Source: Octopus vulgaris (taxonomy: Eukaryota). From it: a stretch of DNA of 62,000 bases. How positions within the stretch are numbered: position 1 is the first letter of the stretch; each line of letters opens with the position of its first letter. Under the pieces are notes generated by a model. That model saw only the letters and a list, made by a program, of their open reading frames with translations, did not search any database and had not been told where the DNA came from. This document shows positions 1-62,000 of this stretch, piece after piece. The translations under genes and the position numbers were made by a program. Where the stretch lies: assembly GCA_951406725.2 (NCBI GenBank), contig OX597817.1, positions 87,874,001 to 87,936,000 on the forward strand, read 5' to 3'.

Positions 1-1560
1 TAAGTTCAATTCCTTTACTGGGTAATACTCAACTGAAAATAAGTACTGGTCAAACTACTGCTGTGCTCAGTCTGTCATGGGTGTCTGCTCTTGTCTCTTC
101 AGTACTGGCTGTAAAGCCACTACTGTGAAAATTGGAGGCATTGGGAGGCAGCCCATGTGAACTAAGATGTTGAAGAATCATGTCAGCATATGCAGATGAC
201 ATCACTGTCATATTGTTGAACACCAGACACATAGATCTGGTCAGCAATGCTCTAGAAGGATATGAGGTTGTGACAGGAGCAAAAATTAACCATGAAAAGT
301 TAGTGTGCCTACAGCTCGGTCATCTGAAACCATCATAGGTTGCTGGATGAAGGGACCCATTAAATTGCACAGGGTCTGGTTTGGTTCAGATCTCCAGGTG
401 GAGAAGAACTGGGATGAGGTGACAAGCAGGGTGGCCAATCTCATGCATAAATGAGCCAAGAGAAAGCTGTCCTGAAACGTTGGGCAGAGGGGCAAATGCT
501 TACATCATTGCCATTATATATTATTGTCTGACTGTTATGCTTTGCCCCAGTCTACATCTGACCAAACTGGAGTGCTAACCCTTCTACTTTCTGTAGAATG
601 GACGTGTTCCACTGGTTAGGCACTCCATTTGCTGTCAACACTCACTGAATGGAAAGCTAGGTTTTCCATGGCTGCTAAGTGCAGACATGTGCTGAGGTTA
701 CGACATCTCCAGTACTTCCATGTTAGTAAGAAGGTATGGTCACCATTTGTCGGACAGGGTTTTACACAGCTCATTTCTTTGACTGAACTGTAGCCCTGGA
801 TCAAGCATAGACCAAGGCAGAGTGCCTGGCACCTAGAGTGTCATCAGGCACTCACAGTCCTCTATCAATCGGGCAATGTGGTCAATGGAATTTCAACAAT
901 GGTATTCTGTAGAGGGTTAGTGGTGGGCAAGTGCAAGTGCAACAAAGTTCTCAGGGAGACTCTAGACATCAACAGGAATCACCTAGGTGGACTGTTCTGG
1001 AGGACTTTCAGGCTGAGATCTATGGATAATTTCCAGAAATTTATAGCCTGACAGTAGTACTGGGGGACATTGCTAGTGTAGGCATGGAAGTGCCATCAAT
1101 CAAGCTTGCCTAAGGTGCATACAGAGTGATGAAACTGATCTGTGTGCTCTTGTCCAGTGCCTGGGCATTGCTGACTTGTGGGTTTATGTCAAACACCTGC
1201 CTTTATGTGCAGAGCAGATCCAGTTATTGGCTGAGTTCATTGTGAAGATTGTCTTGCTACTTCCTTTGGCCAGGATAGACTGGCAGCATTTCTTTGCCTG
1301 ATGGTCTGAGCAAAAGAGGTTGTGTGGTGGACAGATTGAAAGAGCTGAAGAAAAATACTTTCTTCTTTGGCCAAGCCCCCATCAACTGCTTTCAGTTTCA
1401 TTTGAAAAGGAAAGTAAGGGCAGAGAGGAAAGTACTGCTTCCCAGCAATTTTGTTTAAAGGTGGGTGAACATTGCAAGAATGGTCTGAGTGAATGGGCCT
1501 ACCCTATGCATGCACTTGTAGGTTGAAGGAGAACAATGTGGTGAGGGCACTTGCCCAAGT
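1..1560 (+). mobile_element. Decayed L1/Tx1-clade LINE ORF2 fragment (RT, C-terminal region)
   Basis: Frameshifted translation from ~67: SVCHGCLLLSL..VLAVKPLL*KLE...SAYADDITV...YEVVTGAKINHEK, then WFGSDLQVEKNWDEV..RKLS. Matches L1/Tx1 RT motifs (SVRQGCPLSP, YADD, SGAKIN); many stops. Confidence 0.75.
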
Positions 1561-1574
1561 GGTCAGGGTAACCA

Positions 1575-2610
1575 TGGTTTTGTGAGTGGATTTTGTAGAT
1601 GGAAACTGAAAGAAGCCCATCATTATACATATATGTATATAGGTTAAATAAAATGAAACAACAAAGCCAAAGCAGTGTGAAATTTCTAGGACATTTTATA
1701 TGTATGTATTTGTGTCTGTGTTTGTCCTCCCACCATCGCTTGACAACTGATGTTGGTGTTTATGTCCCCATAACTTAGCAGTTCGGTAAAAGCGTCCAAT
1801 AGAATAAATACTAGGATTACAAAGAATAAGTCCTGGGGCCAGTTTGTCCAACTAAAGGCAATGCTCCAGCACTGTGCCTATAATAATAGGCACAGATGTG
1901 GCTGTGTGGTAAGAAGCTTGCTTCCCAACTACATTGTTCCAGGTTCAGTCTCCCTGCGTGACACCTTGGGCAAGTGTCTTCTACTATAGATTTGGGCTGA
2001 CCAAAGCCTTGTGAGTGGATCTGCTTGACAGAAACTGAAAGAAGCCCATGTGTATGTCTTTTTGTTTGTGTTTGTTCCCTACTACTGTTTGACAACCAGT
2101 GTTGGTGTGTTTACGTTCCCGTAACTTAGCAGTTCAGCAAAGAGGATTAATAGAATAAGTACTGGGGTTGATTCATTTGACTAAAAATTCTTTGAAGTGG
2201 TGCCCCAGCATGACCACAGCCTAATGACTGAAACAAGTAAAAGAAGCTTGCTTCCCAACCACATGGTCCCAGCTTCATTTCCACCGTGTGGAACCTTGGA
2301 CAAGAGTCTTCTACTATAGCTTCAGGCCGACCAAAGCCTTGTCTGTGGATTTGGTAGACAGAAAGTGAAAGAAGCCCATCATATATATATATATTTATGT
2401 GTGTGTGTCTGTCTGTCCACCTACCATTGCTTGACAACTGATGTTGGTGTGTTTACATCCCCATAACTTAATGGTTCGGCAAAAGGGACTGATAGAATAA
2501 GTACTAGGCTTGTAAAGATCAAGTCCTGGGGTTGATTTCTTCAACTAAAAATCCCTTTAAGGCAGTGTTCCAGCATGGCTGCAGTCAAATGAATGAAACA
2601 AGTAAAAGAA
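1575..2610 (+). mobile_element. Three tandem copies of the dominant tRNA-derived SINE (family S1)
   Basis: Repeated head gtggctgtgtggtaagaagcttgcttcccaac..caccttgggcaagtgtcttctactatagc and tail ..tgctccagcatggccgcagtcaaatgactgaaacaagtaaaag. Confidence 0.8.
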
Positions 2611-3094
2611 TAAGCTCCTAATAATATTACAAAAATATAATAGGATTTTTTAAATATTGAACAATTTTGAGGGCCCACCCAAGTAAAATTGGAATCAAAA
2701 GGGGTCTATACTTAAAAAATGGTCGAGAACTGGTGGTTTAGTTGAAGTAGCTTGATCAGAGTAACGGAGACCAAGGTAGTTATAGCAGAGACAGAATAGA
2801 AAACAGTGCTTCAGTAGGCAGCAGACAGTTGGTCTGTCTTTAATGTAATGTTCATGTTTACGTCATTACTCACTGTCACATGTTTCAATAATAGTATACC
2901 TGTTTTGTAAACCATCAACAATAATTTAGATTTCTTGTATTCTCTAATTCTAAACAGGAAACTCAAACTTTGTTATGTAGTTTTGACTATTTTATATGTG
3001 CTCCCCATAAATGATCATAGCATTTATAGAGAATATGATATCTTAAGTAGTTGTAGTAATCTTAGTCATGGCCAATGCTGGTGTCAAATAACTG

Positions 3095-3430
3095 GTACCC
3101 AAGTCAGTAGCCTGTAAAAAACACCTTTCGAGTGTTGAGCTTCATGGAGGCAATGACAAATGACTGAGACTTTTGGCATTATTCTGTGCTTGTGAAGAAG
3201 ACCCATCAAGCCAAGTGAAATTGTAGTCGTAGCAAATACTGGTGTCATGTAAATAGCACCTATGCTGGTGGCACATAAAAGCACCCATTGCACGCTCAAA
3301 GTGGTTGGCATTAAGAAGGGTATCCAGCCATGGAAGCCATGCCAAATCAGACTAGAGTCTGGTTGAGCCTTCCAGCTTGTTAACCCTGGTCAAACCATCC
3401 AACCCATGGACAATGGACATTAAATGATGA
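3095..3430 (+). mobile_element. SINE with RTE-like 3' tail (family S2), ending in (GAT)n
   Basis: ggcacataaaagcaccc..gtggttggcattaagaagggtatccagc..ccatccaacccatgg..taaatgatgat; the same tail recurs many times in the window. Confidence 0.7.
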
Positions 3431-3439
3431 TAATGATAT

Positions 3440-4505
3440 TTATACATAACAGCCTGCTTCATTCAGTTTCTCCCTACCAAATCCACTCACAAGGCTTTGG
3501 CTGGCCTGAGGCTATAGTAGAACACACTTGCCCAAAGTGCCACACAGTGGGACTGAACCCAGAACCATGTGGTTGGGAAGCAAGCTTCTTACCACACAGC
3601 CACACCTGCACCTATGCTTTTGTTGTCATTTCCCCACAATAATATATCAAGTCAATAATAGAGAGAAGGAAAAGTGTGGGAAACATAAACCGTGTGCTGC
3701 ACCAGAATGTAATAGAATAAACCCTGAGAAAACCCTGACATCAAATACTGTGACAGATTGACCTGGCAGTGCTCGAGGATGACCGAATGTTGTTGATTTA
3801 AGTCCTTTCAAAAGTTAAGAAGAGAAGAGCAATTATTAATTTCCTGTATTTATTGTATTCAATAACATTGGTATACAGTCAACATTTTATTAAAATCTCA
3901 AAATATCATATTAATTATCTCAATTCAAATTGACCTTTAGTCTGTCTTCATGAACCAAAATAAATAATAAATGACTTTGATTGGAATAATTAAAACTTTG
4001 TACTACAATATATTTTCAAAACACATGAATATTGATTTCTCTCATAGAAATAAAGTGATAGATTTGGGGAAGACTGTACATAACTGATCAACCCCAGTAC
4101 TTTTTTTTAAAAGCCTGGTACTTATTCTATCAGTCTGTTTTGCTGAACTGGTAGGGTTACAGAGCCATAAACATACCAACATTGGTTGTCAAGTAGTCGT
4201 GGGGGACAAACACAAAGAGACACACACACATTTATATATATATACACACATACACATTAATATGTGCAAGTATGGCCCCACCACTACTTGATAACCAGTG
4301 TTGGTATGTTTACAGCCCTGTAAATAGAAACATATATATTTTTATATATGATGGACTTCTTTCAGTCTACATCTGCCAAATCCATTCAGCAGGCTTTGCT
4401 CAGCCCAAGGCTATAGTAGAAGATATTTGTCCAAGGTGCCATACTGTGGGACTGAACCTGGAATCATATGGTTTCAAATCAATCTTCTTTCCATACAGTC
4501 ATGCC
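3440..4505 (-). mobile_element. Two reverse-oriented S1 SINE copies (3440-3612, 4070-4505)
   Basis: Reverse complement of the S1 head and tail motifs. Confidence 0.7.
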
Positions 4506-4892
4506 TGGTCTTTATTGTATTGCTCCTAGAAGGACAAAAATCAAAGTTTACCTAGGTAAATGTGAACTCTGGATATAAAGAGATGTAGTTAAATAACACA
4601 GTTATTTTATTCACAATGCCACTGAATTTGTCAACCACTACACTTCCATAGACATAAATATTAAAAAAGATATTATTTGCTTGAAGGAAAATTCTTATGA
4701 AACACAACAATATATTCTTTTTAAATATCTCTAATTAGAGTTAAGAATGATAAATCCATTCTTCAAAAAAATGTTGAAAAAATCAAAAGTAACACTAGTA
4801 ATGCAATGTTTTCAATGATTCCAGCCACATAAAGAATTATATGCAAGGCTGAGACATAAGTGTATTTAAATTACTCTACACACTGCATGAAG

Positions 4893-5225
4893 GCACATCG
4901 CTCAGTGGTTAGAGCATTGGGCTTACAATAACAAGGTAGTGAGTTTGATTCCCGGACTGGGTTGTGTGTTGTGTTCTTGAGCAAGAGACTTTATTTCACA
5001 TTGCTCCAGTTCACTCAGCTGTAGAAATGAGTTGCGACATCACTGGTGCCAAGTTGTATCAGCCTTTGCCATCCCCTTGGATAACATCAGTGGCATAGAG
5101 AAGGAAAGCTGATATTCATGGGTGATTGCTAGTCTTCCATAAACATCTGGCTCAGACTTGAGCCTCAGAGGGGAACATTCTAGGTGCAATTCTATGTTCA
5201 TTCATGACCGAAGGGAATCTTTTAC
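4893..5225 (+). mobile_element. tRNA-derived SINE with V/CORE-like central domain (also ~34513-34800, ~59745-59975)
   Basis: A box gctcagtggttagagc, B box gagtttgattcccgg, then ttgtgttcttgagcaagagactttatttcacattgctccagttcactcagctgtagaaatgagt. Confidence 0.7.
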
Positions 5226-6356
5226 TTTTACACACTGCCATATGAATTATGGCCAGATATTCTGTAAAAATTTATACCTAGCAAGAAGCACCAATTAATA
5301 ATACTAATGTGTGTTCAGGTGCACAAGAAACAGTTTCTTTTTATAGGAATAGCTGTGCATTCAGTGCAAAGAAACTTACAGTTTAGTGACTTATTTCATT
5401 ATATATTTAGTGGCAGAGGAAACACATCTTCATTGGCATATACACTACTTAGCTCTTATTAACCTTTGACCTTGTGCTGTTTCATTGATAGACGAATGAT
5501 TATGGGAATGAGAAAAATCAATTTAAATTCTAATCTGCAAAGACCAAGTTCACTTCACTAGGGAGTAGTCTTAATATCTTAAACATTACACTTTCTTCAA
5601 TTTTCATAACTTTCACCCCTTTGCATTCAAACCATGCCTAGCCCAGCCCAAATATTCTACCAGTTTTATGTTCAAATTGGCCAAATCTAGCTTTTCACAC
5701 CTACCCTACAATGTCGTGCTAAAAATGAATAGGGATATTATTTAAATTTCAAAGCTACAGAACAATGCACGATTAATTCAAAATGTAAATAAATATGCAT
5801 TACATACATTCCACAAAAGAAAGAAATGTCACAAAAGAACGAAATATCACAATTCTTCCTTATTTACAGTTATTTGACTTCCAATCTGTCACAGGCTTCG
5901 TCTTTTCAATGTCTGCTGTTCTACTGCTACTTTAATAGTTACTGTTTCCTCAAACTCATCTGCTTCCCACCACTTACACTCAAAGCTACTTCTGCTTCTC
6001 ACTCTTCACATCCTGCATCTTTTCCCTATTAAATATTTTGTACAATATTTTTCTTAGCATGTCCAGCTATTTTACCAGCAACTAGTAATTTTCATAATTA
6101 CATGAATCGCATCTCTTTATAATTCATTTTGTCTAACCTTTGTTTCAACTCTAGGTTTTCTTCTCACCTCCAATTTAACTGTTCATCTGATAATCACCTT
6201 CCACTTATGCAGTTATCGACTCTACATCTCTAACTCTGTGGCTTCATGCAATGCTAACCTCTCCCAGAACAAGAGCTGTTCTTGAATATCTCATTGTTAT
6301 TTGGCAGGGAGCATTGATGATTGATGACTGTGAGAGAAATAATCTCATCATTCATA

Positions 6357-6372
6357 CCTCTCTCTCTCTCTC

Positions 6373-6424
<52 letters not shown>

Positions 6425-6514
6425 CATACATATACACATAAACACACACATACAAACATACATACGTACGTACATACATACATACATACATACAGACAGA
6501 CAGACAGACAGACA
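6357..6514. repeat. Compound microsatellite (CT)n(TA)n(CATA)n(CAGA)n
   Basis: Direct inspection. Confidence 0.95.
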
Positions 6515-7015
6515 GATGTTAACATAAAGCTGAAAATCACTAAAAAGGAGAATAAATACGCTGAACTGTTGAGAAATATGCAGTTACTCTATCCAGATTA
6601 CAAGTTCAGGTTTATACATGTAATTATGGGGTACTGGGATATGTAACACACTGTTTAAATATCAATCTTGAGAAATTAGGCTTCTCGAAACGAGAAAGGA
6701 GAAAGTTGATTTGACATCTACTGATCCAGTCCATCACTGGAACTGTAAAATTCTGTCAAACTTTCCAGAAGTCTATCATTTAAGTATATATGAGCATGCC
6801 TAGATATGCAAGTATATGCATGAGAAGACTTACATAAAACAAAATGTACGAATCTGCATGTATACATACATACAAAAATCAAAAATCCCCTGTTGTTGAT
6901 GTTGAAATTCCATTGAAGGTGCCTTGGATCTAGGTTAGAAACTGGCTCTTTCTCTATTGACAAGAAATCTTGAAATAAAACTGAATAATGACACACATAC
7001 ATACATATTCATATA
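6515..7015 (+). mobile_element. 3' end of an RLE-type non-LTR retrotransposon (R4/NeSL-like)
   Basis: DVNIKLKITKKENKYAELLRNMQLLYPDYKFRFIHVIMG, frameshift, VLGYVTHCLNINLEKLGF..IQSITGTVKFCQTFQKSII* (stop at 6781-6783). Begins at a (CAGA)n tract; the putative 3' UTR ends at a (CATA)n tract. Confidence 0.65.
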
Positions 7016-7043
7016 CATATATATATGTGTGTGTGTGTGTGTG

Positions 7044-7312
7044 GAGGCGCAATGGCCCAGTGGGTAGGGCAGCGAACTCGTGGTCGTAGGATCGCAGTTT
7101 TGATTCCCAGACCGGGCGTTGTGAGTGTTTATTGAGCAAAAACACCTAAAGCTCCATGAGGCTGTACTCTTTCACCACAACTTTCTCTCACTCTTTCTTC
7201 TGTGAGCCTGCTCGCTTAGCCAGTGAGGTGGTGTCATTTGAAGGCTAAAACAATGTGAAGCGCATTATGAACAGCGATGTGTAACAATATCTGGTCGGTC
7301 ACGGTGATCACG

Positions 7313-7318
<6 letters not shown>
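7044..7318 (+). mobile_element. tRNA-derived SINE (tail also seen reversed at ~41310-41430)
   Basis: ggcgcaatggcccagtgggtagggcagc..gttttgattcccagaccggg head; tail ..cagcgatgtgtaacaatatctggtcggtcacggtgatcacg. Confidence 0.7.
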
Positions 7319-7355
<37 letters not shown>

Positions 7356-7449
7356 GTATATAGGGGAAGAATTCACAAAAAAAAAATACAAAGACAAGTG
7401 GTGTAGACAACAAACAGATGTATTAGTTTAATGCTCGGGAAGTGAGAAA

Positions 7450-7490
7450 GTCTTTAACATTTCGAGCCTATGCCCTTCCACAGAACGGAA
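7450..7490 (-). ncRNA. Degenerate minimal hammerhead-like motif in a PLE pseudo-LTR remnant
   Basis: Minus strand: CCGTT CTGTGGA A GGG catagg CTC GAA ATGT T AAAGAC; flank resembles the 3' end of the PLE at 20028-20161. Confidence 0.55.
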
Positions 7491-9194
7491 CACAGAAAGA
7501 AACAGGGAGGGCAAATAAAGAATGTATAGTGGTTAGCAATCTATCATACATACATATACACACATACATGTAAAGATATATACATTCATACACACACACA
7601 CAAACACATACACACACACGCACATATATATATATATATTGGTTATAAGAGGTAATGGTGTCATTGAGACCCAAAGGAATCTTACATATATACCAATCTG
7701 CCTAAAAAAATGGATCTACAACTTCAATATCCCTACATATCTTACATCTATTTTCTTTCCTCCACCTCACTCTCTATTTTGTATCCTATCTAAACTAACT
7801 ATTACTTAAGGGATATAATTAATAAATATCCTGGAAACAGCTGTAAGACCTTCTATCTATAAATGTTCTAATATCTACACAGCCTTGGTTTTTTTATCTC
7901 ATTATGCAAAAAATTCTTATATATATATATATATATTATATTTATATTCCTGCTAGAAATACAGTTATTTCTCACTCAATCATCTCCTGTATGTTTTACA
8001 TTTCCTCTTTAGCATTCATATTAAATAGATAACTCCACATTATCCAATAGACAATGACTGTCATTATATTTTGTAGCTTATTAAAAAGTGAAATACCTTT
8101 AGCACTCGTTGAGGTAATCATGACTTTCAACATAAATTCATAAATTCTTTAATTGTAACAATAATTAAATGGCTACTAATCAGGCAACCAGCAAGACAAA
8201 TGTCTAATATGAAAAGGAAATGTGTGTATCACTGTTTGATTAGCAGATGTATCAATATTGATTAAAATAGAAATAATATCATTTACTATAATTACAGTCT
8301 TGTAAGTGCATAATTGCATTGATTAATTACCACTCTCATTGCTTCATTGTTAGAAAAATAAGGAACCATGAAATTTTGCAGCTTCTCCAATCTTCAATTC
8401 CTGCTCTTCTTCTATAATTGTACTTTTGTAGAAAATATTTTACACAAACAATGCTTATGTACATGTATCTTTAGAATTTCATTAGCTGCTGTATTCTTTC
8501 AATCCTTATTTATTTTTTTGTTTTTAGGAAAACCTACCTAAGCAAACCAAAATAAATTACATTTTTTCATTCATTCTTTTCTCTAACAAAATTAACCATT
8601 GTGATATTTAATATCATTACAAAATCAGTTTTAAATTCTTTTTTTTTTTCTTTTCTTCTTTGTTGCTTATTCATTAAATTTTCAAAATAGTGTTTGTTGT
8701 CTTTCTCCCCTTCTGCATGATTTTCTGGTTGGTGTTTAGAAAGAAGAAACAAATGCATAATTTTCCACAAAAAGTTATCATTAAAAGAATTTCTGAATTC
8801 TGTCTATCGTTACCAAGGTTTTGTTATTTTCTTCATAAATTTCTTTATTTCTTATAGGAATTCTTTCATTTTCAAATTTGTTTCTTGAGAATTTTTTCCC
8901 CTTCTGTTTCTTATCTTAACTATTTACCTTTTCCTTTGAAAGAACTTGCAAACCATTTATTTTGCTATCATTTCGGTCTGTATTATATAATTTGAGTCAG
9001 TAATGATTCCTTACAAATGATAAATGGTTTAAGTAAATAAAAGGAACTGTATGCTTCTGTGAGGGTTTCAAGTTGGCTTTCAGTTACTTGAGCATTTCAA
9101 ATGATTTAATTGGTGGGAATGAAATAGATACTTTTAGAAAAGATATGCTATCTATGCATAAACACATATATGTGCATACACACATGCTCACACA

Positions 9195-9237
<43 letters not shown>

Positions 9238-9373
9238 TAGATAGATAGATATAATATACACACATACATATACACATATATAATTATATGTATGAGTGTT
9301 TCTTTTCACATACTGTACATATAAATGTATGCATATAAATGTATGCATGCATTTACTGCGTGTGTGTGTATAC

Positions 9374-9414
<41 letters not shown>

Positions 9415-9690
9415 TCTAAATATACATATTACATGTGTGTGTGTGTATATATATATATAATTATATGTATGAGTATTTCAGTTTTATATTTAAGAGATGA
9501 GGAATTATGTACATTATTTACGTTATTTACATTTGACAGATATTTGCGCTCATCTTGTTTGTTGTTAACACAACATTTTGGCTGATATACCCTCCAGCCT
9601 TCAACAGGCATCTTGGGCATGTGGTGTAGTGGTTAAGAGCGTGGGCTACTAACCCCAAGATTCCAAGTTTGATTCCAAGGAGTGACCTGA

Positions 9691-9749
<59 letters not shown>

Positions 9750-9895
9750 GAAATGACAGAAAAATTTAAGGTGGAGTACATTTTGGCTGATATACCCTCC
9801 AGCCTTCATCAGGCGTCTTGGGCATATGGTGTAGTGGTTAAGAGCGTGGGCTACTAATCCCAAGATTCCAAGTTTGATTCCAAGGAGTGACCTGA

Positions 9896-9933
<38 letters not shown>

Positions 9934-9936
<3 letters not shown>

Positions 9937-11205
9937 GAAATGACAGAAAAATTTAAGGTGGAGTACTTGCACTGACTGAGACTGATCCTTAAGTTGAAAT
10001 TAAATGGACGGAATAAGATCGAAGCTATCAACACCTAGATGGTTTCGCTCCTTAGATATGGAGCAGGGGTAATTGCATGGACAGTAGACTAACTAAACAG
10101 CATAGACAGAAAGACAAGAATGTTGCTAACTAGATATGGGTAACTCCACCCAAAAAGTGATACAGTCAGACTGTATGTACCAAGAAAAAGAGCGGGGAGT
10201 GGACTTATTGGATGCGAACACAGCATTAGAGCAGAAGAAAACAACATAGCATGGTATGTAAAAAATGCCACAGAACTGCTATTATTAGAAGTAAGAAGAT
10301 CAGGCTTGTGTAATGAAAGATTGCAAAGATAAAGCACTATATAAGAAATTGAAAACGAGTGAAACTGAAAATAGGTGGATAAAGAAAAGAATGCATGGTC
10401 AATTTCATAGGGATGTTGAAGATAAGACAAACAGAGAAAAAAGATGGCTGTGGATGACTAAGAGTGATTTAAAACCAGAAATGGAGGCTCTCATCTGTGC
10501 TGCCCAAGAGCAAGTACTAAGAACAAACTACATAAAATACGGAATAGACAACACAACAGTCAGTGATAAGTGCAGAATCTGTGGACAAAATGGTGAAACC
10601 ATATGGTATATTACCAGCCAATGTGCACCACTAGCCCAGAAGGAATATAAGAGATGCCACAACAATATAGCCAAGTTTGTCCATTAGACACTTTGCAACA
10701 AGTATGGACTTGACAGAGCAAAAATTTGGTATGACCACAAACCTGAAGGGATCGTCAAAAATAGAAATGCAAAGATCCAATGGGATTTTATGATTAAGTG
10801 CAACCATGAGATAGAGAATAGGAAGCCGGATATAGTCTTAATTGAGAAAGAAAACATCATAGATATAGCATGCCCAGCTGACAACAAGGTATGCGATAAG
10901 GAAGAAAGGAAATTTGATAGATATGTCAGATTAGCTTGGGAAGTTAAGCAGTTGTGGTCAATGAAAAAGGTAGCAGTAGTACCAATAATTTTCGGAGCCC
11001 TAGGAACAGTGAGCAAAAACCCTGAGAAGTACATGGAACAAATAGGGGCTGCAATGAGGGTGGAGCACTTGCAGAAAACAGCACTACTTGAAACTACTCG
11101 AATACTCCAGAAGGTGCTTGAAAAATAAGAGGTGTTACCTTAGTTCACTAGTACTGAACAGCTGACACTGTAGTACATCTCCAGCATTAGAAGCTGTGCA
11201 AAGTC

Positions 11206-11246
<41 letters not shown>
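9934..11246 (+). mobile_element. 5'-truncated R4/Dong-clade LINE (RT thumb, CCHC knuckle, RLE) inserted in (AAT)n
   Basis: LLRYGAGVIAW..LHPKSDTVRLYVPRK; MHGQFHR..DKCRICGQNGETIWYITSQC..YKRCHN; KPDIVLIEKENIIDIACPAD..VVPIIFGALG..LETTRILQKVLEK*; (AAT)n at both ends. Confidence 0.85.
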
Positions 11247-11248
<2 letters not shown>

Positions 11249-11295
11249 TTGAAAAATACCTTAGGAAATAGAACCCAGGTTTGAAATTTCCCCAA

Positions 11296-11338
11296 AACAT
11301 CTGATGATGGTTGGAGAGTATATCAGCCAAAACGTGTT
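11296..11338 (+). ncRNA. Hammerhead-like motif (G12A, stem I truncated)
   Basis: CTGATGA(11301-07) T GGTTG gagagtatat CAGCC AAA ACGT; sister copies on the - strand at ~9565-9612 and ~9780-9820. Confidence 0.55.
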
Positions 11339-11717
11339 AACAACAAACAAGATGACGACAAATATCCATCAAATGTAAATAATGTATGAGTATTTCTTCA
11401 CATATACTGTTCATATAAATGTATACATGCATTTAGTCTGTGTGTGTGTGTGTGTGTACACAAATATATATCTGTATATGTTTTGGCTCATTTGCTTATT
11501 TGAAATGTTGAGAAACTTGAAAATAATTTTTTTTTAAGTTGCTCTTCCAAAGAAAGCTATAAGTAATAAATTACATAATATTGAGTAAAAAAAACCCTTT
11601 GAATAAGATAAAATAGATATAATCACTTATACAAAATGAACAACATGTTTACTGTATGTCAGACAGTTATCGGGATTAGGAGTTTATCTGTAAAAGTGAG
11701 AGAGTGAATCTTTTTAA

Positions 11718-11759
11718 GGGGCTACTGATGAAGAGCCATGCTATAAACATCACAGCCCC
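11718..11759 (+). ncRNA. Degenerate hammerhead-like motif, separate family
   Basis: GGGGCT a CTGATGA A GAGC cat GCTA TAAAC atca c AGCCCC: stem I and the core are intact, the GAAA side is mutated. Confidence 0.45.
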
Positions 11760-13087
11760 TTTTGTTTTATCTTAAACTTTCTCTTGGCATCCATTTGACT
11801 TTTGTTTTTTTTTTCTGTTTTTGTTTTTATTTTTGACTTGTTTGTGTGTGTACATATATATATATATATCCTCATCATCACCATCACTCATCTTCCATGC
11901 TGGCATGGGTTGTCCAGTTTGACAGGAGCTAGCTAGGTAGAAAACCACTCCAGGCTTCTGTGTCTGTTTTGGCATGGTTTTTATATGCCAACCACTTCAC
12001 ATTGTGGACCAGATGCTTTTTATGTGACTCCAGCTCCAGCAGGGTCACCAAGTAACTTGCAAGACAAGGAATTTTGAGAAGGAAGAGGACTTTAGAGGAA
12101 GGGATCTTGTGTCAGATGACGAAATGTTAGAGTGTAACATTTGTTCACATTCTCATCTATTGCACACACATGCATACACACATTCTTCATACTGTGAAAT
12201 GCAAAATGGTGCAAGAATGCATTTTGCACCAAAAGCCAATATGGGAGTTTCATTCATGGTATCTTCTGGAGTGTAGTGTTCTAAGAGAACATCCATGTTT
12301 AAGTGGGGATAAATAATGCATGAATGAAACAAAAGTGAGTTATCTATGCTTTAACTATTGATGTTGTGAGAGACAGATAGATCATCTTTGTACAATCTGG
12401 AGATGTGGAGTCTTGCACACATGTTAATATTCTTCAATAACATCTATTATTATTAAATATGTATTTTCCAGTTTCACATAAGTTTCATGCTCTTTTCTTC
12501 TGAAACAACACCAAAGCCAGTTATTGTTTCTTGCACAACATTGCCTCACAGATCACACAACAATAAACATATAACCAGCCAATCATTTTCTGCTCAACAC
12601 ATTCTTGTAAATTTAGGTAGAACTTACCACTGAGTGGATCATGCCTCCCTATGATGGAGATATGAAAAGCTATTATAACACCAGATTGGAGTATACAGAC
12701 AAACTATACTTGACTCAGAGAGAACATATTTAAAAATATATTTCAACCAGCACACAAACTTCTTTAAGTTCAGTGGTGGAATCAGTACCACCTCTCTCTC
12801 ACAGTACGCCTAGAAACTAAAGGACAATGCAGTGAAAAATATCCCCATAGCTTGGAATGTACATGAGACTTCACATCCATATACCAAGGATGATAAATTG
12901 CATCATCTCATTTTTTTCTCATCTTTTTCTAAATTATTCTTTCTTTACTATTTATTTTGTTTTTTAACTATTAATTCGATGGTCATATTTGATGTTAGAA
13001 ATATGTTACATATAAGATTTGTAGCTAGTTGAATTAAGATATATTTTCCTACAGAATGAACTGATCCACCACTTCAAATACTATATG

Positions 13088-13260
13088 TACATTTGGGGTT
13101 TGAAGGAGGACCTGCTGTGTAGACTTTGTGAAGAAAGGGACACTCTGGCACAGCTTGTCAGGGCACAAAATAGCACTTACACAACAGAGATACAAGTGGC
13201 GCCATGACTAGGTGCTTGCAACACTAGCTCACATCCTGCAGCAGGATAGGCTCAAGAAAC
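13088..13260 (+). mobile_element. RLE-LINE (NeSL/HERO-like) CCHC-knuckle fragment
   Basis: YIWGLKEDLLCRLCEERDTLA, frameshift, KIALTQQRYKWRHD*VLATLAHILQ. Confidence 0.6.
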
Positions 13261-13491
13261 ATCATCATACCATCTGATGATATCAGTTCCTTTTGGCCAA
13301 AGCTCCATTCACTTGGGTGAATAGAAAAGAAGTACCTTCTAGGTGTCATCAGAATATCCCATAGAATGGAATGATCCACCACTTTAAATACTATATGCCC
13401 CATATGTAAGCAGTGGGAGAATTATATAATTAACAAATAGTTTGTTGATTTGCAATACTGAACTTAATTCTATTTATTTTATCTGCTGTAT

Positions 13492-13890
13492 GTAATAACA
13501 TTTTGGTCTGTCTGTCATTAAAGAATGTAATAATGTTGGAGTATGTCTGTCATTATGAAGGTAATAACATTGGGTTATGACTGTGTTGTTATAAAAAATA
13601 ATAATATTGTGGTGTGTATTTGCCATTGTAGAAGATAATAACATAAGGCATTGTGGTGTATCTGTATCATTACAGAAGGTAATAACTTAAAGGTGTGTCT
13701 GTCATTACAAAAGGTAATAACATTTTGGTGTGTCTTGGTCATTGTAGAAGGTAATAACATTGGGATGTGACTGTGTCGTTATAGAAGGTAAGGACATTGG
13801 AGTATGTCTATGTCATTATTGAAAGTGATAACATCAGCATTTATCTGTGTCATTATAGAGAGGACATTATGATGTATCAAGTGTCATCAA
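13492..13890 (+). repeat. Degenerate ~35-bp minisatellite, about 11 units
   Basis: Consensus approx. GGTAATAACATTKKGGTGTGTCTGTCATTAYAGAA; ends ~20 nt before the exon acceptor at 13908-13909. Confidence 0.85.
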
Positions 13891-13909
13891 ATTTCAACTT
13901 CCTTTTCAG

Positions 13910-14108
13910 GACTGCTGTTGCTCATCAACTTGCTCAGTTTACTGAGATTTGCTTGATGAATTCAGGAAATGAAAAATTTAATTGGCCATCTCAGAAGACA
14001 GTTGCAGAAACTTTATATGTGTGTCGCCTACTGTACAATACTTGTGAAGGTTTACATATCCTACAGAATTATCAGCTCCACAACTGCATAAAATATGCCT
14101 GGATTGAG
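13910..14108 (+). CDS. TBC1D32: TBC1D32/BROMI internal exon A (199 nt, phase 2 to 0)
   Basis: ttccttttcag|G..GAG|gtaaga; TAVAHQLAQF..YVCRLLYNTCEGLHILQNYQLHNCIKYAWIE aligns with recalled human [38 protein letters not shown]. Confidence 0.9.
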
Positions 14109-14741
14109 GTAAGATACACACACACAAAATTTAAATGTGTGAAATATTTTTGCCTTATCCAATCACCTTGGTAAAGAGTAGATATCACTGTTATTGGTAA
14201 TGTAACAAAATCATTTAGTAGAGATATATGTTGTACTCAAGTAGACATGAAATATTAGCATGTTTAAAAAAAATAAATCACTGAGGAAAATTACTCAGCG
14301 ACATCATCTGTATGGAAAACAAACAGAGGACCAAGATATGTTGCACATTGCTGTACTTAAGAAGACCCTGTCCACCACAACAGACCTCCTAAAACTATCC
14401 AACCCATACCAGTATGGAAAGCAGATGTAAAAACGATGGTGAAGATAGTGTGTGCGCATGTGTGTGTGTTTGTCTGTGTTTATGTTTGAGTTTATGACAT
14501 ATCTCTTTATATACAGTAATCTTGTAGTTCATCAAACAGAATTTGATAAACTTAGTACCTGACTGAAGTACTAGGGTCAATACAACATTCAAAGCTGCCC
14601 CAGGCACTGCCACTTTCTAAAGACTGAAACCAATGAGAAAGAAAACCCATCTGTATACTTAAATACACAGATGTGTTTAGATTGTTGAAGGTTTGTGCCT
14701 ACACTCTTATATACAAGCATATAGGAGCGTTAGAATATATT

Positions 14742-14959
14742 TTAATCCTTTTGTATTTAAACCAGCCATATCTGGCTGAAATACTCTACTTGCTTTATGT
14801 TCAAATTGACCAGATCCAACATCTCACACCTATTCGACATCATTGTAAAAATAAACAACCACATCATTGAAGCTGCAAGATAGTGCATTGTTTAATTTAA
14901 AACATTGAGAATAAATAAGCATTACATTTGACAGAATTATCTAGATGCTAAAAGGTTAA
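14742..14959. mobile_element. piggyBac-like MITE (TTAA-bounded); opposite-orientation copy at 25528-25742, partial copies ~5612-5815 and ~49050-49705
   Basis: Termini TTAA-CCCTTTAGCAT..ATGCTAAAnGG-TTAA, best preserved at 25528-25742. Confidence 0.6.
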
Positions 14960-15699
14960 ACTTTTGAGAAAATTTACTTTTCATGTGTCTGGAAACAAGA
15001 TCATATTAATAACAGAAAAATTAATAAAAATTTTTAATTATCAATTCTGTCTATTCTGTCAGCTTCTAGTTATTATTGCTTATATGCAGTATTACCATTT
15101 AATATGTTATGAAACTTTGCACAATGTTCAACTTGTGTTTTCTTGTGTTCTTTTGGATTGCATTCACTTAAATTATGATTATGGCGTTTTGTTTACTTTA
15201 TCAATTGCAATTATTTTTAGAGGTGTGAAATTTATTAACTGCTAACTTATGATTTATTGGGTTTCAGCTTGATTTATGCTCAGTGATTCTACTTCACTTT
15301 TTTGTGGAGTAATCACTATACAATTGTATCTAAAATGTTCTTTTAACGGCATGCTTTAAACCTTTCTCCAATAGTGTATATATACATATATATATAATTA
15401 TTTGCAAGATTCAATAGAAACGAGGTATTTTAACAATAAGGACTCCAAGATAGATTCATGGACAGCATACCTGTGTATCGACTGTGTGTACAGACACTCA
15501 CATATTTACTAGAGTATATACATATCTGTCCTTCCTGTTATGCATACATTCACAAGTGTAGACTAAATACATACAACATATACATAAAAATCGCATAAGA
15601 GTATACTCCAGCATGCAATCCATGGTCCACTGTAGGCTCAACATCCAATGTAGGGAAGGTTCTGAGTGTGATGTAGTATAAATAATAAACAAATGGGCT

Positions 15700-15790
15700 G
15701 ATGATCACTACAGCTGTTTTGGATATGTTTTTTATTGGTGAACTAATCGATTACATCATGTTAAAAAAATGTTTTCTTCAGGTGAATTAA
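15700..15790 (-). ncRNA. Degenerate hammerhead-like remnant, probably the pLTR of the adjacent PLE fragment
   Basis: Minus strand: TTCAC CTGAAGA ..(long loop).. CATATCC AAAAC AGCT GT A GTGAT. Confidence 0.35.
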
Positions 15791-16229
15791 AATTTAACAT
15801 TTAGAATTTTTCATACAAAGTGTGTAGAATGCATATTGACTCTCTCATCTTGGTACCGGTTGAGAAAGTAAATTGGGGAATGCTATTTTGAAGTTAAATA
15901 GATGTAGCAATAAATATGTCCTCGCCTCTAGAGAATGGAGGTTAAACAAAAAGAACTCACATCCCAATCATGAGAAGCTAGAGTTTAAGCAGTGGTGCTA
16001 ATTACTAGATAAAATAGATAGGGTGGCTCAATAAGTTAGCTTACATGCTGTGAAAACATGTGAGGAAATAAAAGATGAGAGATAATAAAAATAAAAATAA
16101 AATTAAATTAAAAAAGTACAAATAAAATTATCAGAATAACCATTATAAGAAAACAATAAAAAACAAAATGTAAAACATATGCTTGTATCTATGTCAAAGT
16201 CTGTGAGACTACATGCTGAATCTGGACAG

Positions 16230-16582
16230 AGTGGTGTCTTCCAGTTCAACAAGAGAAATTTGTCCATATGCCTACATTTAATAAAAATTTCAGATCTGGA
16301 ATTTAGTAGATCTTAGATCTAATGGCAGTATGAGATCTTTCAGCCTCACAAAACCTGCATCTCTTTGATCTACTAACATATGGTGTAGATTGTTCCACGA
16401 TGCTCCACCTGATGGTGGCCTTCAGATCCCATTTATAGCTATTTCTAATTTTATCGCTTTCTTCTTATCTATGTGTTGGAAAGAAGACTGGTGGTTTTCA
16501 CATCTTTCTTTTATAAGTCACCTTGGTATATACCAATGTAATTTTTCTTGTATATCAATAATTTTAGCAAGTTCTGCTTGAT
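16230..16582 (-). mobile_element. PLE GIY-YIG endonuclease C-terminal remnant (Naiad-like motif pattern)
   Basis: Minus strand with frameshifts: QAELAKIIDIQEK/YIG..RCENHQSS..KWDLKATIRWSIVEQSTPYVSRSKRCRFCEAER. Confidence 0.55.
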
Positions 16583-16589
16583 TCCATAG

Positions 16590-16678
16590 GCCTCTCTTGA
16601 AGCTGAGAATTCTAAGACACCAATACCAGAAGAAGATGACAAAGAAAAAGATACTTTAAAAAGCAACTCAAAAAGCTG
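16590..16678 (+). CDS. TBC1D32: TBC1D32 internal exon B (89 nt, phase 0 to 2)
   Basis: attccatag|GCC..AGC TG|gtaagt; ASLEAENSKTPIPEEDDKEKDTLKSNSKS, comparable to human TSLLSERIPTPVE..; phases join exons A and C in frame. Confidence 0.85.
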
Positions 16679-16899
16679 GTAAGTCAACTTTTTAACTTTG
16701 TGTGTTTACATGGTCAGATTGGCTAATATACTTTCAGAACAATTACCTTCCCTGCTAATTACATCTCCTAGGTAACAAAAGCTATCAACAACTTTTGTTG
16801 TGAGCTATCCAGACATTTAAGAGAATCTATTTCTAGTATTCTTGTAGCATGTACAGCTTAGATGCATCTATCATATATGAAACTTACTTCCTCTCTTAG

Positions 16900-18300
16900 T
16901 CTATCTGTTATTCTACTATATCTTTTGTGTACGTATAGCTTACACTGGATACAACATATGGTATCTATACTTACTTTTCTGTTTATCAAGCAAAATACAA
17001 TTCCTGGAGACACCAGGGTCCTGTGTTCTTTCCCACTTACTAAGACCTTACAAAAAACTTTACCAAGTTTACTTTGAGGCTTCTGGATTCTAGGTTTAGC
17101 TTTCTTGCTAGGTATTTCCTCTTAAATTCACTTATAGATTCAGCTATGAGAATTAGATTATCAATATATAGGAATCCCCATGGACAACCAGTCTTAAAAT
17201 CCTCTTTGATTACCTATAGGACTTTGATGAATAAGAGTAGATTAAAGACTGAACCTTGCTGGACTCCTGCCTTCACACTAAATTCATCACTAAAATCATT
17301 GTTGACTTTCACTTTACTTATTGTCTTTGTTCATAGTTTGTACAGTTCCCACAGGCCATTTGTCTACACCAAGTTTTCTTAGACTGTGGAAACTGTACAA
17401 ACTATGAACAAAGTAAGTAAAGTGTCAACAATGATTTGATAGAATGCTACCCTATCAAATGCCTTTTCCAGTCAATGAATTTCAGAAATAATGGTTTAGT
17501 CTTACCAAATATTTCTCTTGCCATTGCCTCACAGTGAAGATTGCATCAGTGGTACTTCTTCTAGGCACAAAGCCAAGCTGCATCTCTTCTAGGTTTACTC
17601 AATTGATCTATCACAGATCAACTGTGCTATGGTTCTTTCCATGACTTTATAATATGATCCAGTTGTTTGATTCCACTATAATTTCTTCTCTGTAAGGCAC
17701 CTCCTTTCCCTTTGTAGCAGTTTACAATAATAGTGCTACATCAGTCTTTAGGCATGACACCTGCCTGTATAACTTGATTAACTACCCAGGTAGTAATCAT
17801 GAATCCTACCTCACAAGATTTTTTTAAACACCTCTGCAACTACAGACCAACAGATTTTCTCTCTCTTTTCTTGTCCTTAATTGCTTTATTTACCACACTG
17901 CTGTAAACTTTAATTGCTAGTCCCTCTTGTTTAAGCATGAGATAGTCTCCCTATATTCCATGCATTTTCCACATTCAACAATCTTTCACAATAGTGTCTT
18001 TCTTATGGAAGACACTTGCTTGTCTTCCATAATTATGGTGCGTATGTTTTCATTGTCCCAAATACACTTCTCACCAATGACATCTCAGTTCTCACTCACA
18101 CACTGTTTTGCAATCCTAATCATTTTACACCTCTGATCCTCATGTTATGTTTAAATCTCTATCTGCCGTACTCTTTGCCAAATATAGCTGCCACCTAGCT
18201 GCTCTTCTAGCTATTAGGTAATACTCCCTCCTACCACCTTCCTTCCTTCCAGGTTTTTAAGCCTGTTTCTCAGCCTATCAACCATATCATTCCACCTCCA
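16900..18300 (-). mobile_element. Decayed RTE-clade LINE RT region
   Basis: Minus strand: AFDRV..LRKLGVDKW..FSVKAGVQQGSVFNLLLFI..FKTGCPWGFLYIDNLILIAES. Confidence 0.75.
17293..17437. repeat. Fold-back inverted duplication (~53 bp paired, 29-nt loop)
   Basis: Arms 17293-17354 and 17384-17437; contains a 23-bp perfect stem CTTTGTTCATAGTTTGTACAGTT / AACTGTACAAACTATGAACAAAG. Confidence 0.9.
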
Positions 18301-18430
18301 TATTAATTTCAAATTTTGGCACAAGGTCAACAAGTTCAGGAGTGGGTCTTAGTTGATTAAACCAGCCTCAGTGTTCAACTGATACTTATGTTATCAACCC
18401 TGCAAGGATGGAAAACAAAGTCATATTACC
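18300..18430 (-). mobile_element. Nin/Deu-domain SINE; other copies ~38410-38600(+), ~44630-44735(-), ~49745-49960(+), ~51225-51625(+, two)
   Basis: gaggtcgactttgcttttcatccttctagggtcgataaattatgtacc resembles the Nin core. Confidence 0.6.
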
Positions 18431-18750
18431 TTTGGTTTGGTTGGAACTTTTCAGCAGCCTCATGTCTGACCTGTAGCCCAATGCAGGTTATTTCATATAA
18501 ATTCCCAGTTGTCACCTATGCTACAGGTATTTTTTTCTCCTTTATCTTTTTTATTTGTCTCAATCATTTGACTACAGCTATGCTGGAGCACCACCTTGAA
18601 GGGTTTTAGTCAAACAAATTCACCCCAGGATGTATTTCTTAATCCTAGTACTTATTCTATTAGTATTTACAGGGACATAAACACACTAACACCAGTTGTC
18701 AAAGTAATGAGAGGACAAACACAGACAAGCACACAGATACATATATATAT

Positions 18751-20159
18751 ATTATCGGTGCCACCTCACTCTCCCGCGAACATCTAGATTCCTTCCTCTC
18801 TTTCGTCCAATCTTTCCATCCAGCCCTCCACTTCACTTCCACTATCTCCAACACCTCTGTCTCCTTCCTCGACATTTCGGTTAGCATTCTTCACTCCACT
18901 CTTACCACCTCCATTCACTACAAACACACAGACTCACACTCATACCTCAACTTCTCTTCCTCCCACCCAGAACACACCAAGCTTTCCATCCCCTATTCCC
19001 AATTCCTCCGTCTACGTAGGCTCTGTAGTGACGACCATGACTTTGAGACTCAGTCTCAACGTATGGCTCACCACTTCACCCTACGTGGATACCCCCTCAC
19101 CACTATCCACACCGCCCTTGCCAGAGCACGGTCCGTGGACCGTGTATCTGCTCTCTCTCCCCGAACCCGCCCTGTAGTCTCCCGCCTCCCTTTTCCCCTC
19201 ACTTACCACCCCACGACCCTACGTCTCCAACGCACCATTCTTCGAGCTTTCCGTCATCTCCAGTCCGACCCGTCCACTTCACACCTCTTCCCTAACCGAC
19301 CCCTCCCCTCTTTCAAACGAGCCCACAACCTTCGAGACCTTTTGGTCCATAGCTCCTTCCCTGACCCTACCTCCCAACCCGGCTCGTTCCCCTGCTCCCG
19401 CCCACGTTGCCGCACTTGCCCTTACCTCTCCAACACCACCCGCCTCACTAGCACCCACCATCGACCCTATCCCATCATCCACTCCTTCACCTGCACCTCC
19501 AGCAATATTATCTATTGCATCTCTTGCTCTCTCTGCAATTCCTTGTACATCGGACAAACGGGACGCCGCTTGGCTGACCGGTTCGCGGAACACCTTCGTG
19601 ACATCCACCTTGCGAACGACACACCGGTCTCACGCCATTTCCGCTCCACCGGTCACTCCTTGCAACACCTATCTGTGTTCGGTTTGTCCTTACACAGAGG
19701 CCATCCGGATTCCCGTTTGCGCCGTGAACAGGAATTAATCTTCTCTCTTCGCTCTTATACGCCATTTGGTCTCAACTCTCCCCCCTCCTCATCTAACCCC
19801 CTCTCCCCCTCCTCACCTATCCTTTCTCCCCCGACCCCTACTTCTTCAGTCCTTCATCCTTTCACCCCCTACTCCCCTTCCCTTCTTCCCTCTTTCTCCC
19901 TCCCTCTTCCCCTTCCCTCTGCTCCCTCACTCCCTCTCTCCCCTTCTCTCTCCCCCTCTCCCTCTTTCCTCCTTCATCCCCCTCATCCCCTTCCTTCTCC
20001 CTCTGTGTATCTTTCTCTCTCTGTGTATCTTTCTGTTGAAGAGCGTAGGCTCGAAACGTTAAAGACTTGTTTTATTTATATTTCCTGAGCGCCATACTAA
20101 TACAATTGTTCGTTTGTTTTCCACCTGCCTTCGTCTTTTGTTTATTTTCATAAAGCTTC

Positions 20160-20161
<2 letters not shown>
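18751..20161 (+). mobile_element. Young 5'-truncated Penelope-like element (Neptune-type): RT thumb, Cys linker, GIY-YIG, pseudo-LTR
   Basis: Uninterrupted frame 18751-20088: IIGATSLSREHLDSFL..FLDISV..HYKHTDSHSYLNFSSSHP..IPYSQFLRLRRLCS; CSRPRCRTC; IIYCISCSLCNSLYIGQTGRRLADRFAEH; RLRREQELIFSLRSYTPFGLN. CpGs retained; (TA)n on both sides. Confidence 0.92.
20028..20065 (+). ncRNA. Minimal type-I hammerhead-like motif with A6U and an extra A before stem II
   Basis: TCTTT | CTGTTGA | A | GAG cgtagg CTC | GAA | ACGT | T | AAAGA. Confidence 0.65.
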
Positions 20162-20200
<39 letters not shown>

Positions 20201-20202
<2 letters not shown>

Positions 20203-20600
20203 CCAGTGGTGCCTCGACTGGCTTCCATAAAATGCACCATCCGAATTGTGGCCGATGCCAGCGCCGCCTCGACTGGCTTCCATGTCGGTGACACGTAAAA
20301 AGCACCATCCGAATCGTAGCCAAAGCCAGTGCCGCCTTGACTGGCTTCCATAAAATGCACCAATCCGACCGTGGCCGATGCCAGCCTCGCCTGGCACCAG
20401 TGCAGGTGGCACGTAAAAAGCACCCACTACACTCACGGAGTGGTTGGCATTAGGAAGGGCATCCAGCTGTAGAAACTTTGCCAGATAAGACCGGAGCCTG
20501 GTGCAGCCTTCTGGCTTCCCAGATCCCCGGTCGAACCGTCCAACCCATGCTAGCATGGAGAACGGATGTTAAACGATGATGATGATGATGATGATGATGA
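20201..20600 (+). mobile_element. Young S2 SINE with internal tandem subrepeats and (GAT)n tail
   Basis: Repeated ..cgactggcttcc..aaatgcaccatccga..gtggccgatgccag.. units; CpG-rich. Confidence 0.8.
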
Positions 20601-21965
20601 TATATATATACACACACACACACACACAACAGGCTTCCAGTTTCTATCTACCAAATCCTCTCACAAGGCTTTGGTTGGCCTAAGGCTATAAGTAGAATAT
20701 ACTTGCCCAAGATGCCACACAATGGGACTGAGCCCAGAAACATGTGGTTAAGAATCATGCTTCTTACTACACAACCACACCAGCGCCTATGTTCTAAATC
20801 ATTCTTTCTACGGTCATGTGTCAATTAGAATTTCTCTGCACCAATTTTCAATTGTGAAATCTTTTAGTTTCCATATCTTCATTCTCAATCTCATCTTTCA
20901 TTTTGGTGCCTAACTTTGATTTTGAAGTTACACACCACCGATTAATGTTGTGTAGTACATCCTTCATCACATATTTTAAAAGATTATATGTGGAAAAATG
21001 TTTCTAAAATATAATAACAATTGCTGGCAAAGATCATTTGGAAGGTGGAGGGGGTCAGTTGCTTCATAGTTGGAAGAAGAAAACAAAATCCTAGTAGTAA
21101 TTGATAGAAACAATCAAACAAAAGGGGAAATAATTTTAAAACCTTAAGAATTTTACAGATAATTGAAATTTCATGCTTAGCAAAAAATTCTGATCTTTGT
21201 TAAGGGGGACAACTCTGAACATATTTCATTATTTGATACTTGTCAGCATCTATGATGCAAACATCAGCAACAAATATTAGTTATAATTAGCAGTACCTAT
21301 GGAAGTTCCACAATTATTTTGAAAATTGTATTATGAAATTGTATATTTTTTCTGAAACATTTGATTCTTGAGATATAAAAATTCACATTGGCTGCATTGA
21401 AGAGGCAATCAATCAATCAAACTGGCTAGCTACCTACCTATCAACCTCTACCTACCTACCTATCAACCTCTACCTACCTATCAACCTCTACGTACCTGTC
21501 TACTGTCCTATCTATCTACCTTCATACCTACCTATCCATCTATCTATCTATCTATCATTTTCTACTTACATTTGATGTATATATCTACTCTAACAATACA
21601 GACAAACATTTAAACCAAATAACTCAAAATTATAAGAAAACTAAATAATTGTGATGACCTTGCATGGCATCAACTGCTACACATAAACAGGTAAAAGTTA
21701 GATCCACAGCTATTTGCTAAGGTTATTTCACTTTGATTTAACTATGTATCAGTATATCTAGCTATCTGTCTTTCTATCTTCTATCTCTCAATGAATCTAT
21801 CTAGCCACATAGATACATCAGTGAATTGATGATATACAAATGGTTATACATTAAAACCTGTAACAACAACTAAACTTTTATTGTCTGTCACAATATTTTG
21901 TTATACTAGGTTTAAAATTATGTAACTGCTTTCCACTCCTGCATTCCTTTCAAGCAACACTCACT

Positions 21966-21968
<3 letters not shown>

Positions 21969-22048
<80 letters not shown>
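21969..22048. repeat. (CT)40 microsatellite
   Basis: Direct inspection. Confidence 0.95.
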
Positions 22049-22052
<4 letters not shown>

Positions 22053-22376
22053 CAACTATCCCACATGCCTTTGCACTTAACATATTTATATCTCTTTTTC
22101 TACCTCTTTCTTCAACTAACTAACCACACAACACAATAGCGATACCCTTCTTGTACTTCTCAGTGCTAACACACACATACATACACACACTCTCTCTCTC
22201 TCTTCATTTCTTCCTTTAACTAGCCACTTCCCTGTGTCTTAGTGTAATGACTATTATTTTCTCCCTTCTTCACATCATTTAAACTTCTCTCTCCCACTTT
22301 TTCTTTCTTTCTTTCTCTCAAACTCTTCGAGCTAACTAACTGACAGCATAATCCATTTGGCCTGAGTGTATTAATA

Positions 22377-22803
22377 TGTAGCGTAGCTCAGTGGTATCCT
22401 CACTGTTTGAGAGATATATTAGAAATGATGTCGTCTTTGATAGCAACCATCTTTCGGCTGCTTAGGCTCAGTGTGTCTGCTACTCTGATTGGTTGATTTT
22501 GGTGCAGTCTTATTTCGCACCAGTGTGTAAGCCAACCAATCTCGGCCTTAGGATAAGGTCCCATGACACAGTCTTTTGGATTTTCTTCTGGAGCCTCTAG
22601 CATGTTATAAAAAGCCCCAGCATTCACAATATCAGTCTTTGGTTCTAGTCCTTCTTAGGACTAACCTCTGACCACAGAGCGATTCAGCCATATTCCAGCG
22701 ACTCAGCTAGTTCCAGTTCCAGCAACAGCAACAGACACCAACATACAGCAACTCAGGACTTCTCTATACCGTCGCCTTCAATAAAAAGCTTATTGTCAAG
22801 TCA
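22377..22803 (+). promoter_or_regulatory. CCAAT-TATA-Inr-AATAAA cassette (candidate solo LTR or internal Pol II promoter)
   Basis: ATTGG 22488-92, CCAAT 22536-40, TATAAAAA 22606-13, TCAGTC 22632-37, AATAAA 22780-85; starts TGTAGCG; no TSD found. Confidence 0.45.
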
Positions 22804-23969
22804 TATGTATACCTTTTAATATAGATTTACCTGAAGATATTAGTAATAAAATGCTCAGACTTAAATTAAACCTTACTAAACATCAAAAATATTGTGAGGT
22901 TTCAGTTTTGTCAATATGAGAAGAACTTATAAAATTTCACTTATTTCACTAAACAATTTGAAATCTAGAACAGTATTGAACATAAGTGAAAGAAGTAATA
23001 CACTCATGATTTACCCTCCTCTCTCTCTCTTTCTCCCTCTCTCCCTCTCATATGTCTATTTTCGAATATTTTATGATATACAAACATTTTCTAAAGTAGT
23101 TGCTTCCTGTTAGGAACTGCAATATTTATGATTTCCTCAAGCATTATCTGTAAAAGTGATGTGGAATATATGAGCTGTATACCACCTGTGTTGTTGATTT
23201 ACTTCCCTGAAGTTCTATATATTGCAATGCCTGATCTGTAGTGTAAAGTTACTGTTAACTGAGTTGATTGGCTGTTAAACTCATACTGACCAGTTAATGG
23301 GTCATTGTTAGTCTGTAACTCTATTCTATTTCTATAGTAAAACACTTAAATTTTGCTTGTTTAACTTGTGTGACTGTAAATAGGAACCATGAATAGGTAC
23401 ACTTTACCTACAACATGTTATGATTAAAAAGCGAGTTTAGTCAATACTTACAGCAGTGAGATTTTCTTACCTGGCTGTATCTATTACATTGTATAACATG
23501 ATTATTGTCTTTAGGTAGCAACTGTTACTTCCTATTTGCTTACCCCTAGAAAGTATGAAAAATGGCTAATATTTCCTTCAAACTTTGCTTTTGTTACATT
23601 TATACAAACCCTAAAGAATCCCTCCCAACATATGGCTATGATGCTCCCCCTCTACTGCTGCTCATGATCAGAGGTGCACATATTGTGTCAACTACTAAGG
23701 GACATGCTCAAATGATTACGGTCAAGCAACTGACAAGAAAATATGTAGTATTGGGCAGAATATTCTCTATAATGATATTTCTGCTTCAGCAATTCATCAC
23801 TGAATCTGTCTGAAATCTAATGGAAAATTGATCAGTTTCAAAACAGTGATGTCCAGGTGACAAATGCAAATTTTGAAGGGAATAGTAGTCATTTCCTTTG
23901 ATTTTGAGATAGAAGCAAATGGAAAATAATGCTTACTGATCAAAGACAAAAAATTTAAAATTTTGTTAC

Positions 23970-24460
23970 ACAATGTTATCAGCTAAGAAAATTGTGCTGT
24001 TTGAAAGATAGATGTGTTGGTCACAGACAAGGTAGTATGCAATAGCAGGGATGATCAGTTCATTGACTTTTTGGTTGCCTGATGTACTACCAACTTCACT
24101 AATTCCATTTATGCTATCTGGATATAATAGAGACAAAACTACTGAAGGAGTCACATTCAAATTATTGTGTCAGGCATCAGTTATGTGAGAAGGTGGAAGA
24201 TCTCCTACATCACCAAAATACAACTGTATAATCTGGCCTGTTTTACAGCACTGGAATGGATTTTGTGAAAAAGAGATAAAAGATAAAACTTCAATTCTTT
24301 CCACCTTGTCAGTGAGGAAGCAAAATTCAACATCAAATACATTACAGCTGACATTTCAACTTCAATACTATGGAGACTCTTCAGTGTCTAGATCATTCCT
24401 CAAATTGGATAATAAGAGTCACTGCTACCCTCACCATAATAGAGTACAGCAGAAATAAAT
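23970..24460 (+). mobile_element. Possible ancient LINE APE endonuclease remnant
   Basis: LTFWLPDVLPTSLIPFMLSGYNRDKTTEGV weakly resembles TETWL..LPGY..RRDR..GGGV. Confidence 0.2.
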
Positions 24461-25853
24461 GGTGTATAAAACCTGCCACTTGTCTGTCTTTGAAGAACAT
24501 AGCTACCACTCAACTTTTATATTTTTACTTGTTTCGGTCATTAGACTGCAGCCATGCTGGGGCACCACCTTGAGGAATTTTAGTCAAATTAATCGACCCC
24601 ATTACTTATTTTCTTTTATAAGCCTGGTACATATTCTCTTGGACTTTTGCCAAACTGCTAAGTTATGGGGATGTAAACACACCAACACCAGTTGTCAAGC
24701 AGTGGTAGGGAACAAGCAGCCACAAAGACACACACATATGCAACAGGCTTCTTTCAGTTTCCGTCTATCAAATCCATTCACAAGGCTCTGGTCAGCCTGA
24801 GGCTATAATGGAAGACACATGCCCAAAGTGCCACACAGTGGGATTGAACCCAAACTTCTTACCACACACCTATGCCTGCACCTAAGTTATATAACAACAC
24901 AATCACTTGATGAGGCTATGAGAAATAGCTAAACAATGGAAAACATGGTGTGGCATAACAGACCATATTGTCAGAAGTATTGAACAAGTGGATCTAAAGA
25001 CACAATTTTCAGTATTGAAAAAGTACTGAAAGGGAGGGGGAAAAAAAGAACCATGCCATGTCATAGGTGCAGGTGTGACTGTGGTAAGAAAAAAGTTTGT
25101 TTCTCATCCATGTCTTCAGGTAGTTTCACTGTATTGCACCTTGGGCCGGTGTCTTCTACTATAGCTTCAGGTTGAGCAAAGCCTTGTGTGTGGATTTGAT
25201 GAAAGGAAACCGAAGGAAACCTGTCATGTGTGTGTTTGTGTGTGTGTGTATGCATTTGTCCCCATAACTTAGCAGCTTGGCAAAAAGTGATTGATAGAAT
25301 AAGTGCTAGACTTCAAAAAAAATAAATAAAAAGTATGTGCTGGGAGTCAATTTATCTAAGTAAACTTTTCAGGGCAGTGCCCCAGCATGGCTGCAGTCCA
25401 ATGACTGAAACAATTAAAAGCTAAAAGATATCTTTTCTGTCTAACTTTCATCCTTTGACTTGATTATATCTATACTTTCTCCTGTAAAAGCTGGCTTTGT
25501 GCTTTATCAAACAATTATATTATTCCCTTAACCCTTTAGCATTCTGTCAAATCTAATACTTATTTATTCACATTGTTTTGAATTAACCATGCATTATGTC
25601 ATACCTTTAAGATTTCAATGATGTGATTGTTTATTTTTAGAAGGACATTGTGTGGTAGGTGTGATAGGCCAGATCCAACCAGTTTAAGCATAAAACAGAA
25701 TGTTTTAGCTGGATTTGGCTGGTTTCAATGCTAAATGGTTAATTTATTCAATTTATTTATTTATTCAGACTATTCAATATCCTAAAATGCAGAAATATTT
25801 TGATAATTTGAATTTTATTTTCATGACTCTATCCTGTTTTTCAATGTTTCCAG

Positions 25854-25986
25854 TTGGCAGTTGGTTCTTGAAGACAGCTTACTTAGTTTTGCCAATACTG
25901 CTCGAGGTGTTGCTCTCATCACAAAGGTTGAAGTTATCGATAAATGTGTAGCCAACATGAATGAACGTTTTCAGAAACAGCTTCAA
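25854..25986 (+). CDS. TBC1D32: TBC1D32 internal exon C (133 nt, phase 2 to 0)
   Basis: aatgtttccag|T TGG..CAA|gtaagg; WQLVLEDSLLSFANTARGVALITKVEVIDKCVANMNERFQKQLQ vs human [44 protein letters not shown]. Confidence 0.9.
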
Positions 25987-26369
25987 GTAAGGATAAAACA
26001 TTTTTCTTTTTTCTGTGACAAGGAATTCTAAATTAACAATAATGGATTTATATAGATTTCTGATTGCCAATTAATTTCTTGGATTAACTATTGATTATAT
26101 ACACTTTATGTCATATTTACATTTTGGACCATATTTTTATTACACAATCACAGACACACACAAACACACACACCAAGCTATAACTGCTTTACCTCTCAAT
26201 ATGAAAGTATCTAAATGCATCTGTAATGCAACTCTGTCTGACTGTCAATACCAGTATGTATGTATGCATGCATGCACGCATGTACGTACAGGATGAGATG
26301 GATAAATTGTTGCCATTTTATATTATTTATTTCATGCATGTGCATTGTTTGTCTTTGATTTCGTCGACT

Positions 26370-26740
26370 ACACAGTATGGTAGGGTCAGCCAACTGACCC
26401 TACTGTCCTGTGAGAAAAACAGTCCCATGATGCAATTCACTCTGACAGAAATTTGGAAATAACATGCTGTACTGCTTGGTATTCATGCTGGAAGCTCCAA
26501 TGTCAACATTTCAGAGTGTTTGGATAAAAAAATCAACCATCCAGTCAACATCATGGTGTTTGGAGTGATCACTAGTGATGGTGACGTTATACCTCCATTC
26601 GTCTTCCCACATGGCCTCAGACTCAACATGGAAGACTACATCAAGTGCCTGGAGGAGGTAGTGCTACCCTGGATCAAGAGGGTGGCTGCTGGAAGATCTT
26701 GTCTAGTAACAGGACTCTGCACCATGCCACATCTTTGCAT
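26370..26740 (+). mobile_element. Internally deleted Tc1/mariner (maT/DD37D-like) transposon; N-terminal fragment of a similar family at ~32815-33215
   Basis: MQFTLTEIWK*HAVLLGIHAGSSNVNISECL fused to KINHPVNIMVFGVITSDGDVIPPF..YIKCLEEVVLPWIKRVAAGR..QDSAPCH. Confidence 0.7.
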
Positions 26741-26789
26741 AATTTAGACAACAGTTATTGTGTAATTGAGACAACAGTATATGTATACA

Positions 26790-27052
26790 TAAAAGAACAC
26801 AAATGAGGTTTAAAATTTATGACAGCTGTTTCAGTAAAATGTTATTGATGTATTCATAGATTTCATCATAGAATATAATCTGTCATCTTCAGGTAAAATT
26901 TTGAAGAGGTTTTAGCAGGTGAAATAATATCTGTTGAAAATTTTACTTGAAGATGGTAGATTATGTTTTATGATGTAATTTATGAATACATCAATAAAAT
27001 TCTACCGAAACAGCTGTTGTAAATTTTAAACACCATTTGTGTCCTTTTTTTA
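26790..27052. repeat. ~115-bp inverted repeat; each arm carries a hammerhead-like motif
   Basis: Arms 26790-26905 and 26934-27052, roughly 80% identical by eye. + arm: AAAATTTTAC TTGAAGA T GGTAGA..TCTACC GAAAC AGCT GT T GTAAATTTT. Confidence 0.8.
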
Positions 27053-27233
27053 TACCAGCACAGCACCTAGAACCAGCCTTGAGTGGGATCTGCAGTTTAA
27101 ATTGAATTTGGTACTTATATATTTGCTGCATTTTGCTAACAGATTCCTTCATGGTTGTTTTACCTCACTGTAAAGCCATTTCAGAGGTCCTATGCTGTTC
27201 ATGTGCCTAGATTTTAATGAATCCTATAACTAA

Positions 27234-27325
<92 letters not shown>

Positions 27326-27428
27326 TGTGTGTAGGGGTTGCAAGTATACTTAGAATATATACACATACACACATGTATATATGTGTTTGCAAATAATATG
27401 AGTCCATGTAAACAGATGTAGCCATATA

Positions 27429-28666
27429 CAAAGGAGTACACAAAGGAAACTGAAATTTTGCCATGTTATTTTATTCATTTGTTTTATATATTTATACTTT
27501 TACTGCCTTCAAAGTATTCTCCATTTGAAGCCATACATTGGTCCAGATGCATTTTCCTTTGTTTGAAGCAGTCCTGGAACTCTTGTGAAGTGATGCCTTT
27601 TAATGCTTCTGTTGATTTTTCTTCACCTCTTCCACATCTGCAAAACATTTTGCCTTAAGGACATTTTTCATTCAGGGGAACAAAAAAGACACAGGGAGAA
27701 AAATCAGGTAAATAGGGAAGGTGGGTAAGCATGGTCATGCCACTTTTGGTCAAAAACTGTCTCATACTCAAGGCAGTGTATACAGGTACATTGTCTTGAT
27801 GGAACCACCACTCACCATCTTGCCACCGGCTGTGACATTTTCATCTTACTGTATCTCACAAATGCTTCAGAATTGCCAAGTAAAATATCTGGTTAACAGT
27901 TTGACCAGTAGGAACAAATTCTGTGTGGACAATTCCTTTCACATCAATGAAACAAATCAGCTTCATCTTGACATTGGACTTCACTTTTTGGGGGTGTGGT
28001 AACATCAATTGCTTCCATTGACTTGATTGCTGCTTCATTTCCAGGTTGTAACCATAGCACCAGTGATGACCTTCGAAAAAAGGTTTGGATCAACTACCAA
28101 CTGTTCTTTCATTTCACAACACACATTCAGTTGTGACTGCTTTTGATCTTCCGTGAGCAAGTGAGGTACAAATGTTTCACAATTCCTCACACAAAATTTG
28201 TTGGCAGGAGCTCCAGGACACACCAGTCATATCAACAAGTTTGTCAGTTGTTTGGTAACAGTCCTCCAAGATCAGTTCATGAATTTTTGTGATGTTTTCA
28301 TTCGTTCAAGAGGTCAACGGTTACCCTGAATGAAGTTGGTCTTCAAGCAATAAATAACCATTCCGAAAGCATGAAAACCACTTGTAAACATGTGTTTTGC
28401 TTATGGCAGCATCCTTTTCCCTGACAGAAAACATAATTTCACAGAAGTATGCTGTTCCTTTGTTTCATCCATCACAAAAATCAAGAAACTGGGGTGAAGC
28501 TCTGCAAAACAAAGACTCACAACATGGTAGTACGACTTCAGTGGATAACACTAGTTTGCAGACTGATGCCTGAGGGTCGTATCAAGTGGATTCTAGTGGC
28601 AGAAACCTAAACTACAGTGGGCTTGTCTTACAGAGATGTTTCAGGTTATTTTTGGGTAGCCTCTCA
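27429..28666 (-). mobile_element. Decayed near-full-length mariner (~1.24 kb)
   Basis: VPHLLTEDQK..SKVITG; KVKSNVKMKLICFIDVKGIVHTEFVPTGQTVNQIFYLAIL; degenerate TIRs with TA at both ends. Confidence 0.8.
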
Positions 28667-28887
28667 TACTTTCATTTTTGCACACACAGCAACCCTGGTC
28701 ACCTACTGTGCAATATAAAAATAACATTTTTCAACTTATCATACTTCAAAATGAAAAAATCCACAACCTTCCATTTCAATAAACCACTATTGTCCCTGAA
28801 AGTATTTTTTAAAATTTACTACAGACTAATTGGAGCTAACTTTCTTTCTGCACCTCAGTCCCTGGATCTTACGTTTATATATGTATG

Positions 28888-28938
<51 letters not shown>

Positions 28939-29079
28939 TGTGTGTGTTAATTTTAATCTTAAAGTATAGGAAAAATCATCCAGTCTCCAGACTTATCATG
29001 ACAGGTTGTATTTTTCATTGAGTTTTATCATCAATGTTCCTTAGTCATTTTTTTATTATGGAACTGTTTACTTCAACAG

Positions 29080-29167
29080 GTCAGCAAATTTGAAAGGTTT
29101 GGCTATGGCACAATGGTCAGTAAACTTGCTGCAGCTGCACCTGGAATAACAGCTCTAAATAATACAG
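29080..29167 (+). CDS. TBC1D32: TBC1D32 internal exon D (88 nt, phase 0 to 1)
   Basis: cttcaacag|GTC..ACA G|gtaaat; VSKFERFGYGTMVSKLAAAAPGITALNNTG vs human [30 protein letters not shown]. Confidence 0.93.
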
Positions 29168-29175
29168 GTAAATCA

Positions 29176-29760
29176 TCATCATCTCCATTTTAACATCCAC
29201 CTTCCCATGTTGGCACAGGTCAGACTAAACACTTCAAACATCTGATTGTCTCTCATCACGATCATTATCCTTTAATATCTGTTTTCTAAGCTGGCATGGG
29301 TTGGACAGTTTGACCAGAGCTGGCAAGCAGGAGAGCTGCATCAGGTGCTAGTCTGATTTGGTGTGGTTTATATAGCTGAATGCCCTTCCTAATGACAACC
29401 ACTTTACAGTGTGTGCTGGGTGTTTTTAATGTGACACTGACACGAGTGCTCATATGCGGTGCCAGCACAAATGCTTTTCATGCAGCACTTGCACAGAGCT
29501 CTTGCAAACCAATCCTCTTCATCAAGGGAAGCAGCATTAATGCTTCTGCTGTGGAGGATGGGTTTTCTTGAGTACAGCAAGGTGCCAGATATATCGGTCC
29601 TTTGTCATCTCCTCCATAAGGTTCAGCATCCTGAGGTCGTCTTTCAGTATTTTGTCCCCTGGATCTCCCTCTTCCATGAGTTCCATCCACTTCGAGTGAT
29701 CAGCACTGTTTTATGGAGGTCGTTAATTGCCTTTAATGTATTGTTCTAAATAAATTCTGA
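29176..29760 (-). mobile_element. RTE LINE 3' end with S2-type tail (a + strand equivalent is at ~45645-46035)
   Basis: ..DKILKDDLRMLNLMEEMTKDR.., then a 3' UTR shared with S2 SINEs and a (GAT)n tail. Confidence 0.65.
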
Positions 29761-30249
29761 TTCAACACTTACAAGCAAATAAGGGTAGCTCATTATACAT
29801 ATATGGATGCAATACTTGGACATGTCATCAGTATTGTATCCAGAATCACAGTGTTTCAGGTCCTACATCATACACCCTCATCCATGCCACTTGACCAAGG
29901 TTGATCAAGCATAGACCTGTGTATAAGTATCATTTTACTCAACCCAGTCAAATGCTGCTTGTGGAAACTCCAACTCTAGATAGTCATTATAAGCAAATAA
30001 TCTATCAGAGTCTAAACAGGAGCACATAGCCTTGTGTTGTTGTGTGGTAATTCCTGTCTAACTTAGACCAGCATTATAGAATAAACGTAGATTTGATGAC
30101 AACAGCAACAGTAATGGCAGTGAAAGAAAATGAATCTTAACTAGATTCAGTGTATTTTTTTATCACTTCATCAGAGATCAGTAATTCATTTTCCTACTCT
30201 CAGAGAGAATAGTAGATTATAGTTATATAAATATGTAAAGCTGTGTAGA

Positions 30250-30280
<31 letters not shown>

Positions 30281-30331
30281 TTTGGAGATGCAAACTAGAA
30301 AAATAGAACTCAAAACATAAGTATTTGTATA

Positions 30332-30420
30332 TTTTTTATTAATATTTGGTGGAAATAACAGAGTTCCGTTTCGTGGGCCTTGAGGCATTCTGTTACTTCT
30401 TCCAAATATTAATTAAAAAA
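30332..30420. other. Pre-miRNA-shaped hairpin
   Basis: 30338-30367 pairs with 30384-30413 (3 mismatches, 2 G-U), 16-nt loop, extended by an A/T basal stem. Confidence 0.5.
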
Positions 30421-31179
30421 ATATATATATTTATATATTGCTATATACAATATATATAGTATAAATTGCTATATATATATATATATAAAATCTATAATAT
30501 ATATAGTAGATTATGCTATATATAGTGAAATGTGGTTGGAGATTTCTAGGTTGGTGTTATATAAACAGAGAATTGGTAAAATGCACAATAACATTAAGAG
30601 ATTTACTATAATCTTTCCAGGCAAATTAAAGAGACAAAAATAAGTGTAATATTTCATTTAAATATATTGGATTTTTTTAAACTTACACATAACTGGTTTC
30701 ATCAGTTTAAGTGTGGATTTATCAAATGAATATAGTTATAGTGGTTGGATTATATATGACTGAAATTTTTGAAGCTGGGCAGAGAAGTAGGGTACCAGGT
30801 TACAAGACAAATAACGAAAGGATATGGTTCTTAACCAGTTATGTAAAGAATGTTGAGTTAAGAATTTAAGTGACAAGTTAGAATTTTTAAACAAACTACT
30901 GTCCTATAGATGGTAGGCAGATATATTGAAGGAATCAGATTGATAGTTAAATTACACCTTTTGCATATACGTTGAAGAGATTACTTCAACATTGTATTCA
31001 GGTATGTCATAAGTATTTAAGTGCTTACTTTACACATGCACACACATATTAACTTGCATACATACTTAGGTTAATGATATATATATCCAAACAGTATATG
31101 AATATGCATGTGCATGTCGAGGTAAGCATATCCAAATTGCCCTTAGCTCAGGGAATTTCTTTGTCAGTCTTTCAAGCAG

Positions 31180-32085
31180 ACTTTATACTTCAGAAAATTG
31201 TTTTTCTTCGTTTATTCATTGTTGTTCCATGGTAGAGTCCAAGCATTTATAACATTGGAAATATTTTAAAATTTGGTGGTTCTATTTCAGCACATGGTGC
31301 TATATGTCCACTTAACCAGATTTTCCTAGTTTTCTTTTCGTTATTTGTTGCTGGTGCATCATCAATCTTCTGCAGAGTGATAAACCTGTCCTGTCTGATG
31401 TAGTTATGCAAGCATTCCCAGCATGTTATGGCATAAATTAAATTTTGAGAGTTGCAAGTGAAATTTTCTTTTATTTGGAAGATTTGTCCATCCTTAAATT
31501 TCAGTTCCAAACCTTCAGTTAAGTACAGACATGTACAACAGTTCGGTCTACCACATTTGATAACCCTAGGGTTGGGTACTCATTTGAAAATATTTACTGA
31601 AGTTAGAATGTTCTTCAAAGTCTTTGGTTGCCTTTTGCTTTTGATGATAAGTTAATTCTCTAGGATTTTTCCAAGCAGAATAGGTATGTTGTTTTGTAAA
31701 TAAATATTTGATTACTTTTTATGTTAAAAATAGAGACGTAAAGTAAAACACCGGGTGGAGGGCTTTACTTCTTATTTTTCTGGGGGTATAGGGATCTAAG
31801 CATTTTGTCCTTTCTGTACCACTTACAATAAGACTGAGTGGAAACACTCTTTGAATTTATCCAGTTCTTCTAATCTTTGATCATGTATTGTAATGTTTGA
31901 TACAATTGTGCCTATACTTTTTGCTAAGTTTTAGAATGGCAGTATATGAAAAGAAAGTACAGTTTGTAATCCATGAGTTTGTAGTAGATATCTGTTTCTA
32001 TTTTTATTTATTTATTCATGATTAAAATGGCTAGAAATGGTAGTTCCTTCTGCCTGAATTCCATCATATACTAAAAATTGGTGGA
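31180..32085 (-). mobile_element. Decayed Penelope-like element (RT thumb to GIY-YIG)
   Basis: KCGRPNCCTCLYL..KENFTCNSQNLIYAITCWECLHNYI..KIFPM. Confidence 0.75.
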
Positions 32086-33328
32086 AGGGGACAAATACAG
32101 ATACACATACACATGCATGCACACGCACACACATACACACACACACACACACACGACAGGTTTCTTTCAGTTTCTACCTACCAAATCCATTCACAAGGCT
32201 TCAATCAGTCTAAGGCTATAGTAGAAGACACTTGCTCAAGGTGTCATGCAGTGGGACTGAACCTGGAACTATGTGGTTAGGAAGTTTGCTTCTTACCACA
32301 CAGTCATACATGTGCTATGCCATGTGTGTGTGTGTGTGTGTGTGTGTGTAAAGATAGTTGTATTTTACAGATTTAATGTTTCAGCAAAGAATTTTGTTTT
32401 TTTATAATTCATTAGCTCCTCTCAAGTACTGAGTTAATGAATGCAGAGTTTCTTTCCTAAAAAATTAAATATGTAAAATATAACTATTTGTTCTACATTT
32501 ATATTTAACTTGTATAGAGTTTTCTTTGGATTTCTGCTGTCTTTGATTTTTGATTCAAGAATTTTCCTTCTTATAAAGGTACTGACAGACACATAAATGT
32601 ATATAAATATATACATACATACATATATGTATGTGTGTGTATACACATACACACTATGCAGTATTAAAATTGTGGGCTGCTGGATGCAATATAAACCATA
32701 TAGGCAAAATTTAGTTGTCACTAATTGTGACTGTATGTGCTCAAGCATGTATGTGCTAGAAATAAGAGTTAAACCACTTATAGTTGTGTAAAAGTACATT
32801 TATATATATACTGACAGGGTAGACAACTGCCCCATGAATGAAGCAAGGTTAGAACACTGACCTGCACAGTTTCATCCTAATGGGAATTGTCAACAGTGTG
32901 CCTCTATTGCTTCCACGAGACAGCTAATTCTCCCTGTCAGTATATGTATTTGCCATATATAATTGGTTTTGTGTTAAGTTATAGGGAAAATGTGAAAACC
33001 TCTGCTAGGGACTGGTTGTGTTTGGCCCAAGAAAGAGACATTCTCAATGATCAGACATTGTCAGGATGGCCAAATTTATCCAACAGGTTCAGAACATCAT
33101 TAACAATAACCCCAGTAGGTCATCGAGAATCATTGTTAAGTAACTCAGTGATAAAGTGCACTTTAAGCTGTGTGGTGCATAAGGACATCAGATGAAACTC
33201 ATAAAGGGATCAGTGTATGTGTATGGTTCCAAGGTAGGTGTGGATTCTTGCACAAGCACTTAGCTCTGACTGCACTACTTCTTGTAGCAGAAACAACTGT
33301 AAGCTAATGAAATTGATTATATAATTCC

Positions 33329-33538
33329 TGTAGGTATCATCTGACTACAAATAGGTACCATCTAGCTGCAAATAGATATCATTTAACTGCAAATAGGTAC
33401 CATCTGATTACAAATGGGTACCATCTGATTACAAATAGGTACCATTTTGCTATAAATAGATACAAACTATCTGCAAATAGATACCATGTAACTACAAATA
33501 TATATCATGTAGCTATAAATAGGTACCATCTTGCTACA
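33329..33538 (+). repeat. 21-bp minisatellite, about 10 units
   Basis: Consensus AAATAGGTACCATCTGACTAC. Confidence 0.85.
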
Positions 33539-34834
33539 ACCCTAATACTTCTAACTACAAATAAGTGCCATTGTGCAAATAAATGCCATTAGTGCTACTG
33601 CACGCTGCTGTGTATAGTAGAGAACTGTGAATTTGATAGCTGTTTGGTTAGCTGAATTACTGAGTTCAAATCTTTCGACAAGTACTGACTTGGTTTTAGC
33701 TACCCCATCTGAAAAGTCTTTAAGTATTATTTCTCCTGCAACCCAGCTTAACAAATTGTACATCAATCAATCACCAACAGTATTGAGAGAGAGAGAGAGA
33801 GAGAGAGGACAATGATATTGTCAGTTTCAGCCATTTAATCTGGATAGTCAAAGCACAATGAATATAAGTTGCATTAGCTACAACAATCAGTATCATATTA
33901 ATTATTCTATATCCAGAGGATAAATATTAATCTAATCTCAAATTTCTGTATCTCATTATATAATTAATGATTGTCGTCAACATGAAATTGCATAGTGTAA
34001 TTGAAGATACTAGCCAGGGCTGAGTAAATGCAGTTTCAATGCCAACTTATCAATATGGTTACTTAATAATATATAGTAAATTTTAACTACGTAATCACTT
34101 GTTTCATCTCTTTCACAATAAACCACATGATTTATGTATATGATTATTTCTTTAGAACAAGTATTTGGTTCGATGAAGCCTTACAGAAATTAGATGACCA
34201 TATAATGTGATTATTTGATACTAGTCTATAGTACTTCCAACTGCTTTATGTTGGTGTATGAGTGAGAAGAAGGTGGAGGTTGTGTTACACTAAATATTTA
34301 TGAGCACTAAATAAATCTTTTCCTCATTATTCCAAAATCATTAGTAATAATCAGGCATAACTGTGTGATTAGAAGTTTGCATCCCAGCCACATGGGCCTG
34401 GGTTCAGACCCACTACATGGCACCATCATCAAAATGTCTTCTGTTATAACCCTGGACCAACTAAGGCCTTGTGAGTGGACTTGGAAGACAGAAAACGAAA
34501 GAAGCCTGTCATATGGTTCAGTGGTTAGAATGTCGAGCTCACCATCATGAGGCAGTGAGTTTGATTCCCAGACCAGGCTGTGTGTTGTGTTCTTGAGCAA
34601 GACACTTTATTTCATGTTGCTTGAGTCCACTCAGCTGTAGAAATGAGTTGCAGCATCACTGGTGTCAAGCTGTATTGGCCTTTGCCTTTCCCTTAGATAA
34701 CATTAGTGGTGTGGAGAGGGGAAGCTGGTATGCATGGGTGACCGCTGGTCTGCCATAAACAACTTTCTAGGTGCAATCCCATGGTCATTTATGATCAAAG
34801 GGAGTCAGGGAATCTTTACCCAAATATATGTATA

Positions 34835-36090
34835 TTAGGTTGGCAACTAAATTCCCGCCATTTTTTAAATTTAAATTTTTTAAAAGGTTTAATAAAAATA
34901 ATAACTAATTAATCAATAATGTATTCATCCTGGTTGTTTACAACTTCTTCCCAACGTTCAACAAGATTTTCAATACCTCGTTGGTAGAAATCACCCAATT
35001 TTGACTCGAAAAATTGATCCAACCAAGCTCTCAATTCTGCATCAGTATTGAATGAAACTCCACGCATAGCATTTCAAAGAGATTGAAAGAGGTGGAAATC
35101 CATTGGTGCCAAATCAGGAGAGTACGGTAGGTGTGGCAGCACTTCTCAGCCATGTGTTTGAGTGGCTTCCTTGGTCATATTGGCAATATGAGGGTGGGCG
35201 TTGTCATGCAGCAGAAGAACTCCATGCTGGCGATTAGGTCTTCTCTCTTGAATAACCATGTTGAGTCATTCCATCTGTTGAACATAGAGTTCTGCATTGA
35301 CCGTTTGGTTCCATTCAAACAATTCATAATGGATAATCCCTTCCCAGTCCCACCATATGCACAACATCATTATGCGAATGAAGATCATGTTTCATGTGCG
35401 GTGTCACTTGTTTACTGGGGCTAAGCCATTCCTTACGCTGCTTCATATTGATGTACAAGCACCATTTTTCATTGCCAGTAACAATTCGGTAAAGAAATCA
35501 TTGCTTGTGTCCATGAGTTGAGTGGTGACGAGCAAGCAAACCAGCAGAGATTGTGGCTCATTGATTTTTGTTGTTGTCACTTAAAGCAAGCAGGACCCAT
35601 GCTCCATACTTCTGAACCTTTCCCATCGAGTGAAGATGCTTCTCTATAGCAGTGTGGGAGCATTCTATTTTCTCTGCTAGTTCCCTTGTCATTTGATGAG
35701 AATTTTCATGCAAAAGTTGGTTTAATCGCTCTTCATTGAACTCAAGTGAACGACCAGAACAAGGTGTGTTTTTGAACTTGGCATACCAATCACAGCTATG
35801 GCACCCTCTCCATATACAACGCAAATGCCACGAGCAGCTTTTGCGGCCTTAGAACCTTGATTAAAAACAAAGCAGAGGAGGTCTCGAAAATGCTCATTTT
35901 TCTTAACTTGACATTCCATTTTAATGATCTGAAAATAAATAAAAATTAACTAAAATTAACCAGAATAAAAAACAAAATAAATTCAAAAATGATTCAAAAA
36001 TAGAATTCTCAAAAAAAATAGATTAAAATTTAAAAACGCAATAAATTCCAAAATTTAAAAAAACAGCGGGGACTTAGTTGCCAGTCCATG
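34835..36090 (-). mobile_element. Decayed near-full-length mariner (~1.25 kb)
   Basis: TIRs ttaggttggcaactaaattcccgcc / gcggggacttagttgccagt; MECQVKKNEHFR..SKAAKAARGIC; CSGRSLEFNEERL..TRELAEKI..KVQKYGAWV. Confidence 0.85.
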
Positions 36091-36149
36091 TATGTATGTA
36101 TCCAGGCATGTATGTATATGTGTGTGTGTGCATGCGTTACTGTCTCCTT

Positions 36150-36610
36150 GCATTGATATCACATGCTAGTTGCCACCATAATGCAAGTGGTGTCTTTCAT
36201 TTCCAATATTCTGTGAAAATCATGTCTGGCCATGGGGATATTACCTTACTTAGAAACAAGGGCATCCATCTGTAGAAAATCTGCCTCAACAAATTCCATC
36301 CTATCTATGCAAGCATGGAAAAGTTGACATTAAAATGATGATGGTAGTATATATTTCATCTATAAGTAGCATTTTTAATATGTTATCATCATCATTGTTT
36401 AATGCCCATGTTTCCATACATCAGACCGTTTTTTTTCAGGCAGATTTTCTACAGCCAAATGCCCTTCTTGTGGCCAACCCTCATCTTTTTTCAAGCAAAG
36501 TAATATTCCCCATGATTAGATATGTTTTCATGGAAGGTTGGAAACAAATGACATGACTTGCTTGACGGTGACACATGTTTACAACAATCATATGATGTCA
36601 AAACAAAGAG
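36150..36610. mobile_element. Tail-to-tail inverted pair of (GAT)n-tailed SINEs
   Basis: 36150-36345(+) and 36385-36610(-) share gggcatcc..gtagaaaatctgcct and ggggaatattac motifs in opposite orientation. Confidence 0.7.
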
Positions 36611-36989
36611 ACAGTAACATACAAACATACATGCATGTGTATGTGTGATGGGCTTCTTTCAGTCTTCATCTCAAATCCACTCACAAAGCTTTGGTCATTC
36701 AGGGCTGTAATAGAAGATGCTTGCCCAAGGTGCCATATCTTTCAACATCAGTTGAGCTCTTCAGTCATCCATATTTTATCCGCTTTAAACGATTTTTTAA
36801 TGTGTAGTCAGGATAGGAAGTGGAGAGCCCATAGCCTTTTCTTAGAGTATCTGCGACTGGTGGAAGGAAGGAAAGGAGGAAGTTTATCCTTGGACCACAC
36901 TCTTGTCAACCAAGTGAAAATACTTCCCTGCCAAATGTTTCCTTTACTTTTACAATTAACCAAGATTCCATAGACTTGTCATCTTTTAT

Positions 36990-38885
36990 CTTTTATTTGT
37001 TTCAGTTGTTAGACTGCAGACATGGTGGGGCACTGCCTTGAAGACATTTTGATCAAATGAATCAACCCCAGTCCTTTTTTTTTCTCTTCTTTTTCATCCT
37101 AGTACTTATTCCACCAGATTCTTTTGCCAAGCTGCTAAGTTACGGGAATTTAAACACACCAACATCAGTTAAGTGGTGGGGTGGAGGGGACAAACACACA
37201 CATACACATACACACACACATACACACACATGCATATATTAAAGGCTTCTTTTAGTTTCCTTCTACCAAATCCACTCACAAGGCTTTGGTCGGCCTGAGG
37301 CTATAGTAGAAGACACTTGCACAAGGTGCAATGCAGTAGGGCTGAACCCAGAACCATGTGATTTGGGAAGCAAATGTCTTACTACTAAATAAATAATTCC
37401 ATGTATGTCCCAGTTAAATGTTGCTTCTCTTTTTCATCTTGTGATGTTTATATATTTTGCTAGGATTTATCAAGAATCTCTTAGAAGACACTTGGACAAC
37501 ATTGGAGTGTGGCACATCTGATATACCACCCACAACCCCTAAACAGTGGAGCACTGATGTCATTGACAGAACTAGTCACAAGGTAATGATACTTAATTCT
37601 TTCTATTACTTGCTTCTGTTATTTGATTGTGGCCATGCTGGAGCACCACCTTAAAGAGTTTTATTTAGTTGAAGAAATTGACCCCTGGACTTATTCTTTG
37701 TAAGCCTAGTACTTAATCTATCAGTTATGGGACATAAATACACCATCATCAGTTGTCAAGTGATGATGGTGGGGACAAACACAAACACAAAGACACACAC
37801 ATACATACATATATATATATGACTGGCTGTGTGGTAAGTAGCTTGCTTACCAACCACATGGTTCTGGGTTCAGTCCCACTGCATGGCATCTTGAGCAAGT
37901 GTCTTCTGTTATAGCCTCGGGCCGACCAAAGCCTTGTGAGTGGATTTGATAGACGGAAACTGAAAGAAGCCTATTGTATATATGTGTATATATATATATA
38001 TATGTATGTGTGTGTATATGTTTGTGTATCTGTGTTTGTCGCCCCAGCATCGCTTGACAACCGATGCTGGTGTGTTTATGTCCCCGTAACTTAGCAGTTT
38101 GGCAAAAGAGACTAAGTCCTGGGGTTGATTTGCTTGACTAAAGGTGGTGCTCCAGCAGGGTTGCAGACAAATGACTGAAACAAGTAAAAGAGTAAGAGTA
38201 ATATATATATATATATATATATGATGGGCTTCTTTCAGTTTCTGTCTACCAAATCCACTCACCAGGCTTAGATCAGCCTGAGGCTATAGTAGAAGACACT
38301 TGCCCAAGGTGTCACACAGTGGGACTGAACCCAGAACTATGTGGTTGAGATGCAAGCTTCTTATCATACCACCACGCCTGCACCTAAATGTCAATAATAA
38401 ACTTGACTCAAGGTGGCAAGCTGGCAGAATTGTTAGCTTGCCAGGCAAAATGCTTCACAATATTTTGCTTATCTTTACGTTCTGAGTTCAAATTCCACTG
38501 AGATTGACTTTGCCTTTCATACTTTGGGGTCGATAAAGTTGAGGATTTGGGTTGACTTACTCACTCCCCCAAACTTGCTGGCTTTGTGCCAAAATTGGAA
38601 ATCAATAATATACTTCACAACATTGTCTTCTACTTCAGACAAGAAAATATTGGATGATAATCACACAAAATATTCATCTGCTACTAACATCACTGGTAAG
38701 CAAGGCACAGGTGTAGCTGTGTGGTTAAGAAGTTTGCTTCCCAACCACATGGTTTCTGGTTCAGTCCCACACCATGGCAAATTGGGCAAGTGTCTTCTAC
38801 TCTAGCCCCCCCCCCCCCAACTCCCAGGTCAACCCAAAGCCTTGCACGTCGATTTGGTAGACAGAAACTGAAAACAGCCTAACAC
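36990..38885. mobile_element. Dense S1 SINE cluster around exon E (36990-37385 -, 37590-37800 -, 37820-38205 +, 38220-38385 -, 38705-38885 +)
   Basis: S1 head and tail motifs in both orientations. Confidence 0.75.
37464..37582 (+). CDS. TBC1D32: TBC1D32 internal exon E (119 nt, phase 1 to 0)
   Basis: attttgctag|GA TTT..AAG|gtaatg; FIKNLLEDTWTTLECGTSDIPPTTPKQWSTDVIDRTSHK vs human [39 protein letters not shown]. Confidence 0.92.
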
Positions 38886-39489
38886 ATACACACACACACA
38901 CACATGCATGCACGCACACACCCTATCTGTCTCTCTTTATCTGTCTGTCCGTTTATCCATCTATTTATCTATCTATCAGTCGGTCAACTGTCTGTCTGTC
39001 TGTCTCTCTCTCTCCCACACACATTATTATTATTATTGTTTACTATTACCCATGTCTTATTTCTCACTCCATAAGTTCACACACACACTCTATCTACCAG
39101 TCAGTTTGTTGGCCTCTCTCTCTCTCTCTCTATCATATTATTATTATTGCAGCTATTATCCATGTCTTATTTCTCACTCCATAATTTCATGCGCGCATGC
39201 ATACACATACACATGTGTGTGCATGTTTGCATGTGTGTGTGTGTGTGTGTGTGTTTGCGCACGTGTGTGTGTTTGTATCTCCTTATCTTGATGTAGCATG
39301 ATAGTTGTAAATGAATGTCACTGTTACACAAGCAGTGTCATTTCACCTCCAATATTCTGCAAGAACATATTTGGGCATGGGGTAAATAGTACTTTGCTTA
39401 GAAACAGGTAAAGGTTGGCAACAGGAAGAGCATCCAGCCATAGAAAATCTGCCTCAATAAACTCATTCTGAGCATGAAAAGTTGACACG

Positions 39490-39552
39490 AAAACAATGAC
39501 GATGATGATGATGATGGTAACTTCCACCTCTACCATTACCACAACTATTATT

Positions 39553-39587
<35 letters not shown>

Positions 39588-40610
39588 AATGAATACCTAA
39601 TACTGTCAGTGCTACCATCATTTTCATAATAATCACCTCCACATCAACCACCAACACTATCACCATCACTACCACCATCATCATCAATGCTATACTAAGT
39701 TAACTGAGCCAAAGTTCTTTTATTCTTTCATTCTTTTATTTGTTTCAGTCATTTGACTGTGGCCATCCTGGAGCACTACCTTTAGTCAAGCAAATCGACG
39801 CTAGGACTTATTCTTTGTAAGCCTAGTACTTATTCTATTGGTCTCTCTTACCGAACTGCTAACTGACGGGGATGTAAACACACCAGCATCGGTTGTCAAG
39901 CGATGTTGGGGGGACAAACACAGACACACAAACACACATACACATATATATATATACGACGGGCTTCTTTCAGTTTCCATCTACCAAATTCACTCACAAG
40001 GCTTTGATCGGCCCGAGGCAATAATAGAAGACACTTGCCCATGGTGCCACACAGTGGGATTGAACCCGGAACCATGTGGTTGGTTCTTATTCTTCTCACT
40101 GCATTGTTTCACTTGCAAAGACACTTAGCTTCCAATGGTAATATCTACATCTGTTTTTGTTGTTGTTGTCATCACCGGTATGGTAGTGGTGGTGGTGATA
40201 GTCATCATCATCATTGTTGTGGTGATGGTGGTCTTCTTCATTGTTGTAGTAGTGGTGGTAACCATCGTCATTATTGTTGTAGTAGTGGTAGTGGCCATCG
40301 TGCTCAATGTCATCATCATTATTATCATCATTGTCTTTGTTGTTGCTTAGCCCGTTTAACCTTGGTCAGATACATCCGTGATCAAAAACACTCATACCAC
40401 AGGTACTCTATCTTTTTAAGGCAGTCTAGGACTACCATATCCTCATGTGTCCTTTCCTTATTTAAGATAGTTGGATGTTGTTCACAAGCTTGATTGTTAT
40501 TTCTTCTTCTTCTTCTTCTTCTTCTTCTTCTTCTTCTTCTTCTTCTTCTTCTTCTTCTCCACCTCCTCCTCCTCCTCATCCTCATCCTCCTCCTCCTCTG
40601 CCAAGAATTC
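39490..40610. repeat. Low-complexity trinucleotide fields ((CAT)n, (GTT/GTG)n, (CTT)n); similar (CAC/ACC) field at 43560-43920
   Basis: Direct inspection; source of the spurious poly-M/V/R/S/T ORFs. Confidence 0.9.
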
Positions 40611-40901
40611 ACAGCATCCTTGAACCCACAAAAAAGACAGAGACAGGCAGAAACAAGGAAAATGCCCCTTGTATTTGAATACTATGCAAATATTCTTTTA
40701 AAAACTTTTCATTTAATTTTTCCATAATTTAATTGTTTTTCATACTTACAGTTGAAAAAGTCTCAATGACTGAAACTGGTACTGAAATGTTTTTTATAAA
40801 AATATTTTAGCATTTCTACCTTGACTTTTTTCCTATATATATATATATATATATATATATACGGAGCAAATAATTCACGAAGAATAATTTGCAAAGATAC
40901 C

Positions 40902-40947
40902 ATTGACTCTGTTATTATCATTTAAAAATGATAATAACAGAATCAAT
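40902..40947. repeat. Near-perfect 46-bp palindrome
   Basis: ATTGACTCTGTTATTATCATTT aa AAATGATAATAACAGAATCAAT (22-bp arms, 1 mismatch). Confidence 0.9.
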
Positions 40948-41939
40948 AATATAGGTGATTGCAGGACCCGCCAAAAAAGCATTAAATAATTGAAGGATTA
41001 AAATTAATCAAAAGACATAGTAAGTATGTCTGACTGCTGGAAATAACAGTCAAAACTCTTATTTAAATCCCAAAAATACACTGATAATAACTACAGAAAT
41101 CAACTGCCCAAAGGTATATGGGCTAAGACATTCTTTCAGCATAGTATTTGGACTCACGTGGACTGGTTTCTGGACTGGCATAATAGCCTAACCTTCCTCA
41201 GCACACGTTACCATGATAGAGCGCCCCAACCTGTTGTGTCAAAGTCTGTGCTGCGACTGATTCATTTTGCACTGAAATCATGGCAGCCACCAGTGTGAAA
41301 ATATATATATATAGCACATGATCACGTGACCAACCAGACCATCAGATGTTGCTACACATCGCTGGTCACAATGTGTTCGCATTGTTTTAGCCTTCGAAGG
41401 ATTCCACCCCACTGGCTAAGTGAGCAGGCCAACATATATATATATATATATATATGGAGAGAGAGAGAGTGAGAGTGAGAGGTATGAAAGTTAAGATCCA
41501 AGGAAATGATATATGATATATTGTCAATGTAGCAGATGTTGTTTATGTAAGGTAGTATTTAGACATTAACATTAAATGTGTCACACCATTATAGATGTAT
41601 ATAGATTACCACAAGTACTCAAGCCAGCAAGGGAGCCATTCAATAGTGTCACCAGACTTGCTAAAGCAGCAGTCAATTTTTCTCTCATATCACACCCTAC
41701 CACCTTTTATCTTTTAACTTGTTTCAGTAATTGGACTGTGGCCATGCTGGAGTACTGCCTTGATGAGGTCTTCGTTGAGCAAATTGACACCCAGTACATA
41801 ACATTTTTTAAAGCCTGGTACTGATTCTATCAGTTTCTTTTGCTGAACTGCTAATTTACAGGGATGTATACAAACCAACACCAGTTGTCAAGCAGTGGTG
41901 GATGACAAAGTCACACACACAAATACATATATAACTGTC

Positions 41940-42185
41940 TGACTGACTGGCATTTCATCAGTTATGACAAGGGTTCCAGTCAACGGAACAGCTGCTCGTG
42001 AAATTAATGTGCATGTGGCTGAGCACTCCACAGACATGTGTACCCTTAATTTAGTTCTCAAGGAGATTCAGCATGACATAAATTGTAGAGTGTCTTGCTC
42101 AAGAACACTAAGCATTGCTGGGAATTGAACTCATGACTTTATGATTGTGAACCAAATACCCTAACTACCAAGCCACATGCCTTAC
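41940..42185 (-). mobile_element. tRNA-derived SINE with Meta-like tail
   Basis: Reverse of ..taagggtacacatgtctgtggagtgctcagccacatgcacattaatttcacgagcagctgttccgttgactggaaccc.. Confidence 0.55.
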
Positions 42186-42187
42186 AC

Positions 42188-42233
<46 letters not shown>

Positions 42234-43337
42234 TGTATATATACATATTGCGATCCTAAAACCAAGGTGCCATGTAAAATGCATTGGTGTGAGTGCTGGT
42301 GCCATGTAAAAAGCACTGGTGACAGTTGGCATTAGGAAGGGCATCCATCCATAGAAGCCTAGCCAAAACAGACTAGGGAACCTCATGCAGCCCCTAACCT
42401 TGCCAGTTTCCATCTACCAAAGGTGGGTGAGAAGCAAGTTTCTTATCACACAGCAAAGTCACAAAAAGAAAAGTGTGACATATTTCATGATGTGATCTTA
42501 GATACATTTATCATCATCATCATCATCATCATCATCATTTAACATTCATGTTCCATGCTGGCTTGGGTTGGACTTTATGTCTTTAAAAAAAAGTGGTTTA
42601 GAATCATTACTGGGACACACTTTTTACCAAGGTCTGTTCAATGAAGTCTGACTTAGGGCAAAGCAACTATGACTACCACTACTGCTGCCACCACCACCAC
42701 TGCTTCTACTACTACTGCTACTACTACTACTACTAGTCTTATTATGCAGCCAAGTCTCTTTGCATTATGATTAGTATGCGTTCACCCCATCTTGTTTCAT
42801 TCAGATAGATTTCCCCCTCATGTTTCCTGGCGGAAATCCAGCAATATCAAATTACTGAGTCTCTAGAGGGACGGAGATAATGGGTGACAGGATTAATCAG
42901 AACGTGTGTATATGTGTGTTATGTTGTACATGTGTTATAGGTTGTGTATATGTGTGTGTGTATGTGTGTGTGCGTGTCTGTTCTGTACAGGTGTGAATGT
43001 ATGTGTGTGCTGTATTGCATATGTGTTGTATGTTGTGTGCATGTTGCATCTGTTGTGTCTGTTAAGTTTGTGTGTATGTATGTGCATGATTACGTATGGT
43101 ATGTGTGTGTGTATGTTGTGTGCATGTTTGTGTATGCATGTAAGTTGTCATTGATTAAGTCTATAACATTGCTAAATTCTGTTAAATCCTGTGAAACTAA
43201 TGATTTTTTTCATCCTGTTGCTTTCTCCTTTCATTTTCATTTCCAATTGAACAATGAAGGGATGAGGAGGAAAATTACACACACACACAGATATATACAC
43301 ATATATATATATATATGCATATATACATATATATATG

Positions 43338-43381
<44 letters not shown>

Positions 43382-44226
43382 AGTATATGTATTCTTCATT
43401 GCCATTACCCAACATATTGCATTCTGATATAATTCCAAGCTAAGCTCCCTGCATCATCTAACGGTGTGTAGGACATGTTCAGTCCACACACCCCTCCTCC
43501 TCCTCTTCCTCTTCCACCTTTATAATCACATGGGTGCACGTTTACATATTCTGTTATATTCAATAATCGTTAGTAATTGATGACTGCAGCAGCAGCATCA
43601 TCAACTATCACCGCCACCACTATTCGTGTTACCACCAATACCATCCCCACCACCACCACTACCTGCACTACCACCCACCTTTATTATAACTGACAACACC
43701 ATCAACATTTTAATCATTACTATTAATATTACCACCTGCACTACAACCAACACCACCACCAACAACAGCAACATTATTACCACAACCATCACTGCTACTA
43801 TCACCACCACTATCATCACCTCCTCCACTATCTCCACCACTGCGATTGCTGCTACCACAGCTATCATCATCATCATCATCACCAACACCACCACAATACC
43901 ACCACTGCCACTACACTTCCTTTTTCTTTGTGTTTTATTTTCTAACAAAAGCGAGCTTTTGTGTCTGTTCCAGCAACTTTGGTAGGCGCCATGCCAGACA
44001 TTAGTCTGAATAACAAATCAAAATTATATGAGGATTTATTAAAATTTATTGCTTATCAACATCAAAGAGGAGGAGAGATCAGTAATGTGGGGGGAACAAA
44101 GAAGAGGGTAAGGAAGAGGAATAAATGAGCATTACATCTAGAATATGGAATGGTGTCGTCTGTTACAGTTAAGCCAGTATGGTTGGGGAATCAGTTAGTG
44201 CATCAGTCCAATGCTTAGAGTGCTAA

Positions 44227-44385
44227 AGAGGGGTCTGTGACTATATCTGCCAGGTATAGGAAATCCAAGGAGGGCCTGTGATTATATTTACCAGACTGGG
44301 CCTGGAGATCCAAAGAGAGCTTGTGATTATATCTACTAAGCAATGCCTAAAGAACTAATAGGGGTTTATGATCATATCTACAAGG
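44227..44385 (+). repeat. Degenerate 41-45-bp tandem repeat, 4 units
   Basis: Core GAGGGYCTGTGATTATATCTACCAG recurs 4 times. Confidence 0.7.
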
Positions 44386-46776
44386 TCCCTCTCTAAAATA
44401 GATCCCTTGAATTTTGAGAGGACCTCCATCCTCCCAAGGGCCAAAACAGTCTTTTTCTTCATAACCAATTTCTCTTGGAGTTCCAGCATGTTAGCACTGT
44501 GAAGTAAATGATAAAAAGTAGACCATAATGTTTGCAATTATATCAATAATTCTTTCTACTATAAGCCTGAAATTTTTTTGGAGGGTGCTAGTCAATTTCT
44601 TTGATCCCAGAGCTCAGCTGATGCTTATTTTATCAATACCAAAAGGATGAAAAGCAAAGTCAACCTTGGCAGAATTTGAACTCAAAACGTAAAGACAGAT
44701 GAAATGTTGCTAAGCATTTTATCCAACACTGTAATGATTCTGCCAGCTAACTGCCTTTGTAATTATACCTGTAATAGTTGTAAGTATACAATGGTTAAGG
44801 AGATAAAGCACTGAATCACATAGTTCAAGTGTGTTGTATCTGTCTCTCAAACATCATCACAAATTTAACCCATATATTTAACTAGTTTTTAAGATGGTAG
44901 GTAGTATTTGAGGAAGATTTGGTTGTAATTTTTTGCAAGTGAAGTAACCATGTCATGGCTTCCTTCACATGATTCCTCTTTACATGTCAGAGTATAAAAT
45001 AAAGTCCTCAGTTAAGTGGAGACATGCTGTAACTGGAAAAATGAATCTGTGACTCATACTTTTTTGAGTGACTGTGTGTCAGAGGACTGCTACCCAATAC
45101 AGGTTCACCTGAGACAATCACAACAATATTAACTTCACAAGCACTGGCAATACCATAGAAAATAATCAGTGTTTCTTTATCTTACATGCTCTGAATACAC
45201 TACAGTGGTTTCTCCTGTCACTTGACAGGTTCTTACAGTCACTGCAGTAGCTGTGACATTCCACTTAAATCACTAACACCTTTTTGAGCAAGCTAATATG
45301 ATATTGCTTTATACATTTTGTCAACCTGCAAAAAATAGCAGTCAAATCTTTCTCAAATCCCATCAAAGATGATAATAATGGAGAAACAGGAGAAGAAAGG
45401 TAGGTAACCACAAAGTAAGTTGAAATAGTTCACTCCCCACTTTCCCAGGTATACTGGTATATTACTGGTGCTTGTTCTCATTCTGTAGTTTCAGTTAGTG
45501 TTACTGAAACAGATGAACTGGGTCAGAAATAACCTATTGAATAAAGCAGGTGGTTGACATTTCAAGCTGTAGTTTTTCATTGATGGCTGTACTGCATTAA
45601 GTTTTATTAATTAATCACATATTTATTTTATGATACAATAATGAAGTGCCAATCACTCTAAGTGAATGGAAATTGTGGAAGAGGTTAGATCCAGGAAGAC
45701 AAGGGACAAAGTTCTGAAGGACGACTTCAGGACACTGAACTTTTCAGAGGAGATGACAAAGGACCAAAGCAGAAGTGTTAAGGCCTCTCCCAATGATGAA
45801 GAGGACTGGCTTGCAAGAGCCATGCGCTGGTGCCATGTAAAAAGCACTCATGCTGATGCATGTCGAAAGCACCCAGCATACTGTAAAATAGTTGGCATTA
45901 GGAAAGGCATCCAGTCATAGAAACCAAACCAAGCTAGACTGGAACTTGGTGCAGCACTCTGGCCTACCAGCTTTGGTCAAACCATCCAACCCGTACCAGT
46001 ATGTAAAACAGATGTTAAAGAAGGAGGAGGAGGAATCGCTGTTGTCTTTTTTTTTAGACATCTATGTCATTGACTGTTATATCTTTCTTCTTTTACCCTT
46101 TACTTGTTTCAGTCATTGGACTTTGACCATGCTGGAGCTCTACCTTGGAGGGTTTAGTCAAACAAATCAACCTTAATATTTATGCTTGTTTGTTTTTTTA
46201 AATACTTATTCTATTGTTATCACTAAGTTATAAGGACATAAACAAACCAACACTAGTGGTGGGAGGAATAGAATAAGACACACATATATGTATTATGCAT
46301 GCACACACATACAACAGGTTTCCACACAGCTTCTATCAGCCAAATTGACTTACAAGGCATTAGTCAGCCTGGGGTGGTGGTAGAAGACACTTGTCTAAGG
46401 TGCCATGCAGCGGAACTGAAACCCAAACCACGTGGTTGAAAAGCAAACATCCTAACCACAACCATTCCTACACCTATGCTGTATGAAGGTTTAGTAATCA
46501 ATTATGTGGTGATATTGTTTCAATAGCTGTAGTCATTCATTGCCACTCATACTGCAATTAGTAGTTATTTGTATTATTTTATGCATGTATCTTACAACTG
46601 GTGAACACGGTGCAGATGTAGCTATGTGGTAAGTTTACTTCCCAACCACGATTCCAAGTTCAGTCCCACTGCATGGCACCTTGGGCAAGCCTCTTCTACT
46701 ATAGCCTCAGGCTGGCCAAAGCCTTGTGAGGGAACTTGGTAAACAGAAAGTGAAAGAAGCCAACCCATTGTGTGTA

Positions 46777-46832
<56 letters not shown>

Positions 46833-47910
46833 CAAAATAAGCAACAGGGATATCTAGAGGTAATGCAGCACAATCATTTCATGCAACTCCATTTAATTGA
46901 AAAATGTAATCATTATATCAATTTAAAATGCAGAGCAATCTTCAGCTGCACAAAGACATAGAATTTAATTAAATTAGAACAGATGGACACATTAGTATAA
47001 TTATACCTAAAATCTCCAAGAAGTTAAGGAGATATATATATATATATATATACAGAAGTGTGTGTGTGTGTGTGTGTGTGTGCGCATGTGTGTGTGTGTT
47101 TGTGTGTGTGTGTGTCCTACTACTTTTTGACAACTGGTGTTGGTGTGTTTGCGTCTCTGTAACTTAGTGGTTTGGTAAAGAGAAAAAAGATTAAAAAAAT
47201 GTAAGTACTAGGCTTAACAAAATAAGTACCGAAGTAAGTTCATTTGACTAAAATGTTCCCTGAGGTGGTGCCCCAGTACAGCTGCAGTGTAATGACTGAA
47301 ACAAGTAAATGATAAAAGATAATAGAATTATTGATTACAATACAGTCCATTTAGTCCAAACACTAGTTCATTTTATTTATTATGATAAAAATGATGAGAT
47401 TATTTGACCATCATAGGTGATATAAATATCACAATAGACACTACGTGATCAGTTTTCTCACTAATAAATATGTACAAATATATATAAGGAACTTCTACAC
47501 AGTTTCTCTCTACCAATTCCTCTCACGTGGTACTTGGTCAACCTTGCATTACAGTTGAAGATACTCAAAGTGCTGCAAAGCTGCATTGAACCTGGGACCT
47601 TGGTAATTATGTTGCTGTTACAAAGACCACATAAAAGCTCCTTCATTTATTTACTTTGTATTTGTTTTATACATAAAGCGATTGTTTAACATAGTTCAGT
47701 CCCATGCTGAAAGTATTCTGACCATGACCATTCATAATGGTGCCCCAGCATGGCCATAGCCTATTGGTTGAAACCAATAACAGAACCCTGTCTAATTTTT
47801 AAGTTTTGTGTGTCTAAGACTACATTATCCAGTATGTTCTCCTCTTTTTAAATATTCAGTGTGATGGGAATTTGGTTGCTATTTCTAACAGATTGACTGA
47901 CCACATAGAG

Positions 47911-48050
47911 CAGGCATGGGCAACCATTTTTGAGAAGTGGACCACATGAGACATAGTTCATCATCAATACACTGCTAAAAAAATTTAAGGTAACTTTTTG
48001 TTAGGTATACCATTCAGAAAGTCCTGCAGGCTGCAGATTGCCCATGACAG
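47911..48050. mobile_element. Possible hAT-type MITE
   Basis: Termini CAGGCATGGGCAA / TTGCCCATGACAG (11/13 complementary); no 8-bp TSD. Confidence 0.35.
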
Positions 48051-48239
48051 GCAAAAATTTCCTCTTTCCTCTAAAGTAGACATTACAAGGGATTGAACCT
48101 GAGACTATCCATATACTTTTTCAATTTTAGAAAATAATATTTCTAATCAATGAAAAAAATGTATATTAGTTTCATATTTTGAAGTTCAAGACAGATTTTC
48201 ATTCCATAGTTTGGAATCAAAATATTCTCTATGTATTCG

Positions 48240-48990
48240 TCTAAGAGTATAACTGGTTATTACTGTTACTAATTAGCTCAAACTTGGTTCAGACTTCTAT
48301 CAACATATCAAGGACAGAATGCATGGCAACAGACACATCTAATCTGGACCTCAACTTTAGGATATACAGCAAACCAGTAAAGCAAGTTTCTGAATTCATC
48401 TACCTTGGATACAAACTCTCTTTGTAAAACAATGGAATGATAGCTGTGAACCATGGAATTGAATTTGGTTTGGCAGCCTTTAGTAAGAACAAAATTGTGC
48501 TTACTTCAAAACAAATCCCAAACCACACAAAATCAAGCATCTACAATATCTTTACTCCTCCAGTAGTTTTATATTGTCAAGAATGTGCTAACAGGATCTT
48601 TGTTGTCCTAAAGGAACTGGAAATCTTTCAGAAACATGTAATGCAACACCAAACTCTCAGGCCATGTCAGAATTGAAGATCTAAGGCAAATAACCAAATT
48701 ACCATTAATCTCTGTCATTGAAAATAAAGTATTCAAACTATTTGGCTACACTAAGTGAATGGTTGGTGACATCAGCAAGATCTGTTAAGAAGGTACTATT
48801 AATGGAAAGAGAAACAGAAGTTGGCAATCTAAGAAATGGAAAGATAACATCACAGCATGGACAGGCCTTGACATAGTTTCTCTGAATGCTCTTGCCAAAG
48901 ATTGAATACTATAGCAACAAATATCTCGTGTTGGTGCACATTCTGCCACAGGCAGAGAAAACAGGAAATGATGATGAAGCAGTTTCCTTC
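48240..48990 (+). mobile_element. RTE-clade LINE C-terminal fragment
   Basis: KPVKQVSEFIYLGYKLS..AAFSKNKIVLTSKQIPNHTKSSIYN..PVVLY; KDNITAWTG. Confidence 0.65.
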
Positions 48991-50834
48991 AGAATATTAC
49001 AAGACATCTGCCAAATATAAAAAAAAAATACAAGAAGTTGATTTAAGCTGAAATTTTGTTACCAACCAGCTTACGACCAGCCCTAGTTCTATGATACAAT
49101 CTTCTTGTTCTAAAATGATCTGAATAAAAACCTTCCATCAAATTTCATGTTTATTTATGTTTGAAGCACCAGCTTAATAATGCCAGACATTTTCCAAAAT
49201 TCTTCATCATTTTCAAAATAAATTGTAACAAAGGCAGTGTATTTCAATAGAATTACAGTAACAAAAGGGTTTGATAAATTATCCTCTTTTCATAATGACT
49301 AATATAGGCTAACCAATGTTAGATTTATTTTAGTGACAGCAGAAATAGTTTTGATTGTTTTGTTTATTGCAGAGCCAGTCATAGAATGTTGAGAAAAACA
49401 AATATAACTGATCTTAAGCACAATAGAGTTACTGTGAATTTTTTGTCAAATGAATGCTGACCTTTTTACTGTTGAAATAAGATGTATCCACTCAAAATTT
49501 CATTATCCTTATTTGCGGAAAACAGTTTTATATACCAGTCTATCTTTTGTTGAAGAAAGTCATATTTGAAATTATTTTCGTTAAGAGATATGTCTAGTCT
49601 ATTGAGAAAACATGACTTGCAGAAAATAAACAATTCTATTTTTGGTAGAAGTATAACATCATTACTGAAATAACCATGAAATTCAGTTTTGCAGTTAAAA
49701 GGTTAAAGATGTTTAGCAAACATCAACATACATCAGCAAATAAAAGGCAGCAAGTTGGCAGAAATGTTAGCACACTGGGCGAAATGCTTATCAGTATTTC
49801 ATCTGTCTTTACGTTCTAAGTTCAAATTCCGCTGAGGTCGACTTTGCTTTTCATCCTTCTAGGGTCGATAAATTATGTACCAATTGTGTACTGGGGTAGA
49901 TCTAATTGACTGGGCCCCTCCCCAAAAATTTCAGGCCTTGTGCCTAAAATAGAAAAGAATAATTTGTTTGATTTCCATAAACGAGACCCCATACTCTTGT
50001 TAGATTCATCAGTCCACTGGAGTAATTTTGACTGAGTAAACACACAACAAGGTGTCTCAAAGTACTCTTACAGTGGTTAACCATTTGTATTATGAGCACA
50101 CATCATCAAAAGAGGGAGATATTCTCCAATAATGAAAAACAACAGCAATCAGATATTCATGTTCAAATCTACCAGATCATATTAGCACCATCATCATCAT
50201 CATCATCATCATCATTTAATTTTGCCATCCATGATTGTATGATTTGGACTATTTGACAGGAGTTAGGCAAGCCAGAGAGCTGCACCAGGTTCCATTATCT
50301 GCTTTGGCATAGTTTCTACAGCTGGATGCCCTTCTTAATGCCAACCCCTTTACAGGGGTACTTTTTATGTGGCACCAACACCAGTGGGGTCGCCAAGTAA
50401 CTTGCAAGATGAAGACCTCTCAGCTGGGAAAGGGGGTGGAACTGAGGAAGTGAAGAAAGTAGCTTTGTGCTAGGTGAGAGGGTAGAGTATAAGTGAGGGA
50501 TAGAGATAGGTGTCTTACTGTAGAAAAGATACTTGGCTACCCTATTATCAAAAGAAAGGAGAGATAGAGTTAGAGAGAAAGATACAGAGACAGCTAGAGT
50601 GAGAGAGAGAGAAATAGATGCATCAGGACCTTCTCGTATGTAGCAGATGTATGGTGGCTACTATGAATATGTATGTTAGTGAATTTTGAAGAATTGCTAA
50701 GTAACTGTTATGTAGAGCAGTAAAAGAGACTGACTAGTTTTTGCAAGCTGTATATATTTATATCCAATATAACACCAAGATTGGTTGAAGTACCCTGTTT
50801 AAGAGTATGTAGTATATCCTTTATGGTATTAAAT

Positions 50835-51191
50835 AATTACCTCCACCTTGGTGGAGGTATTGTTTTCAGTTGTGTTTGTTTGATTGTTTATCTGTGGACA
50901 AGATATCTCAAGAACCGTTGGATGGATTCAGATGAAACTTTCAGAGATGTTTCACCTTGTGACTGGCATGAACTGATTAGATTTTGAGATCGAGTCAGTA
51001 CTGGACACGGATTCTGGATTATTTTACCATTTTTTATACTTAATTTTTGAGAGCAGTCTGGTTAATTTTAGTTTGTGAGAACAGTTGAGTTTATTTCAGA
51101 TATTCTCATTTTAAAAATCATCTCTGGCTAATCATTGAGAGGACGTTGATATTGCCTTAGTGGAGGTTTATGCTCTCAGAGTGCTCTTGTT
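50835..51191 (+). mobile_element. Helentron-associated non-autonomous element (HINE/DINE-1-like)
   Basis: 5' ttacctccaccttggtggaggta, (gttt)n-like tract, 3' subterminal gtggaggt, terminal hairpin gctctcagagtgc, ends ..cttgtt. Confidence 0.65.
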
Positions 51192-51695
51192 TAATATTTG
51201 TTTTGATATTTATTTGTTAGGGTAAAGGTGGTGAACTGGCAGAATCGTTAGCACACCAGACAAAATTTATAGCAGCATTCCATCTGTCTTTACATTTTGA
51301 GTTCAAATTCTGCCAAAGTTGACATTACCTTTCATCCTTTTGAGATCAATAAAATAAGTGCCAGTTGAGTATTGGGGTCAATGTAATTGACTTACCCCTC
51401 CCCCTAACTTACTGGCCTTGTGCCAAAGTTTGAAACTAATATTTATTTGTTAAGATAAAGGCAGCAAGCTGACAGGATTGTTAGCACTCTGGGCAAAATG
51501 CTTAGCAGCATTTCGTCTATTTTTACTTTCTGGATGAATAAAATAAATACCTATTGAGTGCTGGGATCAATGTAATCAACTTATTCTCTCCCCAAAAATT
51601 GCTGGCCTTGTGCTAAAATTTGAAACCAGTATTCATTTGTTAGGGTACTCCATTTTATGGTATTTAATATGCATTTTTTTTTTTCTATTTTGCAG

Positions 51696-51815
51696 AAACT
51701 GCGTAACCTAATTTCATTGTTGTTTTGCACGGTACCTACTTTTGAATTGTTGGCTGGAGAAAAGCTTCCAAAGAAGGATCAATATGATTTCCGGGAAATC
51801 CCAACAACAATAGCT
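51696..51815 (+). CDS. TBC1D32: TBC1D32 internal exon F (120 nt, phase 0 to 0)
   Basis: ttctattttgcag|AAA..GCT|gtaagt; KLRNLISLLFCTVPTFELLAGEKLPKKDQYDFREIPTTIA vs human [39 protein letters not shown]. Confidence 0.9.
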
Positions 51816-52379
51816 GTAAGTTAAACTTATATCATGATATATATATCACTAATACCAATATATTTTGATATGTACCACTAATATTGGTGTATATGTTGCT
51901 AATCATCATCATCATCATCATCATCATTTTATGTCTATTTTCCATACTGGCATGGATTGAACAATTTGACAAGAGCTGGCTAGCCAGAAACTGCTTTGGC
52001 ATGGCTTCTACAGTTGGATACCTTTCCTAACACCAACCATTTTGTCTTACATATCTTGAGTGCTTTTTGAATCATGGGATCATGGACCATGCTGTGAGAA
52101 CACACGGGAATGGCATTTCCTTACTTTTCCAAATATACCCAAATTTAAAATGATCAAATATAACAATATCATTCATTCGGCATGTGTTGAAATATGCCAA
52201 AACAATTTAATTCCACACAAATATATGTTGCTATACATTTAATTTATGTGTTAATTCTATTTACTGAAACTTGCAAAAAAGCATATTTTGCTTTAAAGTA
52301 GTATCTCTTTGTAGGCACAATTGTCAGTAATCATACTGTTTCCATTTCTCTCAGCCAATATTTTTACATTAGCCTTCTT

Positions 52380-53050
52380 TCAAACTCTAGATAATGCAAC
52401 ATACAGCTGACCATATGAGAAGAACTGTGTCGGAAGATATATTCCAATTTGTTCAAAAGTTTGTTCCTGTGCCTTGTTGCACATCAAGGCAAAAGCTGGC
52501 TTGACAGGAAATTGTTTGCATGTAAATGTGAATGGAAATTCCATTTCTTGAGATATATGTGGTATTCTTGGGATTAGTAGTGTTGATCCTGCATAAGGAC
52601 CAGCACAATTTGTGAATGATTTTCTGTTGATCCTGGTCAACAGAAAATCATTCACAAATTGTGCTGTTTCATTTTTTGGAGTAATGATGGTTCTATTTGC
52701 AAGCTACTCAGGGTTTGTGAAGTTATTTTTGAGGTCAGCATATACAAGATCACATAGATCTGAAAGAGTACCATTTTCAAGGCAAAGGTCATTGGGTAGT
52801 CTGATTTTGAATTCACCTAGGCTTTGTTAAACAGAAATGCACCATTTCCTACATTAAGAAGGTAATCAGCAAACTCTCTTTCATCAGAATGACTTTCTGT
52901 AAGAAGTCTTAGATTGATTGTCAACTCCGCTACCTCCACATGATCACAAAGAAAAGATCTCTTTAGTTGTTGCATCAACAATTTGTGATCTGACACCATT
53001 ATTTTGAAGTAGAATATTCTCCTCTCAAGATGCTCTAATGTGTAATAGAA
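52380..53050 (-). mobile_element. Helitron Pif1-like helicase remnant
   Basis: LTINLR..EREFADYLLNVGNG; LIPRIP..FPFTFTCKQFPVKPAFALMCNKAQEQTF..GIYLPTQFFSYGQLYVALSRV. Confidence 0.85.
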
Positions 53051-53324
53051 ACAGAATCATGTCCATGTCTCCATGCATATTCAGACATCTGTTTCAGTTG
53101 CTTTGCCCTGGTTTCACGTGATTCAGTTGCCCATCTTTCTCTCTGTCATTATGCCTTTGCTGCTAAATTTTCTTTTCCAGTCGCATATTCATCATCATCA
53201 TCATCATCATCGTTGATGATATATAAATAAATGCTCGTTAAAAACTATCTTGTTTAGCTTGCTAGAAATGGCAGCGATCACATAGTTATTATTGTGAGGT
53301 TTATAGCGTTCCAAGTAGCCATAA

Positions 53325-53626
53325 CAACAAAATCACTTCTTCATTTAAAAAGGAAAAAAAATTATACATATATATTAAAGAATCTTCCTTTTGTCAAAAA
53401 TATTCATTTAACAAACTCTGGAAACTGATAATATTCTTGAAATTGTTCTCGTATCAAAATTATACAGCTATTTTATGTAATAGCATGCATTCATTCAACA
53501 CAAAATCACTTTAAAATTATACCAGTATATTAAAAAATTTTCATTTTATCAAAAATATTCATTTAACAAACTCCGGAAACTGATAATATTCTTGAAATTG
53601 TGTCTCATATCAAGGTTATGTGGCTA
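53325..53626 (+). repeat. Two-unit ~155-bp tandem repeat
   Basis: tcaaaaatattcatttaacaaactc.ggaaactgataatattcttgaaattg at 53394 and 53549. Confidence 0.8.
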
Positions 53627-53944
53627 TTATCAAATTATCATTAATGAAAATAGAGGCAAGCAAGAATGAGAGACTGTTACAAATAAAAACATAAAATGTT
53701 GCCTGCAATTAATTAATAGTGTTTATTATTAAACATTAAAATCTACTCCACAGTAAATGCAATGAATATTTAAATTTATGAAGAATTGGACGCAGTGAAT
53801 GCAATGAATTAATGCAATGAACATGAATTAATAACAATATTTCCAGATGGGCAAGCTTTTAATATTGCTTTCTTTTAATAATTGTTATATATCTAATTAA
53901 TAAGTAGCTTTCTCCATTATAGTATATATATATATGTATATGTG

Positions 53945-53981
<37 letters not shown>

Positions 53982-54309
53982 ATATGTGTGTGTACATGTG
54001 TGTTTGGTCATCCCCCACCTCTTGACAACCGGTGTTGGTATGTTTATGTCCCCGTAACTTATCAGTTTGACAAAAGAGACCAATAAAATAAGTATCACCC
54101 TTTAAAACAATTAAGTACTGGGGTCAATTGATTCAACTATAAAAACACTCTTCAAGGCAGTGCTCCAGCATGGCCACAACCTAATGACTGATGCAAGTAA
54201 AATAAAAGATAATATTGGGATATGATGATACATGTCACTATTATTGATATCCATCCATCCATCTGAGAACGTATTGGTTCTTATTCTATTACCAATGTTG
54301 TGTATATAT

Positions 54310-54340
<31 letters not shown>

Positions 54341-54839
54341 TTATATCATCATTGTTGTAACTTCCCTTTTTCCATGCTAGCATTGGTCAGATGGATATTG
54401 CTGAGGTAGATTTCTATATCTGGATACCCCTTCCTGTCACCAACTCCAAAATAAAGTTATATTTCCTCATGACCAGAAAGACTTTCACAGGAGATTGGAA
54501 ATAAAAGACACTGTTTGTGTGGAGGTGATGCTCATTTAATAACTATTAAAACATGTCAAGCCGAGGAGATACTAATACACACACACACACGTTAGGCTTC
54601 TTTCAGTTTCCATCTACTAAACCCACTAACAAGGCTTTGGTCAGCCAGGAGTTGCAGAAATGCTATTGCTGAAGGTGCCACACAGTGGGACTGAACCCAA
54701 AACCATATGGTTGGAAAATAAACTTCTTAACTACACAACTACATATATGGCTATATATCAGATGTCTGTGATTGTACATGTAAATATTAAATATATGTTT
54801 ATGTGTGTATATATTTGGTGTGTATTAATAGTGTATATA

Positions 54840-55400
54840 TATTAGATACATATGTTTATATGTGTATGTATTATGTGTGTGAGTTTATATGTGTGTATGT
54901 ATTAGTTGTCTGTGTTTATATATGTGCATATACTAGATGTCTTTGTTTGTATCTGTAAACATAGTAGGTGTCTGTGCTTAGACATGTGTATATATTTGAT
55001 GTCTATAGGCGACATCTGTGTTTATATATGTGTATACATTAGATGTCTGTGTTTATATCTGTGTATATAGTAGATATCTGTGTTTATACATGTGTATATA
55101 TTAGATGTCTGTGTTTATATGCGTACATATAGTAGACATCTGTGTCTATTCATGTATATATATTAGAAGTCTCTATTTATATATGTATATATAGTAGATG
55201 TCTGTTTATACATGTGTCTGTATTAGATTTCTTTGTTTATGCATGTGTGTTTATGTGTATATTAAAATCTTTGCTTATGAATATATATATATATATATTA
55301 GCTGTCTGTTTATATATGTGTTAAGTGTCTGTGTTTATGTGCATATATGCCTGTTTATGTGTGTGTGTATTAGATGTCTTTGTTTATCTGTGTGTATGAG
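54840..55400 (+). repeat. ~31-bp minisatellite with alternating TTAGA/GTAGA units
   Basis: tattagatgtctgtgtttata.. alternating with tagtagatatctgtgtttata.. Confidence 0.75.
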
Positions 55401-55442
55401 GTGCCTGCATATTGCTTTATTATTATTTTGAAAGTGTTTTCA

Positions 55443-55481
<39 letters not shown>

Positions 55482-55862
55482 GAGAGAGAGTGAGAGAGAG
55501 ATGGGTGGAGTAAATAGATATGTAGGTAGGTAGCAAGACATTTCATTCTAATATTTTGTGTACACATGACAGAACATTTTTATGTCATTATTTCCTGGAG
55601 ATTTCTGTATTTTAAGGGATGGGGTGTGTTGGTTGGTCTGCTTCACATCCTTTCTTCTCTTGAAGAATGATATTTTTTCCTATGGCATGATTTGAAAGCA
55701 GCTCTATGAGCTAAGAAACTAAAGTAAGCAAATATAATGCATTTTCAGTAAGAATTGTGAGGAATAGTTCAAAGTAACACCTTCTAGTGCTGTTTTAAAT
55801 GAAGCTTTCGGTAGAAATTTTGAGGAAAGTGTTATTTTTTTTAATATTGTTGTGTATATCTG

Positions 55863-55921
<59 letters not shown>

Positions 55922-55991
55922 TACTATATCAGATATGTATTTTTCTCTTCATACACTCTTTTCTTTCCATCTGTTTTCTTTCTTCATCTAT

Positions 55992-56028
55992 TCTTTCTGT
56001 AGAGGAGCATAGGCTCAAAATGTTAAAT
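55992..56028 (+). ncRNA. Degenerate copy of the A6U hammerhead-like motif
   Basis: TCTTT CTGTAGA G GAG catagg CTC AAA ATGT T AAATA. Confidence 0.45.
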
Positions 56029-56177
56029 ACATCTCATTTAAATACATCTTCATTTAACATCCATTGTCCATAGTGGCATGAGTTGGATGGTTTTTAACCA
56101 GGGCTGGCAAGCTGGAAGGCTGTACAAGACTCTAGTCTAATTTGGTATAATCAGATTTGAAAGTAATTAGTATTGTA

Positions 56178-56221
<44 letters not shown>

Positions 56222-57665
56222 ATTTCATCATCATCATTTAACATCTACTTTCCATACTGGTATGGTAAGACAATTTGATAGGAACTGGGCAGCTGGGGAG
56301 CTTCCCAGGTTCCAGTTGTCTACTTGGCATTGTTTCTATATCTGGATGTCCTTCCTAATGCCAACTACTTCACAGAGTGTAGTAGGTGCTTTTTACATGG
56401 CACCAGCATGGGCGCTTTATGTGGCACTAGCACAGGTGCTTTTACATGGCATTGGCACAGCAGCTTTTCATGGCACCAGCAAGAGTGTTTTTTATGTGAC
56501 ACCAGCACCTATGAGCCCTCAAGAGAAGGACTTCTCATCTGAGAGAAGGACATAGAGGACATACCTGTATGTATAAGATAGTCACAGTTTTACTTAGTTT
56601 GATGTGTTTTCTCAAGCACAGCAAACTAACAGAAGTCTCAGTCCCCAGTCATCACTTCTCTGTGTGGCCCAACATCTGAACATCCTTTTCTACCTCTTCA
56701 TCCCATGTCTTCCTAGGTTTACTCCTTTAACAGGTTCCCTCCACAGTTAGAGATTGGCTCTTTTTTCTGCAGCTGCCCTCATCCATATGCATCTCATGAC
56801 CATACCAGCACAGTCTTCTCTCTTGCACACTATATCTGATGCTAGTTTTTTCTCTTAAATCATTTACTCTGCCATACATGCACACTGACATTATCCATCC
56901 AGCAGAGGATGCTGACTTCACTTCTATCAAGCCTTTACATGTTCTCTTCATTCATAGCCCATGTTTCACAGCCATGGAACATACTCAAGCATCATACAAT
57001 TTACCTTTCACTATTAGGGAGAGGCCCTTTGTTACCTACAAAGGTAACAGCTCTCTCAACTTTGCCCAGTCTGTTCTTATTCTAGTAATTCAGAACTTCC
57101 TTCTCCACTATTAACTTGGTTGCCTAGCTAATGGAAGCTATCTACAACATCTAAGGATCCTTCTGTGAATTTAAGGAAGTCTATACTGTGTACATTCTTA
57201 GTGTTACCTGCACATCTGCCATGCACAAACTACTTTTTCTGTTAATTTTCATGTGATACCACTGCACTTCTTATGTATCCATAGCTTTTTCTGGAGTTTC
57301 TACAAACACCTTTCCTACATATTGATCAGGGTCAACTTCCTGAAGGGATTTGAGAGTTGTCCATTTTTCTACTACTAGGACTTTTGTTTAAATTGACTCA
57401 AAGGCCCTTAGATCCCAGACCTTGCTTCAACACCTGAAATTTTTTCTCTAGTTCAGGTGGTGATACAGCTATAACAACAAGGTCATCAGTGTAAAGGAAC
57501 TCCCAAGAACAGCCTGATTTAAATTCCAATTATGGCCTGGAGGGATGTGATGAACAAAAGGGGACTGAGAATTGATCTTTGGTGAACTCCTATTTGTACA
57601 CTAAATTTATTCTATAATCATTGCCAACCTTCACCTTACTGACAGCTTCCTTGTATATATACCAA
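56222..57665 (-). mobile_element. RTE LINE RT + 3' UTR with (GAT)n tail
   Basis: YKEAVSKVKVG..GVHQRSILSPLLFI..GCSWEFLYTDDLVVIA..KGL*VNL; 3' UTR runs into an S2-type tail. Confidence 0.8.
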
Positions 57666-60164
57666 CGTTTGTTTTTCTGTTCAATTATGATAAAAACAGT
57701 TTTATATTAAGTTAAAGGATTACTCCATACTCTTGTAGAGTACATATTTATTATTCTTTAACAAGAATAGCATTGACTATGTATGTATGTATGTATGTAT
57801 GTATGTATGTAGGTATGTATGTATGTATATATGTACGTACGTACGTACACACGCACGCATGCATGCATAAGTGTGTGTATGTATGTACGTGTAAATATAC
57901 GTATGTATTTATGTATGTATGTATGTACATACATAAGTAATTAGGAATATAATGTGTGTGTGTATGTAATTAGATTTGATCTTTAGGTATATGAGAATCT
58001 GATTGCAGTGTTATCAAGACAGGACATTAGCTGTCTATTGTGTGTTAAGTACACACAATGTCTTACATGCAAATGTTGAAAACTGTGTGCTATGGCAGAG
58101 GAAGTATATCATTGTATAATACAGTTTTGTGAAGCCATAGTTATGAGCGATTTCATTATTAAATGATATATTAGCTTAGTGTTCTCAGCCATTGTTTCTG
58201 AAATTTTTTTATTATAAATACATCAAGTAATTTTGTTATTTTTTCAGTGAATGGATAGCACATATTGAATGTCTTATAAATTATATTTAGAATATAGCTT
58301 AAAGGCAGTAGATTGTTTTTTGTTGTTTTTTTTTGTCTGTGCTGTTTTTTTTTAAATTTTAAAATAGTGAAATAATCCAGAATGTATGGTGTTGTTGAAT
58401 GGAAGTTTTGGAAATCAAATGTCGACAAAGAAATGTAACAGTTTATAATGAAGAGGAATATGAATTCATCAGATATTTTGTGTGGAACGCATAGAAAAGT
58501 CATCAGGTTATAACAATACTGCATACTGAAAATTTCTGCATGATTTTTAAAATGTTAGATTTAAATTAAAACAACTCCTCTATAATATCTGGCTGGTGTT
58601 TGAACTTACAAAGTGCAGTTCATCACCTTTGTGCAACATATTAGTTAATATATGTAGGCACAGTTGTGGCTGTGTGGTAAGAAGTTTGCTTCCCAATTAC
58701 ACAGTTCCGTGTTCAGTCCCACTGTGTAGTACCTTGGGCATGTGTTTTCTATTATAGCCTTGGACTGACCAAATTCTTGTGAGTGAATTTTGTTGACAGA
58801 AACTGAACGAAGCCCAGTATATATTGTCTGTGTGTGTGTGTGTGTATTTGTTCTCCATGTCTTGATATCACATGATAGTTGTAAATGAGTACCTCTCTGT
58901 CATAGAAGCAGTGTCATCCATTGCCAATATTCTGTGACAATATGTTTGGTTATGGGGAAATATTACCTTGTAGGTAGGGGTTGGTAACAGGAAAGGCATT
59001 CAGCTGTAGAAAATCTGCCTCAAATATACTCCATCCAACCCATGCAATCATGGAAAAGTGAACTTTAAAATGATGATTATGACGATGATGATGTAATATA
59101 ATGTACTGTAAACACATTGATAATATAAAGTAACATTGTATATAAAACTGGGAAAATGTTGGGTGATTGTATTGTTATTTCTGTTGAGAGTTATTGATTA
59201 AAAATAATACAAATTATTTATGAGGGGAAAAAACAACCAAATCATTGAATTTAATTGTTTCTAATGCAATATTAATTTGTTTTCTGTATATTTTTTCTTA
59301 ATGAACAATGAAGCATTGTGAAATAAGACTTATTGTAATTGATGTGGTAAAAAATGTGAAATGAAAACAATATGGTAGTATTGAGTTAGAAATATTAAAT
59401 GTCAAATGTAAGGAAGAAGAAAGGCAATAACAGTCTTCACAAGAAGAGAAAAAGAATAATAGAAGTTACAAAATAATAAAGCTAATGTTTGAAACTGATT
59501 AAGTCTTGGACTATTAATTACTTACTTCGTCAAGATCTAGTTGTTTCTTTGTTTTGTTAGGTTTAAAATTATTTCATTGTTAAAATGAAAAAACAAAATA
59601 ATTGGCTTTGAATTCCACATTTCTGATAAAAGAGATGAGATTGAGAAAAAACACTAAAACTTTAAAGGCATTTTTACATTTGTTTTTTCAACTTTAAAAT
59701 AAGTTGAATGGTTTCTGTTTAATTGTACATATATATGTATATGTGGAAGCACGTGGCTTAGTGGTTAGGGTGTGAGCATCATGATCGTAAGATTGTGGTT
59801 TCGATTCCTGGACCAGACGACGCATTGTGTTCTTGAGCAAAACACGTTGCTCCAGTCCACTCAGCTGGCAAAAATGAGTAACGCTGCGATGGACTGGCGT
59901 CCTATCCAGCTGGGGAACACATACGCCATGGAAACCGGGAAAACAGGCCCATGAGCCTGGCTAGGCTTTAAAAGGGCACATTTATTTTTCTTTTATATGT
60001 GTATATATGTATGTGTGCACACATACATACATATATAAAGATACACACACACACACACACAAACACACATACATATATATATGTATGTATACATATATGT
60101 GTATATATGTATGAATGTATATAGCTTATTTGGGACTTTGCTCCAGCCACATGTCTGTTCAGTA

Positions 60165-61090
60165 TCCTTGAGCAAGTTATTACATAGAAATTCCCAGTTT
60201 TCATCTACATTACAAGTATCTAAATCTACCTCTCTGCAGTCATATGCATCAGTTAGAACTTCTCTAAATCTGTTCCCGATTGTGGGATCTTTTAGTTTTC
60301 ATATCTTCCTTCTCCATGTCATCACATGTTTCTGTGTCTTCCTAGCTCTAATTCTGAAGTCACTAACCACTAATCTGTGTTGTGTAGTGCATTCTACGCT
60401 AGGAAAGGTTTTGGCTTTTACAACAGATGTTCTTTTCTTGGTGTGAATGTAATCTGTCTGATTTGTGTGTACACCAGATTTGTATGTGACAAGGTGGTTG
60501 GCTGGCTTACTAAAGCGAGTGTTACAAATTGTTAGATCCATTGCATCACAAGACTCCAGGAGCTGTACACTTCATTTCTCTCTTATATATGTTGTGGACT
60601 TATATATGTTGTAGAAGCCATTAGTGTGTTGACTACCGTGACTGTTGAACTCACCAGTCATGATAATAAAGTTGCCATCAGTCATCATCGAAATAGCCTG
60701 CAATAGGGTCTCATAGTAGCAGTCCTTCTGTACTTCTGTTAGTCCTGCCTATGGTGTATGCACCAAGATCACTGTCACTGTTGAGGTGCTTATAACTACT
60801 CTCATCTTGATAATGTTATCACATACTCTCATAACCTCAATTACTTTTTCTATCCATTTCTCAACTAACAGTATGCCTACTCCACCCCTTCCATCACTGT
60901 TACTCCCCTAGATGAATTTGTATCTCTGTCTTTGTGAAGAGTTTGTTTGAGGATCCTTCCTAGCATACTTCTTGCACACAACAAAAATCTACTCATTTTC
61001 ACTCCAGTAGTTTTTCAGTCTCACCAGACCTACCTTTCATCATGCCCTCATTTATAGTTGCAGCCCTAAAGTCTTGGAATCCACAAGAGA
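60165..61090 (-). mobile_element. RTE LINE APE endonuclease region
   Basis: CCVQEV..GGVGILLVEKW..MTGEFNSH; LTICNTRFSKPANHLVTYKSG..QTDYI..KTFPSVECTTQHRLVVSDF. Confidence 0.85.
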
Positions 61091-61230
61091 GGTGGGTGTA
61101 TCATCAATTAGAAGGCTATTATTTGATTGGATATGAACAAGCAAACAAACAAACAAACAAACAAACATACATACATACATACATACATACACACACACAC
61201 GCATGCATGCATGCACGCACACACACACAT

Positions 61231-61265
<35 letters not shown>

Positions 61266-61289
61266 TGCATGGGGCAGGAAAGTGAACTA

Positions 61290-62000
61290 ATCTCCAGTTG
61301 GATCTGCCTGTTGTTATGCAGTGGATGGAAAAACACAATCTGCAGCTAAACAAGTATAAATCTGAATTAATTCACTTCAGTAAAGAGGCTTCACTTAAGC
61401 TAACATATACTCTTCTCTTGAGCAAAAACCACCTGGCCTCAAACACCACCAGGGACCTCAGAGTAAACATAAGCTAGAGTGCCCTCATAAACAACAAGCT
61501 GACTTGGCCCACAGTCTACAGATGCTCCTACTATATCTTCTCCACCTTTACCCATACCCTTCTTGCATATTGTTGTCTGCTGTTGTCTCCTTACGTAACA
61601 CAAAATATTTTTAAGATTGAAGCACCCCAGAGATTAATCACAAAAAATAGATGACATGACAGGTCTTAATTATTGGGATTGTCTTGAGAAACTCAAATTT
61701 TATTCTTTCCAATGTCACCATATGGGTGCAATATCATTTGCATGATGTAGAAAATATTGCATGATGTAGAAATATAACAGCATTGCACAAATGATGTTGG
61801 CATCAATTTAAAGTTCATTCATGCCATCTGCCTTCTACATAAATCTTGTTTGCATCACATCACAACACTAAGACAGAACTAGTTCATTTCCAACTGGCCT
61901 GACTCTATTTAATATCATGCCAAGACACATAAGAGAAGAAAAAGACCTCATAACATTCAAATACTTCCTGGGTGAATATCTCTAACAAATTTAGATAAAC
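61290..62000 (+). mobile_element. CR1/L2-type LINE RT C-terminal remnant
   Basis: QWMEKHNLQLNKYKSELIHF; APQRLITK..TGLNYWDCLEKLKFYSFQ; LFNIMPRHIR..FKYFL. Confidence 0.7.

What the first reader, a model, noticed from the sequence alone, without database searches (positions are those of the whole stretch)
9465..11396. Candidate tRNA-headed, hammerhead-tailed retroposon (PLE-mobilised SINE) captured between a perfect 15-bp TSD
Seen: atgtatgagtatttc flanks the block exactly (9465-79, 11382-96). Removing the nested R4/Dong LINE and the tandem duplicate leaves a ~270-nt unit: tRNA-like head (A box 9622-32, B box 9667-76), (AAT)n, then a ~140-nt tail with a hammerhead-like core (CTGATGA-T-GGTTG..CAGCC-AAAACGT). 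An inverted ~100-nt copy of the tail (9511-9617) precedes the unit, joined through GGG microhomology. Established: inverted 5' copies of the pseudo-LTR and minimal hammerheads are PLE hallmarks; schistosome Sm-alpha combines a tRNA-type Pol III promoter with a hammerhead. Inference: a Pol III non-autonomous element that uses a PLE tail and machinery rather than a LINE partner. Caveat: all three copies here carry G12A, so this insertion is probably catalytically dead.
Basis: partly seen in the sequence, partly recalled or inferred. Interest (0 to 1): 0.85.

Follow-up and report, generated by a model that had tools for sequence, protein, structure and literature searches.

The report
Penelope-style insertion with tRNA-like head
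An old, decayed retroelement nest in what is probably an octopus genome: its ends carry the signature of Penelope-like-element integration and a dead hammerhead-like motif, and its 5' end is a tRNA-derived promoter module, but one copy cannot show that this is a propagating tRNA-headed, hammerhead-tailed SINE.

Summary
An exact 15-bp duplication (9465-79 / 11382-96) brackets a 1.9-kb block, and a neighbouring paralogous unit shows the uninterrupted site.

Inside the block, in order:
- a 30-39-nt one-sided extension;
- an inverted, 5'-truncated copy of the tail (83.5% identical);
- a 76-nt tRNA-derived module with A and B boxes at tRNA spacing;
- (AAT)n;
- a 5'-truncated LINE with a restriction-like endonuclease, flanked by (AAT)n on both sides;
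- a later 205-bp tandem duplication;
- a 135-nt tail with a minimal-hammerhead-like motif.

The inverted copy, the one-sided extension and the long duplication match the published anatomy of Penelope-like element (PLE) insertions. A relaxed hammerhead descriptor finds 6 sites in the window against about 0.05 or fewer in shuffles. Three are here and three lie in an authentic GIY-YIG PLE family in the same window.

The motif is broken: AAAA replaces GAAA in all copies, the direct copy differs by a 3-nt indel at the cleavage triplet, and Rfam finds neither a hammerhead nor a tRNA.

No second copy of head or tail exists in the window, and no genome of this species could be reached. Whether head and tail form one recurrent element is therefore untested. 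The closest precedent is schistosome Sm-alpha.

The parts
9283..9334 (.). Paralogous copy of the target (unit R1 of a local ~177-bp repeat); acts as an empty-site proxy with a single copy of the duplicated 15-mer
   Evidence: family D4, 87%; joined flanks align collinearly
9465..9479 (.). Left target-site duplication, atgtatgagtatttc
9480..9518 (.). One-sided extension of 30-39 nt between the duplication and the inverted copy. It ends at 9509 or 9518 depending on how a 9-nt duplication is aligned. No match elsewhere in the window.
   Evidence: compare the '30- to 40-bp extension (tail)' of PLE insertions in PMC8557442
9510..9617 (-). Inverted, 5'-truncated copy of the tail, with the hammerhead-like motif on the minus strand starting at 9607 (CTGTTGA-A-GGCTGG..TCAGCC-AAAA-TGTT-GTGTT). 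Contains a 9-nt tandem duplication (9522-9530).
   Evidence: (I3/I4)
9615..9690 (+). tRNA-derived head. The A box (9622-32) and B-box-like element (9666-76) fall at tRNA positions 8-18 and 52-62 if position 1 is 9615, which is the junction with the inverted copy (3-nt GGG overlap). It is not a foldable tRNA.
   Evidence: negative results
9693..9746 (+). (AAT)18 following the head
9778..9966 (+). Second unit of a 205-bp tandem duplication of 9573-9777: part of the inverted tail, the head, (AAT)12 and the first 33 nt of the LINE. It therefore post-dates the LINE insertion.
   Evidence: (D3, 97%)
9934..11204 (+). 5'-truncated, decayed non-LTR retrotransposon with a restriction-like endonuclease C-terminus (CxxC..(H>Y)..C, RHN-like, RKPDIV..IDIA). 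Dong/R4-like by its (AAT)n flanks. Carries frameshifts and stop codons.
   Evidence: (zf-RVT, weak)
11206..11244 (+). (AAT)13 after the LINE 3' end
11247..11381 (+). Direct tail. The minimal-hammerhead-like motif lies at 11301-11336 (CTGATGA-T-GGTTGG-agagtata-TCAGCC-AAAA-CGT). The 3' end ...gtaaata abuts the duplication, and a 5-nt overlap with it (atgta) is possible.
11382..11396 (.). Right target-site duplication

Best explanation
This is one old retrotransposition event made by Penelope-like-element (PLE) machinery, later modified twice.

Proposed sequence of events:
1. A PLE reverse transcriptase/GIY-YIG endonuclease nicked an AT-rich low-complexity site.
2. It copied an RNA whose last ~135 nt is a PLE-type 3' tail carrying a degenerate minimal hammerhead.
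3. As is typical for PLEs, it also laid down a second, inverted, 5'-truncated copy of that tail at the other end, plus a 30-39-nt extension. The result is a 15-bp target duplication.
4. The long (direct) cDNA ran to a 5' end that coincides with position +1 of a 76-nt tRNA-derived Pol III module, and was joined to the inverted copy through GGG.
5. The template was either a composite head-(AAT)n-tail RNA or two RNAs joined by template switching within AAU repeats. This single locus cannot tell which.
6. A Dong/R4-like LINE that uses (AAT)n then inserted, 5'-truncated, into the internal (AAT)n.
7. A 205-bp tandem duplication followed.

Shown here: the anatomy, the duplication, the box spacing, the enrichment of the motif, and the order LINE then duplication.

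Inferred: PLE machinery as the agent, the head being part of the same cDNA, and Pol III transcription. The hammerhead-like motif is very probably inactive in these copies.
For: - Exact 15-bp duplication, and an empty site collinear with a paralogue.
- An inverted copy of the 3'-terminal ~100 nt abutting the 5' end of the unit, plus a 30-39-nt extension at one end only. This is the arrangement described for PLE insertions (PMC8557442).
- The tail has no other copy in the window. Two independent insertions that both end at the edges of one duplication-bounded block are unlikely.
- A relaxed minimal-hammerhead descriptor gives 6 hits against 0.01-0.05 in shuffles. Three are in this locus and three are in a PLE family with a GIY-YIG ORF at 19063-20088.
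- A PLE relative in another genome has a canonical CUGACGA..GAAAC-GUC motif about 120 nt after its ORF.
- All 26 cells of helices I and II pair in the three copies, against 14-59% in slid registers.
- The A and B boxes have exact tRNA spacing, and position 1 falls at the junction.
- There is no run of four or more T in head, (AAT)n or tail.
Against: - There is only one locus. No second copy of head or tail exists in 62 kb, and none could be fetched from elsewhere.
- The arms are 16.5% diverged while the 15-bp duplication is perfect (chance about 0.07 if both date from one event).
- AAAA replaces GAAA in both independent copies. The direct copy differs by a 3-nt indel at the cleavage triplet; read as it stands, it has G at position 17 and no helix I.
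- The minimum-free-energy folds do not show helix II, and Rfam gives no hammerhead or tRNA hit even in 111-154-nt searches.
- The head is followed by the same (AAT)n that ends the adjacent LINE, and (AAT)n is otherwise nearly absent from the window. This fits an ordinary LINE-partnered SINE that arrived separately.
- The PLE family in the window shares no sequence with the tail.
Confidence: 0.5

Rival explanations
1. One reading: head-(AAT)n-tail (~270 nt) is an established, multi-copy, Pol III-transcribed SINE family that borrows a PLE tail and PLE machinery. This locus is one full-length copy of it.
For: Same anatomy as the best explanation. The direct copy starts at tRNA position +1, and the unit has no Pol III terminator. 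The abundant SINE of this genome also carries internal microsatellites. Sm-alpha shows that a tRNA-derived head plus a hammerhead can propagate (PMC2770079).
Against: There is no second copy in 62 kb, although two other tRNA-SINE families and the main SINE recur there. No partner PLE was found. The core carries AAAA in both independent copies. Searches with translated frames found nothing, which is weak evidence because this genome is not in those libraries.
Confidence: 0.25
2. Secondary adjacency. A PLE-type insertion first placed the inverted and direct tails with an (AAT)-rich 5' edge. A Dong/R4-type event then inserted an ordinary (AAT)n-tailed tRNA-SINE into that tract. It may have arrived together with the 5'-truncated LINE through template switching. 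Head and tail would be unrelated elements.
For: The head is followed immediately by (AAT)n, the same tail type as the LINE next to it. The LINE is flanked by (AAT)n on both sides, and its relatives end in ..acaacaat(aat). Dong-R4 LINEs are abundant and active in Octopus (PMC13282606).
Against: No (AAT)n remains to the left of the head. This model requires the SINE's 5' junction to coincide with the inverted/direct junction, and it requires an (AAT)n tract to have existed there beforehand in a window where such tracts are otherwise nearly absent.
Confidence: 0.3
3. A non-autonomous DNA transposon (a miniature inverted-repeat element, MITE, or a foldback element) with ~100-bp terminal inverted repeats, later invaded by a SINE and a LINE.
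For: Inverted repeats of ~100 nt lie near both ends.
Against: The inverted repeat does not reach the left end, because 30-39 unrelated nt intervene. A 15-bp duplication is longer than I recall for the known cut-and-paste superfamilies (from memory, not checked here). The arms carry a PLE-type motif.
Confidence: 0.04
4. Not a single insertion: a chance 15-mer repeat in low-complexity DNA around an unrelated pile-up of repeats or a local rearrangement.
For: The flanks are low-complexity and locally duplicated. The window has 26 other exact direct-repeat runs of 15 nt or more at 0.5-4 kb spacing.
Against: The 15-mer abuts the end of the tail on the right, the joined flanks are collinear with the paralogous unit, and both arms of a sequence that is otherwise single-locus in the window lie at the ends of the block.
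Confidence: 0.03

Closest known systems
Sm-alpha / Sj-alpha SINE-like elements of schistosomes
   Same: A tRNA-derived 5' part with Pol III boxes, combined with a hammerhead motif in a short non-coding retroposon (PMC2770079).
   Different: Sm-alpha has tens of thousands of copies and an active canonical type I hammerhead that Rfam-type searches recognise. Here there is one decayed locus, a minimal-type motif with AAAA for GAAA, an internal (AAT)n, and a PLE-style inverted copy and extension.
Non-autonomous derivatives of Penelope-like elements and metazoan non-LTR retrozymes
   Same: Short non-coding elements that share PLE 3' or pseudo-LTR sequence with a hammerhead motif, and long duplications when any are present (PMC7229834, PMC8557442, bioRxiv 10.64898/2026.07.22.740005).
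   Different: Retrozymes are tandem arrays of 170-400-nt units, each with an active type I hammerhead, and they give circular RNAs. Here there is no tandem array of hammerhead units, and a tRNA-like head is present.
Canonical EN+ PLE insertions (Neptune/Penelope/Poseidon/Hydra, Naiad)
   Same: An inverted 5'-truncated copy next to the 5' end, a 30-40-bp extension at one end, and a minimal hammerhead about 80-130 nt from the 3' end. The PLE family in this window and locus L004 show the same placement.
   Different: No RT/GIY-YIG ORF and no pseudo-LTR tandem. The insertion is not in a (TA)n tract, unlike the three PLE copies in the window.
Dong/R4-clade site-specific LINEs (for the nested element only)
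   Same: Restriction-like endonuclease C-terminus (CCHC then PD..D) and insertion within (TAA)n/(AAT)n. That Dong itself targets (TAA)n is recalled from memory, not checked here.
   Different: Clade membership was not tested by phylogeny. The closest retrievable relatives (67-75% amino-acid identity, about 70-75% nucleotide identity) come from a jellyfish metagenome and unidentified marine assemblies.

Membership tests
tRNA-derived SINE | Internal Pol III A and B boxes at tRNA-like spacing | tested here: met
   TRGYNNARNGG-N(25-45)-RGTTYRANNCC gives 3 hits (two are this head) against 0.017 in shuffles. The boxes fall at tRNA positions 8-18 and 52-62.
tRNA-derived SINE | Recognisable similarity to a tRNA (covariance model or cloverleaf) | tested here: not met
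   No RF00005 hit at E<=10 in 3-kb and 111-nt searches. Aragorn finds none. By inspection, the acceptor and T stems do not pair.
tRNA-derived SINE | Dispersed multi-copy family, each copy with its own target-site duplication | not testable with these tools
   Only this locus exists in 62 kb. No same-species sequence was reachable.
tRNA-derived SINE | 3' end shared with an autonomous partner | tested here: inconclusive
   The tail is not shared with the only PLE family in the window. The head's (AAT)n matches the tail type of the nested LINE.
Hammerhead ribozyme (type I / PLE minimal hammerhead) | CUGANGA box | tested here: met
   CTGATGA in the direct copy and in inverted copy 2; CTGTTGA in inverted copy 1.
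Hammerhead ribozyme (type I / PLE minimal hammerhead) | GAAA box (G12 A13 A14 A15.1) | tested here: not met
   AAAA in all three copies. From general hammerhead biochemistry, not tested here, G12 is required for catalysis.
Hammerhead ribozyme (type I / PLE minimal hammerhead) | Helix II closed by G10.1-C11.1, with the extra nucleotide after A9 typical of PLE minimal hammerheads | tested here: met
   6-bp helix GGYUGG/UCAGCC, paired in all copies with one C-to-U change that keeps pairing. Feature list from PMC4209133.
Hammerhead ribozyme (type I / PLE minimal hammerhead) | U16.1-H17 cleavage triplet followed by helix I | tested here: inconclusive
   The inverted copy has AAAAU-GUU followed by GUGUU, which pairs with GAUGC (5 bp, 3 of them wobble). 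The direct copy is 3 nt shorter here and, read as it stands, has G at position 17.
Hammerhead ribozyme (type I / PLE minimal hammerhead) | Match to the curated covariance models | tested here: not met
   No Hammerhead family at E<=10. The authentic PLE motifs in the window were not separately scanned with Rfam.
Hammerhead ribozyme (type I / PLE minimal hammerhead) | Self-cleavage | not testable with these tools
   Needs in vitro transcription of monomer and dimer constructs.
PLE-type integration product | Inverted 5'-truncated copy adjacent to the 5' end of the unit | tested here: met
   9510-9617 against 11291-11386, 83.5% identity. Criterion from PMC8557442.
PLE-type integration product | 30-40-bp extension at one end only | tested here: met
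   30-39 nt at 9480-9509/9518, and none at the right end.
PLE-type integration product | Sequence shared with an autonomous RT + GIY-YIG element | not testable with these tools
   No such element was found in the window. The genome was not available.
Metazoan non-LTR retrozyme | Head-to-tail tandem repeats, each unit carrying a hammerhead | tested here: not met
   The only tandem duplication (205 bp) includes LINE sequence and a reverse-strand motif, and it post-dates the LINE.
Dong/R4-type LINE (nested element) | C-terminal restriction-like endonuclease and (TAA)n target | tested here: met
   CxxC..C and RKPDIV..IDIA motifs found by inspection. (AAT)n lies on both sides. Pfam gives only a weak zf-RVT hit.
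Dong/R4-type LINE (nested element) | Phylogenetic placement of the RT in the R4 clade | not tested
   The RT domain is missing from this 5'-truncated copy.
MITE / TIR DNA transposon | Inverted repeats at the very termini and a short fixed duplication | tested here: not met
   The left arm starts 30-39 nt inside the block, and the duplication is 15 bp.

The most novel reading that the evidence does not exclude
Head-(AAT)n-tail is a genuine propagating family in a cephalopod: a Pol III-driven, tRNA-derived SINE that is integrated by Penelope-like-element machinery through a pseudo-LTR-type tail with a hammerhead-derived motif. Its internal (AAT)n doubles as a landing pad for Dong/R4 LINEs. That would be a second, independent Sm-alpha-like lineage, and direct evidence that PLEs can drive SINEs.
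Probability: 0.22. Interest if true: 0.55.

Novelty: new member of a known kind. Interest (0 to 1): 0.35.

Why it matters
SINEs are normally paired with LINE partners. The only well-known tRNA-headed, hammerhead-bearing retroposons are the schistosome Sm-alpha/Sj-alpha elements, which are now linked to Penelope-like elements through the retrozyme work. A second lineage in molluscs would show that PLE reverse transcriptases can be hijacked by Pol III transcripts, and it would give a tractable case for the poorly understood PLE integration mechanism (inverted copies, one-sided extension). As it stands, the locus is a clean textbook-style example of a PLE-type insertion scar around a short non-coding unit. 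It is one decayed copy with an inactive motif, so its value is as a lead for a genome-wide search rather than as a finding.

Tried and rejected
1. Rfam covariance models at E<=10 on 3 kb, on the head alone and on the tail alone gave no tRNA and no hammerhead. Only microsatellite-driven miRNA hits and noise appeared. Aragorn found no tRNA in the window.
2. Other copies in the window were sought with blastn (word size 7) and nhmmer --max using head and tail profiles. None was found beyond this locus. Weak head hits are other tRNA-SINEs.
3. Exact 22-27-mers of tail and head gave 0 hits in metagenome contigs, genome contigs and viral contigs.
4. Translated-frame searches gave nothing. The ORF spanning the reverse-complement head and the tail found nothing in the 5.8-billion library, and only spurious TPR/repeat proteins in the 1.84-billion representative library.
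5. Attempts to reach same-species DNA failed. The window's PLE ORF and the one Octopus bimaculoides hit (P0102) are not on record. LINE and PLE homologues come from other organisms: a jellyfish metagenome, unidentified ENA assemblies and a coral.
6. The idea that the 5' part of the tail is a second, diverged copy of the head's B-box region was rejected. The local alignment score is not above shuffles (p = 0.23).
7. The idea that the 33 nt after (AAT)n are a separate element or the LINE's own 5' terminus was rejected. They align in register with the internal coding region of LINE relatives, so they are simply the start of the 5'-truncated LINE.
8. L1-style twin priming was rejected. The inverted segment duplicates the very 3' end instead of coming from upstream RNA sequence.
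9. The MITE/TIR model was rejected (see the rival explanations).
10. Minimum-free-energy folding of the motif regions recovers the hammerhead-like shape for the authentic PLE copy at 20033, but not for the tail copies.
11. Literature string searches for the head and for the main SINE found no paper.
Full report
**Setting.** The window is eukaryotic, AT-rich and full of (TA)n/(CA)n tracts and SINEs. From memory, the abundant SINE with an internal microsatellite looks like the common octopus SINE. The only named hit in any search was an Octopus bimaculoides protein carrying a PLE-like stretch. I treat 'an octopod' as an inference, not a result. None of the accessible collections held DNA of this species. 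Everything about copy number outside the 62 kb is therefore untested.

**Observation.** The 15-mer atgtatgagtatttc is exact at 9465-79 and 11382-96. The flanks belong to a local ~177-bp repeat. When the two flanks are joined with one copy of the 15-mer, they align collinearly across the junction with the neighbouring unit at 9263-9370. So this is a real target-site duplication (TSD) and not merely one of the 26 exact direct-repeat runs of 15 nt or more that the window contains at this spacing.

Between the duplications lie, in order:
- 30-39 nt with no match anywhere else (9480-9509/9518);
- an inverted copy of the last ~100 nt of the block (9510/9519-9617 against 11291-11386: 81/97 identical, a 3-nt indel, and a 9-nt tandem duplication in the inverted copy);
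- a 76-nt tRNA-like head (9615-9690);
- (AAT)18;
- a second unit of a 205-bp tandem duplication (9573-9777 repeated as 9778-9966, 97%);
- a decayed LINE;
- (AAT)13;
- a 135-nt tail (11247-11381).

They align in register with LINE relatives. The LINE therefore runs from about 9934 to 11204, is flanked by (AAT)n on both sides, and was already in place when the 205-bp duplication happened.

**The head.** TGGTGTAGTGG and AGTTTGATTCC match relaxed A-box and B-box consensus sequences. With position 1 at 9615 they fall at tRNA positions 8-18 and 52-62. This box pair at this spacing occurs three times in the window, twice here and once in an unrelated tRNA-SINE at 34514, against 0.017 in dinucleotide shuffles. 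It is a promoter-type relic and not a tRNA. The acceptor and T stems do not pair, Aragorn finds nothing, and the Rfam tRNA model finds nothing at E<=10 even in a 111-nt search. Position 1 coincides with the junction to the inverted copy, where GGG is shared.

**The tail and the hammerhead question.** The direct copy reads CUGAUGA-U-GGUUGG-(8)-UCAGCC-AAAA-CGU... The inverted copy, read on its own strand, reads CUGUUGA-A-GGCUGG-(8)-UCAGCC-AAAA-UGUU-GUGUU.

I wrote a relaxed descriptor following the published features of PLE minimal hammerheads (PMC4209133): CUGNNGA, 0-1 extra nucleotide, helix II of at least 4 bp closed by G10.1-C11.1, RAAA, then YGU. It gives 6 hits in the window against 0.01-0.05 in shuffles. 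Three are the copies in this locus.

The other three (20033+, 7483-, 55997+) are 3' ends of one PLE family. All three are inserted in (TA)n. One carries a 341-aa ORF with a CX4CX2C linker and a GIY-YIG domain. Its homologues have RVT_1, PF26215 and GIY-YIG domains. A PLE relative from another genome (L004) has a canonical CUGACGA-A-GGGC-UAGC-GCUC-GAAAC-GUC about 120 nt after its ORF. So the descriptor finds real PLE hammerheads, and the tail's motif has the same architecture and the same position, about 80 nt from the 3' end compared with about 125 nt in the window's PLE.

All 26 testable cells of helices I and II pair in the three copies, against 14-59% in slid registers. There is no double-sided compensation, and only two of the three copies are independent.

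Against activity:
- Position 12 is A in every copy.
- The direct copy differs by a 3-nt indel at the cleavage triplet.
- One inverted copy has U at position 6.
- Minimum-free-energy folds do not show helix II.
- No Rfam hammerhead model matches.

Membership in the ribozyme family fails on the GAAA box.

**What made the insertion.** Craig et al. [quoted passage not shown] This locus has both, plus a long duplication and a PLE-type motif in the repeated arms.

The inverted arm also matches the first five bases of the duplicated sequence (gtaaataATGTA). That suggests 5 nt of microhomology between the RNA 3' end and the target.

The alternatives fit worse:
- Inverted repeats of a DNA transposon should reach the termini, and 15 bp is longer than I recall for cut-and-paste duplications (from memory).
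- L1-type twin priming inverts upstream sequence and does not duplicate the 3' end.
- Two independent insertions of a repeat that is otherwise absent from 62 kb would not both sit at the ends of one duplication-bounded block.

I put about 0.75 on PLE machinery having made the outer shell.

One tension remains. The arms differ by 16.5% while the duplication is perfect (probability about 0.07 if both date from one event). Either this is chance, or the two arms were copied from different RNAs.

**Is the head part of the same element?** This is the crux, and it cannot be settled here.

For a single cDNA (composite RNA, or template switch within AAU repeats):
- The direct copy begins at the tRNA-like +1 and is joined to the inverted arm by microhomology.
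- No (AAT)n lies to the left of the head.
- The unit has no run of four or more T.
- No pre-existing (AAT)n tract needs to be assumed, in a window where 3 of the 4 (AAT/ATT)n arrays of at least 5 units are in this locus.

For secondary adjacency:
- 'Head + (AAT)n' looks like a complete simple SINE with the same tail type as the LINE beside it.
- Relatives of that LINE end in ..acaacaat(aat).
- Dong-R4 LINEs are abundant and active in Octopus (PMC13282606).
- A single Dong-type event with a LINE-to-SINE template switch could deliver both into an (AAT)-rich edge of the tail.

My estimates are about 0.5 for the head being in the PLE-made cDNA, about 0.3 for secondary adjacency, and about 0.25 that a propagating family exists (a subset of the first).

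**History inferred.** The order of events is:
1. a PLE-type insertion;
2. a 5'-truncated LINE insertion into (AAT)n;
3. a 205-bp tandem duplication (97% identical, and it includes LINE sequence).

If the arms were identical at birth, their Jukes-Cantor distance of about 0.19 gives roughly 0.09 per lineage. On the Octopus vulgaris scale quoted in PMC13282606 that is of the order of 25 million years. This is only indicative.

**Comparison and novelty.** Sm-alpha/Sj-alpha already combine a tRNA-derived head with a hammerhead (PMC2770079). Metazoan retrozymes are regarded as non-autonomous PLE derivatives (PMC7229834; bioRxiv 10.64898/2026.07.22.740005). Non-autonomous PLEs that share 3' ends with autonomous ones are described (PMC8557442). 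If real, this would be a new member of a known kind in a new phylum, with a minimal-type motif and an internal microsatellite as variations. With one decayed copy, a dead core and no partner, I score interest at 0.35. The genome-wide search listed under next steps would decide it quickly.

Noticed in passing
window 18757-20162 (+), 7379-7500 (-), about 55960-56060 (+): A Penelope-like element family: one 5'-truncated copy with a GIY-YIG ORF (19063-20088, CX4CX2C linker) and two short 3' fragments, all inserted in (TA)n tracts. All three carry a minimal-hammerhead-like motif with U at core position 6 (CUGUNGA, with N7 varying U/G/A), GAGC/GCUC helix II and RAAAYGUU. The 20033 copy has a clean 5-bp helix I. 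A canonical relative (L004 4761) has A at position 6. A fixed U6 is unexpected for an active hammerhead.
   Followed up: partly
window 4885-5225 (+) and 34505-34820 (+): Two copies of a different tRNA-derived SINE family (head TGGTTAGAGC..GAGTTTGATTCC, then a conserved body ..ttcttgagcaag..). One is inserted inside a copy of the abundant SINE.
   Followed up: partly
window, many sites, e.g. 18540-18756, 20600-20700, 37909-38262, 39838-40128: Many copies of an abundant SINE with an internal (TA)n/(CA)n microsatellite. It generates the 'YIYIYI' and 'KALVGPRL' pseudo-ORFs. From memory it looks like the common octopus SINE, and its microsatellite serves as a landing site for the PLE.
   Followed up: no
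L002 (jellyfish metagenome contig), L001 and L003 (ENA ERZ25066843/47): Relatives of the nested LINE at about 70-75% nucleotide identity occur in a jellyfish metagenome assembly and in unidentified large contigs. That is unusually close for such distant hosts, so it may reflect horizontal spread or strong conservation. In L001 two copies lie head-to-head, each followed by the same downstream sequence, which suggests tandem arrangement.
   Followed up: partly
window 9693-9746, 9898-9933, 11206-11244 against 39023-39037: Three of the four (AAT/ATT)n arrays of at least 5 units in the 62 kb belong to this one locus, in a window dominated by (TA)n and (CA)n. The trinucleotide tracts therefore seem to be brought by the retroelements rather than to pre-exist.
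   Followed up: partly
window 9263-9479 and 11397-11470: The insertion site lies in the second unit of a local ~177-bp tandem repeat (aattatatgtatgagt.tttctt..cacata..catataaatgtat.cat..gcattta..(tg)n(ta)n). This is what provides the empty-site proxy.
   Followed up: partly
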